Shown: positions 1 to 64,000 of the stretch, piece by piece | Position numbering within the stretch: the stretch's first letter is position 1 | Layout: each line of letters opens with the position of its first letter | Sequence record: NC_023610.1 | DNA length: 64,000 nt | Direction: 5' to 3' (one strand) | Translations under genes and position numbers: made by a program | The notes under the pieces: model-generated | The model's input: only the letters and a program-made list of their open reading frames with translations | Database searches by the model: none | Told to the model about the DNA's origin: nothing

Positions 1-11
1 GCGGTGAGAGC

Positions 12-1400
12 ATGGGGGACATGGCGGGTCTGGATGATTACAACTGGTTCCTGGCCATGCGTGATGCTATCGACTCGTCTCTCTCCGGTAAAGGTCTGAC
101 TGAAGCTGTGGTGCGTGACCAGGCGCACTGGGTGAACGAAATCGCCACCGGGAAGAAAGGGCGCGAACTCCGTCTGCGTAAGACCCTGTTCAAACGTCCT
201 GAAGGTCAGAAGAACGGTCAGGCGTTGGTGGGTAGTCGTGCAACCGAAGCGTTCGTTACCGGTACAGGTATCGGTCACCCGGTTCAGGTTCCTCTGTGGC
301 GCACCGGTATCTGGGTGACCATGCGTACGCCGTCTATCGGTTACCTGGCCGAGATTGACCGTGCGCTGGCGTTTGCCCGTCCTGAGCTCGGCATGGACAC
401 GTCTGGGATGTTGAACTCCAACGAAGCGTTGTTGTTCGAAGAAATCCTGGTTGATGCTGCACTGCGTCTGGTAACGTCTACCAGCTACCCGATTGCCTCT
501 TCGCCGCTGGAACTGAAAGAAGTCATCAGTGCCCACGACAAAGACCAGTTAATCTGGGGGATGGCTGTGGCGGCGTGGCCGGACGGTACAGACATTGCGA
601 TTCCGTGTACTGACGGTGAATGTCGTCACACTGACCGCGTCTTTGCTTCTCTGCTACGTATGTCCTGGGTAGATGAAGGTCGTCTCACCACGGCACAACG
701 TACCCACATGGACCGCGCTGGTACGGGTCGTGTAACGGATGAAGACCTGGAGAAATACCAGGCTGACTTCCTGACGCACGAGAACGAGTACTTCGAGTAC
801 AAGAGTCGTCGCTTCAACTTCTTCGTTTCTACGCTGGCAGAATACTTCGCAAACGGTCGTCAATGGATTAACTCCGTGAACCGTGCGCTGGTTGAAGCCA
901 TGGGCGAAGACCTGGAAGGGAATGACCAGAAGCGTGCTGCGCTAATCAACAGCCTGATTAGTTCAGAGCAACTCTGTCGTTACGGTCACTACATCCGTAA
1001 CATCGAAATCCCGAACCCGGAAGATGAAGACTCCCCTGACACCATCGACGGGGAAGATGAGATTCGCGATATCCTGAAACTGCTGTCCGCAGAACCGGCT
1101 ACCGTGAACGAACTGTTGCGTGCGGTGGATAACTATATCCAGAACAGTATGGTTTCCCTCATCGCCTCCATCAACGTGCCGTGCTCGGCGTGTGGTAAAC
1201 TCCACCTGAACCGTGGGGGTGAAGCACGACTGATTCTGCCGTTCAATGCTGCACTGGGTTTTTTTACCCTTGCGCAACGCAAGATGGTTCACGCGGGGAT
1301 TCAGCCGCTGACCGACCTTTCGACGTTAGGCATCCGGAATTTTGTACAACAGGTCTCGGCGAACGCGTCTATGGCGTCCTCGAGTCTGCCGGTAGCTTAA
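12..1400 (+). CDS. Probable tail assembly chaperone / baseplate-hub assembly protein (T4 gp26-like or lambda gpG-like); may start upstream of the window
   Basis: 462-aa ORF, frame open to the window edge. Cys clusters (PCTDGEC, CSACG) and a GFF motif near the C-terminus. Followed by a short gp51/gpT-like ORF. Confidence 0.5.
   Translation: MGDMAGLDDYNWFLAMRDAIDSSLSGKGLTEAVVRDQAHWVNEIATGKKGRELRLRKTLFKRPEGQKNGQALVGSRATEAFVTGTGIGHPVQVPLWRTGIWVTMRTPSIGYLAEIDRALAFARPELGMDTSGMLNSNEALLFEEILVDAALRLVTSTSYPIASSPLELKEVISAHDKDQLIWGMAVAAWPDGTDIAIPCTDGECRHTDRVFASLLRMSWVDEGRLTTAQRTHMDRAGTGRVTDEDLEKYQADFLTHENEYFEYKSRRFNFFVSTLAEYFANGRQWINSVNRALVEAMGEDLEGNDQKRAALINSLISSEQLCRYGHYIRNIEIPNPEDEDSPDTIDGEDEIRDILKLLSAEPATVNELLRAVDNYIQNSMVSLIASINVPCSACGKLHLNRGGEARLILPFNAALGFFTLAQRKMVHAGIQPLTDLSTLGIRNFVQQVSANASMASSSLPVA
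1256..1283 (+). other. Putative -1 programmed ribosomal frameshift signal
   Basis: G GGT TTT TTT (1256-1265) is in frame with the upstream ORF. Hairpin CTTGCG-CAA-CGCAAG at 1269-1283. The -1 frame is open 1223-1741. Confidence 0.65.
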
Positions 1401-1495
1401 CGGAGTTTCAGGCCAAGTTAGCGCTGCGACGGGCATACGACCTGGACCACCGCATCTACACCCCGGAATACGCCGCCAAACATCCGTACGCTCCC

Positions 1496-1741
1496 ATGGA
1501 GATGCATAAGACGGAGATGGCGGCTAACCGAGGCATGTACGAGGCGTTAGTGGAAAAGTTCCGTGTCTACCGCATGAAGGACCTGTACGGGTATAACTAC
1601 TCCGAGTTCCTTCTGTTACCGAATGACACGGCCCAGATGTTAATCCGGGATGCCATCAAAGCGTCTGCTGCGGAAAACAAGCAAGACGCTGCTGCGGCGC
1701 AACTGGCTGATGAGTTGCGTAAGTTAGAAGGAAATAAATAA
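1496..1741 (+). CDS. gp51/gpT-like C-terminal chaperone segment, probably translated as a -1 frameshift fusion (12..1741, ~576 aa)
   Basis: 81-aa ORF with no SD before ATG1496. Its frame is open for 273 nt upstream without ATG/GTG/TTG. Contains YGYNYSEFLLLP. Confidence 0.55.
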   Translation: MEMHKTEMAANRGMYEALVEKFRVYRMKDLYGYNYSEFLLLPNDTAQMLIRDAIKASAAENKQDAAAAQLADELRKLEGNK

Positions 1742-1746
1742 GTGCT

Positions 1747-1780
1747 CCCACCGTAGCGTTGGCTACGGTGGGGTGCTTTT
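1747..1780 (+). terminator. Intrinsic terminator
   Basis: 11-bp stem CCCACCGTAGC/GCTACGGTGGG, then GTGCTTTT. Confidence 0.7.
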
Positions 1781-1828
1781 ATGCGTCTTCCTATAGCACT
1801 GGGTGATTCAAGTGATGGGGTCTTTATA

Positions 1829-2461
1829 ATGGAAGCGAATTTATTAGGTGGACAAAAACGCTCTAAGGTTGTTGTCGACATTGACTTTGAGGACGCCGTA
1901 GTAGGCAGTCAGGTCCTCACTAGCAAATCGGGAAATTTTACCTTTGGACGGAAACAAGGAAGCGGGACTGTTAACGGAACCGACGGTGTTGTCGATGACC
2001 CAACCTACGGGAAGTGTTATCGGTTTAACGGTATAACGTATTTCGAGGACCCCACGGGCAGACCGGGTATCTGGAACAAAGAGTACCGTATCACACTGGT
2101 CTTTCAAAGTTTGGCCGCCAAGGCCGAGGCCGTCTTTGGGACAGGGGATTATAACCCTACCGCCAATATAGGCTCGTCGTTGAGCATCAACAACTACGCC
2201 GGTCAGTGGGTACAGTACTTCATGTGCAATGGTCAATACCAGCGGGTGCTCTTAAACGGTACGCGTCCGACGGTGATGGAGACCATCATCATTACTCGGC
2301 GGTCAACCGGTGTAACGATTGAGAGTCCGCGGACGGGGCAGAAGAACTCCTACCCTGATTTCAACACCCTGGGAGAAACCTTCTTCCGTATCGGCGTGGC
2401 GCAGAACCCGACTTACTGTTTCACGGGGTTAATGAAGTCCTTAAAGATTGAACTCCTCTAG
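1829..2461 (+). CDS. ConA-like/LamG-type beta-sandwich protein, paralog 1
   Basis: Start moved to ATG1829 (MEANLLGG) to match the paralog's N-terminus. Motif PTYGKCYRFNG..YF. Confidence 0.5.
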   Translation: MEANLLGGQKRSKVVVDIDFEDAVVGSQVLTSKSGNFTFGRKQGSGTVNGTDGVVDDPTYGKCYRFNGITYFEDPTGRPGIWNKEYRITLVFQSLAAKAEAVFGTGDYNPTANIGSSLSINNYAGQWVQYFMCNGQYQRVLLNGTRPTVMETIIITRRSTGVTIESPRTGQKNSYPDFNTLGETFFRIGVAQNPTYCFTGLMKSLKIELL

Positions 2462-2478
2462 GGTAAAGTGAGGTAGTC

Positions 2479-3120
2479 ATGTTTGAAAGTAACTTGATGG
2501 GGAAGAAATCCGGGAAGATTCTACTCGACATCAACTTTGCTAACGCGACAGTAGGCGACAAGACCATCATTGATTCGGGTCCGTTGGGGATTCCGCTGAC
2601 CCGGGGCGTGGTGGCAGGTGGTGCGAATGGGGACGGGGTAGTCAACGACCCCACGTACGGGAAGTGTTACTACTTCGATGGGTACGCGTATTTTCAGAAC
2701 CTGTCACCGGTGTTGGATTTGGCGGGCAGTAACTACGAGCTGACAATAGAGTTAGCGTTGGTGGGCAGTGGGTTCATGTGCACGTTCGCTACGGGTGACT
2801 ACCCGGCTGCCAACAACATCAAGAAAGGGCTGGAGTTACTGCACAACCAACTCAGCCAACCCATCCAGGTCTTCCAGACCACTGACGCGGGCGCGTATCA
2901 ACGCACTTACGGTTATGGTAGTGCCAATAACCAGATGTTGAAGCTAACGGTAAAAGAGGACAGCGCAAACATTACCGTTTCCAACAATCAAAACAGTAAC
3001 CAGGCCGTCGCTGCCAGATTCCGTACTGGGGGTGATTCGTACCTGATGCTGGGGACGTCTCACGGACTGGTTAACCGTTTCACGGGATACTTGAAGTCTC
3101 TACGGGTCGTCAAACTGTAA
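2479..3120 (+). CDS. ConA-like/LamG-type beta-sandwich protein, paralog 2
   Basis: Aligns end to end with the previous ORF (PTYGKCYYFDG..YF; FTGYLKSLRV vs FTGLMKSLKI). Confidence 0.5.
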   Translation: MFESNLMGKKSGKILLDINFANATVGDKTIIDSGPLGIPLTRGVVAGGANGDGVVNDPTYGKCYYFDGYAYFQNLSPVLDLAGSNYELTIELALVGSGFMCTFATGDYPAANNIKKGLELLHNQLSQPIQVFQTTDAGAYQRTYGYGSANNQMLKLTVKEDSANITVSNNQNSNQAVAARFRTGGDSYLMLGTSHGLVNRFTGYLKSLRVVKL

Positions 3121-3126
3121 CGAAAC

Positions 3127-3161
3127 AAAAAAAGAAAGAGGGGCGAAAGCCCCTCTTTTAT
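3127..3161. terminator. Bidirectional intrinsic terminator
   Basis: AAAGAGGGGC-GAAA-GCCCCTCTTT with A and T tracts, between convergent genes. Confidence 0.85.
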
Positions 3162-3622
3162 TCCCCATCCACCTCGTAGGGGTGGTGGACATCAATCTCT
3201 AAATCGGTAGGGCCTAGAATGCGCTGTATCATCGGGTAAACCTCCCAATGTTTTAGCCACCCATTTCCACACCCGGGCATCGTCATCGCGATGTCGAAGA
3301 GCCCACGCTGGTCATACGTGTCTCTGAGCTTAATCAGTCCCTGCTCAATCCACTCCATCTTCGACGGGGCTTTCCAGTCAACCTTGGTTGGGAATAGCAG
3401 GATGATTTTCCCATCCGACATCCGCTCACTGTACAGCATCCCAATCTTGAACATCCCTGCACGGCACCACTTGCGGTACTTCTCGTAAAGTTCGGGGTAA
3501 TTATCGCGACAATCCTTCGCAATCCCTGCTCCCATCGCACCGACGCAATTCACCGTAATCATGATGCACTCTTTATCAGTGTCCCAAATATTTTGGTTCT
3601 TGAGTTTCCTGATTATTGCCAT
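3158..3622 (-). CDS. Macrodomain ADP-ribose glycohydrolase, DarG/TARG1-like
   Basis: Motifs TVNCVGAMGAGIA, LFPTKVDW..PS..EWIEQGL and PGCGNG. Confidence 0.8.
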   Translation of the reverse strand: MAIIRKLKNQNIWDTDKECIMITVNCVGAMGAGIAKDCRDNYPELYEKYRKWCRAGMFKIGMLYSERMSDGKIILLFPTKVDWKAPSKMEWIEQGLIKLRDTYDQRGLFDIAMTMPGCGNGWLKHWEVYPMIQRILGPTDLEIDVHHPYEVDGE

Positions 3623-3635
3623 CCACTACCCCACA

Positions 3636-3671
3636 AAACAAAAAATAAGTAGGGGCAAAGCGCCCCTACTT
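3636..3671 (-). terminator. Intrinsic terminator
   Basis: AAGTAGGGGC/GCCCCTACTT stem with an A-tract on the plus strand. Confidence 0.75.
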
Positions 3672-3781
3672 TCGGTTAAATTTCCCACCACGTATCGTTG
3701 GCTTTCGTGATGGTATCGGACCCCGACAAATGTGCTTTGTAATCTCTACGCATACAGAGTGGAGTCCAAGTAAAAAATAAC

Positions 3782-4300
3782 TCAAGGGCGGCGGGTGATG
3801 TTGAGCATGATGAAGTAAATCAGGAGTGTCATGATTTTACGGTTCACCTCAGCAGCAACACGCAGCTCTTTGTTCGCCTCCCGAATCCGGTCGTTGACAT
3901 CTTTAAAGCACTTGTCGACGTAGAAGAAATCGGGCTGGTAGAGATACTGGAACTTCTCACACAGGACCAGGTCACCTTGGCGGGTTGCCAACACGACTTT
4001 GCGTTCTTCCAGGTTACAGCGGATAGCGAGCCAGGGGGCGTGGGTAGTCAGGTAACTGACCGCTGCAAAATCAAAGGTGCAACGTGTGTCCGTATCCCCA
4101 GTGTCGCGATAGACCAGTTTCAGTATCTGGTGAGCAATCTGACCGCGACGGTTGGTGTCGTAGGTGTTAGCCAGGTCGTTCACCAGACAAGTTAATTGAT
4201 AGCCCCGTTTACGGAAACGGAGATGACAGAACAGTGCGTACAGTGGGTAGAGCAGAATCCCAAAGAACCGCCAGATGAAGTAGTTAGTGTTCGCAGACAA
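3782..4300 (-). CDS. Hypothetical protein
   Basis: 172-aa ORF, TTG start with AAGGAG SD. Confidence 0.7.
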   Translation of the reverse strand: MSANTNYFIWRFFGILLYPLYALFCHLRFRKRGYQLTCLVNDLANTYDTNRRGQIAHQILKLVYRDTGDTDTRCTFDFAAVSYLTTHAPWLAIRCNLEERKVVLATRQGDLVLCEKFQYLYQPDFFYVDKCFKDVNDRIREANKELRVAAEVNRKIMTLLIYFIMLNITRRP

Positions 4301-4364
4301 AAGAAAAACTCCTTATCCCGTGGAGGGAATAGAAGCCACCAGAGGTTCCCCCCTGGTGGCCACG

Positions 4365-5885
4365 CTAGATTAAACGTCCCAGCCGCGCCTGACGCGTTCG
4401 CTTGATGCGACTTTTAAACAACGTCTGTCGTCGTTTACCGTACGTGACCTGTTTGGGAATATCCTCACAGATGTACGCGTGGTATTCAACTTGAACGTTG
4501 GGTCGCTTCGGTAGCTCACGTAGACGACCGAGGCACTGTACGTTTTGGTTCGGGGAGTCTGACGACACGGTGTTGTGCACCTGCGTCAGGTCTGGGATAT
4601 CAACCGCTGTACCGGCCTTGATGACCGTTGAGAAGATGATGTCCGATTCTTCCAGGACCGTATAGTCGTCACCGGCATTAAACGAGTTAATGATTAAGTC
4701 CGGTAGCTTTCTACGGAAGTACTCCAGAAGGTGTTGACCCATTTCGACCAGCCCGGTGAAGATAAGCAACTTGGTCCCTTCTTCCTTCTCCAGTACCCAC
4801 TTGTCCAGTGCGTAGTTGTAGACGGCGTCCAGATACCGTTGCATCATCTCCGGGTGACGCATGATAACCTTCTCGTACTCGTTGTGCGAGTACACCGACT
4901 GTTTGTTGAAGTTCTCAAACAGCCGAGGGTCTTTCACGTTATAGAACACTTCCACCATGTCTGCGTAAACACGCAGTTCCGCTGCTTCCTTACGGATACG
5001 GTGCGGGAGCATGGTTTCGTACACGCGCTTGATGAACTCATCGCGTGGGAACAATGTACCAGTCAGGTACACGGTCATTGGCATGTGAGTGTACAAGTCA
5101 GCGATGTAGTTCGCGTGATACTCCTGGTGGGTTTCATCGGTACCGCGTAACCCAATCCCCAGAAACTCGTAGAGCTCCCAAGGTGGGACATCCTCAGCCC
5201 CGGTTCCAGCATCTGCGCCGGACTCGTAGTTGTTGATGTAGGTACGAATCGCCCCGTTAGAGATAAAGATGGCTTTGACGCCGTCTAACCCCTTCTTCTT
5301 TTTCTCCCGAATCAATTGGTACAACCGTGCCGCACCACAGCAGCTGCGAATCTCGTCGGGCGTAAGCGAGAGGTGTTTATAAAACGCCTCCAACCATCGT
5401 CCTTCGTAACCGCCTTTGGTCTGCACGGCAAAGCGCTGACCGAAACGAGCGGCGATAAAGAGAAACATCAGTGTCTTACCGCCGCCTGGCTGAGTGGTGA
5501 TACAGGTTTGTCGGTCCCCACGAAACGCGAAGTCAATAACGGGCACCTGGTTATCCCAGGGCACCCATTCCCCCATGTCCAGTTCCACGCGGGCTCCGGC
5601 TACCGGTTCATGGTAGCGAAAGTCCAGCGAGGTGTCCTGAATCCCGTGTTTCTTGAGATGGTCGTGAAACAACTCCCATTCGTTACGGTGGAGGTGGTAC
5701 CGCCCGTGCTTTGGCGACTTAGCCGCGTACACACAGTGCGGTTCCATGTAGAACTTACCGCGTTTCTTCGTCAGCTTCTTTTCAATCAACCCCGTGAGCC
5801 ATTCGCGCAATGCCACACGCATCCTGGGACCCACGGGATTGACCGTATAGAAGTGGCTGTAGAACTCCAGTACGCCCTCAACCAT
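4365..5885 (-). CDS. SF2 DExH helicase (phiKZ gp75-like position)
   Basis: Walker A QPGGGKT, DETH, TGT and QCLGRLR motifs; adjacent to nvRNAP genes. Confidence 0.9.
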   Translation of the reverse strand: MVEGVLEFYSHFYTVNPVGPRMRVALREWLTGLIEKKLTKKRGKFYMEPHCVYAAKSPKHGRYHLHRNEWELFHDHLKKHGIQDTSLDFRYHEPVAGARVELDMGEWVPWDNQVPVIDFAFRGDRQTCITTQPGGGKTLMFLFIAARFGQRFAVQTKGGYEGRWLEAFYKHLSLTPDEIRSCCGAARLYQLIREKKKKGLDGVKAIFISNGAIRTYINNYESGADAGTGAEDVPPWELYEFLGIGLRGTDETHQEYHANYIADLYTHMPMTVYLTGTLFPRDEFIKRVYETMLPHRIRKEAAELRVYADMVEVFYNVKDPRLFENFNKQSVYSHNEYEKVIMRHPEMMQRYLDAVYNYALDKWVLEKEEGTKLLIFTGLVEMGQHLLEYFRRKLPDLIINSFNAGDDYTVLEESDIIFSTVIKAGTAVDIPDLTQVHNTVSSDSPNQNVQCLGRLRELPKRPNVQVEYHAYICEDIPKQVTYGKRRQTLFKSRIKRTRQARLGRLI

Positions 5886-5894
5886 TTAGTCTCC

Positions 5895-7883
5895 CTAGAC
5901 CACTTTCACCCCTTTCGTCTGCCAGTACTGATTCCACTTCTTGATGTTCAAGAACAGTGGGTCAAATGAATGGTTAGGACGAATGCGGTGAATGTAAGAT
6001 TTCGGGTCAGCTATCATCTCGAACTGTCGTTCGTACGCCGCTTTCGCAGACAAACTACGACCGCTCATGATGCGGGTTTGTGGTGCAAAGTGAATCCCGG
6101 TCCCGAGCTTCGGTAGACGGAAGTCTCCGTTTTTCGGGTCACGACCCATCATGCAGTACAACACCAGTTCCACAATGCCCAAGTTGACCGAGAACTTACG
6201 GTTGGTCATGTCACACACCAGTCGAATTGCACCGGCCAAGTTCACAGGGTCAGTCAGGTCTCGGCGTAGTAATTCTTTACCGATATCCGACGACATGAAG
6301 ATGACTGATTTCAACTCTTCCATTTGCTCCAGGGTTGAACCACGGCGTTCCGGGAAGCGCAGGATGATTTCTGCGTTGTCCCAGTTCATCAGGTCAACCT
6401 CAATATATTTGCCGACGGTTTGGAAACCAAAGTCGCGCATATATTGGAGGAACTCTTTGGTCAGGAATGGGCGGTAGGAGCCACGGCTGACAGGGACGAT
6501 GTCCATTTTCTGGTTCTTATCCCCGTTATCAATAACGAGAACAATTTCCTTAATCGTGGAGATACGGGACAAGTCGCCGTCTTTCAGTTCGTTAAAGATG
6601 GAGATATCTGCCAGACGGAAGATGTCACTCACATCGAAACGGACTTTAACGTGCTTGCCCCAAAGGTCCCTGGAAAGCGTTATCTCCTTATCGTCACCGA
6701 GGTTGGAGATATACTTCAGTTCGTGGTCATGAATCACGTAAGATTCTGACTCCGCAGAGACCAGGTGGTGTTTGGTGGAAATAACGTCCTGTGATACGGC
6801 TTCGTTCTGGGTAACCGTCAGGGCGAAACCAGGGTTGGTGTCGTCCTGTACCCGCGACGCATTCTCACAAAGACAATACTTACACACCACACCGTCTTCT
6901 GGATGCTGGCACTTCGACGGGGTACGCATTCGAATCACGGTACCCACCAAGTGGTTATCGTAACCTTTCCCGCGCACCATCTTCAAATCGCCGTCCCGGT
7001 CAAAGTAATACTTGCCCGGTAAGACGTGTTCCAGGTCATCCTTCGTGACTTTCCACGGGATGGTTTCTTTCGACCCACAGTCTTGCTGGTCAACGCCGTG
7101 TACGACGTAGGTTATCAGCTGAAGTTCGCGGTTATAGTACTCAGTACGTTTAACCGGTTCACTCGTGGCTAACTGGGCTTGTGCAGCAGAGCAACGGTCC
7201 ATTGCGGAGAAGGACAGTCGTTTCAGGTGTTCCGAGAACCCAACCGGAATCGGGTTAACGAAGATACGCTGGTTAATCTCGCTACGGAAGCCCACCTTGT
7301 CGACCACCTGTAACAGCTGACCGGTTTTGGTCATCGAGTTACGGTGTGGAATGGCCAGGTTATTGTGGTTCAGGCTCGGGTCATGGGAGAGGATATACAC
7401 GAACTCTTTATAGCCGTTCGAGATATCACGTTTCCCGGTTATCGGCCGTTCACGAATCTCCTTCAATTGTGGATGACGGTGAATCTCCAGGAAGTCGAGG
7501 GCGTCGAGTGTGGTTTGGAACTCTTCGCCATCGGTTGCAATCGCATTGTGTAACGCTTGCGTTATCCCGGCGTTGATTTTGTAAACGTTCTGGCGGTCTT
7601 CCAGCGGATACTCCGCATAGACCTGTTCAGCAGCACGTTGGTGCAACTTGTTCTCCAGACCTTTACTCAACGGCTCACCGTAGACGTGGTTCTTAATGCA
7701 GAGCGGTATCGACGGGTACTGACGATGATACTCCCAGAAATACCAACTGATTAAGGTTTGTGGGAAGTCGGCAATGATTTCCCCGTCGGCAAAGATTAGG
7801 GCGATTGGCTCGAGGTCATCGAGCCGTGCCCATATTTGTCGCTCACTCCAATGCAGAATATCATCGGCGTAGAAAGTGCGCAT
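5895..7883 (-). CDS. Non-virion RNA polymerase beta-prime C-terminal subunit (phiKZ gp74-like)
   Basis: CGS...RMRTP..C...VC..C Zn site and trigger-loop-like segment SQDVISTKH; synteny. Confidence 0.85.
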   Translation of the reverse strand: MRTFYADDILHWSERQIWARLDDLEPIALIFADGEIIADFPQTLISWYFWEYHRQYPSIPLCIKNHVYGEPLSKGLENKLHQRAAEQVYAEYPLEDRQNVYKINAGITQALHNAIATDGEEFQTTLDALDFLEIHRHPQLKEIRERPITGKRDISNGYKEFVYILSHDPSLNHNNLAIPHRNSMTKTGQLLQVVDKVGFRSEINQRIFVNPIPVGFSEHLKRLSFSAMDRCSAAQAQLATSEPVKRTEYYNRELQLITYVVHGVDQQDCGSKETIPWKVTKDDLEHVLPGKYYFDRDGDLKMVRGKGYDNHLVGTVIRMRTPSKCQHPEDGVVCKYCLCENASRVQDDTNPGFALTVTQNEAVSQDVISTKHHLVSAESESYVIHDHELKYISNLGDDKEITLSRDLWGKHVKVRFDVSDIFRLADISIFNELKDGDLSRISTIKEIVLVIDNGDKNQKMDIVPVSRGSYRPFLTKEFLQYMRDFGFQTVGKYIEVDLMNWDNAEIILRFPERRGSTLEQMEELKSVIFMSSDIGKELLRRDLTDPVNLAGAIRLVCDMTNRKFSVNLGIVELVLYCMMGRDPKNGDFRLPKLGTGIHFAPQTRIMSGRSLSAKAAYERQFEMIADPKSYIHRIRPNHSFDPLFLNIKKWNQYWQTKGVKVV

Positions 7884-7885
7884 TC

Positions 7886-10183
7886 TTACTCCTCTTCATC
7901 GGAATAGTCGTCGTCGCTGTCGTCTTCGGAGTCGTCGTCTTCACTGGACTCTTCTTCCGTTTCAACCACGCTATCCTCAGGAACGATGTCGTCTTCTTCC
8001 TCTTCAGCTTCTTCTTCCGGGTCAATTGGTACTGCCACCGGTTGAGCCACATCAGGCGGAATCCCTAAACGGTCCACGTCGAAGTACGCAAACTGAGCGC
8101 CTGCGCAATACATCGTGTTGTTCAGGTAACTCAATGCCAGGGAATTCCCGACCGGAATCTCTTCACGGTCCACAACACGCTCAATGTCAGTTGGGCGGTC
8201 TGTGTTCATGATGTTACTGAAGATTTGATACAAGGCCTTCGGGTTGTTCGGACGGTCTACCTGGTCGGCCATATACTCGCCACCCAGAATACCTGCCTGG
8301 TTACGTACCTCGGCCTCACCCATCAGACGGATTGCCTGATAACGCCACGGGAGTGCATGGCGGTCTTTCTGCGACATCTTCGCCGGAACCCCATGAACCT
8401 GGCGACGCGGTGCATCGACGGCGGACCAGTCGTGACCCGTTTTCTCCAGGACAATCATGTAGTTAGCACCGATACGAATCTTGCTACGTGTACGACGGAG
8501 GTCACCCTTCTCGTTGTAAAACGTTACCGGACCGTAATCTGACGGGAACCGGTCTTCGATGTCACCTACGCCTTCCACCCCGATGTTCTGAGTGTGGGAC
8601 GGTAAGTAAATGTACATCATGTCTTCAACGACCGAGTTCACATGACGCTTCACGCGGCGAATGTCGTTACCCATCCCGTTGAACTCAATCAACTTATCGT
8701 AGAACGGTTTGGACAACACTTCGTAGAACGACATCAGCAGTTTATACGCTTCCCGATAGCCGTCGTCAGAACTGTCACGTTTAATCATTTCACGGACGCG
8801 TTCTTCCATGCGCATACACTGGAAGTTGTAATACTGCTCGAACACTTTCGGCGGGTTCATACGGTTAATAGAGACAACTGGAGCAGACAACACTTCAGCC
8901 ACCACACCGTATTGGTCCATCGGCATTTGTTCGCGTTTCAGCACTTTACAAATAACCCCTTTGTCACCCCAGCAGCCGGTTGCTTTGAACCCGATGGTAG
9001 GTACGACGTCGTAGGTGTATTTGATGACGATACGGCAGGTGTTCAGCTGCTGGCCGTTGTAGTTAGGGACCAGCTTCAGGCGACCCAGCCCTGGCATCTC
9101 ACTGGTGGCACCCGCAGAGTCACGAATCAGACGCGAGAACTTCTTAGAGAACTTCGGCGTCTTGTTGACCTTACGGTTGTCACGGATGATTTTATCGTAG
9201 GCGTCCAGGATACGCTTGTGATACTGACGACGGGCGTTATCGAAACGCGTTACGTCATCGGTTGGCGTCATCCCTTGTTCTTCCGGCGTCGGCTGCTGTT
9301 CCAGCGGGTCGTTTTCCGGTTTCCAGACTTCCACGTCAATCACACGAGCATTGCGGGTGTGCGCCTCAATGTAGACGAATTCATCGAAGAAGTAATCGAG
9401 TTCCATCATCTCTTTTGGCGACAACTCCACACCGCCCAGGATATCGTCGTGCTTACGCATTGCCAACAACAAACCGTCTTGTCGAATCCTGTCACCCGGT
9501 TCTGGGATAAGTTTCTGACGGTCTATCGTACCGTTCACGTTCAACAAGTAGTGGTCTTTCGGTACGTTAATTGCCACGGTACCGAAGCCACGAGATTTTG
9601 CTCGTTCGCACCATTCGTCCATGACCACAAATCCGTCTTCAGTAGTATACGGATGGGACATGGTGGCAGTTGTCGTCAGAAGACCTGGACGCCAGATGCC
9701 GTATTCATCAATTGACGGAGATTGCGCCAGCGTTGCCCCGGCCTGGAATGCCCCACCACGGTGGGCTTGTTCCAATGCTTTGAGGTTCAGCTTCTGCTCA
9801 TATCCGAAATTGTTATGATGCGAGACGTATTTGTCCACGTGCACGATATCGTATTCTTCTTTCTTACGGTTAAACACGATGTACGTGGTGCGTGGGTTTG
9901 TTGTGAAAGCGCCAAGACCTTGCCCAACATTGAACTTTTCGATTTTTTCAATGATGTCCATTGGGTCTTTGATTTTGGTCTTCCAGGTATACTTACCATA
10001 CTCGCGGCCAACTCCGGTATAAAACCGGTCGCGGGTACAGCCTTCAATCACCAACGCTTGGGGTAACTGACTACCCCACATTATCAAACGCGAGGCTGAC
10101 ACACCGCCCATCCATGGCAGTAAGTTACACGCCAGTCCCGTTAGTTCGGTATAGAGTTGATTCTCATTGGCTAGAGTACTCAT
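7886..10183 (-). CDS. Non-virion RNA polymerase beta C-terminal subunit (phiKZ gp71-73-like)
   Basis: LLPW...SASRLIMWGSQ, EDGFVV, GDKGVI and RLMGEAEV match RpoB motifs; long acidic tail. Confidence 0.9.
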   Translation of the reverse strand: MSTLANENQLYTELTGLACNLLPWMGGVSASRLIMWGSQLPQALVIEGCTRDRFYTGVGREYGKYTWKTKIKDPMDIIEKIEKFNVGQGLGAFTTNPRTTYIVFNRKKEEYDIVHVDKYVSHHNNFGYEQKLNLKALEQAHRGGAFQAGATLAQSPSIDEYGIWRPGLLTTTATMSHPYTTEDGFVVMDEWCERAKSRGFGTVAINVPKDHYLLNVNGTIDRQKLIPEPGDRIRQDGLLLAMRKHDDILGGVELSPKEMMELDYFFDEFVYIEAHTRNARVIDVEVWKPENDPLEQQPTPEEQGMTPTDDVTRFDNARRQYHKRILDAYDKIIRDNRKVNKTPKFSKKFSRLIRDSAGATSEMPGLGRLKLVPNYNGQQLNTCRIVIKYTYDVVPTIGFKATGCWGDKGVICKVLKREQMPMDQYGVVAEVLSAPVVSINRMNPPKVFEQYYNFQCMRMEERVREMIKRDSSDDGYREAYKLLMSFYEVLSKPFYDKLIEFNGMGNDIRRVKRHVNSVVEDMMYIYLPSHTQNIGVEGVGDIEDRFPSDYGPVTFYNEKGDLRRTRSKIRIGANYMIVLEKTGHDWSAVDAPRRQVHGVPAKMSQKDRHALPWRYQAIRLMGEAEVRNQAGILGGEYMADQVDRPNNPKALYQIFSNIMNTDRPTDIERVVDREEIPVGNSLALSYLNNTMYCAGAQFAYFDVDRLGIPPDVAQPVAVPIDPEEEAEEEEDDIVPEDSVVETEEESSEDDDSEDDSDDDYSDEEE

Positions 10184-10218
10184 TGATAATTCCTTAGTAT
10201 TGGAACACTGTCACTACG

Positions 10219-10226
10219 GTAATATA
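10219..10226 (-). promoter_or_regulatory. Early (virion RNAP) promoter TATATTAC
   Basis: Exact phiKZ early motif 36 nt upstream of the nvRNAP beta gene. Confidence 0.75.
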
Positions 10227-10240
10227 TACTTTAATTCCCG

Positions 10241-10244
10241 TATG
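10241..10244 (+). promoter_or_regulatory. Possible late promoter TATG
   Basis: phiKZ late motif ~30 nt upstream of a plus-strand gene; a 4-mer, so weak evidence. Confidence 0.35.
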
Positions 10245-10274
10245 GTTAAACACATCCGTTGAACAGGTGGCGTT

Positions 10275-10622
10275 ATGTCCGAAGTTAACACCCTCATGGT
10301 AAACCCGGGCTCAGCCTGGTATTACCGCCCATCATGGTACGCGACCATTGAAGACCACATGTACCTGTTTCGCGATACCACCAACTCCGAATTAGTGACG
10401 GTAGCGGATATTGACCGCCATCGTTACGAAGCTGATTTCTACGGTTATCTGCGAGACGTACACGAAATCAAACAACCGCAATACTGGTACGTGATTCTGC
10501 GGACCAATCACATGACCTCACCGCAAGAATTTGGGGCGGATAACCAGGCAATCTACTTACCAAAAACGGCAGTGGTTGACCGGGTTATGGAGCTGTTCAA
10601 AACCGCAAAAGGAATTGGGTGA
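10275..10622 (+). CDS. Probable baseplate wedge protein (T4 gp53/LysM-like)
   Basis: 115 aa; YWYVILRTNHMTSP resembles the gp53/LysM-type W.I...N..P motif. Confidence 0.4.
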   Translation: MSEVNTLMVNPGSAWYYRPSWYATIEDHMYLFRDTTNSELVTVADIDRHRYEADFYGYLRDVHEIKQPQYWYVILRTNHMTSPQEFGADNQAIYLPKTAVVDRVMELFKTAKGIG

Positions 10623-10649
10623 ATACTACATCCCATGTGGTCTCGGCGT

Positions 10650-10681
10650 AAAAAAGGAAGGGCGCAAGCCCTTCTTTTATT
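10650..10681. terminator. Bidirectional intrinsic terminator
   Basis: GAAGGGC-GCAA-GCCCTTC flanked by A and T tracts. Confidence 0.8.
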
Positions 10682-11009
10682 CTGCATTTCGGAGTGCGGT
10701 ATCGTAAAGTTGGTCCAGCCTTTTCTGACTGAAATGGTACCCCATCTTCTTAACCCGACAGTAAACCAGTTCCCGTAATTGGCGGTCACGTTCTTCCGGA
10801 ACCAGTGACTTCAACAATGCACCAAAGTCATCCCCTTTCTTGGGGGACGTTGAACTCAAACGAAAATCAACAAATACCTCTTTCGAGAGTATCTGGGGAA
10901 TGAGGGAGGGAACAACTTCCAGCTGACGACCAATTTCCTTGTCCGTCATCCCTTTTGCTTTTAGAGCCATCACTTCCTTGCGTGTCAAATATAGCTCGAT
11001 GGTAATCAC
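10677..11009 (-). CDS. Hypothetical protein with N-terminal HTH-like motif
   Basis: EVMALKAKGMTDKEIGRQLEV; GTG start. Confidence 0.55.
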   Translation of the reverse strand: MITIELYLTRKEVMALKAKGMTDKEIGRQLEVVPSLIPQILSKEVFVDFRLSSTSPKKGDDFGALLKSLVPEERDRQLRELVYCRVKKMGYHFSQKRLDQLYDTALRNAE

Positions 11010-11012
11010 GGG

Positions 11013-11231
11013 TTATTCCTCTAATTGACCGTGTTGTTCAAAGTGTTGAATCTCTTCAACAGAAAGATTGAATACCGCAGAGAGGCTGTCTATAGGAACG
11101 CCATTCTCCAACCCGTTACGCAAGTGCGTTTCCATGCGCAACCGGTGCATTTCTTTGGCGTCAATTTCCGCCTGCTTAATCAGGTCGTCGAGAGATTTCC
11201 TTAGCGGGTTAGGTTTGGGTACTTTTGCCAT
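11013..11231 (-). CDS. Small HTH-like protein (family with 36674 and 37063 ORFs)
   Basis: True start ATG11231 (MAKVPKP, SD GAGGA) lies after a terminator; GVPIDSLSAVFNLSVEEI. Confidence 0.6.
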   Translation of the reverse strand: MAKVPKPNPLRKSLDDLIKQAEIDAKEMHRLRMETHLRNGLENGVPIDSLSAVFNLSVEEIQHFEQHGQLEE

Positions 11232-11245
11232 GTTCGGGTCCTCTA

Positions 11246-11283
11246 AGAAAGAAAAAAGAAAGAGGGGCCGAAGCCCCTCTTTT
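11246..11283 (-). terminator. Intrinsic terminator (cUUCGg loop)
   Basis: AGAGGGGC-TTCG-GCCCCTCT plus a long U tract on the minus strand. Confidence 0.85.
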
Positions 11284-11286
11284 CTG

Positions 11287-12645
11287 TTAACGACGCCAGC
11301 CGCCGCGCCCACGGTCGCGACTGCGGTCATCACGTACTGATTCACCCCAGTCACGGCTGATACCGGAAGAGGTGGTTTCACGTGCATCATCGCGTCCACG
11401 GCCGCGGTCATCTTCGCGGTCACGGCTATAGCGGTCGTCACGGTCACGTTCACGACCACGGCGGTCGTCGTAATCATCACGGCTGCGGCCACGGTCACGG
11501 CTGTAACGACTGTCGCGGTCATCCCGGTCGTCATCACGCCCACGTCCGCCCCAGTTACCACCACGTCCACCACGGTCATCGTCACGTTCGTCACGACGTC
11601 CGCCACCCCAAGAGGCACGGCGAGGTTCATCACGGCTACCACGATTGTCCGTATAACGGTTTCCGCCACGGCTGTGCTGGTCACGGAGTTCACGACGTTC
11701 TTCACGTCCTTTCTCTTTGGCCAGACGGTCCTTCTCTTCCTTCAGCGTCCCTTCGTCCGCTTCCCCTTCGTTACCCGGCAGAGAGGATGGAATGTCTAAA
11801 CGGTAATCGTTCAACATTGACATCTCTTTCGTCCAGTTGGTCGGGATAATCCAGGCTTTCAGCGCCGGGTTATAGGACTCAAAGATTTTGAGCTGCGCGT
11901 TGATGTCTTTCGCCACACGGCTGTAGGCCATCATTAACGCATGGAAGTTTGGAGCCACCGGTGAATTCGACCCGTAGTTGTAATGCAGGTCGGCTTCGTC
12001 GATACCCGGCAGGATGTGGCGAATCAGCTTGAAGAAAGCTTCTTTGTCAGAGACCCGTGCCAGGTTCTTACCGTAGATGGCTTTACCGCCGGTGTACTCT
12101 TCATCCATCACGGGGAAGGACACGGAACACAGGCGTGCCACTTCTTCACCTTTCCAGGTACCGTTACGACGCACGAACAGGTTGATGAGGGCTTTCTCCT
12201 CACCGTCCATGTTTTTCAACAGAACGTCTTTGATACCTTTATAGGTGCGCTCGTCCGCATCTTCCATCAGACGCAGGAACCCTTTCTGTTCGGTGGTAAC
12301 CTGAGAATGCTGCTCGGTTTCCGCCGCCAGTTTGCTCATGGTCAGAATCAGTTCAGTCAGTGCGCCGTTCAAATGGTGTTGTGCCATCTTCACGGTACGT
12401 TCATGAATCAGAGACTTCTTACGAATCAGGTTCTCACCCAGCGGATGGAATGCCCAGAAGTTATCCCAGTCTGGGTCTGCCAGGAACTCTTCGGTTGGGA
12501 CACGCAGTTGCTTCCCTTCGATGGTGAAGGGGATGTTAACCCCCTCCTGTTTCAGCGTTACGAAGCCGGTGTCGTCAACTGACAGTCCAATGGCAGTAAG
12601 GACTTGACCGTAAAACTTCGAAATAGGTTTCTTTTTATCGGACAT
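11287..12645 (-). CDS. Conserved phiKZ-like protein (gp70 position) with RD/RGG-rich disordered C-terminus
   Basis: 452 aa; the last ~135 aa are R/D/G-rich; lies between PicA-like and nvRNAP beta genes. Confidence 0.7.
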   Translation of the reverse strand: MSDKKKPISKFYGQVLTAIGLSVDDTGFVTLKQEGVNIPFTIEGKQLRVPTEEFLADPDWDNFWAFHPLGENLIRKKSLIHERTVKMAQHHLNGALTELILTMSKLAAETEQHSQVTTEQKGFLRLMEDADERTYKGIKDVLLKNMDGEEKALINLFVRRNGTWKGEEVARLCSVSFPVMDEEYTGGKAIYGKNLARVSDKEAFFKLIRHILPGIDEADLHYNYGSNSPVAPNFHALMMAYSRVAKDINAQLKIFESYNPALKAWIIPTNWTKEMSMLNDYRLDIPSSLPGNEGEADEGTLKEEKDRLAKEKGREERRELRDQHSRGGNRYTDNRGSRDEPRRASWGGGRRDERDDDRGGRGGNWGGRGRDDDRDDRDSRYSRDRGRSRDDYDDRRGRERDRDDRYSRDREDDRGRGRDDARETTSSGISRDWGESVRDDRSRDRGRGGWRR

Positions 12646-12659
12646 TTTCTACTGGTTCC

Positions 12660-14192
12660 TTATAAATCGAGCAGGAAGCGTGACGCAGACGTTTCTTCAC
12701 GACGGGTGTCGCGGCTACGGCTGTTATGGTCAATCGCGGCGGTAATCAGGTCGTCCATGTCGTTCACGATGTTTTGCAGGACACTACTGTCATTTGCTTT
12801 CATCGGAGACAACAGACCATCACAGAAGACCGGTGAGTTAAACGGTTCCATTGGACTACCGTCAACGGAGATTTTAATCAGCATGTCAGTAGTAACACGG
12901 ATGTTCACGGACATGTTGAACGGCAGCTGGTTGTTACGAGACAACAGTAGACCCAGGTCGGTTTCCAGGCGCAGTTCCAACGCCTGTTCGTAACGGGAGA
13001 TATCCATGTCACGAATCAGCGGCATTGCGTTGATAACGCTGCAACGAATTTGACCGTCGAGAGTTTCGTTGGTCATTTCGATGATGGCAGACGAGATGAA
13101 GTTGTTCATGACCAGAGCAGGTAAGGTCTTTGAAATCATCTCAGCGGCCATGGTCACGTTGTTCGCGCCACGCCATTCGTTGGTATCACCACGACGAACA
13201 CGGTTGGTGTCGGTATGACGAGCAGAGCCGAAGCCTACCATCATTGCCCGTACATCACGCGGCCAGTCAACACAGTCCTGGAATTCAGAGAATGTGATTT
13301 CGGCATTGCGTTCGTATTCGGTACGAGACAGGAAGTTACGGAACAGTTCATTACGGTGCAACTCGGTCCCACGCAACATCGCTGCTGCACGTTCGCTCGG
13401 GTTGAGGTCGTCCTGACGTTCCATTTCTTCGTCCATACGGTTATCGTCAGAATGACGGGTACCGCGTTCGTTCTGGTCAACGGTTTCTGCCGTTACACCG
13501 GTACGAATGATATCGGACAGGTAGTTCGCTGGGTTGTTGTGGATACGGCGGGCTGTCTTAAAATCACCGGACAGGTTCGTACGGGAATCGTTGTACGCAT
13601 CAGCGCCACCGAAACGTCCCACGGTTTGTGCTTCGGACTTCTGGAAGAAGATGTCCTGTGGACGAATCAGAGTATCATGGTTCTGTACGCCAATGAGGTT
13701 ACGTTCCGTTGCACGACGGCCACGGATAATGTACTCACTGGATTCCATACGGCTACCACGACGACGGCCGCGACCCGTTTCAATTTCTTCATCACGGATG
13801 GTGAACGTGTTGTTGATGTACAGTACGGTATCCGGGTCCATCTCGCCAGACAACGACAGGTCAGCTTTGTCAGTAAAGCCGGTCAGTACCTGGCGGCAGG
13901 AAGACCCTGCGTAGTCTTCGGTCAGGACCACGATGATGAACGCCAGACGTTCTTCATCCCAACCGTTGGCAATCTGGATAATGTCATTACGACCCACATC
14001 GGCACGCAGTTCCAGGATTTCACCTACGGCACGGGCGCAGGTGGAGGCATCCAGATTACGTCCGTCATTGGTTTCACGCAGGAAGGTTTCACGTACATGG
14101 TCAGAACGACGGTTCGGGACGTAGTGACGACCGTACTGGTCTTCTTGACCGGAAGTTACGTAGAAGGTTGCTTCGAGTACACGCGGTTCCAT
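12660..14192 (-). CDS. Probable nuclear import factor PicA/Imp1 (phiKZ gp69 position)
   Basis: 510 aa; directly downstream of the gp68-like gene. Call rests on synteny. Confidence 0.55.
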   Translation of the reverse strand: MEPRVLEATFYVTSGQEDQYGRHYVPNRRSDHVRETFLRETNDGRNLDASTCARAVGEILELRADVGRNDIIQIANGWDEERLAFIIVVLTEDYAGSSCRQVLTGFTDKADLSLSGEMDPDTVLYINNTFTIRDEEIETGRGRRRGSRMESSEYIIRGRRATERNLIGVQNHDTLIRPQDIFFQKSEAQTVGRFGGADAYNDSRTNLSGDFKTARRIHNNPANYLSDIIRTGVTAETVDQNERGTRHSDDNRMDEEMERQDDLNPSERAAAMLRGTELHRNELFRNFLSRTEYERNAEITFSEFQDCVDWPRDVRAMMVGFGSARHTDTNRVRRGDTNEWRGANNVTMAAEMISKTLPALVMNNFISSAIIEMTNETLDGQIRCSVINAMPLIRDMDISRYEQALELRLETDLGLLLSRNNQLPFNMSVNIRVTTDMLIKISVDGSPMEPFNSPVFCDGLLSPMKANDSSVLQNIVNDMDDLITAAIDHNSRSRDTRREETSASRFLLDL

Positions 14193-14207
14193 TTATAGGC
14201 CTCGTTA

Positions 14208-15761
14208 TTAGGAATTGAGTTTAATGTAAAAGTCTGCTAACACCTGGCGGAAATTCATCGGCACGATGTAGCAACTGTCTTCGACGCGAATCATCTCTGA
14301 TTCATCGTGGATAGCATCAACAACTTGTGGTGACCAGCAGTGGTCTGAGCACGCCGCCATGATTGCTTCAATTGCAATCACCGCCGGGTTCTTAGACGTG
14401 GTGCGGTTACCTTGTTTGTTCAGCTTCACGGTACGTCGATAAGGGAGCAACTTCTCCAGCGCCGAGTTCTGGTAATCTTTGGTTTGAACACGGCCGAATT
14501 TGTTGTCCCCTAGAGAGGGGTCACGGCGTCGAGCTTCGCTTGCGCCAATCAATTCTGCGATGGTGGAGAATCCCCACTCATGACAGACGACCTGTGCAAT
14601 CGACATCAGCTTGACCGTGCCATCTCGGTTGATGTATCCGTAAGAACGTGGCGTAACGACCGGCTTGGTGATTAACCCTGCCAGACGCATCTGAAACTCT
14701 TTCGGGTTGAAAGACTTCCTTGCCATGTTCATGTTGATTTGATGACGCACCATCTCCAGGTCAATGTCCGGCTTTATCGCCAGTGCATTCGCCCTGTCGT
14801 CTTCTGTATAGAAGTCGAAGATGGCTTCTGTTACCTCCGAAACGTTAGCACGTAATGTATGGTTCTCCGCTGTGGATGTATTGTCCTCTTCGTTTTTGCC
14901 ACCACGGTCTATCTCTTTATCGCGGACACGGAACCCCTGGCGTTCTTCTACGGCTTTGACACGCGTGTCAATGTAGTTGAACAAGTTCGCAATGACGTTC
15001 CCCGTCTTCTCCTGGTCATCGTCTTTGTGCGACAGACGAATCTGGGTCAAACGGTCAACAACGCATTGACTGAACATCCAGTCTGGCATGTCCAACGTCC
15101 CAATCCCTTGCAGTAACGTACTGGTGCCGGAAATGATTCCTTTGTGCTCCAACGTTGCACTCACGAATTCTTCCAGACGCTGATAAGCATTGCTCTCAGC
15201 CAGTACCGTTTGTTCCACTAACCCCAACGCCCGTTTCTCTGGGAACGTATCGGTTATTGAGTTACGCATCCCGAGGTATTCCCCCCAGATAGGTAACATC
15301 ACTTTCAGTACCACCGACAATGCTGTCAAGTCATGGTACTCAGGTTCCAGGTAGGTTTGCTCCACCCGGTGTCCATCGTTTAGGGTGGTCGCCAACGTAT
15401 CCGGGAAACGGATGTCGCTGTGCGTTTTCACCCAATGGCACATCAGGTCAACCGGATGCAATGCCATTAATTTTTTCACCACGTCCCGTACTTCACGGAA
15501 GCGGTATGTTTGGTTAATCGTGTTATTCAACGATTCTGCTGCTTCCTTAAACAACGCAAAGACTTCACGGGTTTCATCATCCCCCATCTTCTCACGCCAT
15601 TCCCAATAATTGTTAATGTCGCGGAAAGTATCGTTGATGTCGCCTGCCCGGATTTTCGAATAGTACCCAAGGTTGTAAACAATCTGTTCACTCCCATGCT
15701 CGATTATAACCGCTTTGGTTTCACCGAGCAGCTCAACATCAGAGCGGATTCTCATTGACAC
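14208..15761 (-). CDS. Probable nvRNAP sigma-like specificity subunit (phiKZ gp68-like)
   Basis: 517 aa, similar in size and position to gp68; early promoter upstream. Confidence 0.6.
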   Translation of the reverse strand: MSMRIRSDVELLGETKAVIIEHGSEQIVYNLGYYSKIRAGDINDTFRDINNYWEWREKMGDDETREVFALFKEAAESLNNTINQTYRFREVRDVVKKLMALHPVDLMCHWVKTHSDIRFPDTLATTLNDGHRVEQTYLEPEYHDLTALSVVLKVMLPIWGEYLGMRNSITDTFPEKRALGLVEQTVLAESNAYQRLEEFVSATLEHKGIISGTSTLLQGIGTLDMPDWMFSQCVVDRLTQIRLSHKDDDQEKTGNVIANLFNYIDTRVKAVEERQGFRVRDKEIDRGGKNEEDNTSTAENHTLRANVSEVTEAIFDFYTEDDRANALAIKPDIDLEMVRHQINMNMARKSFNPKEFQMRLAGLITKPVVTPRSYGYINRDGTVKLMSIAQVVCHEWGFSTIAELIGASEARRRDPSLGDNKFGRVQTKDYQNSALEKLLPYRRTVKLNKQGNRTTSKNPAVIAIEAIMAACSDHCWSPQVVDAIHDESEMIRVEDSCYIVPMNFRQVLADFYIKLNS

Positions 15762-15811
15762 TTCTCCTTAAAAAGTATAACCATTGTCAATAAAGCCAAT
15801 GCTTCACTTAG

Positions 15812-15819
15812 GTAATATA
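15812..15819 (-). promoter_or_regulatory. Early promoter TATATTAC
   Basis: Exact motif ~50 nt upstream of the gp68-like gene. Confidence 0.75.
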
Positions 15820-15843
15820 TACTCGAGTCTTTTTAAGATTCGG

Positions 15844-15874
15844 AATAAACCGTCGCGGCCTTAGCCGCGACGGT
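15844..15874 (-). terminator. Intrinsic terminator
   Basis: 11-bp stem ACCGTCGCGGC/GCCGCGACGGT with a short U tail. Confidence 0.6.
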
Positions 15875-15915
15875 CATCGCTGTGCTGTCTTTGCTACATG
15901 CTCAGACGAAGGGAA

Positions 15916-16695
15916 TCAGAACGGGATGTCGGAATCGAAATCGCCGCCAGTGGCGCTACCACCACCAGTTTCGCCGCCCCATCCGCCGCCTGTAGCCTGC
16001 TGTTGAGGAGCTTGTTGTTGCTGGTTCTGTTGAGGTTTGCCCCAACCGCCGCCGCCCTGGCCGCCGTTCCCACCACCGTTCCGGCCGGAGAAGGCATTCT
16101 TGCGTTTGTTCTCTGAGGCAATCTTTACCTCATCGCGGTCCATGTAACCGGCGTCAATCAGACGGAAGAACTGACGTTCGAAGATTTTCGCTTTCGCACG
16201 TGCCACCAACATGGAGGCCTCGTTGTTCGGCAGGATAGAACCGTCTTTCGCCTGGTAGACAACGTCACGACCCGGCTTGAAGTAGAACTTCACGCTTGGA
16301 CGACCCTGTTGCGCCAGACCGAAGAACACGCCATCGTTGTCACGCATGATAACCAGTGACACGTCCAGCTCTTTCTTATCCAGCTTCTTACCGAACTTCC
16401 ACAGCACCATGTTACCCACTTTGAAGAAATCACGGGTACCAGAGGCAATGGCGTGGAGCTCGTCCAGAATAATCTGGAGGTTTTCCGGGTCGGTATAGAA
16501 GTCGATGCGACTGTTTTTATCATCGGTACGCAGGTTAACACCGATGTGCGGGATAGCCACTTTACCGTTTTCTTCGTAACGGAAGTCCCAGAACATGAAC
16601 GGTTGTTTGTCACCGCCATTCAGGGGGTCCGCGAACAGACGCATGTTCCAGTCATCCAGTAAACGCGTCGGTCGGTTCAGCTTGTTATCAGCCAT
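15916..16695 (-). CDS. ChmC-like nucleic-acid-binding protein (phiKZ gp67 position) with SSB-type acidic tip
   Basis: 259 aa: beta-rich core, G/Q linker and terminal DFDSDIPF; immediately upstream of the gp68-like gene. Confidence 0.6.
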   Translation of the reverse strand: MADNKLNRPTRLLDDWNMRLFADPLNGGDKQPFMFWDFRYEENGKVAIPHIGVNLRTDDKNSRIDFYTDPENLQIILDELHAIASGTRDFFKVGNMVLWKFGKKLDKKELDVSLVIMRDNDGVFFGLAQQGRPSVKFYFKPGRDVVYQAKDGSILPNNEASMLVARAKAKIFERQFFRLIDAGYMDRDEVKIASENKRKNAFSGRNGGGNGGQGGGGWGKPQQNQQQQAPQQQATGGGWGGETGGGSATGGDFDSDIPF

Positions 16696-16763
16696 TGTTC
16701 ATTCGCCTTCTTAGGTTTTGATAAGGGGTCCACATTAGATAAGACCCGTTCGTAAAAAATGTC

Positions 16764-17624
16764 TCACAGCAGGCGCTGGAGCTGCTTCGCCAGGAATTGG
16801 TCCTTCATTCCCTTCAAGTTATACTTGATTTTTTCCATGGTGGTAACCGGGGTCCACTTGGCCGAGGTGGCCACTTCGAGCAGTTCACGTCGGGCTTTAA
16901 TTGCCCAACGATTGAAGTGAACCCCACCGTCACCAAACACCTGGATGGTAAAGTAGTTGAAAGGAACAATCTTCATCTCTTTACCTTCCGTCAGTTTGGT
17001 GGACCACTGACTTTTGGACTTGATGGCACCGGTATGGGATTCCAGCAAACGCAACTGGTTAAACTTGGTGCGGGAGAGCAGGTCAACCGGACAATGGGTA
17101 ATAATCAGCGACTTGGTCTGTTCACCCCGAAGTTCGCTTCCTTTATCCTGTTCGATTAACGTGTCCGCATCTTCCATTAACACGTAGTCCAGTGTGCGTT
17201 CCATCAGGTCGGCGTACTGCTGTTGCAACGGGGTTGTTGGAACACGCAGAATCGCCATTGGGTACTTCTTGGCGAGGTCTTTGTACCCCAAGTGGTACAC
17301 ACGTACCCCTTTCAACTTACCGTCCAGGAAGCCGCGTATCTGTTGCAGTTCTTCCTTCATGGTGTCCGCCATCGCCTTACAGATTTGACGATAGTGGGCA
17401 TCCATTTGTGCAGGGGACGGTGGTTTAATCATCCGTTCCCGGTCTTCGCGTTCAATGGCGTCGTAGATGTTACGCCACAGCGTACGAATGTTAATCCACA
17501 GCGTATCGTACTTCTCATACACCGCAGGTTCTTTCAATGCTTCGATGGCCATGGACGTGCCGATGGATAACGGAAGTTCACCGGTAGCACGCTTGGCCAA
17601 TATGTCATACGGGTCTGCTGCCAT
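16764..17624 (-). CDS. Conserved phiKZ-like protein, possible degenerate PIN/FEN (5'-nuclease) fold
   Basis: LWINIRTLWRN and LIITHCPVDLL resemble FEN strands but lack the catalytic Asp residues. Confidence 0.4.
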   Translation of the reverse strand: MAADPYDILAKRATGELPLSIGTSMAIEALKEPAVYEKYDTLWINIRTLWRNIYDAIEREDRERMIKPPSPAQMDAHYRQICKAMADTMKEELQQIRGFLDGKLKGVRVYHLGYKDLAKKYPMAILRVPTTPLQQQYADLMERTLDYVLMEDADTLIEQDKGSELRGEQTKSLIITHCPVDLLSRTKFNQLRLLESHTGAIKSKSQWSTKLTEGKEMKIVPFNYFTIQVFGDGGVHFNRWAIKARRELLEVATSAKWTPVTTMEKIKYNLKGMKDQFLAKQLQRLL

Positions 17625-17650
17625 GTCGTCGCTCCTTTAGATAGATGGGT

Positions 17651-17685
17651 TAAGAACTGCTACAGGGGACCCACCCCTGTAGCAG
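17651..17685 (-). terminator. Intrinsic terminator or hairpin
   Basis: 12-bp stem CTGCTACAGGGG/CCCCTGTAGCAG. Confidence 0.55.
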
Positions 17686-17688
17686 TCG

Positions 17689-18834
17689 TCAGTGCATTAC
17701 GCCGCGGACCAGGTTCACCGCGTGATTGATTCGTCCAGAAGCTTCTCCGGTACTTTGCAGGTGCTCGGTCAACAACCCGACCAGGTTCTCTTCCGTGAGC
17801 GGGGTAACCGCATTGCCCACGTTCAACAACTTGAAACCGGTGTTAACCTTGTTGTCTTTTTTACCGCCCTTCTCTATCGACGTTAAGATGTAATCCTGGT
17901 ACAAGTCCTGGAGTTCTTCGAGAATCGCCCGCATGGGGTCAGTGGCTCCGTGCTCCAGTCGGATAGCACTCCCTTTCGGTAAGTTCTGTCCTTCAATTAA
18001 CTGGGCAATGTCCGTGACAGTAAAGTCATAGACTGCGAGGGTCACGTACTTTTTCGCCAGCTGATTCTCAATAAACCGGAACTCGTGCTCCACTTTATTT
18101 CGGTAGGTAATGTCCAGGAACCCTTTTGCTTCTTCTTCTCCGTGCCCACAACGGTTCGTTGAACCGATGGAGATGTGTTTCAGAAAACGCGAGAAGGTAT
18201 GGACATGCCCGGAAAGGATTGCCATCGTTACCAGTTCAGACCATTTCTCTGCATCGTGATACGCAGGGGACTGGTGTCCTTGCAACTGGTGTAACCATGC
18301 CCCGTGCATAATAGACAGGTCAGCTTTAGCCAGGCCACGCGAATGCAACAGCTCTTTCGCTTGCTGATAAGTCTGTTCGGCTTCGGGGTGGTACTCATCA
18401 GGAATGTACAACACGTTCAGGTCGTACTCTTCCATGTAGTCCAGCGTCATGGTGGTGAAGTACTTTACATCACAGTTTGTTTCCATGGCTTCGTTCAACC
18501 AAAGGAAATGCTTTGACTGTCCGCGGTCATGGGAGCGCGTGCCTTCCAGGATACGCAGTTTGATGTTGTACTTTGCACACACACGCAGGACGTGCGCCAT
18601 GGCCATCTGCGCCGCGTAGACGTCTTCGTCTGACATGGTAAGCAAATGGTCAAAGAAGTCGCCAGGGATGAAACAGATGTCGTACACGGCGGTTTCGGGG
18701 CTATCCGGGAAATACCGGCGAACCGCAGCTAACGTTGACAGGGATGGCGTACGATTGTGCCCGAAATGTGGGTCACTGAACACAAAGATACGCAACCACT
18801 CAGAAATCGTCTTCAACAAAGTCGACGTCGCCAA
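17689..18834 (-). CDS. sbcD: SbcD/Mre11-like metallophosphoesterase nuclease
   Basis: Motifs SDPHFG, PGDFFD, GTRSHD, MHG and SGHVH; exact start uncertain. Confidence 0.85.
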   Translation of the reverse strand: MATSTLLKTISEWLRIFVFSDPHFGHNRTPSLSTLAAVRRYFPDSPETAVYDICFIPGDFFDHLLTMSDEDVYAAQMAMAHVLRVCAKYNIKLRILEGTRSHDRGQSKHFLWLNEAMETNCDVKYFTTMTLDYMEEYDLNVLYIPDEYHPEAEQTYQQAKELLHSRGLAKADLSIMHGAWLHQLQGHQSPAYHDAEKWSELVTMAILSGHVHTFSRFLKHISIGSTNRCGHGEEEAKGFLDITYRNKVEHEFRFIENQLAKKYVTLAVYDFTVTDIAQLIEGQNLPKGSAIRLEHGATDPMRAILEELQDLYQDYILTSIEKGGKKDNKVNTGFKLLNVGNAVTPLTEENLVGLLTEHLQSTGEASGRINHAVNLVRGVMH

Positions 18835-19396
18835 TTTCGAAATCCTCAGTCGCGTTAACTACCGTAACCCCTTTACTGCCCGGACCGAGTATCCCCGTCT
18901 TTGGTTTCCCGTCAAGGTAACCAAAGTCTTTCAGGATTTTGTACCAGTCCAATGCCCATTGTTTCTGCTGCGCATCACTTTGGGAGAGATTATTGAACAT
19001 CTCTTTCTGCGCACGGATACCGAATGACACCAGGCGGTTCATCTGCGCTTGCATCATACGGGTACGGGATTCGATTGAATGGGGGTTCCCTGTCTGACGC
19101 GTCTGTACCGTACCGGTAATGGGTGGCACGGTATACAGGTGGTTACCGGCTTTGTCCACAATCAATACTGGGCGGCGGGCGTTCTTTGACACTTCCGCTT
19201 CCCACATACGCAGGGCAGCCACCGAATCTTTCGAATCCAGGTCACCGGCGAGGTATGGAAGATAACGAGCACGGAAGATGTCGATGTCGAGTTTGGGTAA
19301 CTCTTCCATCGTGTACTCGGTAAGGATATAGTCAAGGAATGACGTATCCTCAGGTTCTAAGGGAGGCGTCAGTTCCACTTCTTCGGGTTCAGTCAT
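18800..19396 (-). CDS. Conserved hypothetical protein (phiKZ core region)
   Basis: 198-aa ORF overlapping its neighbours. Confidence 0.7.
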   Translation of the reverse strand: MTEPEEVELTPPLEPEDTSFLDYILTEYTMEELPKLDIDIFRARYLPYLAGDLDSKDSVAALRMWEAEVSKNARRPVLIVDKAGNHLYTVPPITGTVQTRQTGNPHSIESRTRMMQAQMNRLVSFGIRAQKEMFNNLSQSDAQQKQWALDWYKILKDFGYLDGKPKTGILGPGSKGVTVVNATEDFEIGDVDFVEDDF

Positions 19397-19790
19397 CGCC
19401 GTTCGTCCTCTTTATAGTTTTCACGAAGGCACCGTTTCGGGATTGCACTTCATGGCCGACGTTAAAGTTCACACCATTGTACTTTCCCGTAATTTCTAAC
19501 ACGATGGTACAAATCCCGGTGGCCGTGTCTTCCTCTACGGAACAGGTGGCGTCAGCGGTTCCAAAGACACGGGTGAACAAATCCTTGTACATCTGTTCGA
19601 CAGCGGCAGCCAGTTGCTCGGGTTTGTTGTTGAAGTCTTTCATCAACGTATCAAGTGCGGCCACTTTACCGAAGTAGATTTCGCTGTAACGGTTTCGGGC
19701 AAAGATAGAGGCGGCAAAGACCTCGTCACAGATGGTCCCGATATCGGTGGCATAGCCATTACCGTTCAGGGTAGGGAAGACAATAGACAT
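19389..19790 (-). CDS. Conserved hypothetical protein (phiKZ core region)
   Basis: Start ATG19790 with SD GAGGA, after a terminator; 133 aa. Confidence 0.7.
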   Translation of the reverse strand: MSIVFPTLNGNGYATDIGTICDEVFAASIFARNRYSEIYFGKVAALDTLMKDFNNKPEQLAAAVEQMYKDLFTRVFGTADATCSVEEDTATGICTIVLEITGKYNGVNFNVGHEVQSRNGAFVKTIKRTNGDD

Positions 19791-19815
19791 GGGTAAATCC
19801 TCGCAGCTGAGATAC

Positions 19816-19843
19816 AAAAAAAGAAGGGGACCGAAGTCCCCTT
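19816..19843 (-). terminator. Intrinsic terminator (cUUCGg loop)
   Basis: AAGGGGAC-TTCG-GTCCCCTT plus U tract. Confidence 0.85.
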
Positions 19844-19847
19844 GCTT

Positions 19848-20483
19848 TTAGAGTTTTTCCAGGAATCGACTGGTTGGGTCGATACCATCGTCGAGTGCTG
19901 CATCCACCAACGCATGGGTTGCCAAGAGGTCAAGTTGCTGTTCAATGAACAGTTCCTCTTCGCCTTCCACGGTATGGGCACCAATCTCGTACTCTGTTAC
20001 CCAACGCACGGTCTCGTCTTCTTGCTCTTCCGGTCTGGCTACGCCATTCTGGATAGCTTTCCAATACGGGTCCGGTGCATTCATTGGGGTCACATCAAAT
20101 ACCCCAGGTTTAGCACCCCAGGCCTCAATTGACTGCGAATGGTAGCGCGTACGTAAGCGCGGGTTAGCCAGAAGCCAGCGGCGCATGGTATCCGGTGCCA
20201 TGGAGATTTCACTGTAATCATCCAGGTACTGAATTACGTTATCGCGATACAGACCTCGCTTCGACGTGTTTAGCGCGTGTAAGGCGCGACGCACCGATGG
20301 GTCAAAGAGTCGGGTTAACGTGTCACGTGTCCGCTCCAGATACCCAACCGCGCGGTCAGACAAGTTTCTACTGTACTCTTCAAGACGTCGATAACCTTCT
20401 TCCAGATTACGGCGGTCGGGGATACCGAATGCCGAGGCCTGAAAGACGGTGTCATCTCCGTCAACAAAGTGAAATTTTACCAC
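19848..20483 (-). CDS. Conserved hypothetical protein
   Basis: 211 aa, coupled to the nvRNAP beta-prime N gene. Confidence 0.7.
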   Translation of the reverse strand: MVKFHFVDGDDTVFQASAFGIPDRRNLEEGYRRLEEYSRNLSDRAVGYLERTRDTLTRLFDPSVRRALHALNTSKRGLYRDNVIQYLDDYSEISMAPDTMRRWLLANPRLRTRYHSQSIEAWGAKPGVFDVTPMNAPDPYWKAIQNGVARPEEQEDETVRWVTEYEIGAHTVEGEEELFIEQQLDLLATHALVDAALDDGIDPTSRFLEKL

Positions 20484-21892
20484 TAGTGAGCCCGTCCATA
20501 CATTAAGTTGTTAATGGTTGCTAGTACTGGCACACCCAGCCCCATGTTGGAAGTCATGGCGTTAGGTTTGTTCAGGTCGGCCAGACCAGATTCCGGGGAC
20601 AGCTTCCGTGCAACTTTCCAGTCTTCATGAGAGAGGACCGGTTTTCCGCCCAACTGGTCGCCATCGAAGTCGGCGTTCGGACTGCGCAGTACATGCACCG
20701 AGAGAGAAATCGTGTTGTCGTGGATATTACTTTTAATCTCTGTTACGTACAGCGCCTGAATGGAGCGTAAGTTCAGAGTTGGGTTTCGGCCAAGAAGTAT
20801 TGGTAACCCTTTATATCCCGATTCGCGTTTCAGTTCCTCGAAGATGTCGTGTAGCCCTGCATCGTATCGACTCATGGCTTGTATCAGGTAACCGCGTGCG
20901 CTGTTTGGCGTATAACCCCGGCGCAACAGTTTACTGATGAGTTGCGGCATATACACTGCAATGGCCATTGCCCACGGCAAGTGTATTTCGTCGTAGTCGT
21001 GCACACCCGCCAGCGAGGTAATTACCCCACGGAATGACGGACCGTCACGCGTACCGACAACCTGCTTACGAATCCACCCTTCCTTTTGTCCGATAATCTT
21101 CTTGTCCACGAATACGCGGAAGTCAATCATCATCTGGAGCGAACGGAACACATGGTATTCTTTTCGCGCCAACGACATGGTGTCTTCTTGTCCCACGATA
21201 CTGTACAACGCACGCGCAGCATCGACAATCGTGAACATACTTTTCACGGCGGTCTTTGCACGGGTTGATGTTTCAGTGATAATGGAACGTTTGTTTGGCA
21301 GGGGAAGATGCTTCGGGAACAACACATGGCGGTTCTCTTTGATGCACGTATAGACATCGCGGCGACGCTGCATGTTGTTCTTAAAGATTCGGGCCGCCAT
21401 CAGCGTTTCCAGAATCTCATCGAAGTTATCAATGAAATGGTTGTACCCACGGGGAATGTTTAACGCCATAAACTGCCGATAGACAATGCTGTTCGGGTCG
21501 TCAAACTTGTAGCGCGGATTACACAACCATTCGATGGCACTGAACCCTTCTTGCGTGAACGCTTCGAGTAGCATCCCGAGCAAGTTAGGTCGGATAAAGG
21601 CTCGCACACCTTTCGGCGTTTGTAGCCACACGTCAGAATAGAATCCACGTTCCATCACTGACAGGACTTCATCTCCACAACGCTCACACACTTTAAGATG
21701 ACGTCCGCGACTGTGACCACATCCACACGTTGGCATTGTGTCAATGTAATCGCAATCGTACTCCGTAACCATCAAAGCCTTTACCACGTCGATACCTTCA
21801 ACACCGGCATGGTATTGGTTCAGGATTATCGGCTCGCGCGGCAATCGTTTAATGTCTTCATCGAAGTCCGGGTTGATTAGAAATATACCCAT
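20483..21892 (-). CDS. Non-virion RNA polymerase beta-prime N-terminal (catalytic) subunit (phiKZ gp55-56.1-like)
   Basis: Zn ribbon CGCG...CERCG, GRNPTL, catalytic NADFDGD. Confidence 0.95.
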   Translation of the reverse strand: MGIFLINPDFDEDIKRLPREPIILNQYHAGVEGIDVVKALMVTEYDCDYIDTMPTCGCGHSRGRHLKVCERCGDEVLSVMERGFYSDVWLQTPKGVRAFIRPNLLGMLLEAFTQEGFSAIEWLCNPRYKFDDPNSIVYRQFMALNIPRGYNHFIDNFDEILETLMAARIFKNNMQRRRDVYTCIKENRHVLFPKHLPLPNKRSIITETSTRAKTAVKSMFTIVDAARALYSIVGQEDTMSLARKEYHVFRSLQMMIDFRVFVDKKIIGQKEGWIRKQVVGTRDGPSFRGVITSLAGVHDYDEIHLPWAMAIAVYMPQLISKLLRRGYTPNSARGYLIQAMSRYDAGLHDIFEELKRESGYKGLPILLGRNPTLNLRSIQALYVTEIKSNIHDNTISLSVHVLRSPNADFDGDQLGGKPVLSHEDWKVARKLSPESGLADLNKPNAMTSNMGLGVPVLATINNLMYGRAH

Positions 21893-21932
21893 TTCTCTCT
21901 AACCTCTTATGGCTTTTTCGGTACGAAAAGAC

Positions 21933-21966
21933 AAAAAAGAAGGGGACGCGAAGTCCCCTCTTTTTT
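21933..21966 (-). terminator. Intrinsic terminator after chimallin
   Basis: AGGGGAC/GTCCCCT stem with A and T tracts. Confidence 0.8.
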
Positions 21967-21979
21967 ATCGCACTACAAC

Positions 21980-23950
21980 TTAGCGACCGAAGCCGTAACC
22001 GCCACGAGAGTTGAAGGTGTTACCGTTGTAGTTACCGGAACCGCCGAAACGGTTGTCGAAGTAACCACGACGAACGCTGTCTTGCAGCAGACCTTCAGTC
22101 GGGATGGTCAGGCCAGCTTTATCCACCGCCTGAGTCAGTTTGTACAGCCAGTCAGGGTTAATCTGAACCAGGTACGCATGACCAGTGATGGTGTAGCTGC
22201 CGGTAACGGAAGCGATGATTTCTTCCATTTTCGCCAGACGTGCTTCTTCGCTGATGTTGCGGTTCCAGCACGCGTCATCCCACATGGCAATCGCTTCGAG
22301 GTCGCGGTTCTTCGCCAGACCGAAGTGGGTCATCATGAAGAAACGGTCCAGTTCACGCAGGTCACGGATACGACCTTTAGAATCGGTCCAGTGGCCCAGC
22401 AGGATGATGCGCTCTTCCAGAGCACCGAACGGAGTAGCTTCATCGAGGTAATCTTCGATGACGCCGCCGGTCAGACGGTGTGCCGCTTCCCACAGCTGGA
22501 TACGAGCCTGGCGGTGGTTCGGGTGCTTATCGTCAGCCGCTTCCAGGTACAGACGCTGGGTACGCGTTTGCAGGCCGGATTTTTCGATGTGCAGGAAGAC
22601 GTTCAGAGAATCTTCCTGAACGACCGCTTCGTTCAGCTCAGCCCACTCAACTTCTGATGGGTCAGCTGGAATCGGCGGGTCAAACTCGACCAGCTGCTCA
22701 ACTTCCAGAGCACGTGCATCACGCAGGTCGGCAGAATCGCCAACCGGGCGCAGAGATTTCACCAGGCAGTCTTCACGCATCAGAGCCGATACGGTGGACA
22801 GCCCCAGCAGGTTCATCTCGGTAGTGAAGTTGTTGTTGGACGCAATCTTGGTCAGGTTCAGACCCAGTGCGTAGATGTCCAGCTCATCAACTTCACGACG
22901 ACGTGCACGGCTACCGCCACGACGACGACCGCCATCTTTTGGACCCAGGTAGATGTAGTCGGTGAAACCGTCAATCTGCACCAGGTTAGAGTTACGGTTA
23001 CCTTCCAGGGCGTTTACCTGACCTTTGCGGCCCGCAGGACCGGTAGTGACTTGCAGAGACAGGTCACGACGCAGTGGTTCGCCAAAGACGGTAGAGTCAT
23101 CACCCGGTGCGTAAGTTACGCGACCGCTGACTTCGTAGTTCTCTGGAATGATATCTTCCAGCTTGAACTGGTGGTCACCCTGAGTCAGCTCATCGTACAT
23201 GCTGTACGCTGCGGTGTTAATCAGGTTGGTGATAACTTCATCCACTTCACGCTCGGAGTAACCGAAGGTGACTGGAACGGTTACCGCACCGAAGAGGACA
23301 ACCGGTACATCAGCACCCAGGCCAACGTTTTTCTGCACCTGATTGATGACGGAACCTTTGAAGCCTTCGGTCCACACATCGCTCGGTACCGCAGAGAACA
23401 CGTAACGGCGCTGACCTTCAGTCACTTCCTGCTTAGGCAGCTGCTGGCGACCCATCATGACCGCAGTGATTGCGCCGACGAATTTCACGTCGCCGTAGGT
23501 AAAGGCCGCAGCCAGGACAACTGAGTCCAGCTGGAAACCAGTCAGATGACCCGGAACCGGAATCAGCTGCCACTTAGTTTTGCCACCCATGCTCAGACGG
23601 TTTTTGTTCGCTTCGAGGAACTTGTTACCCGCGTCGATGAATTTACCCATCTCGTCGCCGCCAGCGGCAGACTGAATCAGCGGTTGACCAGGATTGAACA
23701 TGTTCAGGATATCGTTCATTGCAGTTTTCCCTTTATAGGCTTCTGTATTAGTTTCGGTTTGTGGTACATGACGAGCTGCGACAACTTCTTCTTCGTGAGG
23801 AGTTGACGCTTGGGTATTCGGTTGCTGCTGCGAGTGCTTTTTGGCACTCTGGTGTTGGCGATACTGAGCTAACGGGTTAGGCGGGTTTTGGCGTTTACCT
23901 TCACCTTCATCCTTATTACCGTGTTCACTATCACCAGAATTCCAACCCAT
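21980..23950 (-). CDS. chmA: Chimallin, the major phage nuclear shell protein
   Basis: 656 aa directly upstream of nvRNAP beta-prime N. C-terminal TGHAYLVQINPDWL..L..AV..AGL matches the chimallin pattern as I recall it. Strong SD. Confidence 0.85.
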   Translation of the reverse strand: MGWNSGDSEHGNKDEGEGKRQNPPNPLAQYRQHQSAKKHSQQQPNTQASTPHEEEVVAARHVPQTETNTEAYKGKTAMNDILNMFNPGQPLIQSAAGGDEMGKFIDAGNKFLEANKNRLSMGGKTKWQLIPVPGHLTGFQLDSVVLAAAFTYGDVKFVGAITAVMMGRQQLPKQEVTEGQRRYVFSAVPSDVWTEGFKGSVINQVQKNVGLGADVPVVLFGAVTVPVTFGYSEREVDEVITNLINTAAYSMYDELTQGDHQFKLEDIIPENYEVSGRVTYAPGDDSTVFGEPLRRDLSLQVTTGPAGRKGQVNALEGNRNSNLVQIDGFTDYIYLGPKDGGRRRGGSRARRREVDELDIYALGLNLTKIASNNNFTTEMNLLGLSTVSALMREDCLVKSLRPVGDSADLRDARALEVEQLVEFDPPIPADPSEVEWAELNEAVVQEDSLNVFLHIEKSGLQTRTQRLYLEAADDKHPNHRQARIQLWEAAHRLTGGVIEDYLDEATPFGALEERIILLGHWTDSKGRIRDLRELDRFFMMTHFGLAKNRDLEAIAMWDDACWNRNISEEARLAKMEEIIASVTGSYTITGHAYLVQINPDWLYKLTQAVDKAGLTIPTEGLLQDSVRRGYFDNRFGGSGNYNGNTFNSRGGYGFGR

Positions 23951-24201
23951 TTCATTTCTCCTTAAACGTACTGTGACGTTACGGTCCTTAGAGAACCTTC
24001 TATGAATTTAGCTTTTCCGGAAAGACTAAACGTTCGAATCAATTCCTATAAAGGACTCAATTCACTACAGTAATGTATGCCTGAAAAAAGTTTCAAAAGG
24101 CACTTACTCCCGTTAATCCAGCATTGCCATTCTGGATGGCAATACTTTCTACATAAGATATATACAGTAACGTAAAAAATGATTACTGTACTGGGGGCGT
24201 C

Positions 24202-25275
24202 ATGTTTGAACTCTTTAGTCAGAAAACTCACGGCAATTCATCACTCCACGTTTCACCCCGACACGAGTACGTTTCCTCACGCTTTGATGAAGCTTACGTT
24301 CGGTTGGCGCACTACTTCCGGAAATCGGTAAGAACGGTGGAGTCGGACAATCTGCTGTGTCAGGTCATCCACCATGCAAACGTCGTGTACACGGGTAATG
24401 ATGAGCAGTACTACTACGCCGTCGCCAGTCGCGTGGAAAAGATTGCCACTGCTTTGCGACTGAACACAGCTGTTCACAAAAGTGGACCGCTAGTAAAAAA
24501 TCACTTCTACGGTTCGGACGTGACCGAGTACGTTCTGGCGGTGACCCGTGGTTACCCAACAGGATTGGATGCCGGGAAGTACTGGCAGTCGTTCCAACCG
24601 TTACAGGCGGTTTCCCACCCGTACAGTGACCTCAACATGAACCCCCGTAACGGCAGCGAAACCGTTGGCGTTAAAGGTGTTGCGGTCCTGACCCTGGATG
24701 TACCGTTGTTGATGCTTCAATACACCCGCTGGCGTTTGTACTGCGAGAAGTATCTGGACCAACAACCGGACATCGCCCAGTTCGTGTTCCAGTATCCGGT
24801 GGTAAACCTGATACCGTCTGACACGGACGTTTGCTACTTTAACCAGTTACGCAACGCCGCGCAAGGTCGCCCCAATGTACCGCAGAAACGGCGCTATGGG
24901 TTAGGCCTGAACGACGTCACCAACTTCGTGGAGAAAGAGCAAGCCGAGTTTCTGAAGGAAGCCATCAGTAGCAATGCTTCCATCATGGACCTGGCGTTGG
25001 GTACACCGATGGTGTTCAGTGAAACCCTGTGGGACTTCTTGCAGTTACCCCCTGGCGTGTACACGAACAAGAACTCCGGACTCTGGTTGCTCGGGTACCT
25101 GCCGTATCTGGCGTATCTGGTACAACTCAGTAAGAAAGCGGGCAGCAACGATAACACCGCGGCTGCCGCTTATCTCAAGAAGAAGTACCGTTACTTCAAG
25201 AACGCCGGGTTCCTCAGTTCCTATCCGGGCATCGAGAAAGAAATAGATGAAGAAGTGATTAACTATCTAACATGA
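24202..25275 (+). CDS. Probable virion protein (phiKZ gp52 position)
   Basis: 357-aa plus-strand ORF between chimallin and the DNA polymerase; synteny. Confidence 0.5.
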   Translation: MFELFSQKTHGNSSLHVSPRHEYVSSRFDEAYVRLAHYFRKSVRTVESDNLLCQVIHHANVVYTGNDEQYYYAVASRVEKIATALRLNTAVHKSGPLVKNHFYGSDVTEYVLAVTRGYPTGLDAGKYWQSFQPLQAVSHPYSDLNMNPRNGSETVGVKGVAVLTLDVPLLMLQYTRWRLYCEKYLDQQPDIAQFVFQYPVVNLIPSDTDVCYFNQLRNAAQGRPNVPQKRRYGLGLNDVTNFVEKEQAEFLKEAISSNASIMDLALGTPMVFSETLWDFLQLPPGVYTNKNSGLWLLGYLPYLAYLVQLSKKAGSNDNTAAAAYLKKKYRYFKNAGFLSSYPGIEKEIDEEVINYLT

Positions 25276-27409
25276 ACGCCTCATCACGGGTGACCATGTC
25301 CATCACTAACTTCGACTGTTTCTCGTCAAAGCAGTAGAACTCCAGGGATTCCAGCACGAGGTAGAACGGGCTCATGGCTTTCGCCACAATTTTACGCACG
25401 TCAATCACGGGCAGGACTTCCTTGGGGATTCCCACGGACAGGATAATGGCTTCAGGAAGAAGCATCTCTCCCACGTACGACTTCCCACGACTGGCTAACC
25501 ACGCCGTCATCTCATCAGCCGCTGTGCGGTTCGACCAGGTCGCTATCCACTGTTCGGTCTTACGTTTGGTATCCGGTGTGATACTGAACGACAAGGCGGA
25601 ATACGGAGGCGGTTCACAGGCACCGTAGTTCGGTGCGAATACCCGTTGCCACATTTCGTAGTTAATGAAGCGAGAGTTCTCGGTTGAGTACCCTTCCTCT
25701 TCGTTCACACGCGCGGTCTTCAGGTAGTCTGTTTCCCCACTCATCACACTTTCCATTACCGTATATTCCCAACGCGCTACCATCCGGAGTATCTTGTGGA
25801 TGGACACCGGTTCGTCATGCGTGACCGAGTCGATGATGTAGTGCAGTACGCCGTCCAGGTCTTTACGAATAACCGGCGGTAAGTTCGAGGCAATCAGTTC
25901 TACGCCTTTACGTTCAAAGTCGTATTCCTTGAAGATAACCCCTTCCTGCACGGCCATGTTCGCAAAGTAGTGTTTCGCCCGCGAGGTCAGGACAAACACC
26001 GGGAACAGGTATTCGTTCTTCATCGACAGACGGAACAGTTCTTTCGGGTCAGTCACCCCGATGTTCGAAACCATGGTGGCCAGGTTATGGGTCGTGGTCT
26101 GCGAAATCAGGAAGCCGAAGGTTTCTGCCACGATGATGTTAGCGTGGTTGATGGTATCGTTACCCGAGTACCAACGTACCCAATCCTGCACCGTAAAGAT
26201 GGCGGAGTCGGTATCGGACCCCACGGTCACTTTACGGATACTGGACGGGAAGTCAGCAATCAGGAACGGGATATTACGCGTGGTGTGGAATGCATCAATA
26301 ATCCGACGGTGGTCATGCAGACACTGCGTAATCTCGTAGCAGGAGCTACCGATTAACCCAAAGTTCGGGTCGTTACGCAATTCCGGGTTGTCCAGTTCTT
26401 CACGTCCCAGGATATCCGGATAGATAACCTTCACCTGGTTAATGATGTCACCGTCTACTTTCTTCAGCCAGTCTTCGTGGTCCGGTACAATGCGCGAGGC
26501 ACGACAAGACAACCGGTCAATCCAAGTACGCACCAGTTCTTCGTTATACAGACGCAGGTGGTAGAAGTCCCCCATGTACATGACGGCGGCACGTTCTTCC
26601 GGTTCCATATTGCGCACAAAACGCTCAATGTTGACCAGACCCACGCGACCACTCCAGTACGGTTCGATAGACCGCTCCACCATTTGCATGACTTCGTCAG
26701 GCGAGGGCATATGGAGACGGTGATGCTCGCACGCGTCACGGACCATGGTAAAGTCGGTGAGGTCGAGTATCGAGGCAAAGTTATTTATCACCACCTCCGG
26801 GGAGTAGTAGTGTCGGTTACCTGCCAGGAACCGTTCGTTATGACTGTTCGCCACGCCGTTCGCAATACGGCAACTGGAGGTCAGTATCGGGTGAGTCGGA
26901 CGGTCAACCAGATGCGAGTGTTCTGAACGGTGGTTACCGGAGATGGCGTTGTTCAGAATCTTTTTGTTGTTCTGGTTGTTCTTGTGCAAAGTCGCTTTGA
27001 ACGCGTCACCGCGGTTCTTGGCAATCATCTGCTTATGTTTTTCTTCGTTACGGTCTGCCAAGTTACCCTTGATGTATTTGGATAACTTCGATTCACGAAT
27101 CCACGGCGGGAGAACGACCGATAACGTTGGGGCAATGTAATAGCGGTTCTTGATAACGTAGTCGAGGTACTGGGTGAACGGATACGCTTTCTTCGAGCGG
27201 TCCCCCTCCTCGTCTCGTTCCAGGACGCAGACCAGTGGGTCCTTCATCTGACTTTGCAGTTCCTGAATCACGAACACGCGACATTCGTCCATTTCTACCC
27301 CAGTCGATTTCGACAGGTAGATGGCGCTTTGTTCCACGTACGCCCGACGAATATCCAAATCGCGGCTATATTGCTCAGCCGTGCGGTTAAACGGGTTGGT
27401 TGGTTCCAT
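25259..27409 (-). CDS. Family B DNA polymerase, polymerase-domain subunit (phiKZ gp50-like)
   Basis: KKILNNAISG (motif B) and GSDTDS (motif C). Start set to ATG27409 because the longer track ORF runs through a terminator. Confidence 0.9.
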   Translation of the reverse strand: MEPTNPFNRTAEQYSRDLDIRRAYVEQSAIYLSKSTGVEMDECRVFVIQELQSQMKDPLVCVLERDEEGDRSKKAYPFTQYLDYVIKNRYYIAPTLSVVLPPWIRESKLSKYIKGNLADRNEEKHKQMIAKNRGDAFKATLHKNNQNNKKILNNAISGNHRSEHSHLVDRPTHPILTSSCRIANGVANSHNERFLAGNRHYYSPEVVINNFASILDLTDFTMVRDACEHHRLHMPSPDEVMQMVERSIEPYWSGRVGLVNIERFVRNMEPEERAAVMYMGDFYHLRLYNEELVRTWIDRLSCRASRIVPDHEDWLKKVDGDIINQVKVIYPDILGREELDNPELRNDPNFGLIGSSCYEITQCLHDHRRIIDAFHTTRNIPFLIADFPSSIRKVTVGSDTDSAIFTVQDWVRWYSGNDTINHANIIVAETFGFLISQTTTHNLATMVSNIGVTDPKELFRLSMKNEYLFPVFVLTSRAKHYFANMAVQEGVIFKEYDFERKGVELIASNLPPVIRKDLDGVLHYIIDSVTHDEPVSIHKILRMVARWEYTVMESVMSGETDYLKTARVNEEEGYSTENSRFINYEMWQRVFAPNYGACEPPPYSALSFSITPDTKRKTEQWIATWSNRTAADEMTAWLASRGKSYVGEMLLPEAIILSVGIPKEVLPVIDVRKIVAKAMSPFYLVLESLEFYCFDEKQSKLVMDMVTRDEAFMLDS

Positions 27410-27460
27410 TGTACAGGTCCTGTAGTCCGATACTTTTGTTCTACACCATGACAGGAGAAA

Positions 27461-27491
27461 ATAAAAAATAAATGGGGGACCGAAGCCCCCC
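27461..27491 (-). terminator. Intrinsic terminator
   Basis: GGGGG..TTCG..CCCCC stem plus U tract. Confidence 0.7.
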
Positions 27492-27497
27492 GCTTTA

Positions 27498-27920
27498 TTA
27501 CTCGAAGTTGATGGTAAAGTCGCTGATGTCCACTGACGAAATTGCCAGACGGAGTTCAGCCAACTTCGCATCACTCAAGTTAGGGAAGTAACCCACGGCA
27601 TTGCGGGTAGATTCGACCGTAATACTGTCGGCACGAATCCACGGAATCCCCACCACTAACTTCGTCGTCGGGTCGCCTGCCGGGGTAACTACCAGGTACT
27701 GGTAACTGGCGTAGTCCAATGGGATTTGTCCACGGGGGACGTTCTCATCAGCAATCACCTGGCCATGTACTGCGGCAGCATCGAAGTTGAAGTACTTCGT
27801 GGTATCCGCAGACACTTGGTCGGTTACCTTGACACGATTGAAGGGTCCACCTGCCAATGTGGAGTAACACTGGAAGGAGATGGTATCCCCAATTTTGAAC
27901 TTGTCGAGAATCAGGCTCAC
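27498..27920 (-). CDS. Conserved hypothetical protein (phiKZ gp49 position)
   Basis: GTG start overlapping the upstream TGA (GTGA); beta-rich. Confidence 0.7.
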   Translation of the reverse strand: MSLILDKFKIGDTISFQCYSTLAGGPFNRVKVTDQVSADTTKYFNFDAAAVHGQVIADENVPRGQIPLDYASYQYLVVTPAGDPTTKLVVGIPWIRADSITVESTRNAVGYFPNLSDAKLAELRLAISSVDISDFTINFE

Positions 27921-28300
27921 TGCAACACCCCTTTGAATCGGTAGACTATACACAGAGAAGGGCCGGTAATCGGTTCAACCTTGTAACTATAGTTCTCGCC
28001 AATCGGAAGTTTGTAATGTTCGCTGATACCGTTGACAATGCGTTTCAACACAGAGACCCACACGTCGTCGTAGTTGCCCCAGGCGTCGTGCGGTGAACTG
28101 CCCTCCAAAAGCACGCGCATCTGCGTGGTCACCCAACTTACGGCCATTTGGGCAGCCAACATCGGCGGCATGTCAGGGTCGTCTTTCAGGTACTCCCGGC
28201 CGACACCGTCGACCAGGTACGGAAACAGGTTACAATCACAGAGGACCGCGTTAGGGGTTTCCGTGATGTTGATTTCCGGTACTTTTCTTTTTTTGCTCAT
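27917..28300 (-). CDS. Hypothetical protein, small-gene array member
   Basis: 127 aa, coupled by 4-nt overlaps. Confidence 0.7.
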   Translation of the reverse strand: MSKKRKVPEINITETPNAVLCDCNLFPYLVDGVGREYLKDDPDMPPMLAAQMAVSWVTTQMRVLLEGSSPHDAWGNYDDVWVSVLKRIVNGISEHYKLPIGENYSYKVEPITGPSLCIVYRFKGVLQ

Positions 28301-28695
28301 CTGCGAACGTACCTCACCACGATGGTTTGGGCTTTGAACAGAAACTTCCAGTCTGTCACCACCAGGACGTTTCGAGCGTCATCGGCGGCCACTTCATCCC
28401 ACTGCTTCCGGAACATGTCAATGATACGGACTTGCGCGTCGTAAAGGACCGTACGATACCACTCTTGTTCGCCCCGGTCGCTACTGCACCAGGTACAAGC
28501 TGTTTCCCACTCACCGCCCTGATTAGTCAGGGCTTGACGGAGCGCCCCTCCTAACCAGAGGTCGTAGTTGATGTGACAGCCCATGGGGGCCATCTCTACG
28601 ACGTCATCGAGGAGCTCAAAGGCGCGCATACATTCAAATATTTGAACGCCGCTGCTACTTGGCTCTTTCATAAATACCTCAGCGCTCGACAGCAA
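28297..28695 (-). CDS. Hypothetical protein, small-gene array member
   Basis: 132 aa, overlaps its neighbours. Confidence 0.7.
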   Translation of the reverse strand: MLSSAEVFMKEPSSSGVQIFECMRAFELLDDVVEMAPMGCHINYDLWLGGALRQALTNQGGEWETACTWCSSDRGEQEWYRTVLYDAQVRIIDMFRKQWDEVAADDARNVLVVTDWKFLFKAQTIVVRYVRR

Positions 28696-29107
28696 TACTC
28701 ACGGCAATCCCTACCCCCAGTAACTCCGCCCCCTGCACTTCATAATCCATACGGCGGAAGTTGAAGTTAAAGTGGTCAAGGCTACCCAAGAGACCGGGTT
28801 CGATTACTGCACACAAATCACATATGGAATTAGCGCGTTCTTCCGAAAGGTCTTGCAGGTGGTCCATCAAGAAGATTTTCTCATCACGGTACACATGACG
28901 AAGAACTTCCTCGACGGCATCTTGCAGGTCTTCGAACCAACCGCTGTCCGGTGCTTTCTCGTACGCCATGACAGCTTCGGTTGCCATCTTGATGGCTTCT
29001 GAAACAGTGAACTCATCCAGGTACCGGCGGACGAACTCACGTATCTCACTGCGCGACAGATTAGTGTCAAAGGAGAACACTTCAACACGATGTAAAAATG
29101 AACTCAT
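28679..29107 (-). CDS. Hypothetical protein, small-gene array member
   Basis: 142 aa with SD GGAG. Confidence 0.7.
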   Translation of the reverse strand: MSSFLHRVEVFSFDTNLSRSEIREFVRRYLDEFTVSEAIKMATEAVMAYEKAPDSGWFEDLQDAVEEVLRHVYRDEKIFLMDHLQDLSEERANSICDLCAVIEPGLLGSLDHFNFNFRRMDYEVQGAELLGVGIAVSIAVER

Positions 29108-29117
29108 ATACTCTCCG

Positions 29118-29492
29118 TTAAAACGGTTTGTCGCTTTCGTCCCACTCGAACGCCTTGACTCGAATACCCGTGCTTGTATAAGAAACGTCTACAATGGTTG
29201 CATCGGGATAATGACGTCGGATGACCGCTGTCTTGTACGACTCCCAGAGAGCCTGGGCGAATCGCTGGACATCGAGGAGTTCAACACTCCCCAAATCATC
29301 CAGGCGATTACGTACAATTTGAATCTGGTAACCGATTTCATCTAACCAGTCTCGGTTAGGGTGACGATGAGCATAAAGGAATGAGGACCACGCTACCGTG
29401 TGCAAGACGCGGTAGTGTGGGGAACGTAGTAGTCGCTGATGGGTTCTATCAACCCGATACGACGATGGTAGGACTATCCGAATGGTTCTCAT
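29118..29492 (-). CDS. Hypothetical protein, small-gene array member
   Basis: 124 aa, ATGA overlap. Confidence 0.7.
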   Translation of the reverse strand: MRTIRIVLPSSYRVDRTHQRLLRSPHYRVLHTVAWSSFLYAHRHPNRDWLDEIGYQIQIVRNRLDDLGSVELLDVQRFAQALWESYKTAVIRRHYPDATIVDVSYTSTGIRVKAFEWDESDKPF

Positions 29493-29905
29493 CGTGGTTC
29501 AAACCTCACGACCAGAATCCCTCGGGCGAAGTCAGGGGCGACCCTGACCTCCTTGATGTCTTGTACTCGGTCCGCGTAATTGTGGGTTTTGTTCCGCAAC
29601 CATTTGGCCACCTGGTGTATCTCGCGATACACCTTCCCACGAATCTGCTCCACTTCGGATTCGGTCAGGTTATGACTGTCAATCCTCAGTTGGTCACAAA
29701 TGGCTTCTTCCACGTAGTCGGCCAATTCGTAATACAGACTCATGCGCATATGGAGCCGGTCCTCGCTTTTCGCAGTGATGAAAGAAGCGAGAACCGCGGC
29801 TTTGCAGAACGTTCGGGAGCCGATAAACGATTTCATCGCGTACTCCCCGATATCACGGTTACGTATGGCGATGTCAATGAGTTCTATTTCTTGACGTCTA
29901 GACAT
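29489..29905 (-). CDS. Hypothetical protein, small-gene array member
   Basis: 138 aa with SD GGGG. Confidence 0.7.
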   Translation of the reverse strand: MSRRQEIELIDIAIRNRDIGEYAMKSFIGSRTFCKAAVLASFITAKSEDRLHMRMSLYYELADYVEEAICDQLRIDSHNLTESEVEQIRGKVYREIHQVAKWLRNKTHNYADRVQDIKEVRVAPDFARGILVVRFEPR

Positions 29906-29916
29906 ATAACCCCTGC

Positions 29917-30288
29917 TTATTTCACACGTAAGACAATCGTATCCTTACGCCGGTTCAAGAATTCCCAACGGCTGACCAGGTGGAAACGCACTTTCCCCGT
30001 GTGTCGGTAGATAACCCCTTTTGTAAATGCCTTCGCTTCCGAAAGCATCTCTTCGGCGTCCACACGACTCACGTCGAACATCATCAGGTCAGTCACGAAA
30101 TCCATCTCCCGTTCCGTGAGACCGTACTTATCCGAAGACAAGACCGTATCCAGGAACAGGGTGATGTGGGTTTCTAAGTTCAACTGCCCTAACAAGTCAG
30201 GAAAGCGTTCCTCTATTACACATTCGTATTTGCTGTACAACCGGTCAACGGGAATCAGAATTAATTCGTCGTGACGGTTACGGCTCAT
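29917..30288 (-). CDS. Hypothetical protein, small-gene array member
   Basis: Start moved to ATG30288 (MSRNRH), 123 aa. Confidence 0.7.
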   Translation of the reverse strand: MSRNRHDELILIPVDRLYSKYECVIEERFPDLLGQLNLETHITLFLDTVLSSDKYGLTEREMDFVTDLMMFDVSRVDAEEMLSEAKAFTKGVIYRHTGKVRFHLVSRWEFLNRRKDTIVLRVK

Positions 30289-30769
30289 AGGCGATACCCT
30301 TATTAATGCAGTACTGCTGGGCCCGCCAATCCCCGAACATTTCCAAAATGAACACCTCACGGGAGTCATTGTAGAGTTCGTAGATTTGCCAGCGGCTGTG
30401 TAACGAGAATCGGGATGCATGGTCACGGATGCGGTCTTCAATCCGGTACATGATGTCCGACAACGTTATCGACTCCTGGTCCCGAACCGTCCCATCTCGG
30501 GTTACCCCTGGGTACGGGTAGTACCCGTCAAACCACTTCTCTATCGCGGTGTCAACATCCCAGGTGTCAGCATGGTATTTGACGTTGCGATGACACTCAT
30601 TCCAGAGAATGTTCAGGAGGGTATCCCGGGTGTCGTCGTAAGTAAGTTTGTCGCTTTTGAACCGGCGGTCAAAGGCATCGTTTCGTTCGCGCTCATGTAT
30701 AATCCAGGCATGGAGTAAATCCTGCCATTGGCTCAGGTCTATCTTAAAGCGCATTTTAGTACTCCTCAC
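30278..30769 (-). CDS. Hypothetical protein, small-gene array member
   Basis: 163 aa, overlaps its neighbours. Confidence 0.7.
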   Translation of the reverse strand: MRSTKMRFKIDLSQWQDLLHAWIIHERERNDAFDRRFKSDKLTYDDTRDTLLNILWNECHRNVKYHADTWDVDTAIEKWFDGYYPYPGVTRDGTVRDQESITLSDIMYRIEDRIRDHASRFSLHSRWQIYELYNDSREVFILEMFGDWRAQQYCINKGIAYEP

Positions 30770-31211
30770 TGTCGGCGACGTAGAACCACTCGTCTGTCGG
30801 TTCCGGGTCTTCCAGGCAGTATGGGCTGATAATGTTTAGAGGTATTAACAGTCGGTCAAATGAACGCCACAGTCGTTCGTAACCATGACGTTCAGCACCT
30901 CGGCCAGTAAAGCTGTTGGCAAAGGTCTGGAACTCTTGCCACTGTCGTTCAGGTAAGTCGTTATCGTCACTTTCATGCGAGTCGATAAACAGCTCGTAGA
31001 AGTTGGTTTCCCACGCCATTATAAACTGCTCTTCCATTCGTTTGTCCCAACGAATTTCCAATGCGTTACGGCGGTAGAATCCTTGCATAGTTACCCAGGT
31101 TTCCAGCAAGGACTGATAGACCCATTGAAGGTCGAGGTTAATTGGAGTTCGGTCTAACGCATTCTGAAGGAAGCGTGGGACATCGAACCTATGTCCAGTA
31201 ATCACGTACAT
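30756..31211 (-). CDS. Hypothetical protein, small-gene array member
   Basis: 151 aa with SD GGAGG. Confidence 0.7.
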   Translation of the reverse strand: MYVITGHRFDVPRFLQNALDRTPINLDLQWVYQSLLETWVTMQGFYRRNALEIRWDKRMEEQFIMAWETNFYELFIDSHESDDNDLPERQWQEFQTFANSFTGRGAERHGYERLWRSFDRLLIPLNIISPYCLEDPEPTDEWFYVADSEEY

Positions 31212-31503
31212 CTACCTCCGTCATGCTTAAGAACCCACAGCTCAACTTCGGGTCCTTCACTGCGTGGACATACGACGGCAAATGCATGGCGCGTTTACCG
31301 TAAATGTTGCGCACTTTCTCGGCCACGAATAACTCCCCGCCGCCGATGGCTCGATGGTCGAAGCCGTCCACAATCAGGTCGTTGTCCTTAACCAAGATGT
31401 ACAGCAGGATATCCAGCAGGTTATATTTTTCCCCGTCAATGAGTTCGTAGCATACCTCTTCTATAAAACTGAGTCGCCCGTGACACTCAACGGTGAATCT
31501 CAT
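31189..31503 (-). CDS. Hypothetical protein, first gene of the array
   Basis: 104 aa with SD GAGG. Confidence 0.7.
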   Translation of the reverse strand: MRFTVECHGRLSFIEEVCYELIDGEKYNLLDILLYILVKDNDLIVDGFDHRAIGGGELFVAEKVRNIYGKRAMHLPSYVHAVKDPKLSCGFLSMTEVDVRDYWT

Positions 31504-31645
31504 GTAACGCCTCTCGGTTCGCCATAATCATCTCCACAACCCTCGCTGAGCGCTTTAAACTATCCGCCCTATACAAGGTTCCACATAACAGAGAAAACCG
31601 CGTAGAATTTAATACAGGCGGTTTCCTGAATTTGTATTCATCTGG

Positions 31646-31653
31646 ATAATATA
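31646..31653 (-). promoter_or_regulatory. Early-promoter variant TATATTAT
   Basis: One mismatch to TATATTAC, in AT-rich DNA upstream of the array. Confidence 0.5.
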
Positions 31654-31674
31654 TCCTTTAAACTCTGTTAGTTA

Positions 31675-31960
31675 GGAAAGAAAATAAAAGAAGATATTCT
31701 GGTTACCTCACCGCTCGCGCTCGTAAGCCGATTGTGTGGGTAACCAGGTATCTTGTCGTGCTTGTGGTCCCGTCCAGAGTCAGTCGCTGCAATAGCGCTT
31801 CGTCATCGCGGTTAACGCGAGTTCCCCGCTGGGAACTTAATGGCCGCAATTAAGCAGCTTGGGTTTTTTGGGGTACCTCTGCACGCAGGTGTTGACCAGA
31901 CACCCCGCAGCTATTCCATCCAGAGAACAACTACGTTAGCTTGCATATTTGTACATATAA
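31675..31960 (-). ncRNA. Candidate structured non-coding RNA or long structured 3' region of phuZ
   Basis: Several hairpins, a terminal ~15-bp stem (31691-31707/31739-31754) followed by a U-rich tract, and TATG motifs at 31944 and 31954. Confidence 0.35.
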
Positions 31961-31984
31961 TAGACTAAACCGCTAACGGTTCTC

Positions 31985-32953
31985 TTACGAAGAGAATTTA
32001 AAGCCGTCGTCGTTCAGACCAGCGGTATCCAGCACGTCAACGCTCTCACGTTGCTTACGGGCACGAGCCAGTGCTTCGAAGTTGTCCACGGTCTTTTGCA
32101 GGCCTGCAATCACACCCGCCAGGTCCTGGGTATAGATGATGAAGTGCAGGTCGTTCTTTTCAGCTACGCGGCGATACCCTTCACAACCGTATTCAGACGG
32201 CAGAGATGGGTTGGCACCGTCCACTGAACCGTGCAGGCTGGCAACCGCCAGTGGGTATGGCAGCGACTTCGCATGGCTGTAGTCTGGGGTGATGTCCAGC
32301 AGCGCAACGCCTGGGCCGTTTTTCACGTTGAAGAAACGGTGTACGTCAGAGCTGTCGAGACGGTCGTGTTCGCCGGAGTACAGGTCAAGGATAGACAGCA
32401 AGCCCAGGACCATCTGTGCATCAACGTCGTTGTCCTGTGCCACGGAACCGTTATCTTCGTAGAAGACAACCGCAGTGGATTCGTTCTTCTTCGCGATACC
32501 GTTCAGGGTCTGCCAGGTATCCATGGTGTTTTTGGTGGTCTGGGAGTTTTCCGCAGAACCTACCACAAAGAACACGGTTGGTTTTTTCTGGCGCAGCAGT
32601 TCTTCAGCCAGTTTCGGTCCAATAACAGAACCGGAACCGCCACCGCCTGAGAACACCAGAATGTTCAGGTCACCGGCAGGGTGGCTGACCAGCACGTCTG
32701 GGATGGCACGGGCGATAGGGTGATAGTTGGTGCTGCGCTCTTTGCCAGAACCGTCGGTTGCACCCGGGATGATATAGCAGTCTTCATCACGGAAGTTGGA
32801 ACCGCCGATGGCGCTAAAGTTTGAACGAGAGGTATCGACGAAGTGGGCTTTCACTTCGGCCAGACCCGCGAGGTTTTTCTTCATCAGCAGGCTGACAATG
32901 TTGATACCAGTGCCGCCACAGCCATAGATGGAAACGGTGTTACGTGAGCTCAT
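31985..32953 (-). CDS. phuZ: PhuZ phage tubulin
   Basis: YGCGGTGINI, tubulin signature SGGGGSGSVIG, and PhuZ-type C-terminal tail NDDGFKF. Confidence 0.95.
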   Translation of the reverse strand: MSSRNTVSIYGCGGTGINIVSLLMKKNLAGLAEVKAHFVDTSRSNFSAIGGSNFRDEDCYIIPGATDGSGKERSTNYHPIARAIPDVLVSHPAGDLNILVFSGGGGSGSVIGPKLAEELLRQKKPTVFFVVGSAENSQTTKNTMDTWQTLNGIAKKNESTAVVFYEDNGSVAQDNDVDAQMVLGLLSILDLYSGEHDRLDSSDVHRFFNVKNGPGVALLDITPDYSHAKSLPYPLAVASLHGSVDGANPSLPSEYGCEGYRRVAEKNDLHFIIYTQDLAGVIAGLQKTVDNFEALARARKQRESVDVLDTAGLNDDGFKFSS

Positions 32954-33055
32954 TGTTTTGGGTCCTTAACACAAAGGTTATTCAAAAAGGTTACCAACGT
33001 TATACTTCTACACAGTTACTGTGACATACGTACATTTTGAAACGGAGCGAGCCCA

Positions 33056-33886
33056 ATGAGCGTCATCACGAAACTCATCGCTGATGTCAAAGCGGAAATC
33101 CCCCGTCAAGTCCTGGAAATTGCTTTCCTGGGTGACATGGGTCGAGAGAACCGTTTTGCCAGCAACCTCGACTTTCAGATTCGCCAGAAGGTCATTGACG
33201 CCCGTGTCTGGGTGGACTTAAGCCTTCAAGGTGCCGAAGAAGTCAACATCCCTCTGGCGCGTTGCGAAGTTGAGCAAGACGACCAGTACAAGACCATCAT
33301 ACGCATCCCAAAAGAATTGACGGGCGGGCGTATCATCACGCAGGTATTAGCGTTCAACTATACCATCAACGGCGTGACCGGCATGACCAACAACGGGTAT
33401 AACAACAACTCGTTTAACATGTCCAACGAAGGAAACTCCCCGCAAATGAACTCCGCGGCAAAGATTCTTCGTTCGGCATCCCCGGCACCTATCCTGGGGT
33501 CAGCGGCTACCCGTATCGTCGGGGAGAACGTAATTCTCCTGAACGATTACATGGGGTCGGTGAAGCAGGGTAACATGACCGTGCGTGTGGGACATGACCC
33601 GGAACTGAATACCTTCAAACCAACCAGTGTAAAACAGCTGTCGAAGTTTGTCGTGTACGCAGTGAAGGCGTATATCTACACCAACAGTGTGATTACGCTG
33701 GATATGGGTCATCTGTACGGTGGTAGTGAAATCGGCCGTATCCGTGATATCATTGACGGGTATGCGGATTGTAATGAACTGTACAACACCTACTACGATG
33801 AAGAAATGATTGCGGTCAACTTCATGAACGATGACACGCGTCACGGGAACTTCCTGCGCACCCTCATTGGCGGTGCTGCTTCTTGA
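33056..33886 (+). CDS. Conserved phiKZ-like protein, probably virion structural
   Basis: 276-aa plus-strand ORF divergent from phuZ; function not recognised. Confidence 0.55.
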   Translation: MSVITKLIADVKAEIPRQVLEIAFLGDMGRENRFASNLDFQIRQKVIDARVWVDLSLQGAEEVNIPLARCEVEQDDQYKTIIRIPKELTGGRIITQVLAFNYTINGVTGMTNNGYNNNSFNMSNEGNSPQMNSAAKILRSASPAPILGSAATRIVGENVILLNDYMGSVKQGNMTVRVGHDPELNTFKPTSVKQLSKFVVYAVKAYIYTNSVITLDMGHLYGGSEIGRIRDIIDGYADCNELYNTYYDEEMIAVNFMNDDTRHGNFLRTLIGGAAS

Positions 33887-33887
33887 C

Positions 33888-33923
33888 AAAAAAAAAGAAG
33901 GGGCGCAATGCCCCTTCTTTTAT
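33888..33923. terminator. Bidirectional intrinsic terminator
   Basis: AAGAAGGGGC/GCCCCTTCTT stem with A and T tracts. Confidence 0.85.
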
Positions 33924-34471
33924 TCTGTTTTGAACTTCTCGGTGATATACAACTTGATACGTTGAATAACCGCGTCAACATATTCACGATGGATACTGGC
34001 GTCTTCCAGTCCGGCGCGGACGGAGACGACGATGTTATTAATCAACCAACCGTTTTCTAACGCGGTGTCGACGAACTCTACCCAGTTAACGCGACTGTTG
34101 CGCTCCAGGATAATTTGCCCGAAGATAACGTCGAACGGCAACCCGTGCGTAGCCTTCATTTCGAAAACCAGTTTTCCAGACACCATGGGGTGTTGCTTTT
34201 CGAATGCCAGGTGTTTACGGAGAGCCAGTTGGTAGTGCATCTCCTTATCCAGCTTCTTATCGGGGTACAGACGCGCCCAGTCCTTCGTTACGGCGTCGAA
34301 CGCCACCTGGGGTACCAATGGTCCATTAGAGGAGCGCGGTTGGTTGAGTAGCGCTTCATTGATTGGATTAGGGGTACTGGTCTGGCGGCGAGCATCGCTG
34401 GTGAGGGGTGGTGCCCACTCGGTGTAGCTGGCTACTGTGCGCTGAAAGCCTTTCGGTTTATTCTTCTTCAT
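33920..34471 (-). CDS. Protein containing a stand-alone alanyl-tRNA synthetase tRNA-recognition-domain fragment
   Basis: SGKLVFEMKATHGLPFDV...ERNSRVNWVEF aligns with AlaRS [17 protein letters not shown]...[11 protein letters not shown]; no catalytic motifs. Confidence 0.65.
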   Translation of the reverse strand: MKKNKPKGFQRTVASYTEWAPPLTSDARRQTSTPNPINEALLNQPRSSNGPLVPQVAFDAVTKDWARLYPDKKLDKEMHYQLALRKHLAFEKQHPMVSGKLVFEMKATHGLPFDVIFGQIILERNSRVNWVEFVDTALENGWLINNIVVSVRAGLEDASIHREYVDAVIQRIKLYITEKFKTE

Positions 34472-34787
34472 TACCCATCACCTCCGGTTCTACTCCTTCC
34501 GGTAAATCGCACGGCTCTAAGTCAGCCGGGTTAATGCCGAAGACCTGCTTGTCGAAATCGAAAGGACGGACATCGAAGTTATACTTCCTGAGGATGGTCA
34601 CCGTGATGGTCCCGTCTTCCGACAGCGAGTGCAACATCACGCGTTGACCGGTCGTCTTCAGGCGGTACAATTCATCGCCGACCAGGTTATATTTCTCCGC
34701 GATGTCCTGAATAACTTGTGGTCGACCGGTAATCCATTCGTACCAACCCTTCTTCTGTTCTTCTTCCCAAATTAGCCACTTCGCCAT
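34458..34787 (-). CDS. Hypothetical phage protein
   Basis: ATG34787 with SD GGAG, 109 aa. Confidence 0.7.
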   Translation of the reverse strand: MAKWLIWEEEQKKGWYEWITGRPQVIQDIAEKYNLVGDELYRLKTTGQRVMLHSLSEDGTITVTILRKYNFDVRPFDFDKQVFGINPADLEPCDLPEGVEPEVMGNEEE

Positions 34788-34800
34788 TTTACTTACTCCC

Positions 34801-34834
34801 AAAATAAAAAATAGAGAAGGGACCGAAGTCCCTT
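34801..34834 (-). terminator. Intrinsic terminator (cUUCGg loop)
   Basis: AAGGGAC-TTCG-GTCCCTT plus U tract. Confidence 0.75.
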
Positions 34835-34842
34835 GCTCGAGG

Positions 34843-35199
34843 TTAGTGCGTGACGCGAGAGATTGTTAACCCGCCACGTTTGGATTTCGTCAGGTCGTAG
34901 TTCACTTGGGTGTACTTTTCCATCCCGGTAGCTTTAACCTGGGTCTTACCTTTCTTAGACTCCATGGTGACACTGAAGTCGAGGTGCATGGTTTCCGCCA
35001 CGTTCATCAGGTAGTTCAGCGAGAACGTGTGGTAGCGCCCATTACGGATAGCGCAGATAGCGTAATACTGGATACCGAGAGATGCGGCGATATCACGCAT
35101 GGTAGCCTCTTGCGCTAACTTGTCGAGCAAGTAGCTGAGGCGAACACCGAAAAAGTTACGGGCTTCTACAAGAGCTTGATTCTTAATACGTTTTGACAT
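34843..35199 (-). CDS. XRE-family (HigA-like) HTH regulator
   Basis: IAASLGIQYYAICAIRNGRYHTFSLNYLMNVA matches the XRE/HigA pattern. Confidence 0.7.
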   Translation of the reverse strand: MSKRIKNQALVEARNFFGVRLSYLLDKLAQEATMRDIAASLGIQYYAICAIRNGRYHTFSLNYLMNVAETMHLDFSVTMESKKGKTQVKATGMEKYTQVNYDLTKSKRGGLTISRVTH

Positions 35200-35211
35200 T
35201 AGTTCGGTCCT

Positions 35212-35700
35212 TTAAATAAGAGGTTGAACGAGGGTAGCGTTATAGCCTTTCTCAGTAGGAAGGCGATTTTGGTCATCTGCCAGAATCAACTGGACAAGTC
35301 CGTGAGTCGGCAGACAAACTTTCTGGTTGACGGCAAAGTAGGCTTTCTCTTTGATGCTCTCTGGCGTCAGGGTGCGTAACATACAGCGGCGAAGGCTACT
35401 GCGGTTATGGTTGTCGCTACGGCTGTCCACCACCTTGAACGTGAACGGAACGTCCAGCTCGAAGGGTGCGCCATTTACCAGTGCATCAATGAAGTCTTTC
35501 AGATACCGACTGGACTGCGATAATGCACTGGCTCCCGTAAGGACAACCTCGGGGAGTTTGAGTGTGGTGAGTCCCACGGTGTAGATAAAGTTATTCGCCC
35601 CGTTCTTCGGGTCACGGACTTCAATCGGAACCCAGCCTCTTTCTGCGACGGCACTGCGAACGTTAGAATAGAGCTGGTCCAGTTCCTTGCGTGTACTCAT
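35212..35700 (-). CDS. DUF4262-like protein
   Basis: GW....V...F.YTVGL...LPEVVL.G pattern. Confidence 0.65.
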   Translation of the reverse strand: MSTRKELDQLYSNVRSAVAERGWVPIEVRDPKNGANNFIYTVGLTTLKLPEVVLTGASALSQSSRYLKDFIDALVNGAPFELDVPFTFKVVDSRSDNHNRSSLRRCMLRTLTPESIKEKAYFAVNQKVCLPTHGLVQLILADDQNRLPTEKGYNATLVQPLI

Positions 35701-35735
35701 GAAAACCTCAGTAGGGAGGGAAGCCCCTCCCGACG

Positions 35736-36203
35736 TTATGCCGCGATGTTGCGGAAGATAGATTGCGCAAACCCAAACACGCGTTCCGGGTCAGTCCCGG
35801 TGGCGTTGTGTTCTTGCAGCGCCTGGCGGAAGTAGTCGCTCAGCTTACCGCTGCGACTGATGATGGGACGGTCGGAGAAGGCAAGCCATTCTTCGTCGTC
35901 AATGGAAACAACGGTTGGGGAACCCCAGACGATGGCGTCAAAGGTCAGACCGTAGTTGTTCTTCAGGTCATCACGGATGACTTCAGCGTAATGGCTGATG
36001 CGATGAATTTTACCTGGGCTGTTACGGGTTAATTGAAAAACCTCCAGACCGGCGTCGGTGAGGACAACCGCGGAGTAAGGCATGTGGCGAGCGTTGTGGC
36101 TCATGCGAAGGAGAACACTGCGTTTCTCATCAGTACCAATGACGGAGATTTCGCGCAGCTTCCCTTCTGATAGGCGAATAGTGACTGTCATTAACGAGGA
36201 CAT
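35736..36203 (-). CDS. Hypothetical protein
   Basis: 155 aa; start at 36203 or 36191. Confidence 0.65.
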   Translation of the reverse strand: MSSLMTVTIRLSEGKLREISVIGTDEKRSVLLRMSHNARHMPYSAVVLTDAGLEVFQLTRNSPGKIHRISHYAEVIRDDLKNNYGLTFDAIVWGSPTVVSIDDEEWLAFSDRPIISRSGKLSDYFRQALQEHNATGTDPERVFGFAQSIFRNIAA

Positions 36204-36625
36204 GGTTTCTTACCCTTACAGTTTGGTTGGCAGTATTTACCAAACCCTGTTATGGTTGTTAAGTTAACAGGGAAATCAGAGATAACAGGGTTAACCCGAC
36301 CGCAACCTTGACATTTAGCCAGCCGAATATTGTCGGGGACAAAGACCATCAGTGGATTACTTTTAAATTCTTCACGGATGAGGCGGTCGTTGGTTATGGC
36401 GGTGGTTTCCCTACAGGTGGTGCAGTACTTGTAAATTTTGTCGCGGAACGTGAACTCCGCAATGTCGAGCTGTTCTTTACAGCACGGACATTCTTTCTCG
36501 GTGAGGACCTCCTTCACTTTGGTGACCCGAGGTTTCTTAACGTCCTTGTTGGCAGTACCGGCTTTGATAGGGGTACTGTGAAAGAACTGGTTCGGGTCAT
36601 ACTGGTTGCCGTTACGGTCTAACAT
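36191..36625 (-). CDS. Double zinc-finger protein
   Basis: CPCC...F...CTTC and CQGC...F...CQPNC; ATG36625 with SD AAGGA. Confidence 0.6.
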   Translation of the reverse strand: MLDRNGNQYDPNQFFHSTPIKAGTANKDVKKPRVTKVKEVLTEKECPCCKEQLDIAEFTFRDKIYKYCTTCRETTAITNDRLIREEFKSNPLMVFVPDNIRLAKCQGCGRVNPVISDFPVNLTTITGFGKYCQPNCKGKKPCPR

Positions 36626-36673
36626 TTGATATTCCTTATTAGCGGTCAATGCCGCGATGGTAAATGGTGTTGG

Positions 36674-37066
36674 TTACAGCTTGATAACTTTGTCAACGAG
36701 CATGTAGGATGGTTCGTCGTCAAAATACCCTTCGCTACTTGCAATGCGGTAGTGTTTCCGTGCTTCACGTGACGTGGCCACTTGACCGGTTTTGCGATGG
36801 AACTCCTGCTGACGTTGTATGTTTGCCAGATAGTCGACTTGGTGTTTGTCGAGTGCCTGAATGGTTTCTTCTACATCGGAGACCGGGAGACTAAAAGCGT
36901 GTGCAATCATCTCATCGGTGAAGTTGTTCTCACGCATCTGGTGAAAGCTTTCGTACGGGGCGTATTGTAAACCAGCAACCGCCCGACTACGTTCTGAGTC
37001 GATACGGTCCGACTCCATCAGAATGTCCAAACACTCACGACGTTCGCTTTCGAATTGTTCGCTCAT
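36674..37066 (-). CDS. HTH-like protein, tandem paralog A
   Basis: NFTDEMIAHAFSLPVSDVEE; aligns with the adjacent ORF. Confidence 0.65.
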   Translation of the reverse strand: MSEQFESERRECLDILMESDRIDSERSRAVAGLQYAPYESFHQMRENNFTDEMIAHAFSLPVSDVEETIQALDKHQVDYLANIQRQQEFHRKTGQVATSREARKHYRIASSEGYFDDEPSYMLVDKVIKL

Positions 37067-37524
37067 GGTAGTCTCCCGAAACCATAGTCACTTTGTGGAG
37101 GGAAGTCGGGGTACAAGCTGTACATCGACTCATCAAAAGGTTTGTCGCTAAGGACGTAATCCCCCGCCCCGGCGTACGAGTATTCGCGCTCAACCCGGTA
37201 GAAGTGTCGGGTGTTTTCGGAATGGACCGACTTACCGTGGGTCTGTTCGAACGCCGCTGATTTCTCGTTCCACTCGCGCATTTCACCACGAAACTTCTTC
37301 ATGGCAGCGAGAACATTCTCAATGTCATCGTGCGACATGGTGAATGCCTGAGAAACCATCTCGACCGTCATGTAGTTATCGAGCATCTTCTGGATTTCGT
37401 AAATCGGGTCACCTTCATACGGTGCTACTGCATTCTGATACTCCCGGTCTATCTTTATCCATTCGTTTAATAGCTCAACATATTCCCGTCGGGTCATTTC
37501 CCAACGGCGCTGGAAGATATCCAT
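37063..37524 (-). CDS. HTH-like protein, tandem paralog B
   Basis: YMTVEMVSQAFTMSHDDIEN; SD AGGAGG. Confidence 0.65.
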   Translation of the reverse strand: MDIFQRRWEMTRREYVELLNEWIKIDREYQNAVAPYEGDPIYEIQKMLDNYMTVEMVSQAFTMSHDDIENVLAAMKKFRGEMREWNEKSAAFEQTHGKSVHSENTRHFYRVEREYSYAGAGDYVLSDKPFDESMYSLYPDFPPQSDYGFGRLP

Positions 37525-37532
37525 GTTACCTC

Positions 37533-38135
37533 CTAGTGACAGTTAACGTGGTTGTACTCTTCGGCCATCAGCTGCTGAATACGTTGTTTGATGCCGTCGC
37601 TCTCAACGCCCGGGGGGTTGATGACATCGACAAACGTGATGCCGTGCTGACGCAAGAGTTCCATGATACCGGACAGCCCTTTCTCTTCCGCCCCTTCGAT
37701 ATCAATCTTCGCAAACGCTCCGCCGTAGATTTCACCCGGTGGAACATAGTGGTCAATTTCAATCTTCAGTTCGTTCATCGGAATGGAGTGGCGGAACTTG
37801 TGGTGGATGTTCCCGGCAAAGGCAAGGACCTGACGGAAGCCGTGTTCGTCAATCACCACTTCGGTTTCAATACATTCGCTGTTGATGGAACCGGCAGTTC
37901 GAGGGAGACGGAACTTGGTGGCGGCCTCGTACAGTTCTTTATCGGTTTCCCCACGGTCATCAAAGGTGACAGTACGGCGAACGCGGTTGGTAACACGCAT
38001 TCCTTTATCGGTAGTCGAGTTTGTCTCGGCCTGAATCATGTACTGGGCATTACCGCGTTTACTGTTCAACATGGCTTTGGACCCGGCACCCAACATGACA
38101 AACAAACATAACTCTGCTTCTTTGGCAGTACTCAT
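37533..38135 (-). CDS. CYTH/triphosphate-tunnel-metalloenzyme-like protein
   Basis: N-terminal EAEL (ExE), RVRR, YEAATK, HKFR, EIDHY and KIDIE in CYTH order. Confidence 0.6.
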   Translation of the reverse strand: MSTAKEAELCLFVMLGAGSKAMLNSKRGNAQYMIQAETNSTTDKGMRVTNRVRRTVTFDDRGETDKELYEAATKFRLPRTAGSINSECIETEVVIDEHGFRQVLAFAGNIHHKFRHSIPMNELKIEIDHYVPPGEIYGGAFAKIDIEGAEEKGLSGIMELLRQHGITFVDVINPPGVESDGIKQRIQQLMAEEYNHVNCH

Positions 38136-38168
38136 GACAAAATCCTTATTAAGGTTAAGTTCAAGTAA

Positions 38169-38176
38169 GTAATATA
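38169..38176 (-). promoter_or_regulatory. Early promoter TATATTAC
   Basis: Exact motif 34 nt upstream of the CYTH-like gene. Confidence 0.75.
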
Positions 38177-38343
38177 GACCTCAGTCCGAATGCAAAATAA
38201 AAGCATATTCGGGGAACAGACCCGGATATTATTCACGGGTCTATTCAAGGGGTGAATTGGTAAAGTTATCTTTTGGTCTGTTCGCTACTGCGGGTGCGAA
38301 CAAGATGACTTTATTAATTTTTCCGACTTTATTGCCGAAAAGA

Positions 38344-39042
38344 TTAGGTTCGTGAGGCTGTAACAAATTCCATCTGGTGCTCGAAGGCAGTCAGCATGGT
38401 AATCTCGCGGTAGGCTCGCTTATGGCTCTCAACCATCTGGCGGGTGAACTTGCGAAATTCAGCTACAGTCCGTGGCTTCCCATTCTCTTTCAGGAAATAC
38501 CGTTTATTTTTCGACGGTGATGTTCGGGCCGCTTGATAGGCGACGCGATTACTTTTGGCACTCAGGATTTTCATCGCTCCGCCTGGTCCTAGCAGGTGGG
38601 CGGTATAAACCTCGGCGGTACTAACAGGCCGACCAAGTCGACTCTCCAGGATACCACGGTTCTCCTTGATGTATTCGGCAGTCATAAGCAGGTTGGCGCG
38701 GGGATTGGATTTCCGAGTCTTCATGGAAAGCCCATATTTTTTCCCGTACGTCTTTAGCATCGCGAGCCAGGTGCTGTCAATAAAGGCACCCATTCCGGCA
38801 GCGCTACTACCCTCACCGTTCTTTGCTTTGGGGTTGAACTTCGACTCAATGCTGATGAAGGTCACCAGCTCCATCGGGTCGACCCCGGTTTGGTTAGCGA
38901 CTTGTAACACTAACTTGCCGTACTTCTCCATCCCGGCGTAATTGACCTTCACGGGTCCGGTACTGGTGGTCGCCATTGCCGGTGCCGTTAACAGGCCAAG
39001 GGTCAGCAAAAGGGTGCTGAGCCAGAGCGTAAAGATGCGCAT
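38344..39042 (-). CDS. Lytic transglycosylase (phiKZ gp144-like catalytic domain) with Sec signal peptide
   Basis: IES catalytic Glu, SSA.G, TW..M, KEN and Y.AH.LGPGGA; N-terminal MRIF-hydrophobic-AMA. Confidence 0.85.
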   Translation of the reverse strand: MRIFTLWLSTLLLTLGLLTAPAMATTSTGPVKVNYAGMEKYGKLVLQVANQTGVDPMELVTFISIESKFNPKAKNGEGSSAAGMGAFIDSTWLAMLKTYGKKYGLSMKTRKSNPRANLLMTAEYIKENRGILESRLGRPVSTAEVYTAHLLGPGGAMKILSAKSNRVAYQAARTSPSKNKRYFLKENGKPRTVAEFRKFTRQMVESHKRAYREITMLTAFEHQMEFVTASRT

Positions 39043-39089
39043 GTGGTAGTCTCCAAGTTAGGGGAGTCGCCACTCCCCTTAAATTATTA

Positions 39090-39716
39090 TCAGTCTTGCT
39101 CGACTGGATTAAAGTAAGCTCCCATGAAGAACGTTGGGTCTTCGTAGTCATTGAACAGAACGGTTTTACGTTCTGGGGTATTATAAATCGCAAAGATGTC
39201 CGAGCCCATGGAACCGTGTTGGGCCATGATACTCAGTGCATACATAAGTTCGCTTGGATTGAACAAATCCGGCGTTTTAGTGTCATCTTCACGCGGTGCA
39301 GGGAGGTCTTCACCTTCTTCAAAGCAGAGGAAGGTCTCCGGCATATCGTTCACCCACCAGGCAAGGACACGCTTGTTGTCGCCGTGTTCCAGGATGAGGT
39401 GACTGGACGTTTCGCTGTGGTGATACCCCAGTTTCTTGAAGTCAGGGTACAGGGCAATGAGGTGGAAGAAACGGTACTGCACGTAATCTTCACCCATCAT
39501 CCCGGCTAAATCGGTTAACGCGCCAGCAGACCCGTATTGGGTAATCGCAGGCGAGGTTGAATACTCTTCCGGGCGGGGTAACAGCGGAGCAGGAATCGGG
39601 AAACGTACCGGAGTACTGTCACCCGTCAATGCTGTCAGGTCAACGACTGCTACGTTGTCTTCAAACTTGACGACACCACCACGGCGAACCGTCACCTTAG
39701 GTAAAGGCTTGTTCAT
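39090..39716 (-). CDS. Hypothetical protein
   Basis: ATG39716 with SD GGAG. Confidence 0.7.
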   Translation of the reverse strand: MNKPLPKVTVRRGGVVKFEDNVAVVDLTALTGDSTPVRFPIPAPLLPRPEEYSTSPAITQYGSAGALTDLAGMMGEDYVQYRFFHLIALYPDFKKLGYHHSETSSHLILEHGDNKRVLAWWVNDMPETFLCFEEGEDLPAPREDDTKTPDLFNPSELMYALSIMAQHGSMGSDIFAIYNTPERKTVLFNDYEDPTFFMGAYFNPVEQD

Positions 39717-39732
39717 GTTCTTCTCCAGAAAC

Positions 39733-39765
39733 AAACAAAAAAGAAACCGGCGCGTGGACGCCGGT
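39733..39765 (-). terminator. Intrinsic terminator
   Basis: ACCGGCG/CGCCGGT stem plus U tract. Confidence 0.7.
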
Positions 39766-39860
39766 CAGGGAAAGACCTACTTGCTTGCTGACACAAGCGG
39801 TAGGCGAATGAGCCATGTAGTTCGTTATTTTGTTCACAACAAAGAACACGGCCGTAAATT

Positions 39861-40196
39861 TTAACTAGGGGCCTTCATCCCCGGTTCCATCACAAAGTCA
39901 ATCGACGTGATGGCACTGATTTGACGACGGCGGTACTTTCCCGGATAGACCTGGTGTTCCAGAATCAGACCCCGGGCTTTCCGATAGGTCAGGTAGTTGT
40001 GCAGGCGGGAAAAGAGAACGTCGAGTTCAGCTTTCCCCATGGAGATGTGACATTTATCTTCAACCAGTTCTTCCATGAAACCGCGCCATTCTTTCGAAGG
40101 GATAACGTAGAACCCTTTGTCGACTTGACGCTTCAGTTTCAGGATATGGCGATGTAACTTCTGGGCCTGGGCGTGAGTGAGAGTTAATACTTTCAT
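39861..40196 (-). CDS. Hypothetical protein
   Basis: 111 aa, ATGA overlap. Confidence 0.65.
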   Translation of the reverse strand: MKVLTLTHAQAQKLHRHILKLKRQVDKGFYVIPSKEWRGFMEELVEDKCHISMGKAELDVLFSRLHNYLTYRKARGLILEHQVYPGKYRRRQISAITSIDFVMEPGMKAPS

Positions 40197-40567
40197 GCTT
40201 GCGCTCCTGCTTCCATAGCACGTAATTCGGATGGTAAGAGGTAACCAGTTCGAGACATGGCTTCAACCTTCGAGGCGACTTCGACGTCGCCAATTGGAAG
40301 TTTGATGCACACGCCGATGTCAACCCGGTGTACGATAAACCCTACACGTTCCAGGTGGGTCGCAAGTGCCCACTTGATTTCACCGCTATCCGTGAACATG
40401 GCGTTCTGAAGATAGTTGTAGATGTGGAAGTAATCGTACTCAAACAGTTCCTGTACTGTCTGTTCACCAAAGTGAATCGCAGGGTCTGCACACAGCATGT
40501 TAAGACGGGAGATGACAATCGAAGCCTGGCGAGAGAGTTCTTCTTTGCAGCGGAATAATACGGTCAT
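40193..40567 (-). CDS. Hypothetical protein
   Basis: 124 aa, SD AAGGA. Confidence 0.65.
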   Translation of the reverse strand: MTVLFRCKEELSRQASIVISRLNMLCADPAIHFGEQTVQELFEYDYFHIYNYLQNAMFTDSGEIKWALATHLERVGFIVHRVDIGVCIKLPIGDVEVASKVEAMSRTGYLLPSELRAMEAGAQA

Positions 40568-40607
40568 GGTAAGTCCTTAGCGGCTAGCCGCGATGATAAG
40601 TTAAGAA

Positions 40608-40976
40608 TCATTCTTTAACGCGATAGATTTCCAGGGTGTGTTTGTTGCCGCTAGTGCGTGCGCGCACATAAACTGCAAACGGAGTCAGGCGAGTAGAAGT
40701 ACCACGCCATACACCTTCAAACACGTCAACACCCATAGTGACAACGGCCTGCATACGACTACTTTCACTAATCAGGCCTTTGATTTTCAGGAACGTTTCG
40801 ATTTCCTGGTGAATCTGGTACTGTTGCGTTTTCAGGATTGGACCTACCAGTACCGGCATTTCCATAAAACCTTTGCAGAAGTCCAGTGACACATTGTCAC
40901 CCCGAAGAAGGAAGTGAGAACGGTCGATGCGGCTGAACTTGAGTACTTCTTCTTTCAGGGTGATGTGACTGAACAT
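40608..40976 (-). CDS. Hypothetical protein
   Basis: 122 aa, SD GGAG. Confidence 0.65.
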   Translation of the reverse strand: MFSHITLKEEVLKFSRIDRSHFLLRGDNVSLDFCKGFMEMPVLVGPILKTQQYQIHQEIETFLKIKGLISESSRMQAVVTMGVDVFEGVWRGTSTRLTPFAVYVRARTSGNKHTLEIYRVKE

Positions 40977-40994
40977 AATTATTCTCCGTAGTTT

Positions 40995-41017
40995 AAAAAA
41001 GGAGCCACTGGCTCCTT
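40995..41017 (-). terminator. Intrinsic terminator
   Basis: AAGGAGCC/GGCTCCTT stem plus U tract. Confidence 0.7.
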
Positions 41018-41023
41018 GAGGTT

Positions 41024-41653
41024 TTAGTTTACAATGTTGAGTGTTTCAACGTCTTCGATAATCCAGATGCCGTCGCTACCCATTCCCCAAGAACGCGGGG
41101 CTTGGTAAACTTCAATCATCAGGGTTTTAGCCTGGTACTTAAATACTGCCATGCGGCACGGTTTCGCCAGCGCATGTTGAATTGCAGCTGGCAGCACCAC
41201 GCCCAAATAATCCGGTTTGATGAAGGAGCCGTTCTCGGCAGTAGTGTCATCAAAGCAGAACTTCTTGCCGTTGGCTTCGTAGGTGCTGAAACCTTTCTCG
41301 CTACTAACCAGTTTAGCGACCTGGGCTTCTTCTGCTTCTGGTGCGTTAACGTCTAACGCAAACCAGGTCATGGCAGTTTCCCCGACCAACATTTCTTCGA
41401 TAGGACCGGCCATGATTAACGCTGCTTGTTTCCCGTTGAATTCCTGGGTAACGTAACCAGCGACCCAGTTATTTTTGGCGATATCGTTTTTGATACCGTC
41501 GAAGATTGGGAACGGGAATTCGCCACCCAGGTTTACTTTACCGACGTTAGATTTGTTTTTGTCAAACACGTAATCTTTGCCAGCGACGGTAACAACCAGT
41601 TCATTTTTACCGTTGACATTCACGTTTACGTTTGCGTTGTTAGATGCGTTCAT
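41024..41653 (-). CDS. Hypothetical protein with probable internal duplication
   Basis: VAGKDYVFD vs ANGKKFCFD halves; SD AAGGA. Confidence 0.7.
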   Translation of the reverse strand: MNASNNANVNVNVNGKNELVVTVAGKDYVFDKNKSNVGKVNLGGEFPFPIFDGIKNDIAKNNWVAGYVTQEFNGKQAALIMAGPIEEMLVGETAMTWFALDVNAPEAEEAQVAKLVSSEKGFSTYEANGKKFCFDDTTAENGSFIKPDYLGVVLPAAIQHALAKPCRMAVFKYQAKTLMIEVYQAPRSWGMGSDGIWIIEDVETLNIVN

Positions 41654-41749
41654 GATATTTCCTTAGAGCGTATTTGCTCGATGATAGAAAAGATAATAAG
41701 TGGGAGAATTCCCTGAGTGAAGCAAGGTATAGTACCCTAATTCACCCAG

Positions 41750-41757
41750 AGAATATA
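41750..41757 (-). promoter_or_regulatory. Early-promoter variant TATATTCT
   Basis: AAGTATATATT context identical to the 10219 promoter. Confidence 0.4.
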
Positions 41758-41761
41758 TACT

Positions 41762-42382
41762 TCAGATTTGTTTGGAACGGGTTTGAAACTCCGTGTCCGA
41801 CATGTCCGATAATTGCGCTTTGGCAATCTCGACCAGACGCAGATACCGCATGGTAAAGGCTTCGCGGTAAATCTTCGCCGAGACCTCTTCCTGATACGCA
41901 CTTTGTTCCAGCTCGCATAGCTGGTTCCAAAATGTCAAATCGAGACATCCTTCCTTCCCTGCAAAATAGTTACGAATGCGGCCACAGAAACGAATCCCCA
42001 TTTCCCGGTAGGCGACCTGTTCAACGCCAGCTGTCACGTCCCTCAAGTTAAACCAGACGGGTGGCAGCTTTTTACCGCGGGTGGTACTGTAGGATATCGT
42101 GGAAGCAACTTCGTTAATCTTGCCAACCATCCCGTGGTAGGTCCCCTGGCGACTCGCCAGACTCATCGGGATAAGGACGCGGAGACGAAGGGACAAGGGG
42201 AGTGCCTTCCAGGTGTGGTTGTTGCGTGTCCACTCGATGATACCTCGGACGAAGCGACAGCTGTCGCGGTTAGTGGGTAACTTCAGCGCCATCTCACGGA
42301 AGTTCTGTAATACCTGAATTTCCATGTTAACGAGATAGGCTAACGCCAACGAACTGCGTAAAGCACCATGGGAGTGAATCAT
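41762..42382 (-). CDS. Hypothetical protein
   Basis: 206 aa, ATGA overlap. Confidence 0.6.
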   Translation of the reverse strand: MIHSHGALRSSLALAYLVNMEIQVLQNFREMALKLPTNRDSCRFVRGIIEWTRNNHTWKALPLSLRLRVLIPMSLASRQGTYHGMVGKINEVASTISYSTTRGKKLPPVWFNLRDVTAGVEQVAYREMGIRFCGRIRNYFAGKEGCLDLTFWNQLCELEQSAYQEEVSAKIYREAFTMRYLRLVEIAKAQLSDMSDTEFQTRSKQI

Positions 42383-42867
42383 CAGAAGTCTCCGTAGCTT
42401 AAACCGGAGTCAATGCGCTCTTCACGGAACAGCGTCATGACTTTCACGGCATTGTTGTAGACCGTCGTGTTAGAAGACAACACGTGCTTACAATAAGCGT
42501 CGTAAAACTCGACTTCCGTAAATTTGGCATCCTTCGCCATTTTCAGTGCGCGGTCAATCAACTTCACTTCCCAGCGCGGGTCTTGCAGGAATTCAACCCA
42601 GACATGACGCAGGACATGGTACGTTTTGGTCACTAGTGGGGTGTCCCAGAAAACCTTATCATTCAGGTCGGCCTTCAGTTCTTCTGCAACCTGGATAGTG
42701 CGGCACGGGTGCATGTCCAGGAACGGGAGGTCTAGTCGCGCAAGTCGGACAAACCCGAGAAGTTCTTTAGCACGAACAACTTCAATATCAGAAACACTGA
42801 CCTCGCTGCGTACAGGCAGGGAAGCAAAAGAACGAACAGGATGTAGGGTACGTACTTCATTAACCAT
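42382..42867 (-). CDS. Hypothetical protein
   Basis: ATG42867 with SD GGAG; the track's TTG start sits in a terminator tail. Confidence 0.6.
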   Translation of the reverse strand: MVNEVRTLHPVRSFASLPVRSEVSVSDIEVVRAKELLGFVRLARLDLPFLDMHPCRTIQVAEELKADLNDKVFWDTPLVTKTYHVLRHVWVEFLQDPRWEVKLIDRALKMAKDAKFTEVEFYDAYCKHVLSSNTTVYNNAVKVMTLFREERIDSGLSYGDF

Positions 42868-42940
42868 GGGTAATTCTCCGTCATTTCTTCCTTCGACTCG
42901 AAAAGTAAATCTCAAATTACATACGAAGACCCGATGCGTC

Positions 42941-42975
42941 AAAAAAAAAGAGAGGGGCGCAAACCCCTCTCTTTT
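42941..42975 (-). terminator. Intrinsic terminator
   Basis: AAAGAGAGGGG/CCCCTCTCTTT stem with A9 tract. Confidence 0.85.
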
Positions 42976-43552
42976 AGCGTATGACTCGTCGGATGGCGGC
43001 TAACACCTGTTCCAGGATATCGAAGTTGACGTAGGCTTCATTGAAGGCTAACTGAATCGCATCCACGTAACAGTCGTACTCCCCGAACTGAAGGAGCGAC
43101 TCGTCCATCTCATCCCACCAAACAGCGGAGTGTTCTTCGAAGGCGGCGTGTAGTGCGCCGTTAAATCCGTCGTTCAACTCCCGCAGTTTCTCGCAGTATT
43201 CAACAAAGATGCTGCGGATGTCTTCGGGGGTATCCGGGTGCGTGATTTGAATCACCAACTCCTGATACAGGGCCGGACGATTCTTTCGCATCAGCGAATA
43301 ACTGAGTTCTACCTGGGCGTGCTCTTCACCCAGCAGGATGAACTGTTCCATCACACTACCCAGTTCAGGAGCCCAGCGCAAGCGGATGAAGTTAGCATGT
43401 TCACGTGGGAGTTCGTTCACTAACCGGTACAACTTGGTGGAGTCTGCTGAAACGGAGAACTTCTTGTCCAACAAATGCATGATGTCGTTGTACAGAAACT
43501 CTAACGATTCAAGTGAGGTACGTGATTGTCTACCACGCTTGGATTCAGTCAT
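42974..43552 (-). CDS. Hypothetical helical protein
   Basis: 192 aa. Confidence 0.7.
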   Translation of the reverse strand: MTESKRGRQSRTSLESLEFLYNDIMHLLDKKFSVSADSTKLYRLVNELPREHANFIRLRWAPELGSVMEQFILLGEEHAQVELSYSLMRKNRPALYQELVIQITHPDTPEDIRSIFVEYCEKLRELNDGFNGALHAAFEEHSAVWWDEMDESLLQFGEYDCYVDAIQLAFNEAYVNFDILEQVLAAIRRVIR

Positions 43553-43916
43553 TTACCGTTCCTTTATCGACTAACTTCAGGCGACATTGCTTCGCCCGAA
43601 TTTCACTTTCAATGTTGAGACGTAATTCGTCGAGGTAACTTAGTGTCTCCGTGCGCATATCCAGCGGCAGGTTAGACACGATGTGATGCAGGTGTTCGTC
43701 CATTTTATCCGGGGTGGTATAATGCACGAGAAGAATCTGGGCTAAGGTGACGGCTCCAATCTTGTCACTGTACTTGGTGCTCTGTTGTTCCAGGTCCCGT
43801 AACAACTCGAGGTCTTCAATGATGAAGCGGTACTCTTCGTTCTGTTCGATTAGCTGTAACTTGTCACCAAAGATGAGTGCGATGAGTTTATGCCACCATG
43901 TCTTACGTTTTGCCAT
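43545..43916 (-). CDS. Hypothetical protein
   Basis: 123 aa, SD GGAGG. Confidence 0.7.
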   Translation of the reverse strand: MAKRKTWWHKLIALIFGDKLQLIEQNEEYRFIIEDLELLRDLEQQSTKYSDKIGAVTLAQILLVHYTTPDKMDEHLHHIVSNLPLDMRTETLSYLDELRLNIESEIRAKQCRLKLVDKGTVND

Positions 43917-43964
43917 GCTTCCTCCAACGGATTCTTTTTGACCCTATAACTGAGTCTTTGATTT

Positions 43965-43996
43965 AAAAAATAAAATAAAGGGGCCGTTAGGCCCCT
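43965..43996 (-). terminator. Intrinsic terminator
   Basis: AGGGGCC/GGCCCCT stem plus U tract. Confidence 0.75.
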
Positions 43997-44310
43997 CTCT
44001 TCAGACTGGCTAACCATGCATCCTGTTTAGCGCACATCCGGTGGCCCAGACGGTCGTACTCGTTCTGCATGATATCGTACCAGTTCTGAACCGGCTGACG
44101 GTCCAACAGTTGACGGAAGAACTCTTCATGTTTGATGAGGTCATCGCCCTGTTGTGCGTACAACAAGTTCAGTGCCTGGTCCAGGTTGTGCGGACGGCCG
44201 AAGCGGTGAACTTGTTCCATGTAGCGTAGCGCCATGGTCCGTTCTTCCTCTTCCACACACAACCCAATCTTCCACATCCGGGTTTTCTTATCCCACTTCG
44301 AATGGAACAT
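43987..44310 (-). CDS. Hypothetical protein
   Basis: 107 aa, SD AAGGAG. Confidence 0.7.
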   Translation of the reverse strand: MFHSKWDKKTRMWKIGLCVEEEERTMALRYMEQVHRFGRPHNLDQALNLLYAQQGDDLIKHEEFFRQLLDRQPVQNWYDIMQNEYDRLGHRMCAKQDAWLASLKRGA

Positions 44311-44326
44311 GGTGATACTCCTTAGT

Positions 44327-44938
44327 TTAATTCATAGGAGTGGTGAAGTGTTTTATTACCGCCTCCGCTCGGCGTTTGAATTCTTCAGGGGTGTCCGCAT
44401 TAAGAATAGGCTCCACAATCTTACCCACAAACTTCGAGTCCAGCTGTTTTGCCTTGTACCAGTCGATGAGTGCTCCGGCCAGAATCTTCTTGCGGTAGCT
44501 GTGGATATAATCCCGCGAAGCTTCCTGGAAGAACGTCCGTACATCTTCCAGTTCAATGATAGCCGGGACAATCTTATCTTCGTTAGTTCGCACCCGGTTG
44601 AGGGAGGCGACGGTTTTGTCAATGAGGCTGTTAAGCTCTTTGTCAAAGTCCTCCCCTTCCAGGTTGAGGTTACCGAACTCACGCCAAGTTTTCTCCCACC
44701 AATCGTTCACACCTTCCAACTTACCGATGTTGTACATGACCACCATCCCGACATTCACTGCCCCTGCACGGAAGATGCGACCAGTTCCGTTTGGACTGAA
44801 GTCTTTCAGGCTGGAGAAGACGGTGTCGTGAAACTCGGGGTCCTGCCATTCATCAGTGATGAACTTGCGCAAGGTGTTGACCAGCAGTTGGTTGTGGAAC
44901 TCCTTTTCCACCGGGTCAAGTTTGTAATATTTCATCAT
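44327..44938 (-). CDS. Hypothetical protein
   Basis: 203 aa, ATGA overlap. Confidence 0.7.
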   Translation of the reverse strand: MMKYYKLDPVEKEFHNQLLVNTLRKFITDEWQDPEFHDTVFSSLKDFSPNGTGRIFRAGAVNVGMVVMYNIGKLEGVNDWWEKTWREFGNLNLEGEDFDKELNSLIDKTVASLNRVRTNEDKIVPAIIELEDVRTFFQEASRDYIHSYRKKILAGALIDWYKAKQLDSKFVGKIVEPILNADTPEEFKRRAEAVIKHFTTPMN

Positions 44939-45156
44939 TTCTCCGTCAACTTGCGTAGCGTCCTGATACGGTCTTCCAGAGCGACGATTTCCATCTCGGC
45001 GTAATTCCCCAGGTACGTTTTCAATGCACGTCGAACCATCCGGGTCTGACTGACCTCCCCGGTAAGTTCCATGAGCTGCTTGAATTCCTCTGGGGTAATT
45101 TCATCGGGCGGAACGTCCTCGATTAACCGTATTTCAAAACGGTCCTTTGTGCTCAT
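44935..45156 (-). CDS. Ribbon-helix-helix (CopG-like) protein
   Basis: FEIRL strand followed by FKQLMELTGEVSQTRMVRRALKTYL. Confidence 0.55.
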   Translation of the reverse strand: MSTKDRFEIRLIEDVPPDEITPEEFKQLMELTGEVSQTRMVRRALKTYLGNYAEMEIVALEDRIRTLRKLTEK

Positions 45157-45569
45157 TGTGTTGCCACCCCGCTACTGATGTTCCCCTTGTACGTCAGGGT
45201 GCGTTTCCCATCCGGTTTCAATACGTGCTCGTACTGGAGCTCTTCCCCGGTATTCCACAGCACACGGATGACGGTAGGGGTGTGGTCATCATGGCGACAC
45301 TGGGCTGCAATCAACGCCCAGTGTGTTAAGTCCAACGGACGGTTCGTGTACAACACCATTGTTGGGAATTTACCCGGTACCCGGTTTGCTTCAGGGACGT
45401 CTTTGTTGTCAATGGCCAGCAGTAGATACTCCCCACCCGCTATAACGTCTCCCCATCCCTGCGTGACGCTCCAGAACGGAAACACTATCCCCGCTGTCGT
45501 CACGATAAGGTGTGCCTCTACCCCCTGGTCGTCCACCGGGAATCTTTCGTTGGTTTTCTTCATGCACAT
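45153..45569 (-). CDS. Hypothetical protein
   Basis: 138 aa, coupled overlaps. Confidence 0.65.
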   Translation of the reverse strand: MCMKKTNERFPVDDQGVEAHLIVTTAGIVFPFWSVTQGWGDVIAGGEYLLLAIDNKDVPEANRVPGKFPTMVLYTNRPLDLTHWALIAAQCRHDDHTPTVIRVLWNTGEELQYEHVLKPDGKRTLTYKGNISSGVATQ

Positions 45570-45913
45570 TAACCTGTAATAGGTGATGGTAAGTTACTGC
45601 CTTCGCCGGGAAGGTCACCTTCGTATTGTTCAATGTGGTTTATCAGTTGTTCAAACCACTCCTCTATTTTGCGGGTATCAAAGACGTGCCAATCTTTACT
45701 GCGAAGAGAACGGTTGTACGCCTCTTTCGCAGCCTCACGGAGTCCGGTTACCAGCATACGAGGGTTAGGGTAATGAACGGATACCGAACAGTCCCGGTTG
45801 ATGGTAAAGCGAATATCGTCCACCGGGTCGAACAGAGTGGGTACCTTCATACGTACGTAGTCGAGGTAAAGATAGGTGAACGGGGTACGGTACTCGAACT
45901 CCTGTCCACTCAT
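45569..45913 (-). CDS. Hypothetical protein
   Basis: ATG45913 overlapping the upstream TGA. Confidence 0.65.
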   Translation of the reverse strand: MSGQEFEYRTPFTYLYLDYVRMKVPTLFDPVDDIRFTINRDCSVSVHYPNPRMLVTGLREAAKEAYNRSLRSKDWHVFDTRKIEEWFEQLINHIEQYEGDLPGEGSNLPSPITG

Positions 45914-46209
45914 GGCTTCTCCCACCCTTTGTCATTACGGCGTGTGACTACCCAGGTTAAGACTTTCATTGCCCAAGCGTGCAATTCATCCAGGGTAGCG
46001 TCCCCAGAGGTTTCCGTCACTACCTTGCTCACGAGTACCAATGCGTCTTCGTAGTTCTGTGGAGCGAACTCTACGTAACTTCCGCGTAAGACGAAGGTGT
46101 TCTCGGGAATGTTGCGATGCGTCAGGTATTGCGTTTCACCTTTAGCCATATCGCGTACTGAGTGGGGTACAATGATAGGGATAACGATTCCGTAATTAGC
46201 GTGTAACAT
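45910..46209 (-). CDS. Hypothetical protein
   Basis: 99 aa, SD AGGAG. Confidence 0.7.
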   Translation of the reverse strand: MLHANYGIVIPIIVPHSVRDMAKGETQYLTHRNIPENTFVLRGSYVEFAPQNYEDALVLVSKVVTETSGDATLDELHAWAMKVLTWVVTRRNDKGWEKP

Positions 46210-46269
46210 GATTCTCTCCTGAATAAGGTTTTTTATTGAATGGTTAATTTAATTAGTTTGAAATTTTTC

Positions 46270-46517
46270 GAGTGATTAGTCTCTCACTCTGAAAGAAGGA
46301 TAGAGTACTAGCGTACTCACTCAGTACCCTCTAATGATTACTCGTATTCACTCGCAATCATACGGGTACTAGTTAACAGCACAAAAGCCCCTACGGGCCT
46401 TTTGGCTGGAAGTTCAAAACAATGCACCCCACCGTAAAAAATAACCGTTGTACGATGGAATACCTATCGAAACACCCCTTTTCAGAGATGTTCGATAAAT
46501 ATAATAAGTCAGAGTGA
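46270..46517. repeat. TCACTC/GAGTGA repeat cluster with nested inverted repeats
   Basis: TCACTC at 46284, 46317 and 46348; GAGTGA at 46270 and 46512; next to an AT-rich tract. Confidence 0.5.
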
Positions 46518-46530
46518 CCAAATCGTGAAA

Positions 46531-47178
46531 TTACTGTTCGAGGACTGGAGGCTCCGGTGAAGCACTTGGTTCGATGTACTTCAACGTGATGTCAATCATG
46601 CGACGGAACTCCGTCCATGACACCGCCTGATGTAGAATTCCGTCCATCAGTTTGTGGATGTAGTAATCATCGAACTCACCACTCTCCACGTACTTAGCGA
46701 TTTGTTCTTCCAATACTCGCTGAGCACTTTCAACCCGCACCATGTCGATTAACGTTTTGATACGGGTGTTGATGTACGACAGGTTAATTAGCAACTGGAA
46801 CAGCGGTTGGTCGTCCCCGCCACTTTCGTGGAAGTTGATGGCTTCCCAGATTAACTTCACGCCCCGGTCAACCAACACCTTCACCGCAGGCAAGGTGACC
46901 ATCTGTCCCCGCTCCAGTTCTTGCTCAACCAGTTCACGCAACATGTCGATACGTTCCATGGCCTGAGGTTGTTCATCAGCCAGTTCTTTGTAGCATTCGG
47001 CAGCTTTGCTGTAGAACTCTTCCAGGATAGCACGAATACGTTCCGGTGGGACCACCATCTCGTTTATCGCTTCATCATCACCCTGCCAAACAACCCCTAC
47101 CCCTACCAGTATCCAACGTAGGCGGTCATTGAAGCGACGTTTCGCATCTTCGCTAAACTCGTAATAACTTCTGTCCAT
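46531..47178 (-). CDS. Hypothetical helical protein
   Basis: 215 aa, SD AGGAG. Confidence 0.7.
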   Translation of the reverse strand: MDRSYYEFSEDAKRRFNDRLRWILVGVGVVWQGDDEAINEMVVPPERIRAILEEFYSKAAECYKELADEQPQAMERIDMLRELVEQELERGQMVTLPAVKVLVDRGVKLIWEAINFHESGGDDQPLFQLLINLSYINTRIKTLIDMVRVESAQRVLEEQIAKYVESGEFDDYYIHKLMDGILHQAVSWTEFRRMIDITLKYIEPSASPEPPVLEQ

Positions 47179-47207
47179 ATACGCTCCTGTAAAGCGCTGT
47201 AGGCGTT

Positions 47208-47240
47208 TAAAAAAGAAAAGGTGGGGAAAGACCCACCTTT
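47208..47240 (-). terminator. Intrinsic terminator
   Basis: AAAGGTGGG/CCCACCTTT stem plus U tract. Confidence 0.8.
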
Positions 47241-47247
47241 GATGTTG

Positions 47248-48279
47248 TTACGGGTGAATCTTTTCCCAGAGCTCCTGGTGAGCTTTGATTTCGAGGTGGT
47301 TAAGGTACTGTAATGTTCCTTTACGCACTCCCTGGTAGATATTCACGTAATCGAAGTCGTAGTACGCTTCCAGCAGGATGGTGACTGAAGGAGATTTTTC
47401 CTGAATCTCCTTGTGTTTACGGTAGACGCCACGCACGTGCTGGAAGAAAGCATCACGTACACCGTCCAGGGTTTCCTTCAGACTGCACGCGAACAGCTGG
47501 TACAACGCCACATGTACATCACGCCATGGGGTCAGGTCACCGTGACCAATGGCTGTCAGACAGAAGCGGCGAGCATCGTCGTATTTGAGCGCCATGGCCA
47601 CATGACCAACCTTCTCCTGCTCTGTCCAGAACCAGTCTGGGGTTTCGGTCTGCGCATGTTCGAAGAACGACACCACGAGTTCAGGTGCATCGCCGGAATA
47701 CTGGATGTGGTCAACTGCCAAACTTTTACGCAGGTCTTTTACCTTATGGACGGCTTCGTTGAAGAGACCTAACCACGGACTGAGCCCATTGGTCTTACCG
47801 GGTTCCGATGATGCGAAGACCGGCAGTTCCAGGTCGGCGAGGAAAGAGCGTAACGCCAGAATTTCTATCAACAGCGGACGCTCAGGGATACCTTCTACAC
47901 CGTGGTCACCCAGGTAGTAGTTTGCCTCCACCTTCACGCTCATGTGAGAAACCGTGTAGTTGATGTCGCTATCGCCGCCTAGCGTCAGTACCCCGTCTTT
48001 GTTGATGAGTTGCAGCGTACCGTACCCACCGTCTAACTCTAGGTACAACGTGAAGTCTTTGTTGAGGTCCGCTTTCGCCATGTCCTCATCGGACAGTGGG
48101 CAGTCGATGCTTTCGTTAACCTTCCAGTCCAGGGAGATAGTGTCGACGGTAATCTTCTGAAGCTGGTCGAGAGAGTGATAACCCTTCTCGGAGATTTCGC
48201 GACGCCACTCACAGCGGTCGTCAACGAAGGTCAGGTAAATTTCTTGTACGTCTTTGTTGGTTGCGAAAAGTGAAGTCAT
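47248..48279 (-). CDS. Hypothetical protein
   Basis: 343 aa, SD GGAGG. Confidence 0.75.
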   Translation of the reverse strand: MTSLFATNKDVQEIYLTFVDDRCEWRREISEKGYHSLDQLQKITVDTISLDWKVNESIDCPLSDEDMAKADLNKDFTLYLELDGGYGTLQLINKDGVLTLGGDSDINYTVSHMSVKVEANYYLGDHGVEGIPERPLLIEILALRSFLADLELPVFASSEPGKTNGLSPWLGLFNEAVHKVKDLRKSLAVDHIQYSGDAPELVVSFFEHAQTETPDWFWTEQEKVGHVAMALKYDDARRFCLTAIGHGDLTPWRDVHVALYQLFACSLKETLDGVRDAFFQHVRGVYRKHKEIQEKSPSVTILLEAYYDFDYVNIYQGVRKGTLQYLNHLEIKAHQELWEKIHP

Positions 48280-48860
48280 TTGGTTTCCTCCTGAGGAATG
48301 ATTTGTTCGACACGAACGATTTTAATGGTTTCTTTGGCGAAGACTCGCCACTCCGTCGTGTACATGGAAGCAGCATTGCCGCCGTACGCCGCCCCGTCAA
48401 AGCCTGCTGCGATTAACTTAGTAACCTCTTCAGGGTCGTCGTAGAACGGGTAGGCTTGGAAGTAGAGTTCCTCCAGTCGGTCCGGGTAACGGTCCAACCA
48501 TTGGTCAATCGTGTGGTTCGGGTACTGCGCAAATTCCGATACGGTCATGTCTTCCCAGAGGTTGGTGTTGACAATCCACTCTTTGAACTTGCGGGCAATA
48601 CGTAGGGCTTCGGTACGCCCGAGTTTAGCTTCAACCTCACCTAACTCCAGGAAGGGGTCAGTCGGGGTATTCTGGAAAAAGTTCTTGCAGTCGAGAGTGG
48701 CAACGACGATGCGTGGGTTCTCGACTTGCCCCAACGCATCCAGCGGATGGATGGCGTAGTAGTGAGCGGTGGGTCGATGGTTACTGAAGGTCCATGACGC
48801 CAACCGCTTGTCTAAGACGTCTCCCGCACCGTAAATGCCGCGAAAGAATTCTGTGGTCAT
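48276..48860 (-). CDS. ADP-ribosyltransferase-fold protein (R-S-E-like)
   Basis: FFRG, SWTFS..TAHYYA and GFDG...TTEWRVF..IK. Confidence 0.55.
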   Translation of the reverse strand: MTTEFFRGIYGAGDVLDKRLASWTFSNHRPTAHYYAIHPLDALGQVENPRIVVATLDCKNFFQNTPTDPFLELGEVEAKLGRTEALRIARKFKEWIVNTNLWEDMTVSEFAQYPNHTIDQWLDRYPDRLEELYFQAYPFYDDPEEVTKLIAAGFDGAAYGGNAASMYTTEWRVFAKETIKIVRVEQIIPQEETK

Positions 48861-49516
48861 TGTGCTTTAAGACTCCCGCCTGTTTTGCTGGCCCCGGCCT
48901 GCACTTGTTGTTCTTTGCGCAGGTAAACCATTTCGAGGTTGAAATGATAAACCGCATTGTTCAGAATCGCCCGTAACCCCGTCAGGGTTTTAGCGCTGTT
49001 AATTTGGTCAACCAGATAATCGCGATGATGCGGGTCGAATTCCTGGAACGCAACTTCTTGTCCCAGACGTTTGTGAATGTCGTGTACCACAGCGTTCAGT
49101 GCGTATTTCTCTTGTACTTCTTTGTAGTGCACTTCGTAGATATCGCGGACCGCATCGAGTAAAGCCTTCAGACGGTCAGACCCGCCCACGATGAACAGTT
49201 GGTGTTCCACATCCCGCACGAACTCGGAGATGAAATCCACCATCTGACTTTCAACCGCCAGAAAATCAGGGAGTATGATGTCTCGCCAGTTCTGACTGTT
49301 TTTCAACATCCCTTCTAACCAGACTTGTTCCGAACGCTCAGTCTCGGCAACCAGTCCCGGAAGACGCGCCGCGAGATTGGATTGGAGGCTGGCAACCATT
49401 GGTTTGTTCAGTGCGGTTGTTTTTGCCCGTTCAGTCAGGTTCAACAGGTCCTGCATGGTGGCTGCTGCCATCTGAACGTAAATGAGCTTCTTCTTGTTGT
49501 CGAAGTTGTTGTACAT
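48857..49516 (-). CDS. Hypothetical helical protein
   Basis: ATG49516 with SD AGGAG. Confidence 0.7.
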   Translation of the reverse strand: MYNNFDNKKKLIYVQMAAATMQDLLNLTERAKTTALNKPMVASLQSNLAARLPGLVAETERSEQVWLEGMLKNSQNWRDIILPDFLAVESQMVDFISEFVRDVEHQLFIVGGSDRLKALLDAVRDIYEVHYKEVQEKYALNAVVHDIHKRLGQEVAFQEFDPHHRDYLVDQINSAKTLTGLRAILNNAVYHFNLEMVYLRKEQQVQAGASKTGGSLKAQ

Positions 49517-49531
49517 TACTTTTTTCTCCTG

Positions 49532-49571
49532 AATAAAAGAATACACTCCAGGTCCCCGAAGGAACCTGGAG
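49532..49571 (-). terminator. Probable intrinsic terminator
   Basis: CTCCAGGT/ACCTGGAG stem followed by U-rich sequence on the minus strand. Confidence 0.55.
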
Positions 49572-49596
49572 GCATAAGGTTTATGTCCGTCGTAAA

Positions 49597-49998
49597 TTAT
49601 GACTTACGATTCTGATGAGCAGCGATACCGTTGACAATGCGTTTCAACGCGTCGACCGTGTCGTTCCACTTGCGGTACAATTCGCTGGCGTGACCGAATT
49701 CAGGGAACGCGTTGATTTCGATTTCCATCGCACGCATCACCCCTTTGAAGTCATGGTGGTCGAACATGGATGGCCAGGTAGACACGACATGGGATTTGAC
49801 GGTCTGGTACTGCATCCCCGCTTTGGAGGCTTTCATTTCCCCGACGGTTGGAAGACGCACTTTATCCAAATAGTCAGTAAGCTCGGACAAAGGTGCTTCG
49901 GTTTGCTTATTCAAAAGCTTGATAAGTTTTTCTTTATGCTCATCGTCGAGTTCTTCGATTAGGCCCACGATGACATCGTATATTTTTTCTTGTTTCAT
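49597..49998 (-). CDS. Hypothetical protein, tandem paralog A
   Basis: 133 aa; C-terminus KWNDTVDALKRIV. Confidence 0.7.
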   Translation of the reverse strand: MKQEKIYDVIVGLIEELDDEHKEKLIKLLNKQTEAPLSELTDYLDKVRLPTVGEMKASKAGMQYQTVKSHVVSTWPSMFDHHDFKGVMRAMEIEINAFPEFGHASELYRKWNDTVDALKRIVNGIAAHQNRKS

Positions 49999-50033
49999 GT
50001 TTACTCCGATAGGGGTCCATGGACCCCGGGTTA

Positions 50034-50429
50034 TTAGTTAGTGTTTTGTTTACGTAAGCAGCGACCAGCCTGAACTATCTTGATGAGATGTCCGATGTAG
50101 CTGTTCCATTGCTTTGAGTAGTAGTGCTGACTGCGGTACCACGGATAACGTTCAGGTAGCCAGTCCATGAATTTCGTAATGGCCTCTCTGAATTCAAAGT
50201 CTTCAAAGAGTGGGATATGGGTCATCTTGAAGAGTCCAATGGACACCTTTAAGAAGTTCTTCTTCACATCGTTCCTGGACATCGGCTCCGATGAAAGATG
50301 TTGACGCAAGAAACCAATGACTTCTTGCTGTGGGTCAAACGTCCCTTGAATCGCAAGAATGATTTCTTTGCGTTCTTCGATACTGTACAGACTGAGTGCT
50401 TCAATTATCTCTTTATATTTTTCCGTCAT
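50034..50429 (-). CDS. Hypothetical protein, tandem paralog B
   Basis: ATG50429 with SD GGAGG; C-terminus QWNSYIGHLIKIV. Confidence 0.7.
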   Translation of the reverse strand: MTEKYKEIIEALSLYSIEERKEIILAIQGTFDPQQEVIGFLRQHLSSEPMSRNDVKKNFLKVSIGLFKMTHIPLFEDFEFREAITKFMDWLPERYPWYRSQHYYSKQWNSYIGHLIKIVQAGRCLRKQNTN

Positions 50430-50495
50430 AAATACCTCCAATGGTGTTACGGATTATTGTTGTAGTGGAAGGCATAAGTACACCTTCTCATGCTG

Positions 50496-50503
50496 ATAAT
50501 ATA
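50496..50503 (-). promoter_or_regulatory. Early-promoter variant TATATTAT
   Basis: AGGTCTATATT context shared with the 38169 promoter. Confidence 0.55.
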
Positions 50504-50529
50504 GACCTTTCCTCACTTTAAAACGGGTT

Positions 50530-51750
50530 GTGAATATGGCCATTCGTGACGTTTTCTTGCGCCTCTCCCGCGTCCAGAGCTTCGACAAGAAGTTCGCCAA
50601 TCGGGTGAAAGCGTTTTACAATGGGTTCATTAACAAGAACCCTGAACATTCCGGCTTCTTCGGTTCCGGTTTATTAGCCGTGCACCGTCTGCGTTGGACA
50701 GACCAGGAAACCGGGAACTGGTTCGATGACATCCTGGAAGGCGACCGTGATGAAATCCAGGAAGCCCTCTGGGAACTGGATAGCGTTGACCGAAACCACA
50801 TCGTGGCCTCTGACGCCCTGAACCTCAGTGTGATTTATCTGGTCCACCGGACACTGACCAGCAAGGCACTGAACGCCAAAGAACAACATGAGTGCGCGGT
50901 ACACCTCATCAGTATCCTGCACTTCAAGTACATCTCCAGTATTCTCACCAACTACTTCCAGTATCAGTCTGACCCCCAGATTGCGCTGCGTACGTACGAG
51001 GCGATGAACTTCAAGTTTGACCTGAAGGTCCTGAAGACGTGGGGTAATCTGATTCACGCCCGCGCCGAAAGCATCATTGCCAAATCCGGTATCCACTACA
51101 AAACCTTCATCGCCTTTGCTGACGACGAAGATATCCAGTATGCGGTTACCGACCCACAGACCCGTATCCGTGTGGTGATTAAGAAACTCACTGCTCTGTA
51201 TTACGAAGTCCGTGCCGATGATGGGCGGGTTGCTTCCGTCTCCAGCATGGTGGAAGTGGACGGGGAACTGGAAGTGCGTGACATGACGCGTACCCTCAGT
51301 ACGTACAGTCGATACCTGAAGGAAATCATCGTTGACGGTCCATCCTTTGTTCGCCTCGAACTGGTGAACACCGTAGCAGGGATGAACCCGTCCATGACCC
51401 CCAGTGCGTTCGTGCAAACCTTGAACTGGGTATCGGCGAACTACCAGGCTAACCCAAAAGCCAAGTTACCAGAGTTTGTGGATAAGGTGCTGGAGTTTGC
51501 GTTTGACCTGATTAAGGAGAAGGGGATTGATTCCCGTAACCTGGTTGCGGTCTCCGAAGTCCTGAAGGGGATTATCAACGCCTCCCGTAACAAAGAGAAA
51601 GACGTCCTGTACCTGCGTAACGAAGGCGACAAGATTGTTCGGACAGCGACCGGACGTAAGAGTCCAACACCTGTATCCGGGGAACGTACCGGGTTGATTC
51701 TTTACTTGGTGCTTAGGGCGATGACGGTGAACTACTTCAAGAAACGCTAA
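50530..51750 (+). CDS. Conserved phiKZ-like protein, probably virion-associated
   Basis: 406-aa plus-strand ORF near the terminase module; function not recognised. Confidence 0.55.
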   Translation: MNMAIRDVFLRLSRVQSFDKKFANRVKAFYNGFINKNPEHSGFFGSGLLAVHRLRWTDQETGNWFDDILEGDRDEIQEALWELDSVDRNHIVASDALNLSVIYLVHRTLTSKALNAKEQHECAVHLISILHFKYISSILTNYFQYQSDPQIALRTYEAMNFKFDLKVLKTWGNLIHARAESIIAKSGIHYKTFIAFADDEDIQYAVTDPQTRIRVVIKKLTALYYEVRADDGRVASVSSMVEVDGELEVRDMTRTLSTYSRYLKEIIVDGPSFVRLELVNTVAGMNPSMTPSAFVQTLNWVSANYQANPKAKLPEFVDKVLEFAFDLIKEKGIDSRNLVAVSEVLKGIINASRNKEKDVLYLRNEGDKIVRTATGRKSPTPVSGERTGLILYLVLRAMTVNYFKKR

Positions 51751-51835
51751 TGGTATGTTCATTGTAGCTGAACATGGATTGGGAGTTCAGGCCCGACCCA
51801 CTAGATTGACGCGCAATTTAAGCGGATAATTTTCC

Positions 51836-51870
51836 ACGAGGGCCTTCGGGTCCTCGTTTTTTTTCTTTTT
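51836..51870 (+). terminator. Intrinsic terminator (cUUCGg loop)
   Basis: ACGAGGGCC-TTCG-GGTCCTCGT plus a long T tract. Confidence 0.85.
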
Positions 51871-51884
51871 TGTTTCGAGAGGGC

Positions 51885-51910
51885 AAAAAAAAGTGCCGGT
51901 TTCCCGGCAC
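51885..51910 (-). terminator. Intrinsic terminator
   Basis: GTGCCGG/CCGGCAC stem plus U8 tail. Confidence 0.8.
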
Positions 51911-51913
51911 CGG

Positions 51914-52951
51914 TTACTCAGTTTCAAGCGCAGCCTCTTCTTCTAACAGCACCGCATCCGCCTCTTCCAGAAGCAGTTGTTCCCGACGGTACAGACGATA
52001 AATCCCTTCGACCAGGATATCCGGTAAGTCGGTAATCTCATCGAACTTAAACCCGAACGCCCAACCGAACCACTCCACCACCTTACGAATCCCCGCCACG
52101 CTGTTCAACGCATTGGTTGGGAGACGTCCAATCGGTTTACCGTTGTTAGCAATGGTGGTCAGGCCCGTGTCGTTGAACAAGTCCAGGTTCACAAGTTGCA
52201 GGTGTAACTCACTGCTGCTGAGTTCGAAGCCAAAGGTCTTGGACAACGCTTCCCGTAACAGTGGGAGGGTGTCTTCAAAACTCATCGAGGTGTACGTGAT
52301 GGCGTAGGCAAACGGATGACCAAAGAGCAGTCCCACAATCACCGCACGAATCTCATCGTCCCGACTCACCCGGCGCACAAACTTCACATCCGGAATAGTG
52401 TACCCCGGGGCAAAGTAGTAGAGGCTCTTTGAATGGTAATTGAACCGGTTCTCGATGTTGATGCGTTCCACGTGACCCACCGAGGTCTTCGGGTGCAGTA
52501 AAACCCAGTCACGGTAATCGGCGTTCAGTTCCGCGTTCAACGAGTCGTCACAATACCCGTATCGTTGCAGTACCGATGCATCCATCGCCCAGCGTAAGTC
52601 AGACCCATTGCGGTCGGCTCGCGCTACCCTTTTATTTTTGCTGTACATCACAAACCCGGTGTCTTCGATAGCAAAGCGCACCTTGGTCGCCAGAGCTGCC
52701 TTCAGAACGCCTGGGAAGTACCCTGTCTGGTATATCAGCTCAACCATGACCTTGACTAGCTGGTGACGGTTAATCGCGTCAGGGGACTCCTGGTAAAGGA
52801 AATACCGATGGCACCGTTTCTGCGTTTCCGAAAAAAGAAAGAGATAGTCAGCACAAGGGTTGTCCCTGTGGGACAGCAAGCGTCCGAGTAGACGCCCACC
52901 ACCCCACAGTTCCCAGCCCGTCTCAACAATTACCAGACGGAAGTTTTTCAT
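51914..52951 (-). CDS. Hypothetical protein with three internal repeats
   Basis: 345 aa; repeated (E/D)TG...G+.(L/V/I)(G/A)R motif. Confidence 0.7.
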   Translation of the reverse strand: MKNFRLVIVETGWELWGGGRLLGRLLSHRDNPCADYLFLFSETQKRCHRYFLYQESPDAINRHQLVKVMVELIYQTGYFPGVLKAALATKVRFAIEDTGFVMYSKNKRVARADRNGSDLRWAMDASVLQRYGYCDDSLNAELNADYRDWVLLHPKTSVGHVERINIENRFNYHSKSLYYFAPGYTIPDVKFVRRVSRDDEIRAVIVGLLFGHPFAYAITYTSMSFEDTLPLLREALSKTFGFELSSSELHLQLVNLDLFNDTGLTTIANNGKPIGRLPTNALNSVAGIRKVVEWFGWAFGFKFDEITDLPDILVEGIYRLYRREQLLLEEADAVLLEEEAALETE

Positions 52952-53622
52952 TCTTCCTCCTCGTCATCGAGCAGGCTGTCATACGCCAGTTCAATCAGGT
53001 CCTGCCATTCATCGAAATTCAACTTGGAACCAAGTCTCTTCTCGTAGTCCAGCATAAATGCTTTCACCGGGTTGATGGTACCTTCTACCGTGTCCATTCC
53101 TGCGTTACTTGCACAATTCTCATCGGCGGCCATGGCAATCTCCTGTTTAAGGAATTCGTGGATGAAAGTAGAAAGGGTACTCAGACTGATACCGTCAAGG
53201 TCTTTATCCAGTACCAGACGGTAGTCCGCCTCGTTCCCTGGAATAACAAACCCGACGTTGTAATCACCCAGCTTCAAACCGATGACAGGTTCTTTACTGG
53301 TATCGCTCTGCACTTCGACAGGATAGAAGTTTGGACCGTGAGCAACGACCTTGGTCCAGCCAGCAGTTTGACGCAGGCGTTTCATGACATCGTCAACAAT
53401 CATCGGCGCGGTCAAGCCTTTGCGGTTAACGGTGAGAGAATAGAGACGGTGGTTACCAAACGTGTTGGTAATCAGATAGTGGTTGGCACCACGATGATAG
53501 CCCGGTTCGATATCCACATCGTTACGGGTAGTGACAGTCACCAAAGTCAGCTCAGGACGTTTCTTCTTTGGTTTCTGCGGACTCTTCTGAGTCAGGGTCG
53601 AATTGGCTAAACGAATCAACAT
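52948..53622 (-). CDS. Hypothetical protein
   Basis: 224 aa, SD GAGG. Confidence 0.7.
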   Translation of the reverse strand: MLIRLANSTLTQKSPQKPKKKRPELTLVTVTTRNDVDIEPGYHRGANHYLITNTFGNHRLYSLTVNRKGLTAPMIVDDVMKRLRQTAGWTKVVAHGPNFYPVEVQSDTSKEPVIGLKLGDYNVGFVIPGNEADYRLVLDKDLDGISLSTLSTFIHEFLKQEIAMAADENCASNAGMDTVEGTINPVKAFMLDYEKRLGSKLNFDEWQDLIELAYDSLLDDEEEE

Positions 53623-53779
53623 GATGGAACACCTCTTGAATTACGTGGCAGGCATTGCTAAGCGCCCTCGATTAAATGGATAATAAAAGTGAGGTCCTGA
53701 TAAAGAACTACTAACCACACGTGCACATACCACGTAGCGACTGAGTAATTTTTTACCAGGACTTTTCTTTCTCACTTGA

Positions 53780-53787
53780 GTAATATA
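53780..53787 (-). promoter_or_regulatory. Early promoter TATATTAC
   Basis: Exact motif just after the terL stop, facing the accessory block. Confidence 0.65.
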
Positions 53788-53798
53788 GGTCTGAAAGT

Positions 53799-55916
53799 TT
53801 ATCGGTAACGACTGTACGAATCCCGACGACGAGAACTGTTGAGCTCTTCGATGAGGGAAGAGACGTTGATGTTCTGCACGCCCATACCCTGCAACTCGCC
53901 TTCCAGGTAACGAAGCTGTGCCTCGTACTTGGTGATGAGTACCGGGTTACTGGTATCGCGCAACACCTGAATCGTTTCTTCCAATGCATCGTTAAGTTCG
54001 TCCAGCTGATAGTTCATCTGGCGTTCTTCTTTCGACAACCCATCTTCTTCAATGGCTTTCGCCAATACTTTCTTCCGGTCAAGTCCGTAGTAACCGAGGT
54101 TACGTCCGTAGACCAGGAACCACACAGGAAGGAGCCAGGCGATGACGGTATCATCGTGACCATCGCGGCTGTGGTCCACACGCCCGTTCTTATCTTCCAG
54201 CCCACTGATTTCCGCAATCAGCTGTTTATCGTGAACACGGCTCGCACCTTTACGGGCAGCAATCTTCAGGATTTCGTTGTACAGCGTCTTACGGGTGGTG
54301 GTACCGGTACAGAACCCGAACTTAGTTTTACGCCGTACGTAGAAACTGTCATCACGGGTATTCAGCGGACGACGGATTTCCATGTACGCATCCGGGTTGA
54401 CCTCATGGTCCTGTACGATGCTGTTGTAGATACGCGCAAACGGGTCAATGCCTTCGGCGTGCAGTCGGATACACAGGTAGTCGATAAACGTCTGACCGGT
54501 GGACTTACGCTCTGGAATCAACACCGACGTTGGGTAGCGCATCATGAACTCGAACAGGAAATCGGCGTAACGTGGAATCAAGGCCTCGTTCACTACCGAC
54601 ACACCCAACACCGACAGGTCAGTGTAGTCTTCAATGACCAACGACAGCGCATCTCGACCCCCACCTTCCGAGGTATCCGAACCCACCACCGCAGGTAGGG
54701 TCAGACGGCGCGCTTCCAGTTCATCACGAGTAAGGTACCAGTGAATGATGAAACCGCCCGGTAAGGTCTCTGAGTACTCGGAGTAACGTTGAGAACCGTT
54801 GATACGTCCCAGCAGTTCTTTGTCCAGTGGGTTCTTCAACCCGCCTACGGTCCAGATGTTGAAGTAGTCACGGTCAGCGTCCCCACCTTCCGCGGCGTTC
54901 TTCGCCATGTTCTCGTAGTGCTGTTTGTCCGATACGCCCACTTGCAGATGTGACCACGTCCCGTTGATAAGAATCTTACGACCCTTACAGTGACGCTTCA
55001 CGGTCTCACGCAGGTCGTCTTCGTCCTTGCAATCGTACAAGGTGTCAGACCAGCGCATGGCTTCCGCCCACAGCTTGTAGATGAACGCACCGTCACGGTC
55101 ATCCTGCTTACCAGCCGTTGTGGTGATGATGGAGCCGTAGGGGAGCCCTTTTTTCTTCGCTTCCTGGATTACGGCATCACCGGACGCCATACATGCGGAG
55201 TACGCAATCTTGATGTTTGCGATGTAGGGGGCTTCATCCCAGATGTTTGTAGGGGTGGTGTTACCACGACCTACGCGGTACGCGCCGTTCTCATCTGCTC
55301 GGGATACGGCAATGGCGTAACGGTTGTTACGAGACTTGTAAGTGACCATCTCATTACTGAGGGAGTCGTTACGGTCCTGGACCACCAGGTACTGTGGCAG
55401 ATACTCTTTAATGCGACGTAAACGACCGGCGTTCTCTGCACGCAGTTCGTCGGACTTTGTAACCAGGCCGATACGGGCGTTACGGTACTTGATGTACAAG
55501 AGCCAAGAGGACAGGGCATCCGAGGAGATGGACTTACCGGTCTGTCGTGGTTGAATTAACAGGTAGTCGATGTGGTTACAGTACGACCAGATGAGCGACA
55601 TGTTCGCACGGTTGGCACGGAATTGGTTACCACCTTCACCGACTGCCGGTGGAATCAGTAGGCATTCCCGCAGGTAATACCAAACGTTGTTGTAGCACTC
55701 GTTCTTAATCGCCAACTTCTCTTCGAACGTCAGCTTCGGGGAGAACGGGTCCAGTCCCTGAATTTCGGGGTTAAGTAAAGAGATAGGCCAGAGGCAGTTC
55801 TTTACACCGGCTTCATGGTACAACTTCGATGCGAAATCCATGAAGTAACCGTTATTGGTTTTCTTATCCGGAATCGCACTGGGGAACTTTTCCCAGTCCT
55901 TCATGAACAGAATCAT
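53799..55916 (-). CDS. terL: Terminase large subunit
   Basis: Walker A PRQTGKS, Walker B NIWDEA, TTTAG, nuclease motifs GSDTSEG and GHDD. Confidence 0.95.
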   Translation of the reverse strand: MILFMKDWEKFPSAIPDKKTNNGYFMDFASKLYHEAGVKNCLWPISLLNPEIQGLDPFSPKLTFEEKLAIKNECYNNVWYYLRECLLIPPAVGEGGNQFRANRANMSLIWSYCNHIDYLLIQPRQTGKSISSDALSSWLLYIKYRNARIGLVTKSDELRAENAGRLRRIKEYLPQYLVVQDRNDSLSNEMVTYKSRNNRYAIAVSRADENGAYRVGRGNTTPTNIWDEAPYIANIKIAYSACMASGDAVIQEAKKKGLPYGSIITTTAGKQDDRDGAFIYKLWAEAMRWSDTLYDCKDEDDLRETVKRHCKGRKILINGTWSHLQVGVSDKQHYENMAKNAAEGGDADRDYFNIWTVGGLKNPLDKELLGRINGSQRYSEYSETLPGGFIIHWYLTRDELEARRLTLPAVVGSDTSEGGGRDALSLVIEDYTDLSVLGVSVVNEALIPRYADFLFEFMMRYPTSVLIPERKSTGQTFIDYLCIRLHAEGIDPFARIYNSIVQDHEVNPDAYMEIRRPLNTRDDSFYVRRKTKFGFCTGTTTRKTLYNEILKIAARKGASRVHDKQLIAEISGLEDKNGRVDHSRDGHDDTVIAWLLPVWFLVYGRNLGYYGLDRKKVLAKAIEEDGLSKEERQMNYQLDELNDALEETIQVLRDTSNPVLITKYEAQLRYLEGELQGMGVQNINVSSLIEELNSSRRRDSYSRYR

Positions 55917-55967
55917 ACTTGCCTCCGTGTGAACCCAGAGGACCCGAAGGTCCTCTGGGGCAGAGCG

Positions 55968-57677
55968 TTATACTGATTGGTGAATGATGAGACCCGAGGA
56001 CGCCAGCTGCAAGTCAACCCCGTTCACTTCCTGCACCCAGTGGATAACCGCGAGGTCGCCCTCTGCACCACCGCTTTGTACGGTGAACGGTAAGTTCCAA
56101 CTGGAGATTGGTTTGCGGTAACGCAGTCCGCCAATCTGAAGCACGAAGTGGGTCGGGGTCAGTGGACCGGCTTCTGCGGATTGGTCGTACATCGGACGGG
56201 TCCGGGTGTACAAACGTTCCAGCCACTCTTCTACCGTCGCCGCACCACAGTCGATAGCACACGTCCAGACCTGAGAAGAGACGTACGCAAGGTTGGCCAC
56301 CACTTTGTCGCCGTAATCCGCATACCCGTTTTCAAAGGTCACGAGCCAGTTGGTCGTCCCGTCGATGTTCCCCGCCTGCATCAGCGAGAATGCTAACGAC
56401 TGGGTGTGACGGTAATCGGAGTACCGCGCATCCACCTTACTGATGTCGAGTGCAAACGTCATACGTTGCTTCACACCAAAGAGGAGCGGGTCCCAGATAG
56501 CCGAGGTACTGGCAACTTCCACCTGGTCCGTAACATCCAGTGCAATGTCGCGGTCGATGCTCTGGAGGAAGTGACGAATGCCGTATCCGGCGCTCGCAGA
56601 TTTCCAGTACGGGAAACTGAACAACTTCATCCCGTACGCTTTCATGGTGGCGTCGGCTTCAATCACGTAGACGTCCTGGAAGAAGCGGGTCACGTTATCT
56701 GTCGAACCATCAAAGGCTTCCGTGGAGTCGAGGTTGTAAATCAGAATCGCCTGCTGGTTGATGCCCGGTGACGACGGGATGTAGTCGGTGTCAGACACCA
56801 GACGAATCTTCACGCCATCAATCGGACGGTCTACCTGCTTACCACCACGGTAAGTGACCCGACACATCAACGTCAGTGATGACAGCAGCGCATTCACCGC
56901 AATCTTCACGGTCTTCGCGCCCACGTCCACGGTTGGACCCACCAGTTCAATACTGAGGATGTTCTTCGTGGCGGTGTTGGACTGACGAACCATCCCGGAG
57001 TTACGCGCCAGCCAGGTGACGGTACCAATGACGTTAGCCTTAGCATCGTAGCACGCCATGGTCAACGGTTCCCCGTCTACCACATCACGCTTCGCCCAGC
57101 CCACCTGCGGTACGTAGGCTTCAACCCCGTCGGCATCATCAAGACGCGTACACGGAATCTTGTCGTCCACGTATTCCCCACTGGCGTTATAGCGAGCAGA
57201 GAGAATCTCCGCACTCGGTAACGGGTTCAGTCCGGCAAAGACACGCACGTACGAAACACTCGGTAAACGAATGTACGCCATACTGTCCACAGCCATCACC
57301 GGCGGTGACACGGAAGAGTCAACGTAGATGAAGTAACCCGGTTGCGGGAAACGCGTTCCCACGCCCATCAGGAAGTCTTCGTCCGTAGCGCCCGCAATTG
57401 GTGGCTCACGGTAACGAACCAGGGTAGGAATCAACAGTTGACTGACTTCATCAACGATGTACGAACCCGTGGCGCGGTCAAACACCTTGTCCCCCACGTT
57501 GGGGACGTAGCGCCCGAGGTTTCCTTCCCCGACTTTGTCCTTCCCGAAGTAAATCTCCGGATAGCCCCACTCCTTGTAGAGGCCATTCGGATTGTACACC
57601 GGCACATCGGCCGGTGTGGTGTCGCTCAGGGTATTAACGTACGCTACCCCTGATGCGGTCGTTTGTAACGTTGTCAT
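55968..57677 (-). CDS. Virion structural protein (phiKZ gp26 position)
   Basis: 569 aa, beta-rich; synteny with terL and the sheath gene. Confidence 0.6.
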   Translation of the reverse strand: MTTLQTTASGVAYVNTLSDTTPADVPVYNPNGLYKEWGYPEIYFGKDKVGEGNLGRYVPNVGDKVFDRATGSYIVDEVSQLLIPTLVRYREPPIAGATDEDFLMGVGTRFPQPGYFIYVDSSVSPPVMAVDSMAYIRLPSVSYVRVFAGLNPLPSAEILSARYNASGEYVDDKIPCTRLDDADGVEAYVPQVGWAKRDVVDGEPLTMACYDAKANVIGTVTWLARNSGMVRQSNTATKNILSIELVGPTVDVGAKTVKIAVNALLSSLTLMCRVTYRGGKQVDRPIDGVKIRLVSDTDYIPSSPGINQQAILIYNLDSTEAFDGSTDNVTRFFQDVYVIEADATMKAYGMKLFSFPYWKSASAGYGIRHFLQSIDRDIALDVTDQVEVASTSAIWDPLLFGVKQRMTFALDISKVDARYSDYRHTQSLAFSLMQAGNIDGTTNWLVTFENGYADYGDKVVANLAYVSSQVWTCAIDCGAATVEEWLERLYTRTRPMYDQSAEAGPLTPTHFVLQIGGLRYRKPISSWNLPFTVQSGGAEGDLAVIHWVQEVNGVDLQLASSGLIIHQSV

Positions 57678-57680
57678 TCA

Positions 57681-60236
57681 TCAGCCCTCAATGCGGAAGA
57701 AGTTCGACATGTCCAGTTTGTCGTTCAGGTACAGTTTGATGACTTGTTTCAGGAAACGGTAGTCACGCTCACTGACACTGCGCATCACACGGTCAGGGAC
57801 CGGGTAGATACGTGAGAAGTTCACGTTGGTATCAAACCGGCACGGGTCGACGTCAAGTAACGCCACGTACGGTTTCACCTTCGCACTCACCGACATCGCA
57901 TCCTCTGGGGTGTACGGTGACGTCAATGTACCTTGTTCCAGCTCATAGACCAGGCGCGTAAAGAACGGACTGTAGAGCGGATAGAAGTCGGTAATCGGAC
58001 TTGGTCCCACGATTTCAGCCTGTGGGCGCTTCCACGTCAGGTAGTCTTCCAGACGACTGTCGAAATCCAGTGCGGCATTACGCAAGGCTTTCTGCGCGGC
58101 ATTTGAAATCCCACGAATCGGTGTATGCACCTGGTACGACGCGTACGGCGAACCGTTCGGTACCGGGAACAGACCGCTTTGACCATACCGTTCAGCGTAC
58201 GGCGCTTTCGCTGGGTCCTTCACACCGCCGCCCACAATGAGATGCATGACTTTATCGTCACGAACGTCGTAGTGGTTGTTGGCAGAGATATACCCAGCGT
58301 AGGCAAACCCTACATCCGTTGGAATGTCCCGCAGCATGTCATCTCCACAGAACCCGGTTCCCATGACAGTCATCACGTTCGGACCGCCCACGTTCAAATA
58401 CTTCGTGGAGGTCAGGGTCAGTTGCGGGAACACGCCCATGCGATAGTCGAGGTTCTCGATAATCGGATGCCCATTCAAGAACAGCGCTAACCGCCCCGGT
58501 TGTAACGTCAACGGCGTACCCAGGGTATCGGTGTGCGTGATGTCGAAGGTGTAGACAGCGCTCAGGGCGGAGAATTGAGAGGTGTAGAGCAAGAAGTACT
58601 TGTCCGTCACCACTAACCCTTCGTACTTCGTGGTAGAGTGCAACCAGTTGACGGTGTTCCCGACCATCTGGTAGTTCACGCCTTCCACCGCTTTCTTCCA
58701 CACCAGGTCCGGAACGTCTTTGACCTTATTACAGAAGTAGGTTTCGAAGTTGTAGCCCGTGGTATCGACATCGGTATTCCCCTGATGCCAATCGAGCTGC
58801 TTCTGACCAACCCCAACCTGCACTTCAACCAGCGTACAGTTATCGTTGGTCACGTAGTAACGCTCACCCCCGCTGTGCTGATAGAACCCGAGTAGGATAC
58901 CGTCTTTGTCGTACTCCAGCATAGTCGAGTTGTTGAGCTGGCCGTACCCCAGTGTCACGAAGCGGTCGTTACCAGACGTCTGTACCGTGAGCGGCGACGG
59001 GTCGACCAACTTACTGACCGCGTTGTACCCGTACGCTTCCAGTACGTCACGGACTTCTTCCGGACCGTAATAGCTGCGCATGATGGCCGTGTACAGACTT
59101 TTCTCTAACGAGGCCGCCTGCCACTCTTCCAACGTGGAGTCAATTCCGACCATGGCGCGCACGATGTCGGTATCCGATAACCGGTACAGTTCGTTGATGC
59201 GGTGCGCTTCAAGAATCAGTGGGCGGTCCAGTCCGGCATTGCGAACCTGTAAACGGATGCGCAACGTCGCCTCAGTCGCCCAGGTTTGACCTTCCCAATA
59301 AGCACGGACGTAATCAACCGGGATACTGTAGTCGGCGTGAGTCACCATGCGTAACGAGTTTTCCATGTTACGGTGATAGTAACGTCCCAGCAACTTGCCA
59401 TCTGCACCCGTAACGTAAATGAAGACGTCCACGTCGTCACGATAACGGATGGTTTCCCCGCTAGACCCTTTTGCCGGATGCAGGAGGTACTTACGCTTGG
59501 CGTCAAGCTCAGATTCGAAGTCGTACAGGGTATTGACCTTAAAGTCCACCACGCGCGCTACAGCGGCATCGTAGCAGTACTCCAGGAAATCCCCCACCTT
59601 GACCGCAGTCGAGGCTACGTCGCTAATCCAGACCCCGTTAAGGTACATGTTGACCACACCGTTCAAACGACGGTAGGTTTGCACCTCAGAGAGAATCTCA
59701 CCGGTCCGGGTTGCACTGGTCACCAGGCCACCACCGTACTCAACTTTGTATTGTAGCTGAGAACCGGTATCGGAGAAGTAGTACGCGTTACGATACAGAC
59801 GCATGTACAGGTCCTGGGTGTCCAGGTTCAGAATCGGCGTGTAGTTAGAACGCCACTGCTGAATCTTTACCGCCACCAGGATGTTGTAATCATCCGCTCG
59901 GTACACGTACGCCATGGACAGTGGGTAAGAAATCCCCGAATCGGCGTACAGGTTAATCACCTGGCTGTTGAGGCTCCCCCAATCCTGGAAACTAAACCAC
60001 TTCTGGCGTTCCGACGGTAACCCGATGGATTGCGGATGGTTCTGGCCAATCTGGTAGACGTGGAAGAAGTTGGTTTTATCCGGGAGTGCAATTGACTCCC
60101 ACAACGCATCCACGTACCCACGCTCGCCACCGTCTTTGGTGAGGCGGCTCAGCTTCAGGATACTTTGACGGTCCTGAAACGGCATACACCAAACATTGTC
60201 ACGAGCGTGTTGCATCAAGTAGTCAACCATCGACAT
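57681..60236 (-). CDS. Virion structural protein (phiKZ gp27 position)
   Basis: 851 aa; synteny. Confidence 0.6.
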   Translation of the reverse strand: MSMVDYLMQHARDNVWCMPFQDRQSILKLSRLTKDGGERGYVDALWESIALPDKTNFFHVYQIGQNHPQSIGLPSERQKWFSFQDWGSLNSQVINLYADSGISYPLSMAYVYRADDYNILVAVKIQQWRSNYTPILNLDTQDLYMRLYRNAYYFSDTGSQLQYKVEYGGGLVTSATRTGEILSEVQTYRRLNGVVNMYLNGVWISDVASTAVKVGDFLEYCYDAAVARVVDFKVNTLYDFESELDAKRKYLLHPAKGSSGETIRYRDDVDVFIYVTGADGKLLGRYYHRNMENSLRMVTHADYSIPVDYVRAYWEGQTWATEATLRIRLQVRNAGLDRPLILEAHRINELYRLSDTDIVRAMVGIDSTLEEWQAASLEKSLYTAIMRSYYGPEEVRDVLEAYGYNAVSKLVDPSPLTVQTSGNDRFVTLGYGQLNNSTMLEYDKDGILLGFYQHSGGERYYVTNDNCTLVEVQVGVGQKQLDWHQGNTDVDTTGYNFETYFCNKVKDVPDLVWKKAVEGVNYQMVGNTVNWLHSTTKYEGLVVTDKYFLLYTSQFSALSAVYTFDITHTDTLGTPLTLQPGRLALFLNGHPIIENLDYRMGVFPQLTLTSTKYLNVGGPNVMTVMGTGFCGDDMLRDIPTDVGFAYAGYISANNHYDVRDDKVMHLIVGGGVKDPAKAPYAERYGQSGLFPVPNGSPYASYQVHTPIRGISNAAQKALRNAALDFDSRLEDYLTWKRPQAEIVGPSPITDFYPLYSPFFTRLVYELEQGTLTSPYTPEDAMSVSAKVKPYVALLDVDPCRFDTNVNFSRIYPVPDRVMRSVSERDYRFLKQVIKLYLNDKLDMSNFFRIEG

Positions 60237-60246
60237 GGCTTACTCC

Positions 60247-61164
60247 TCACTTTTTCAGTTCACGCAGCAGACCTTCGACGATATGGGCATACTGAGCGTA
60301 GTTGTGCTGACGACCTTCGCGTTTCACGATTTCCGACAGCGTCGTTTTGCGGTACAGCGGTTCTTTACCGGCCGCCAACACCAGTGCAATGAACACCGGT
60401 GGGAATTCCAATGCCGCTGCAACCAGCGCACGGGCATCCGTACCACCGAACCAACTGGTCATGGTGATGGTGTAAATGAAGCGCGAGTCAACAATGCTCA
60501 ACGACTTCGAGTACACCCGGGCTTTCAGCTCATCGCAGAACTCACCCAGGTTATCCATGTAGTTAACCTGACTCAGGAAACGAATCACATCGGAAGGGTT
60601 CACGCGCAGGGCACGAGAGATACGCAGACAGAAAGCTTCACGTTGCTTTTCAGTCAGGCGGTCTTTCTCGATGTGCTGGCAGCAGTAATAGAAAGCAGCC
60701 AGAAGCAGGACCTGGGCTTGCACTGCCGCATCCAGGTTACAGCGGGTAGACAACAGACCGGATAACCAGCGCGCGTAAACCGCCATCGGTAAGTCCCCGG
60801 CGTGTTGAACCGCCAGCCCACCGAATTTGTTCCAGTAGATTTCCAGCAGGGTACGCTTCACCAGAATACCGGAACCCCCTTCCATCGGCAGTTTGCCGCC
60901 GTTGGCACGAATCTTCCCAGCGTGGGAACGCAGGTCAATGACCCAATATTCTGGACGCCCCGGTTCTTCAACCCGTACCGGGTGTTCGAACGTAGGGATG
61001 TCTTTGCTACGTGCATCAGACTCGAGAACGGCGTACAGGTCTGGACAACCGTCGACTACCGAGTTGGTCAGTACCCCTTCTGCCCGAGCTAAAATCAAAC
61101 GACGGCTCAGCGTAGCATCGAAAAACGAGGAGCCAGACGTCGTTTCGTACGCACTTTTAAACAT
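60247..61164 (-). CDS. Virion-associated protein (phiKZ gp28 position)
   Basis: 305 aa; divergent from the sheath gene. Confidence 0.55.
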   Translation of the reverse strand: MFKSAYETTSGSSFFDATLSRRLILARAEGVLTNSVVDGCPDLYAVLESDARSKDIPTFEHPVRVEEPGRPEYWVIDLRSHAGKIRANGGKLPMEGGSGILVKRTLLEIYWNKFGGLAVQHAGDLPMAVYARWLSGLLSTRCNLDAAVQAQVLLLAAFYYCCQHIEKDRLTEKQREAFCLRISRALRVNPSDVIRFLSQVNYMDNLGEFCDELKARVYSKSLSIVDSRFIYTITMTSWFGGTDARALVAAALEFPPVFIALVLAAGKEPLYRKTTLSEIVKREGRQHNYAQYAHIVEGLLRELKK

Positions 61165-61278
61165 GGTAATTATTCTCCATTAGAACTGAAAGGGGCAAAA
61201 AAAGAAGGGGAATGACGCACAAGAAAACGCACTATTATAGCTCGTCGTACTTTTTCACTCGCCGAAAGCACGAATTAG

Positions 61279-61298
61279 TATGACGTAATATGTACATA
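61279..61298. promoter_or_regulatory. Possible divergent late promoters (TATG at 61279 and 61289 on plus; 61295-61298 on minus)
   Basis: phiKZ late motif between divergent structural genes; short motif, weak evidence. Confidence 0.4.
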
Positions 61299-61333
61299 CT
61301 GCGTTATCCACTAATTAGTTGGAGTATTGAACT

Positions 61334-63415
61334 ATGGCCGAGGTCATTACCAGCTCAACTCCTGGCGTTAATTTTCGAGGGACAAAAGACGTCAGTGGGA
61401 ACCGAGCTACAGGAGTGGCAGAAGCGCTCGCGTTTCACCGCCCGCTCCATTTCTTCTTCTCGCCGCAAGGCGATACCACTCCGCAATATCTGAGCACTGC
61501 TCAGTTCGCAGAGTTTTACGGCGCGGATGCGTTGGACGTTAACTCGGCCTTCGCTACCCACTCCACCCCGTTCCTTAACGAGGCTATTGACGCTGTGTCC
61601 CGGTTTGTCAGTATCCGCGTTACGCCGGAAGACATGCCGGACAAATCCAACCTGGGTCTGTCCATTGATTACCTGGAAACCCCGGTCCCAGAATACAAGC
61701 GTAAAGCTGATGGTTCTTTCGACCTGGACGACAACGGTAATCGCCAGGAAACTGGTACCACAACCCCGGGCATCATCATGAAGTTCGTGGTTGCACCTGT
61801 CGGTACTGACGCAGAAGGGTCCCTCCTCGGTCGTCGTAAAGTCGGTGAAGGTTCCATGGAGTCAGAAGACGGCAGCACCAAATCGGTGTTAATGCCTCTG
61901 CTCGACTTCGAAGCCCTGGACTTCGGTGACGGTAGCAAGTTCGGTATTCGTCTCTGGGCCCCAACCACTTCTTCTGCGATTCCGGCCGATGCGGACAAAG
62001 AAGAAACCCTGGGCACCCGCCTGTATCGCTTCCAGTTCATGAAGCGTGCGGATGAACTCTCATCCCCGTCTGCGGTCACCACGACCTACGACGAAACCAG
62101 CATCCTGTTCTCCTTCAAAGAGAACGTCGTTGACAAAGATGCGGGTAACACGATTTACGACCTGAACGAACGTATCCCGGGCCGTTGGACCGACGATGCC
62201 ATCGACACCATGCAACGCCCACCGGTTGGCTCTGTGAATTACTATCAGGCGAACCTCGAAGCGTTCCTGGCGAAAGTACAGGCGAACGAATCGGCGTTCA
62301 CTGACACGATGCCGATTGGCACCGTGGAAGAAACCCTGCACCAGATGAACTTCATCAGTGCACAAAGCATCGACGGTATCCCGTACCACTCTCTGGTTAT
62401 CCAGGGTGTGCTGAACGGTGCTGTCGCGCTGACTGCCAACACCACGCATTACCTGCAAGGTGGCGGTACCGGTACCATGACGAACAAAACTTTCAACGAG
62501 GCAGTGAATAAAATCCTGACCGACGTTGATGGTGTTTACCGCCTGTCTAACCTCGCGCGTTATCCGTTCAACGCCGTGTGGGACACCGGGTTCGACATGG
62601 ACACCAAGCTGCTGTTCCCGAAACTGCTGACCGCTCGTCCGGACTGCTGGATTGGCCTCAGTACACAGGATATCAGCCTGCCTGCGAACGACGAAGCTAC
62701 GGATGAGTCAATCGCCCTGTCGCTGATGACCCGTTTGCAGCAGTACCCGGATTCCGTGGAGTTCAACACTCAGTCCTTCCGTGGTCTGATTGCTGGTCAC
62801 TCTGCGCTTTGGGTAGGCGCTCAGCGTAAGATTGCTTGCGTACAGGGCATTGACCTGTACCGTAAGTTCTGCGACTGGGGCAAAGACCCAACTGGCCGCC
62901 TGGATGAAGACAGTGCACCGGATAACGGTGACAACCGTATCGTTCAGCGCACCAAGAACATCTCCAACCTCGACATGTCGTATCGCGTGAAGCGTCGTCA
63001 GTGGATGGCTGGTATTTGCTACGTGGAAGACTACGACACCCGTTCGCAGTTCTACTCTGGCATCCAGTCCTTCTACCCAGACCAGACCTCGGTACTGCGT
63101 TCTGCGTTGGTGGGTCTCTGCGTGGCCAACATCAACCGCTATGCGTGGGAAGTCTGGCGTTCCTATACGGGTAACCAGAACCTGACCGATGCACAGCTGG
63201 TAGAACGGTCCGAGAAGCAGATTGCTGCTCGCATCGCTGCGAACATTCCGAACGGCCGTATGATTGCCAAGCCGCACGCCGAAATCACTCGTCTCGACGA
63301 TGACAACGGTTACAGCTGGACTCTGCGCACTGACATCGGGGTGAGCGGTATGCGTACCGTTCTGAACGCCTCTGTTGTGGCCTACCGTCGTGAGGAGCTG
63401 GAAGACAATGGCTAA
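61334..63415 (+). CDS. Contractile tail sheath protein (phiKZ gp29-like)
   Basis: 693 aa; YPFNAVWDTGF and C-terminal sheath-like segment; followed by the tube gene. Confidence 0.85.
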   Translation: MAEVITSSTPGVNFRGTKDVSGNRATGVAEALAFHRPLHFFFSPQGDTTPQYLSTAQFAEFYGADALDVNSAFATHSTPFLNEAIDAVSRFVSIRVTPEDMPDKSNLGLSIDYLETPVPEYKRKADGSFDLDDNGNRQETGTTTPGIIMKFVVAPVGTDAEGSLLGRRKVGEGSMESEDGSTKSVLMPLLDFEALDFGDGSKFGIRLWAPTTSSAIPADADKEETLGTRLYRFQFMKRADELSSPSAVTTTYDETSILFSFKENVVDKDAGNTIYDLNERIPGRWTDDAIDTMQRPPVGSVNYYQANLEAFLAKVQANESAFTDTMPIGTVEETLHQMNFISAQSIDGIPYHSLVIQGVLNGAVALTANTTHYLQGGGTGTMTNKTFNEAVNKILTDVDGVYRLSNLARYPFNAVWDTGFDMDTKLLFPKLLTARPDCWIGLSTQDISLPANDEATDESIALSLMTRLQQYPDSVEFNTQSFRGLIAGHSALWVGAQRKIACVQGIDLYRKFCDWGKDPTGRLDEDSAPDNGDNRIVQRTKNISNLDMSYRVKRRQWMAGICYVEDYDTRSQFYSGIQSFYPDQTSVLRSALVGLCVANINRYAWEVWRSYTGNQNLTDAQLVERSEKQIAARIAANIPNGRMIAKPHAEITRLDDDNGYSWTLRTDIGVSGMRTVLNASVVAYRREELEDNG

Positions 63416-64000
63416 GAAAGACCCGAATACCATCATGAACTCCGGCGAATCCTACGCTAAAGGGACCTACGGTCCCGTTACTAGCCTGGAAATCCCCGGA
63501 CAGGGTGGTTACACCAACAACCTGGAGTTCTACCATGCTGCGGCGGACTACACCCGTCGCCCGGTCATTCCTTTCCTCATGGAGGCCCCAGCGGGCTTCC
63601 AGGATTTGAACGACCCGGACAAGCGTGTGGCTGCTCTGAAGGCGCTCATCGAATTACACCCTCGCCGCATCACTGGTCTTGACCAGTCGCTCGAAGTGGA
63701 ATACGTGAGCACGCCGTTCGGTGCTGCGGGTGAAGAAATGGAAACGCTGGCGAAAGTCAAACGTGCCCGTTCTCAGCCACAGTTCGAATGGGTGGAGAAA
63801 ATCGGTACTCCGGTGAAATGGTTCTGGCAGGATTACATCATTAACCTGCTGGGTAACCCTGACACCAACGTCCCCGCTGTCGTTGCCCGTGGCCGTAACA
63901 CGCCATACGGTTTGTACCCGGACTACACGGCCTTCACCGTGCTGTTCGTGGAACCAGACCCAACGCAGAAGTACGTTGTGGAAGCGTGGCTCTGTACCAA
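63408..64000 (+). CDS. Tail tube protein (phiKZ gp30-like), truncated by the window end
   Basis: Not in the ORF track. ATG63408 with SD GGAG overlaps the sheath stop; reads MAKKDPNT...PFLMEAP..; open to the window end. Confidence 0.75.
   Translation, partial: MAKKDPNTIMNSGESYAKGTYGPVTSLEIPGQGGYTNNLEFYHAAADYTRRPVIPFLMEAPAGFQDLNDPDKRVAALKALIELHPRRITGLDQSLEVEYVSTPFGAAGEEMETLAKVKRARSQPQFEWVEKIGTPVKWFWQDYIINLLGNPDTNVPAVVARGRNTPYGLYPDYTAFTVLFVEPDPTQKYVVEAWLCT

Follow-up and report, generated by a model that had tools for sequence, protein, structure and literature searches.

Programmed -1 frameshifting on slippery heptamers is used in several described systems to produce two proteins from one start. 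In the insertion sequences of the IS3 family (IS911/IS3), the downstream frame has no dependable start of its own and is expressed as a C-terminal extension of OrfA, giving OrfAB, through a -1 shift on an in-phase heptamer near the end of the upstream ORF, where the two frames overlap. U_UUU_UUC is among the heptamers used by IS elements (PMC4066793). IS3 and IS911 carry clear stimulators (a Shine-Dalgarno-like element, a stem-loop or a pseudoknot). The tail assembly chaperones G/GT of phage lambda (and E/E' of P2) share an N-terminus and are made at a fixed ratio by a -1 shift at a slippery heptamer, which in lambda is G_GGA_AAG, in a phage late-type operon. In gene 10A/10B of T7 and T3, a -1 shift at a U-rich site near the 3' end of the capsid gene gives a minor C-terminally extended isoform without depending on a strong downstream structure. 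Finally, the dnaX tau/gamma pair shows that a homopolymer-type slippery site can be exploited by the ribosome (E. coli) or by RNA polymerase (Thermus) to give two isoforms at a set ratio. In dnaX, however, the shifted product is the shorter one, E. coli dnaX has strong 5' and 3' stimulators, and the Thermus run is longer than the one described below.

We analyzed a window of 64,000 nucleotides of Erwinia phage PhiEaH1 (NC_023610.1), in which a first-pass annotation had proposed a programmed -1 frameshift at the end of a large ORF. The gene (hereafter A) belongs to the phiKZ gp77 family, a core gene of the nucleus-forming jumbo phages, and very probably yields a second, longer protein by a one-base backward slip at a run of seven T's, which would merge it with the small ORF downstream (hereafter B). 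As in IS3 and IS911, the downstream frame would be expressed as a C-terminal extension, but there is no transposase and no homology, no stimulator is conserved, and the gene is a core gene of a lytic jumbo-phage family. The logic of expression is that of lambda G/GT, but A has 607 aa against about 140 aa, no sequence or fold similarity was found, the gene is not in a tail tube/tape measure context and the heptamer is U-rich. Compared with T7 10A/10B, the protein is different (A is not a capsid protein by any search performed here) and the extension is a conserved 158-aa domain that has been annotated as its own gene. While -1 recoding of this type is known, this occurrence has been missed by genome annotations, and we found no description of it in the literature searched, although most subscription journals lay outside that search.

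Anatomy of the locus

The sequence features noted in the first-pass annotation were all confirmed, and the observation is real. The elements, all on the + strand, are as follows.

1..1400: gene A, 0 frame (the 3' 465 codons plus stop; the gene starts before the window), homologue of phiKZ gp077, Chimalliviridae core gene cg18, phrog_4585.
1223..1741: the open -1 frame, stop to stop; the part proposed to be translated after the shift is 1265-1741 (158 codons plus stop).
1256..1265: slippery run G GGT TTT TTT; the element conserved across the family is the in-phase heptamer T_TTT_TTT at 1259-1265.
1265..1400: dual-coding overlap; the 0 frame encodes the 44-aa C-terminal tail of A, and the -1 frame the linker of the proposed long product.
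1269..1283: perfect 6-bp hairpin with a 3-nt loop (CTTGCG-CAA-CGCAAG), 3 nt after the conserved heptamer, specific to the PhiEaH1 lineage and at most a weak local stimulator.
1401..1495: apparent intergenic gap, coding in the -1 frame, with the most conserved motif of the downstream domain (LRRAYDLD..IY, about 1424-1459) upstream of any start codon.
1496..1741: annotated CDS CF95_gp001 (81 aa), a truncated call of the B domain (homologue of phiKZ PHIKZ076.4, phrog_12109).
1746..1783: terminator-like hairpin (12-bp stem) with a T tail, directly after the B stop.

The 0-frame codons CTG GGT TTT TTT ACC lie at 1254-1268 and contain two in-phase heptamers, G_GGT_TTT (1256-1262) and T_TTT_TTT (1259-1265), the T7 run being at 1259-1265. 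The only ATG, GTG or TTG in the open -1 frame is ATG1496, and no GGAG/AGGA-like Shine-Dalgarno sequence was found in 1471-1495. The match to phrog_12109 starts near nt 1352, well upstream of this ATG. No terminator-like site and no sigma-70-like promoter were found between A and B, and the two ORFs end one transcription unit.

The T run is not a sequencing error, since the independently sequenced Erwinia phage vB_Ea277G (99% identical overall) is identical from 1218 to 1620, and three metagenomic relatives with 61-89% protein identity have the same layout. A T7 run by itself is not rare in the window (15 matches against 12.2 expected), and its significance therefore comes from comparison. It is, however, the only homopolymer run of 7 or more in the window where two long open frames (465 and 172 codons) overlap. 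The large ORF does not start at ATG12, and the products of 462 and about 576 aa proposed in the first-pass annotation are not supported: the ORF runs off the left edge of the window because the linear GenBank record starts inside the gene. It is 607 aa in vB_Ea277G, so that the proposed fusion would be of about 721 aa.

Conservation of the -1 frame and of the T run

The layout was examined in 37 related loci, from phiKZ, PhiPA3, 201phi2-1, SPN3US, RAY, PCH45 and others. In 37 of 37, B lies in the -1 frame of A. The 25 distinct spacings between the A stop and the B start range from -136 to +218 nt and all equal 2 mod 3. Stops in the -1 frame of orthologues had been set beforehand as a condition that would refute the frameshift; none was found between the T run and the annotated B start in any of the 37 loci, whereas the +1 frame carries up to 11 stops. 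Over 31 representative lineages, the summed log10 probability of this absence is -28.7 against shuffles of the same stretches, although related lineages are not statistically independent and the quoted probabilities are upper bounds on significance. Across the family, the last -1 stop lies as close as 7 nt before the first Phe codon and the 0-frame stop as close as 24 nt after the two Phe codons, and the T run is the only slippery element in between.

The T run is under selection at the nucleotide level. An in-phase T_TTT_TTN heptamer occurs in 25 of the 31 lineages against 4.0 expected from codon usage, and no run of 200,000 simulations exceeded 13. The heptamer is kept in GC-rich phages that otherwise avoid TTT and NNT codons: Xoo-sp14, RSL2, DT01 and FLC1-1B use TTT or NNT here although these codons make up only 0-18% of their synonymous sets elsewhere in the gene. 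Of the two heptamers pointed out initially, only T_TTT_TTT/C is conserved, since the base before GGT varies. Six of the 31 lineages (PA1C, PhiPA3, Psa21, Noxifer, FLC9, pVp-JHP1101) have only T5-T6 at the site and keep just the U_UUY tetramer.

Codon-position statistics show that coding in the -1 frame starts at the T run. Variability at 0-frame codon positions 1/2/3 is 0.47/0.37/0.66 upstream and 0.38/0.42/0.44 in the overlap. Synonymous-site variation drops from 0.54 to 0.22 at the slip, and the p2/p3 variability ratio in the overlap is 0.96, against a maximum of 0.77 in 88 upstream blocks. Right after the slip, three amino-acid changes in the 0 frame (T/I, R/H and K/R) are synonymous in the -1 frame. 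Furthermore, the -1-frame protein alignment is gapless over about 150 codons in 14 diverged loci. Conserved B motifs lie upstream of every ATG/GTG/TTG in the PhiEaH1 clade, in two other metagenomic lineages and in phiKZ. The 67 "intergenic" columns upstream of the phiKZ ATG have a -1-frame position variability of 0.46/0.36/0.68, which matches that of the annotated part (0.49/0.40/0.64). Where annotated B starts exist, their positions are not conserved.

In-frame A-B fusions were also sought as "Rosetta stone" evidence. No genuine one appears among 43 B representatives found in 1.84 billion proteins, whose called lengths are 80-174 aa, so the split-frame layout is itself maintained. The one longer entry, P0025 (253 aa), is a database protein from a short, noisy metagenomic Logan contig in which the two frames are continuous; because it has a further frame disruption, it was judged to be assembly noise and was not used. 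A homologues have 548-656 aa, and the larger SPN3US and phiEaH2 proteins are longer at the N-terminus and not fused.

In contrast to the heptamer, the hairpin is not conserved. The 50-nt fold in PhiEaH1 has an energy of -18.8 kcal/mol (z -1.88), but RNAalifold on 13 loci gave a consensus energy of -2.4 kcal/mol with 0 covarying pairs, and only a 4-bp core recurs. Single folds of 15 loci gave z-scores from -2.5 to +1.2 with nothing shared. No Shine-Dalgarno-like element was found upstream of the slip site. The site thus has the in-phase heptamer and the selected, open shifted frame of a canonical bacterial -1 cassette, but neither a conserved hairpin or pseudoknot 5-9 nt downstream nor a Shine-Dalgarno-like element 10-14 nt upstream.

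Gene identity and decoding

Gene A matches phrog_4585 with an E value of 2.8e-96, and tblastn gave hits in 222 phage records, including phiKZ, PhiPA3, SPN3US and RAY. Synteny is conserved, with a gp78-like gene upstream and a divergent gp79-like gene. Table S3 of PMC10299810 gives cg18 as Goslar gp081, phiKZ gp077 and RAY gp267. The protein has four invariant Cys, and its AlphaFold2 model (pLDDT 73.7, pTM 0.73) predicts a novel fold. Searches of Pfam, NCBIfam and PHROGs returned only the unknown-function families phrog_4585 and phrog_8054, and searches of PDB sequences with single sequences and with profiles returned nothing. Foldseek of the A model gave E >= 2 against the PDB and only uncharacterized jumbo-phage proteins against BFVD, the only tail assembly chaperone in the BFVD list having an E value of 5.4 and a probability of 0.06. 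EL-like and other phages also carry the A fold. The model of the -1 piece is of low confidence (pLDDT 62.7) and has no PDB match. The labels "baseplate hub / T4 gp26" carried by two GenBank records were rejected because no profile hit backs them.

These data do not support the identity of a G/GT-like tail chaperone pair given in the first-pass annotation. The gene of a lambda-type tail assembly chaperone lies between the tail tube (major tail) gene and the tape measure gene, and its product is small (about 100-150 aa) and absent from mature virions. The neighbours here are a gp78-like ORF, a divergent gp79-like head protein, two phrog_6011 virion proteins and a phosphatase, while in relatives they are helicase and RNA polymerase subunit genes; in the window and in the annotated relatives examined, no gene named as tail tube or tape measure is adjacent. 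Judged from annotation and paper text rather than from a virion proteome, the 201phi2-1 record marks the neighbour gp138 as identified by mass spectrometry but not gp136 or gp135, and the Goslar virion paper does not mention gp081. Overall, the initial interpretation is supported in part. The -1 shift at the T run and the coding nature of the apparent 95-nt gap are supported, but the chaperone identity, the hairpin as a conserved stimulator and the product sizes are not.

We favour, with moderate confidence, a programmed -1 shift that is probably ribosomal. In this view, most ribosomes would read the 0 frame to the stop at 1398-1400 and give the 607-aa protein. A fraction would shift one base back on GGU UUU UUU, where both tRNA-Phe, in the P and A sites, can re-pair perfectly on U_UUU_UUU, and continue in the -1 frame from 1265 to the stop at 1739-1741. 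This would replace the last 44 residues of A with 158 residues, consisting of a linker and the helical B domain. The CDS 1496-1741, and phiKZ gp76.4 likewise, would then be mainly or only the C-terminal part of this long product and not a free-standing gene. U_UUU_UUY is among the efficient -1 heptamers in E. coli (PMC4066793). However, heptamers without stimulators shift at only about 0.1-0.3% in E. coli reporters, so that either the efficiency is low or there is an unseen stimulator. Many relatives have a plausible start codon of their own for B, and RAY has one upstream of the T run, so B may also be made separately in those phages. The anatomy, its conservation and the purifying selection on the -1 frame from the T run onwards are established by the analysis. 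The long product itself is inferred from comparative evidence alone, which is strong, without protein, Ribo-seq or RNA data, and it is likewise inferred that the shift is ribosomal rather than transcriptional, that its efficiency is probably low, and what the two isoforms do. Our guess is that the B domain is needed in sub-stoichiometric amounts on an A scaffold, as in other phage fixed-ratio pairs.

The same long product could be made by transcriptional slippage, which the first-pass annotation did not consider and which is not excluded, although we hold it to be less likely. The phage RNA polymerase would stutter on the T run and produce a subpopulation of mRNAs of altered run length in which A and B are in one frame. 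The conserved element is indeed a homopolymer, T7 in most lineages and T8 in RSL2, RSF1, RAY and LucasX, no conserved RNA stimulator is present, and pEa_SNUABM_54 keeps T7 although its second codon became TTG, a poorer A-site slip codon. Transcriptional slippage or frequent indels have been suggested as possible reasons for the under-representation of UUUUUUU in E. coli genes (PMC4066793). The Chimalliviridae transcribe with their own non-canonical RNA polymerases, whose slippage behaviour is not known. On the other hand, T7 is short for efficient slippage by known bacterial polymerases, whose documented programmed cases use runs of about 9 or more, and lineages with T5-T6 still keep the -1 frame open. 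BONAISHI has only T6 but a perfect in-phase T_TTT_TTC, and the base before TTT TTY is selectively T, as the ribosomal heptamer requires; this selection also lengthens the run, and the argument is therefore not decisive.

That B is an ordinary separate gene, started at its own canonical codon or at a non-canonical one such as CTG in PhiEaH1, with the T run and the open frame as by-products of a conserved Gly/Val-Phe-Phe motif and of shared ancestry, appears very unlikely. Most relatives have an ATG/GTG/TTG within 11-120 nt after the A stop and annotators call B separately, the Phe-Phe motif is conserved at the protein level, and the 0-frame helix after it is modelled with confidence. However, this reading explains neither the invariable -1 phase over 25 spacings, nor the absence of -1 stops inside the 3' end of A, nor the switch of codon-position pattern exactly at the T run, nor the use of otherwise avoided codons, nor the conserved B motifs without a start codon upstream in PhiEaH1, phiKZ and others. 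The nearest GGAG in PhiEaH1, at 1403-1406, lies about 20 nt upstream of the CTG, too far for a Shine-Dalgarno sequence. An artefact or a recent frameshift mutation that split one gene can be set aside. Homopolymer runs are error-prone and P0025 has continuous frames, but this reading is refuted by the identical sequence of the independent isolate, by the same layout in 37 loci from different laboratories and platforms, and by the lack of a genuine in-frame version among the 43 representatives. The 0-frame tail after the run is, moreover, conserved and differs from the -1 frame.

Implications for nucleus-forming jumbo phages

A more speculative and, on present evidence, unlikely possibility is that the shift is a universal, essential feature of cg18 that works without any cis-acting RNA stimulator. 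It would then depend on something the phage supplies in trans, for example a phage factor acting on host ribosomes or the slippage-prone behaviour of its own RNA polymerase. The ratio of short to long isoform would then be set, or timed, by the infection programme rather than by the mRNA alone.

The nucleus-forming jumbo phages (phiKZ, PhiPA3, 201phi2-1, Goslar, SPN3US, RAY, PCH45) are intensively studied, and their core genome of about 70 genes is a reference list on which cg18 stands as a bare "hypothetical protein" and the small ORF behind it does not appear at all. If the recoding is real, every annotation of this locus is incomplete, and phiKZ gp76.4, PhiEaH1 gp001 and their equivalents would be fragments of a trans-frame product of about 650-720 aa. 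Proteomic and interaction datasets searched against current annotations could then not see about 75 residues of conserved protein sequence in PhiEaH1 or phiKZ, although the -1-frame peptides are predictable. The family would also have a conserved recoding site of unusual simplicity, a bare U run, which makes it a natural place to ask whether translation or transcription fidelity is altered in infected cells.

Gene A and the downstream reading frame B in Erwinia phage PhiEaH1

The linear record of PhiEaH1 (Iapetusvirus; KF623294/NC_023610, matched at 100% over bases 1-64000) begins inside a gene, so that the long ORF taken by the first-pass annotation as 12-1400 (462 aa) is in fact open to the left edge of the window. 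In the 99%-identical but differently permuted genome of vB_Ea277G (locus L002, 1178-3001), it is a 607-aa gene. We refer to this long gene as A and to the downstream reading frame as B. The GenBank and RefSeq records of PhiEaH1 leave A unannotated, and their first CDS is the 81-aa ORF at 1496-1741.

The sequence features that had been observed in the first-pass annotation were all confirmed:
1254-1268: the codons CTG GGT TTT TTT ACC
1259-1265: the T7 run
1269-1283: a perfect hairpin
1223-1741: the open -1 frame, with no ATG/GTG/TTG before 1496
1496: the ATG of the annotated ORF, not preceded by a Shine-Dalgarno-like sequence

The genome of vB_Ea277G is identical through the whole region, and this is therefore not a homopolymer sequencing error. 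A T7 run by itself is not unusual in this window (15 matches against 12.2 expected), but this is the only long homopolymer run at which two long open frames overlap. Other long runs include T9 runs on the minus strand at 42941-42949 and 33888-33896, which lie inside open spans of 205 and 139 codons, and a facing T8/A8 pair at 51857-51864/51885-51892; none of them sits at an overlap of two long open frames. Nothing resembling a terminator or a sigma-70 promoter separates A from B, while a strong terminator-like hairpin (1746-1773; 12-bp stem, 8 G-C pairs) with a T tail, together spanning 1746-1783, follows B directly, 5 nt after the B stop. Immediately after it, two tandem paralogues (1781-2461 and 2479-3120; 31% identity, E 3e-31) belong to phrog_6011, 'virion structural protein'.

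Protein A matches phrog_4585 (E 3e-96), and the -1-frame translation matches phrog_12109 from about nt 1352, upstream of both the stop of A and ATG1496; both are families of unknown function. A tblastn search detected A in 222 phage records, including phiKZ, PhiPA3, SPN3US, RAY, PCH45 and Vibrio, Ralstonia and Xanthomonas jumbo phages. In phiKZ the two ORFs are PHIKZ077 and PHIKZ076.4. Table S3 of Prichard et al. 2023 (PMC10299810) lists phiKZ gp077, Goslar gp081 and RAY gp267 as core gene cg18, 'hypothetical protein', whereas B is not in that list. Four cysteines (residues 344, 349, 536 and 539 of the 607-aa protein; window about 596-613 and 1172-1183) are invariant in 21 homologues, and their arrangement (CxxxxC ... 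CxxC) suggests a structural zinc site. The AlphaFold2 model of A is moderately confident (pLDDT 73.7, pTM 0.73). It matches nothing in the PDB (best E 2.0) and, in BFVD, only uncharacterized jumbo-phage proteins. The two Phe codons of the T run encode residues 562-563, which fall inside a confidently modelled helix (558-572), while the last 25 residues of the 0-frame product are modelled as disordered. The -1 piece, modelled separately, is predicted to be helical from about its 50th residue, although this model is weak (pLDDT 62.7).

Conservation of the -1 phase and of the T run

To evaluate whether the two frames are connected, we collected 36 further loci from GenBank phages and metagenomic contigs. 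In all 37 loci, B is in the -1 frame of A. The spacing between the A stop and the annotated B start takes 25 different values, from -136 to +218 nt, every one of which equals 2 mod 3. Many independent indels have therefore preserved the phase. The value of -136 nt corresponds to Erwinia phage RAY (locus L031, NC_041973), where the annotated B (gp266) starts 136 nt inside gene A, upstream of the T8 run, so that in this lineage an independent start in the -1 frame is possible as well. In every locus, the -1 frame has no stop between the conserved Phe-Phe codons and the annotated B start, while the +1 frame has up to 11 stops. Against shuffles of the same stretches, the summed log10 probability over 31 representative lineages is -28.7; because the lineages are related this value overstates the significance, but the direction is unambiguous. 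Across the family, the last upstream -1 stop comes as close as 7 nt before the first Phe codon, and the 0-frame stop as close as 24 nt after the second. The change of frame must happen in that interval, and the T run is the only slippery element in it.

The T run itself is under selection. The residue preceding Phe-Phe varies (G, V, T, L, I, Y, E), yet its codon ends in T and the first Phe codon is TTT, giving an in-phase T_TTT_TTT or T_TTT_TTC in 25 of 31 representative lineages. The codon usage of each gene predicts 4.0, and no run of 200,000 simulations exceeded 13. This is particularly clear in GC-rich phages. Xoo-sp14 uses CTT TTT although neither codon occurs anywhere else in its A gene, RSL2 uses TTT TTT although all its other Phe codons are TTC, and DT01 and FLC1-1B are similar. 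However, the first of the two heptamers put forward in the first-pass annotation (G_GGT_TTT) is not conserved because the base before GGT varies. Six lineages (PA1C, PhiPA3, Psa21, Noxifer, FLC9 and pVp-JHP1101) have only T5-T6, which still contains the shift-prone tetramer U_UUY (PMC4066793).

Coding signature of the -1 frame downstream of the T run

We then investigated where coding in the -1 frame begins. In 11 diverged loci, the mean pairwise variability at 0-frame codon positions 1/2/3 is 0.47/0.37/0.66 upstream of the run and 0.38/0.42/0.44 after it. The resulting p2/p3 ratio of 0.96 exceeds that of all 88 upstream blocks (maximum 0.77). Since the second position of the 0 frame is the third position of the -1 frame, this is the pattern expected when both frames are read. 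Concomitantly, synonymous-site variation in A falls from 0.54 gene-wide to 0.22 in the window that holds the run. Immediately after the run, the 0-frame substitutions T/I, R/H and K/R are all silent in the -1 frame, which reads a conserved motif there.

From the run to about 150 codons downstream, the -1-frame proteins of 14 loci align without a single gap, while the 0-frame stop and the annotated B start wander. The best-conserved B motif (LRRAYDLD..IY; about 1424-1459) lies in the apparent 95-nt intergenic gap, upstream of every ATG/GTG/TTG in the PhiEaH1 clade and in two further metagenomic lineages. The same was observed for phiKZ (locus L011, NC_004629, 71442-73504), which has T7, a 218-nt 'gap' and no start codon. 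Its gp76.4 is annotated as an 80-aa ORF, and about 70 conserved -1-frame codons with a clean coding signature lie in the 'intergenic' space upstream of its ATG. The 67 alignable 'intergenic' codons have -1-frame codon-position variabilities (positions 1/2/3) of 0.46/0.36/0.68, which are indistinguishable from those of annotated gp76.4 (0.49/0.40/0.64).

An exhaustive HMMER search of 1.84 billion representative proteins found B only as small ORFs of 80-174 aa with scattered start points, and never genuinely fused in frame to A. The single longer entry, P0025, is a protein called on an SRR-derived Logan contig of 2303 bp, in which the A frame and the -1 frame are continuous but one further frame disruption lies downstream; this is most likely a noisy assembly of a close PhiEaH1 relative, and it was set aside. 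The split-frame arrangement is thus maintained, and is resolved neither into two free genes in arbitrary frames nor into one fused gene.

Proposed mechanism and comparison with other recoding systems

The simplest account of these data is a -1 ribosomal frameshift in which both tRNA-Phe re-pair on U_UUU_UUU. Decoding would resume in the -1 frame at 1265, giving a product of 563 + 158 = about 721 aa beside the 607-aa 0-frame protein. U_UUU_UUY belongs to the efficient class of heptamers in E. coli (PMC4066793). All the evidence is comparative: the arrangement of the frames, its conservation and the coding signature are direct observations on the sequences, while the synthesis of the long protein, the step at which the frame changes and the role of the two isoforms are inferred.

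The hairpin noticed in the first-pass annotation is real (-18.8 kcal/mol for the 50 nt after the run, z -1.88), but it is not conserved. Only its outer 4 bp recur, and these are fixed by the dual coding; there is no covariation, and the consensus energy is -2.4 kcal/mol. Fifteen loci showed no common downstream structure (z from -2.5 to +1.2), and no Shine-Dalgarno-like element lies upstream. Bare heptamers shift at a few tenths of a percent in reporters. So either the long form is rare, or there is an unrecognized stimulator, or the event is transcriptional. In the latter case the phage's own RNA polymerases may stutter on the run, and the T8 variants, together with a lineage that keeps T7 while losing the second Phe codon, are compatible with that. 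We consider ribosomal shifting somewhat more likely than not, transcriptional slippage possible but unlikely, and the absence of any recoding improbable.

In its expression logic the locus resembles lambda G/GT, T7 10A/10B and, most closely, IS3-family OrfA/OrfAB, where the downstream frame has no reliable start of its own. The first-pass annotation, which had proposed a programmed -1 shift producing a G/GT-like chaperone pair, is thus only partly supported: A is not a member of the tail-assembly-chaperone family, since its size, its genomic context and the sequence and fold searches all fail that test. The 'baseplate hub / T4 gp26' labels carried by two GenBank records find no support either. 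That a sub-stoichiometric long isoform decorates or nucleates an assembly of the short one is only an analogy.

We found no paper describing this event, although most subscription journals lay outside the literature searched. Frameshifting in phage genes is in itself already known. The present case would be a new, family-wide instance in a core gene of a much-studied phage family, with a minimal signal.

Follow-up and report, generated by a model that had tools for sequence, protein, structure and literature searches.

An SSB-type tail on the predicted Whirly core of ChmC/Imp6 from Erwinia phage PhiEaH1 suggests a candidate for the missing SSB of chimalliviruses

The ChmC/Imp6 protein of Erwinia phage PhiEaH1 carries, behind a predicted Whirly core, a disordered G/Q/W-rich linker and an acidic D-I-P-F tip of the kind that terminates bacterial SSB, and sequence comparison across related phages indicates tail exchange between ssb and chmC genes, which is new relative to the literature searched. 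We lean towards the view that ChmC behaves as an SSB whose core is Whirly, with the tip docking client enzymes, and that besides its role on mRNA it is a candidate for the SSB missing from chimalliviruses. Our literature search found no paper linking ChmC to SSB, and within the literature covered the putative SSB-type docking tip, the tail exchange and the SSB candidate to which they lead are all new.

The window is the whole stretch of DNA analysed, bases 1-64000 of the genome of PhiEaH1 (NC_023610), a 218-kb nucleus-forming jumbo phage. The features on which the argument draws are the following.

15916..16695, minus strand: chmC/imp6 ortholog CF95_gp015, an ORF of 259 aa plus stop codon, annotated as hypothetical
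16078..16674, minus strand: predicted Whirly/PUR-type nucleic-acid-binding core, gp015 residues ~8-206 (AlphaFold2 model, VIA-align)
15946..16077, minus strand: disordered G/Q/W-rich linker, gp015 residues 207-250, counterpart of the SSB linker (pLDDT 30-38; composition)
15919..15945, minus strand: C-terminal tip GDFDSDIPF, the last nine residues of gp015, counterpart of the SSB peptide MDFDDDIPF
15842..15875, minus strand: intrinsic-terminator-like hairpin, ~40 nt 3' of the chmC stop codon (RNA folding)
14208..15761, minus strand: nvRNAP subunit gp014, ortholog of PhiKZ gp68 by position and size (phrog_3209)
12660..14192, minus strand: PicA/Imp1 ortholog CF95_gp013 (BLASTP against PhiKZ gp69: E 5e-33, 26% identity, 476 aa)

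The gp015 reading frame is preceded by a GAAGG ribosome-binding site ~10 nt 5' of its ATG and ends in ...GGGSATGGDFDSDIPF, directly followed by the stop codon. The original prediction, which had singled out a G/Q/W-rich linker followed by GGDFDSDIPF-stop at positions 15916-16110 (the stop codon and gp015 residues ~196-259), described this end accurately, as the ORF reading and the composition confirm: 20 G, 10 Q and 2 W fall among the last 55 residues. In the AlphaFold2 model residues 207-259 are predicted to be disordered (pLDDT 30-38). The hairpin 3' of the gene consists of a 12-bp GC-rich stem and a 4-nt loop followed by UUUAUU, with -33.9 kcal/mol and a z of -4.7 that was equalled by 0/200 shuffles; a simple terminator scan gave no match there and folding shows the hairpin, and the Moabite ortholog has an annotated terminator at the equivalent place 3' of its gene.

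gp015 is the ChmC/Imp6 of PhiEaH1, a new member of a known family, and this identity, at first proposed from synteny, is borne out by homology as well. The protein falls into phrog_3284 (PHROGs, E 7e-62) together with PhiKZ gp67 and Goslar gp176, both of them experimentally studied ChmC proteins; a profile of 15 homologs aligned with PhiKZ gp67 in hhalign at 99.1% probability (E 1.9e-18), and the Xoo-sp14 homolog is matched by gp015 and by PhiKZ gp67 alike. The gene order is the same in both phages, with PhiEaH1 gp017, gp016, gp015, gp014 and gp013 corresponding to PhiKZ SbcD-like gp65, gp66, gp67 (ChmC), gp68 (nvRNAP) and gp69 (Imp1/PicA), and 15 other phages as well as contig L100 share the order of this conserved chmA-nvRNAP block. 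The nvRNAP subunit gp014 sits between chmC and picA, which is two genes downstream of chmC; PhiKZ gp68 is part of the nvRNAP (10.1101/2024.03.27.586873). A Pfam search of gp015 gave no match, PF00436 included, and sequence searches of gp015 and of the homolog P0009 against PDB chains returned low-complexity noise, with no SSB or Whirly match. The ChmC homolog of Erwinia phage pEa_SNUABM_54 (L010:532-1692) is annotated with 1413 nt and ~470 aa against the usual 230-275 aa, and could represent a fusion, an extended tail or an annotation error.

The ChmC proteins studied so far (PhiPA3 gp61, PhiKZ gp67 and Goslar gp176; PMC11077065) resemble gp015 in sequence, PHROG and genome position, and share with it the Whirly fold, a disordered low-complexity C-terminus and an acidic end. 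ChmC forms a homotetramer that binds ssRNA (58 nM) and, cooperatively, ssDNA (184 nM), is found on phage mRNAs by eCLIP, was picked up by proximity labelling from UvsX, and is required for mRNA export and nucleus growth, its knockdown resulting in smaller nuclei with less DNA (PMC11077065). In bacteria, E. coli SSB binds at least 18 clients through its last nine residues, which also contact its own OB fold; its condensates are driven by the linker and promoted by this intramolecular contact, and RNase HI acts more strongly on R-loops when SSB is present (PMC7584906).

The core of gp015 (residues ~10-200) is modelled at pLDDT 80-96 with a repeated beta-beta-beta-alpha topology, and VIA-align matches it to StWhy2 (Z 9.6), MRP1/MRP2 (Z 9.2), PBF-2 (Z 9.2) and Pur-alpha (Z 7.2), with unrelated folds at Z <= 6.0. 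Foldseek against the PDB found the same Whirly families only weakly (E 0.03-0.1), and the fold call therefore rests on VIA-align. Between the two folds that had been considered for the core, Whirly and OB, the model decides for Whirly and not OB (Z 9.2-9.6); having no Pfam match and a predicted Whirly fold, gp015 therefore lies outside the SSB family (PF00436). The best structural matches, plant organellar Whirly proteins (StWhy2, PBF-2/Why1) and trypanosome MRP1/MRP2, are tetrameric ssDNA/RNA binders, and no sequence similarity between them and gp015 was detected in the PDB chain search. To our knowledge, neither plant Whirly nor MRP1/MRP2 proteins carry an SSB-type linker and tip. Of the six basic residues that were mutated in PhiPA3 ChmC, gp015 keeps only two; in the alignment of 30 family members, the K30 column holds K in 27/30 and the column of PhiPA3 K59 holds K or R in 25/30.

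The likeness of the gp015 end to SSB is close. E. coli K-12 SSB (NC_000913) ends in NEPPMDFDDDIPF after a G/Q/P-rich linker, the SSB of the host Erwinia amylovora has the same end (MDFDDDIPF), and DDDIPF terminates 74 of 80 gammaproteobacterial SSBs. With DFDSDIPF-stop, gp015 is identical to the DFDDDIPF of SSB at 7/8 residues and likewise presents a free carboxyl terminus, and its linker contains GGWGKPQQ where the E. coli and Erwinia SSBs have GGWGQPQQ. Among the 940 ORFs of at least 60 aa in the whole 218-kb PhiEaH1 genome, gp015 alone ends in [DE][ILVM]P[FWYM].

The tip proved to be conserved among orthologs, with a DFDxxIPF end in 13/15 database homologs (40-92% identical), whose linkers vary in length and sequence. 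In addition to the database homologs, ChmC was sampled from 15 further phages, with endings such as YDEDIPF (PCH45), FDDTLPF (SPLA10), FDNDIPW (Moabite), FDNDVPW (FBKp24), SDDIPW (RP12), SEDLPF (FLC9), FDEDMPSF (PhiKZ) and FDDEIPNF (PhiPA3), and with degenerate tips in Goslar, Eowyn, 201phi2-1 and Noxifer. Across 30 family members, the terminal residue is F or W in 26, Pro stands at -2 in 23, and at least two acidic residues lie within the last eight in 29. F-D-x-x-[ILVM]-P-[FW] is present in every one of the 19 members of an enterobacterial-phage clade that is well supported on the core-domain tree, over more than 1.5 substitutions per site, and the tips of the PhiKZ-side clade vary (MPSF, IPNF, FDW, FVM). 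A chance origin of the gp015 tip is ruled out by its uniqueness in the genome, by the 30-member statistics and by the 19-member clade. The uniqueness and conservation of the tip thus mark it as a selected, family-wide feature, and it is in the PhiEaH1 clade that its sequence most resembles the bacterial consensus. The published ChmC tail was described as an N/G-rich region followed by an S/D/E-rich cluster, and only whole-tail deletion was assayed (PMC11077065); in the PhiEaH1 clade, by contrast, the linker is G/Q/W-rich as in enterobacterial SSB and the tip is near the canonical SSB peptide.

Beyond the tip, the tails of the PhiEaH1 clade are collinear with the linker and tip of E. coli SSB in the pattern GGWG-K/Q-PQQ ... 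RPQQ ... EPPMDFD..IPF, at z 4.7-11.8 against composition-preserving shuffles. For PhiEaH1 itself the whole tail reaches z 4.7 and the linker alone z 2.6, a value attained by 4/500 shuffles; the linker alone gives z 3.3-4.3 for several sister lineages and z ~0-1.5 for PhiKZ, PhiPA3, RP12, FLC9 and RTH11.

Two sister lineages extend this similarity to the DNA level. The tail of ChmC homolog P0011, a cluster of 17 member sequences, runs 16 residues past IPF, and a comparable extension occurs in 5/80 genomic SSBs. When the P0011 tail region was compared by blastn with 72,556 plasmids, only two matches were obtained, both within plasmid ssb genes (81% over 64 nt, E 7e-7), and at the protein level the plasmid SSB end ...DIPF-ASIGLQYGK... 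aligns with ...EIPF-APIGLQYGK... of P0011 at z 20 (0/3000 shuffles). The matching ssb (L111:2070-2585, plasmid NZ_CP085744.1) encodes a normal OB-type N-terminus and is flanked by genes for a head protein and a Shedu nuclease, a neighbourhood which suggests that the plasmid is a phage-plasmid. Together with five genomic loci (L051, L073, L077, L090 and L098), this plasmid gene (L111) defines a subclass of extended SSBs with 15-16 residues past DDDIPF, in which the terminal Phe carboxylate needed by normal SSB clients would therefore be masked. The linker and tip DNA of P0009, whose gene lies on a chimallivirus contig of 209 kb that shares this gene order with PhiEaH1, also matches ssb genes in blastn. 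From the P0011 and P0009 matches it follows that, at the level of sequence, tails have moved between OB-fold ssb genes and chmC genes of predicted Whirly fold. On the P0011 contig (L101:2062-3271), a 578-nt spacer and an extra 210-aa ORF, which has no Pfam match, separate chmC from the nvRNAP gene, where other phages have just a short spacer; this arrangement may have been left behind by the recombination event through which the SSB tail arrived.

The tail DNA of PhiEaH1, searched by blastn against the same 72,556 plasmids, had no ssb match and only two GC-rich chance matches, and its homology to SSB tails, which we consider likely, therefore rests on protein-level collinearity. The plain tips do give blastn matches of 26/26 and 35/38 nt to enterobacterial ssb 3' ends. 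Their synonymous-codon agreement, however, does not exceed a phage codon-usage null (P ~0.2 for PhiEaH1, P0008 and P0009), so that such matches are expected from the shared peptide, and recent horizontal transfer of the plain tip was rejected. The SSB-like architecture that the original prediction had assigned to ChmC is thus upheld and the parallel is closer than was proposed, because the tails of sister lineages are homologous to real SSB tails. Genome G002, labelled Pseudomonas lundensis I31 (L108, L109), carries, besides an extended-tail SSB, one whose linker and tip are of enterobacterial type (GGWGQPQQPQGGNQFSGG...NEPPMDFDDDIPF), and the label or purity of this assembly may be wrong.

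In both ChmC and bacterial SSB, a single-strand-binding core that oligomerises is followed by a disordered G/Q-rich linker and an acidic D-I-P-F tip, the tail drives condensates, and tails are exchangeable between the two gene families. The two proteins differ in the core, which is OB in SSB and, on our model, Whirly without PF00436 in ChmC, and in the published preference of ChmC for RNA over ssDNA.

PF00436, gp32 and Enc34-type SSB families were not found in PhiEaH1, whose annotation names no SSB, and PF00436 was not found in PhiKZ, PhiPA3, Goslar or PCH45 either. A 2016 survey found SSBs undetectable in phiKZ-like phages and suggested non-orthologous displacement (PMC4889955). Besides a replisome of its own, PhiEaH1 has proteins related to classical SSB clients, namely Rhc (gp177), a DHH phosphoesterase (gp089), UvsX, helicases and SbcCD. 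The first of these lies in the same record.

NC_023610 145041-146621, minus strand: CF95_gp177, annotated 'ribonuclease H', 526 aa, with an RNase H domain at residues 117-218 (L019)

By size and layout, with a long C-terminal portion after the RNase H domain, gp177 is likely the ortholog of the Rhc RNase H-clamp polymerase subunit of Goslar and PhiKZ. ChmC was recovered in a pull-down with Goslar Rhc, a DNA polymerase subunit (PMC13648698). Given chimalliviruses without a recognisable SSB, ChmC is therefore the best candidate for the non-orthologous replacement.

The reading that we prefer, in which ChmC acts as an SSB on a Whirly core, could operate as follows. The predicted Whirly core of gp015, probably tetrameric, would bind single-stranded nucleic acid, so that oligomeric ChmC could coat ssRNA and ssDNA in and around the phage nucleus. 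The linker would provide weak self-association and condensates, and the tip would be a short docking peptide tethering client enzymes to the coated strand, probably also folding back onto its own core as in SSB. Phage proteins offer a partial precedent, since the acidic tails of T4 gp32 and T7 gp2.5, the latter ending in an aromatic residue, recruit the phage's own polymerase and helicase and compete with DNA for the core. Unlike gp015, however, these proteins have OB-fold cores and tails that are not of the bacterial DDDIPF type, and their families were not found in PhiEaH1. Counting against the SSB role, the published data on ChmC favour RNA, given the eCLIP signal, the higher affinity for RNA and the mRNA export defect (PMC11077065). 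Some members of the family, Goslar among them, also have degenerate tips, yet Goslar ChmC still requires its C-terminus (PMC11077065).

As for the clients, they would most likely be phage-encoded nuclear enzymes, such as Rhc with the DNA polymerase, UvsX, the RecJ-like DHH protein, or helicases. Whereas bacteria conserve the tip of their SSB strongly (PMC7584906), the PhiKZ-side tips vary, which suggests co-evolution with a few phage-encoded partners over mimicry of a host interactome and places phage clients ahead of host clients. The same tips, differing mutually and from the bacterial one, make it unlikely in our estimation that the tip instead mimics the host SSB C-terminus and thereby recruits or sequesters, as the original prediction proposed, or helps to import host SSB partners at the phage nucleus, for which ExoI, RecQ, PriA, the chi subunit, UNG, RNase HI and topoisomerases would be candidates. 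The phage nucleus also excludes most host proteins, and the main text describing the PhiPA3 ChmC pull-down reports ChmB, RNA polymerase subunits and ribosomal proteins and names no classical SSB client (PMC11077065). Host capture does draw support from the PhiEaH1-clade tip, which keeps 7 of the last 8 residues of the host MDFDDDIPF while the rest of the tail drifts, and from the circulating lineage in which the ChmC tail was replaced by that of a phage-plasmid-type SSB, a protein presumed to cooperate with host enzymes. PhiPA3 ChmC is, moreover, partly cytoplasmic (PMC11077065), and ChmC/Imp6 binds the import factor PicA/Imp1 in a system that imports at least one host enzyme, TopA, into the phage nucleus (10.1101/2024.03.27.586873).

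Less likely again is a tip that serves self-regulation only, binding the basic Whirly face within or between tetramers and so tuning affinity and condensates with no heterologous client. Deletion of the C-terminus abolishes ChmC condensates with RNA binding kept in the PhiPA3 protein, and the authors of that work took the S/D/E-rich end for an 'electronegative cluster' with a tuning effect on RNA binding (PMC11077065), both of which such a tip could accommodate, as it could the condensate-promoting intramolecular contact of E. coli SSB (PMC7584906). Autoinhibition by charge, however, leaves unexplained both the strict terminal [ILVM]-P-[FW], with its frequent Pro at -2, and the interchange of complete SSB and ChmC tips, EPPMDFD context included, on unrelated folds; in SSB, besides, both roles coexist.

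More doubtful still is the compound proposal that ChmC is the missing replicative SSB and that its tip, displayed on a protein bound by PicA/Imp1, is a signal that captures selected host SSB clients and takes them to or into the phage nucleus. If this were true, import selectivity would partly reuse the bacterial SSB interaction code. Least probable of all, the tip could be a handle that holds ChmC at the nuclear shell via PicA/Imp1 (gp013) or ChmB, as the nearby picA gene, the direct binding of PhiKZ gp67 to Imp1 (10.1101/2024.03.27.586873) and the loss of shell localisation in PhiPA3 ChmC without its C-terminus (PMC11077065) might imply, but Imp1 is reported to form with two copies of gp67 a ~120 kDa complex that survives gel filtration (10.1101/2024.03.27.586873), which points to a more extensive folded interface and a rearranged oligomer and not to a weak peptide contact, and Goslar ChmC lacking the C-terminus still forms shell puncta (PMC11077065).

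Nucleus-forming jumbo phages conserve ChmC, which is essential to them and highly abundant, but work on it has so far addressed only its role on mRNA, and its tail has been viewed as a generic condensate-forming region. An SSB-type tail would provide a concrete candidate for the SSB missing in the 2016 survey of phiKZ-like phages, and would separate condensation by the linker from docking by the tip, two functions that the published whole-tail deletion confounds. The tail also represents a clean case of module shuffling between unrelated single-strand-binding folds.

Two further PhiEaH1 reading frames have acidic-aromatic ends. A putative gene, the unannotated 124-aa ORF at 29118-29492 (minus strand) in the gap between gp028 and gp029, ends in ...EWDESDKPF and has no PHROG match. 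CF95_gp018 (18800-19396, minus strand, 198 aa; phrog_34423), which belongs to the same conserved block as chmC, ends in ...EDFEIGDVDFVEDDF and is one of only three ORFs of PhiEaH1 with a strongly acidic-aromatic ending.

Follow-up and report, generated by a model that had tools for sequence, protein, structure and literature searches.

A small protein of Erwinia phage PhiEaH1 and other jumbo phages is homologous to a segment of the alanyl-tRNA synthetase tRNA-recognition domain

Does a jumbo phage carry a free-standing piece of alanyl-tRNA synthetase (AlaRS), and what might such a piece do? The question is raised by a 64,000-nt stretch of DNA (NC_023610.1; hereafter the window) from Erwinia phage PhiEaH1, whose 218-kb genome encodes both chimallin and PhuZ and with whose numbering that of the window coincides. 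A preliminary description noted that the open reading frame at 33920-34471 resembles AlaRS and lacks a class II catalytic domain, and proposed that its product mimics the synthetase in binding tRNA-Ala or tmRNA. The reading frame runs from ATG to stop on the minus strand, with ends exactly at 33920 and 34471, and corresponds in both the ORF list and RefSeq to CF95_gp036 (YP_009010089.1; 183 aa plus stop), labelled hypothetical and referred to here as gp036. The peptide on which the resemblance had been based is residues 97-140 of this protein, and the Escherichia coli string given for comparison is a correct rendering of alaS residues 390-432 (NC_000913.3).

The locus has the features of a genuine gene: a strong Shine-Dalgarno sequence, a terminator, an operon position, low dN/dS and a confident AF2 fold. 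The Shine-Dalgarno sequence, read directly from the DNA, is GGAGGT at 34480..34485 on the minus strand, 8 nt 5' of the gp036 ATG. The preceding gene on the same strand, gp037 (34458..34802; 114 aa, no family match), overlaps the start of gp036 by 14 nt at its 3' end, suggesting translational coupling. A terminator scan identified a bidirectional intrinsic hairpin (33893..33921) where gp035 and gp036 converge, with a 12-13 bp stem and T-runs on either strand, overlapping the gp036 stop codon. Comparison with vB_Ea277G over residues 96-177 yielded a dN/dS of 0.03, which shows that gp036 is a real phage gene under purifying selection, and composition analysis did not indicate a recent foreign origin. 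Four sequencing runs labelled as metatranscriptomic were discarded as evidence of expression: they contain contigs of 23-175 kb from a 96-98% identical relative, with flat depth, and show the presence of the phage and not its transcription.

Some huge phages encode aminoacyl-tRNA synthetases, and gp036 could in principle be the decaying remnant of a once complete phage AlaRS gene. The strong purifying selection and the gene's own Shine-Dalgarno sequence and terminator speak against decay, as does the flanking DNA, where gp035 and gp037-gp041 were scanned and found to belong to unrelated families or to have no match, with no similarity to AlaRS. The same domain boundaries, moreover, recur in 119 diverged clusters of homologues, none longer than 271 aa, which leaves the remnant explanation barely credible. 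The aminoacyl-tRNA synthetase complement of jumbo phages was found to be only patchy in a survey of these viruses (PMC7824862).

Taken alone, gp036 gives a borderline signal for AlaRS. Pairwise BLASTP against E. coli AlaRS aligned 43 residues, 13 of them identical, with an E-value of 0.005 that applies to this single comparison; the Pfam AlaRS profile PF01411 matched residues 85-136 weakly (profile positions 370-420 of 552; E 0.076), its 12 bits falling short of the 30.3-bit cut-off, and no NCBIfam model matched. Profiles built from the protein family give significant matches. The six best matches of the full family alignment (A2, 124 members) among PDB sequences were all AlaRS chains (E 3.3e-4 to 9.2e-4), and hhalign placed the same profile on residues 389-426 of E. 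coli AlaRS (probability 85.6%, E 5.6e-6), while a trimmed alignment (A3) matched 78 gammaproteobacterial AlaRS segments over 40 columns (probability 89.7%, E 1.9e-6). PF01411 was matched by 105 of the 124 members at profile positions of about 370-424, with a best E-value of 6.5e-8, and TIGR00344 (alaS) matched members at positions 376-420, its scores for relatives (13-28 bits) lying below the 457-bit cut-off; the Pfam hits of the family likewise stay under the curated threshold. In VIA-align, model residues 94-145 superpose on residues 386-435 of E. coli AlaRS with Z 4.5 and an rmsd of 3.6 A at 24% identity, in a register that agrees with the sequence alignment.

By chance, a generic helix-turn-helix whose helix cap reads G-hydrophobic-P-x-D might resemble AlaRS, and several results would fit this: gp036 by itself falls below every curated threshold, hhalign with the shallow clade profile gave a probability of 8%, and Foldseek E-values exceeded 1. 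Yet three independent profile tests chose the same 40 AlaRS residues as the best or only match, and the agreement of register and the recurrent Pfam positions across the family are hard to reconcile with coincidence, which we consider very improbable. Homology of gp036 residues 96-134 (34070..34186, minus strand) to a segment of the AlaRS tRNA-recognition domain, matching E. coli residues 389-426, is thus confirmed; this core comprises a helix-loop-helix and the beginning of a third helix, and two to three helices at the start of the conserved gp036 domain are shown to descend from the AlaRS tRNA-recognition domain.

The relationship is local, extending over about 40-50 residues of a tRNA-recognition domain of roughly 190, so that gp036 is a free-standing protein with a segment homologous to that domain, and not the whole domain. 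It has no class II catalytic core, the region of motifs 1-3 at PF01411 positions of about 1-250, as had been noted at the outset. There are likewise no Pfam matches to the editing domain (tRNA_SAD) or to C-Ala (DHHA1), nor to any other Pfam or NCBIfam domain, within its 183 aa, and no significant alignment upstream of AlaRS residue 386, where the Mid1 part bearing Asn303, the residue that contacts U70 in the major groove and rejects G3:C70, would have to lie. These absences show that gp036 is not a synthetase. The retained segment falls within E. coli AlaRS 369-442, the region required for tRNA charging (PMC11392972).

The protein can be divided into three parts. Residues 1-54 (34310..34471, minus strand) form a basic N-terminal tail predicted to be disordered (AF2 pLDDT of about 50-60), and vary among close homologues by both indels and substitutions (alignment A1). 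Residues 55-95 (34187..34309, minus strand; pLDDT 85-96) then form two helices that are confined to the PhiEaH1 clade and invariant across its six close homologues. These may continue an AlaRS-like topology, since AlaRS rows covered gp036 residues 56-157 in a shape search of AFDB Swiss-Prot and AlaRS entries came out on top in the ESM Atlas, but neither result is significant (E 1-5 and TM 0.35, respectively) and hhalign with the shallow clade profile did not support AlaRS homology upstream of residue 94 (residues 55-93). A TFIIF-alpha match to the N-terminal part (E 0.038) and structural matches to histone-like helix pairs (Z 3-4) were judged spurious. The third part, residues 96-181 (33929..34186, minus strand), is a five-helix domain of ~85 aa found across the 119 representatives. 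Modelled with the 124-sequence alignment, its residues 96-179 reach pLDDT values above 94 (above 90 for 125 residues of the protein), superseding a poor model built from six sequences (pLDDT 55). When the whole model was searched with Foldseek (PDB, AFDB clusters, AFDB Swiss-Prot) and with VIA-align in wide mode, no significant global match emerged, the best rows being designed helical proteins (Z 6-7); AlaRS is recovered as a local match only.

The phylogenetic distribution was a further suggested check. A profile from the gp036 clade recovered 119 representative clusters of 63-271 aa, aligned at positions of about 103-185 and sharing 20-41% identity with gp036. GenBank matches comprise 23 phage records, all of jumbo phages (218-349 kb), and structural matches in BFVD include a Dickeya JA13 protein (TM 0.95 by target) and a Moabite protein (E 2e-6 and 7.5e-6). 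The ~85-aa domain is thereby shown to define a family of small, helical proteins, seen in no sequenced phages but jumbo phages. The conserved columns G99, F103, G110, P112, W130, F133 and A137 are all present in gp036, which belongs to a second, minority group of 43 members: the main-group motif A-R-x-N-G-W-W-D-F-Q-T, spanning helix 3 and the next turn, is not kept and reads A-L-E-N-G-W-L-I-N-N-I in gp036. The orthologous group phrog_22967 matches gp036 weakly (E 0.0066, 17.7 bits) and 44 of the 124 members with E-values down to 7.8e-11, and the ten longest members contain no informative extra domain. Homologues in Serratia phages Moabite and Totoro and in Xanthomonas phage XaC1 are labelled 'alanyl-tRNA synthetase' or 'alanine-tRNA ligase' in GenBank. 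Proteins of 90-130 aa cannot be synthetases, and these names are over-annotations of the domain match. They also qualify the notion that the protein is undescribed: annotators had already used AlaRS names, although our literature search found no paper describing this family or a free-standing piece of the AlaRS Mid2 type.

The shared segment includes the loop with which AlaRS reads its tRNA. In the synthetase, a loop bearing Tyr399, Asp400 and Gly403 touches the G3:U70 base pair through the minor groove; the 2'-OH of U70 is bound by the Tyr399 and Asp400 backbone together with the Gly403 NH, and Asp400 is the positive reader of G3, through its 2-amino group (PMC6055181). Replacement of this residue in D400A or D400N nearly abolishes charging by E. 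coli AlaRS, the kcat/Km of D400A being 0.042 of the wild-type value (PMC6055181). By hhalign register and column counts, the corresponding motif in gp036 is K-A-T-H-G-L-P-F-D at residues 106-114 (34130..34156, minus strand), equivalent to AlaRS Y399-D400-T401-Y402-G403-F404-P405-V406-D407. The framework residues T108, H109, G110, L111, P112 and D114 are kept, while Tyr399 is replaced by Lys106 and Asp400 by Ala107. Across the family, just two columns are invariant, among them Gly110, the equivalent of Gly403; Pro112 occurs in 120 of 124 members, Thr108 in 97 and His109 in 92, and the Tyr399 position is occupied by Lys or Arg in 88. The Asp400 column holds Ala in 64 members (52%), including gp036 and all five of its close homologues, Asp in 32 and Glu in 8, and a few members keep an almost AlaRS-like L-Y-D-T-H-G.

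These residues bear directly on the proposal that gp036 is a G3:U70-specific mimic, which would bind or shield tRNA-Ala or tmRNA, block trans-translation, or decoy a defence aimed at AlaRS. Its appeal is that the homologous AlaRS loop is the exact minor-groove reader of G3:U70 and that an acidic residue survives in part of the family. No tRNA or tmRNA gene is present anywhere in the PhiEaH1 genome, and Rfam returned no match within the window; any RNA target of gp036 must accordingly be a host RNA. In gp036 itself, however, the reading residue is the very alanine that cripples the E. coli enzyme, Asn303 has no counterpart, most of the tRNA-recognition domain is missing, the PADLOC defence library contains no match to gp036, and no such mechanism was found in the literature. 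Because gp036 lacks the residue that reads G3:U70, the proposed tRNA-Ala/tmRNA role is unproven, and as judged from the sequence we consider a G3:U70-specific mimic decidedly unlikely; what stands of the original claim is that the homologous loop is the AlaRS G3:U70 reader.

Charge and genomic context bring a different possibility into view. The net charge of gp036 is +5, composed of about +7 in residues 1-98 and -2 in residues 99-179; across the family the domain has a mean charge of -2.2 and is negative in 78% of members. Since the domain is so often acidic and many members consist of the bare domain with no basic tail, tight RNA binding by the domain on its own is doubtful. Searching IMG/VR with the trimmed alignment identified 35 loci, of which the 33 well-matched ones have no tRNA gene within 8 kb, and neighbouring genes vary, with no conserved partner gene and no link to translation genes across the family loci. 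In ~12 chimallin-encoding IMG/VR loci the family gene lies directly 3' of the DNA polymerase gene and adjoins the chimallin gene, and in PhiEaH1 gp036 is two genes away from PhuZ. The AlaRS-derived helices could have been exapted purely as a scaffold that binds protein and not RNA, its putative partners being host AlaRS, with gp036 as a modifier or a dominant-negative stand-in for the mobile Mid2, or a component of the phage replication machinery or nucleus. The acidic domain, the loss of Asp400 in most members, the missing tRNA-gene link and the placement beside replication and nucleus genes are all in keeping with this, as are the variable orientation of Mid2 within AlaRS (PMC6055181) and the position of the most family-specific block (W130, F133, A137 and N-G-W) outside the AlaRS-like loop. 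Against it, no partner gene is conserved family-wide, the small genes upstream in PhiEaH1 and in IMG/VR locus L005 are unrelated, and conservation still peaks in the loop through which AlaRS contacts RNA. We regard a protein-binding scaffold as less likely than not, though only slightly behind the explanation preferred below.

The explanation we tentatively prefer, at somewhat below even probability, is that gp036 is an AlaRS subdomain exapted to bind an RNA helix, host tRNA acceptor stems for example, with no specificity for the G:U pair. The retained loop would still dock on an A-form RNA helix, at its minor-groove and sugar-phosphate face, and the basic disordered N-terminal tail would add non-specific affinity. 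In a phage with no tRNA of its own, host tRNA acceptor stems would be the most plausible target, recognized independently of G3:U70. The protein might work by itself or serve a larger complex as its RNA-docking subunit, with a likely accessory role in taking over or protecting host translation or the tRNA pool.

Observations on RNA docking can be read in both directions. The strongest conservation falls on the RNA-contacting loop known from AlaRS. The T-H-G-L-P-x-D conservation could serve a turn and helix cap only; Asp400 is lost in most members of a family with a mostly acidic domain and no link to tRNA or translation genes, whole-model folds do not significantly single out AlaRS, and the main-group motif is not kept in gp036.

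A broader and unlikely version of RNA docking holds that jumbo phages carry a dedicated family of AlaRS-derived free-standing acceptor-stem readers that would act in the cytoplasm, binding host tRNAs or tmRNA to reprogramme or protect the translation apparatus. Such proteins might protect acceptor ends against defence toxins directed at tRNA, or disturb the charging of tRNA-Ala or tmRNA; members that keep the aspartate would remain selective for G3:U70, and a broader range of targets would be expected of those with Ala, gp036 included.

Among known systems, the closest is the Mid2 part of AlaRS itself (E. coli residues of about 386-441, PF01411 positions of about 370-424), which has the same helix-loop-helix(-helix) as gp036 and shares with it the motif G-x3-F-x-L-x-(D/A)-T-(Y/H)-G-(F/L)-P-x-D. 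Unlike AlaRS, gp036 lacks the catalytic core, Mid1/Asn303, the editing domain and C-Ala, and its two further helices at residues 144-181 have no detectable AlaRS counterpart. The jumbo-phage relatives (Moabite gp181, XaC1_496, Totoro and the Dickeya JA-phage proteins), partly covered by phrog_22967, are small and free-standing like gp036 and contain the same ~85-aa domain at 30-39% identity, but lack its clade-specific 95-residue N-terminal extension. KTSC provides a jumbo-phage precedent for a piece of a synthetase surviving as a small separate protein, although the gp036 piece has a different domain of origin. Phage T4 Vs is a small protein that binds and modifies host ValRS; Vs is not known to derive from a synthetase, and as a small phage protein aimed at host aminoacylation it is a precedent for the protein-binding scaffold only.

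At the practical level, several GenBank records misname phage proteins of 90-130 aa as 'alanyl-tRNA synthetase'. Fragments of aminoacyl-tRNA synthetases that stand alone often perform RNA-related tasks in their own right, and with Asp400 kept by about one family member in four and replaced by Ala in gp036, these proteins form a natural mutant series for G:U recognition by an isolated subdomain. A family built on the G3:U70-reading piece of AlaRS would open a new way into how large phages manage the tRNA pool of the host, trans-translation or tRNA-targeting defences.

The analyzed sequence is 100% identical to Erwinia phage PhiEaH1 (KF623294 / NC_023610, 218,339 bp, genus Iapetusvirus), and window coordinates equal PhiEaH1 genome coordinates. 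PhiEaH1 is most likely a nucleus-forming jumbo phage, because it encodes the hallmark proteins of such phages, a chimallin homologue (21980-23950, minus strand; PF25677, E 2.5e-14) and a PhuZ tubulin, named tubulin PhuZ in RefSeq (31985-32953, minus strand). CF95_gp036 (33920-34471, minus strand; hereafter gp036), annotated as a hypothetical protein of 183 aa, closes a long minus-strand series of small genes. A GGAGGT Shine-Dalgarno sequence sits 8 nt 5' of its ATG, its first 14 nt are shared with the 3' end of gp037, and its end lies at a bidirectional terminator hairpin (33893-33921) in common with the convergent gene gp035 (33056-33886, plus strand), which encodes a full-length DUF7484 protein (E 1.5e-92). 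Between residues 96 and 177, gp036 differs from its counterpart in the 96%-identical phage vB_Ea277G by 16 synonymous and 2 non-synonymous substitutions (dN/dS 0.03). It is a genuine gene under selection, and the idea that it represents a decaying synthetase remnant is essentially excluded, its probability being close to nil. The minus-strand genes upstream include gp038 (34843-35199; HTH_37 domain, slightly under threshold), gp039 (35212-35700; DUF4262 protein) and the tandem paralogues gp042 and gp043 (36674-37066 and 37063-37524; 28% identity over 123 aa, E 5e-14). In the interval between gp038 and gp037, a terminator-like hairpin (34817-34834, minus strand) combines a GC-rich 7-bp stem with a T-rich tail, and it could turn gp037-gp036 into a partly separate two-gene unit.

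The preliminary description had aligned a gp036 peptide, here located at residues 97-140, with a stretch of E. coli alanyl-tRNA synthetase (AlaRS) that proved correct (residues 390-432). Pairwise BLASTP with E. coli AlaRS yields 13 identities in 43 positions (E 0.005, valid for a single comparison), and PF01411 matches gp036 alone at E 0.076 (12 bits; cut-off 30.3). Judged from this one sequence the similarity is borderline; the collection of a family was the decisive step. A word-indexed protein search returned five close homologues, and a profile run against 1.84 billion cluster representatives identified 119 proteins at E <= 1e-3, 63-271 aa long and matching only the ~85 C-terminal residues of gp036. 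The six top matches of the 124-sequence family profile (A2) among PDB sequences are all AlaRS chains (E 3.3e-4 to 9.2e-4), including A. aeolicus 1riq at 365-414 and E. coli 3hxu at 387-424. With hhalign, A2 pairs gp036 96-134 with E. coli AlaRS 389-426 (probability 85.6%, E 5.6e-6), and a trimmed 25-sequence profile (A3) aligns over 40 columns with 78 aligned gammaproteobacterial AlaRS segments (probability 89.7%, E 1.9e-6). PF01411 is touched by 105 of the 124 members (best E 6.5e-8), at positions ~369-424 in the per-member hits inspected, and family members also match positions 376-420 of TIGR00344 alaS. Family profile, hhalign and PF01411 hits bear out the AlaRS-like segment, and chance similarity is essentially excluded as a very improbable explanation.

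AlphaFold2 with a deep alignment confidently predicts an all-helical gp036 (pLDDT >= 90 at 125 residues), with helices at 55-68, 76-93, 99-109, 113-123, 130-139, 144-157 and 162-181. The VIA-align superposition of model residues 94-145 with E. coli AlaRS 386-435 scores Z 4.5 at 3.6 A rmsd and 24% identity and agrees in register with the sequence alignment. The ESM Atlas shape search ranks AlaRS entries first and the AFDB Swiss-Prot list contains them repeatedly, in both cases with non-significant scores, and whole-model fold searches with gp036 do not single out AlaRS. Since the segment superposes in the sequence register while whole-model searches are unspecific, the resemblance is real but local, spanning ~40-50 residues and two to three helices.

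In E. coli AlaRS, where tRNA charging needs residues 369-442 (as noted in PMC11392972), Asp400 forms a hydrogen bond to the 2-amino group of G3, the 2'-OH of U70 is bound by the Tyr399/Asp400 main chain and the Gly403 NH, D400A and D400N lower kcat/Km ~25-fold, and G3:C70 rejection is mediated by Asn303 in a separate subdomain (PMC6055181). In the hhalign register, gp036 residues K106, A107, T108, H109, G110, L111, P112 and D114 pair with AlaRS Y399, D400, T401, Y402, G403, F404, P405 and D407, and the loop framework therein is preserved. G110 occupies one of only two invariant columns in the family, with P112 found in 120/124 members, T108 in 97/124 and H109 in 92/124. Whereas AlaRS reads G3 via Asp400, gp036 has Ala107 at this position, and the G3-reading side chain is likewise lost in all five close homologues. 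Across the 124 members this column holds Ala (64), Asp (32), Thr (8), Glu (8), Ser (5), Asn (5), Val (1) and Gln (1), and 88 members have Lys or Arg at the Tyr399 position. Two motif groups can be distinguished: Group I (81 members) carries A-R-x-N-G-W-W-D-F-Q-T, mostly with Ala at the Asp400 position, and in Group II (43 members, gp036 among them) 24 proteins have Asp or Glu there, a few members showing L-Y-D-T-H-G nearly as in AlaRS. The AlaRS catalytic core is absent from gp036, as had been noted, and Mid1, the editing domain and C-Ala have no counterparts; gp036 is firmly not a synthetase. The earlier interpretation as a stand-alone tRNA-recognition fragment mimicking the G3-U70 reader holds for the domain piece (A2 hhalign E 5.6e-6) and fails at the G3:U70-reading residue; G3:U70-specific action on tRNA-Ala or tmRNA is improbable for gp036 and possible for Asp-retaining family members.

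A tblastn search of GenBank phages retrieved 23 records, every one a jumbo phage with a genome of 218-349 kb; their hosts are Erwinia, Dickeya, Serratia, Klebsiella or Xanthomonas. Three homologues among them bear the label 'alanyl-tRNA synthetase' or 'alanine-tRNA ligase', which in the record of phage Moabite rests on an InterPro IPR018162 match and HHpred at 88-89%; the AlaRS-like protein receives no discussion in the Moabite genome paper. Earlier annotators had flagged, and over-named, these homologues. IMG/VR contributes 35 loci, of which 16 lie on contigs of 100-312 kb, and viral sequences make up 88-100% of the nearest ESM Atlas clusters. No informative fused domain was found in longer members.

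Close relatives differ around gp036. vB_Ea277G and 96-98% identical contigs from four public runs carry ~800 extra bases right after the gp036 homologue (window 33930-33942), encoding a 260-aa ORF (L124:1435-2217) that overlaps the homologue's stop codon and has no Pfam match. Near their C-terminus all five close homologues read ...K-K-F-E-V..., and PhiEaH1 finishes with ...E-K-F-K-T-E. Given this extra ORF and the shared alternative C-terminus, PhiEaH1 looks like a form from which the 260-aa gene and the last gp036 codons were deleted. The same contigs also carry ~614 extra bases in the PhuZ to gp035 interval (window 33015-33062). Public runs X3-X6, labelled metatranscriptomic RNA-Seq, yielded PhiEaH1-like phage contigs of 23-175 kb with even depth (compared over window 31900-37800). 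The pattern resembles DNA of the phage genome, or coverage of its full length, rather than transcripts of single genes.

ARAGORN detected no tRNA or tmRNA genes in the whole 218-kb PhiEaH1 genome, and no Rfam family reached gathering score in the window. No tRNA gene occurs within 8 kb in any of 33 well-matched IMG/VR loci; XaC1, with three tRNA genes upstream, is an exception. Neighboring-ORF clustering revealed no partner conserved throughout the family, and PADLOC returned no match. In ~12 chimallin-encoding loci the gene immediately follows a divergent family-B DNA polymerase, neighboring an oppositely oriented 361-377-aa gene and the chimallin gene. The conserved order in a group of IMG/VR and Logan contigs of chimallin-encoding phages (L005, L018, L020, L027, L029, L030, L039, L040) is PhuZ, ~ten small genes, divergent family-B DNA polymerase, (small ORF), AlaRS-like gene, 361-377-aa gene and chimallin; PhiEaH1 keeps the block, but its AlaRS-like gene lies upstream of PhuZ, on its other side. 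The conserved domain is mildly acidic (mean net charge -2.2; 78% of members negative), and a basic disordered N-terminal tail brings whole gp036 to +5. An acidic surface, the Asp400 loss, missing tRNA gene linkage and the DNA-polymerase/chimallin neighborhood all favor the main alternative, only slightly less probable than the RNA-binding reading, in which the fold is re-used for protein-protein contacts, for instance with host AlaRS or phage replication/nucleus proteins.

Free-standing synthetase-derived domains are already known in AlaX and Trbp111. A KTSC domain protein has been noted in jumbo phages (PMC7824862). gp036 is like all three in being a free-standing synthetase-derived domain, and no description of a free-standing AlaRS acceptor-stem-reader piece was found in the literature searched. 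gp036 firmly belongs to an uncharacterized family of jumbo-phage proteins whose basis is a piece exapted from the AlaRS tRNA-recognition domain. Because the best-conserved part of this family is the loop that makes backbone RNA contacts in AlaRS, and because Tyr399 is replaced by Lys or Arg in most members, we tentatively propose that the retained loop may bind an A-form RNA helix without G3:U70 specificity, assisted in gp036 by the basic tail, with host tRNA acceptor stems as the most plausible target.
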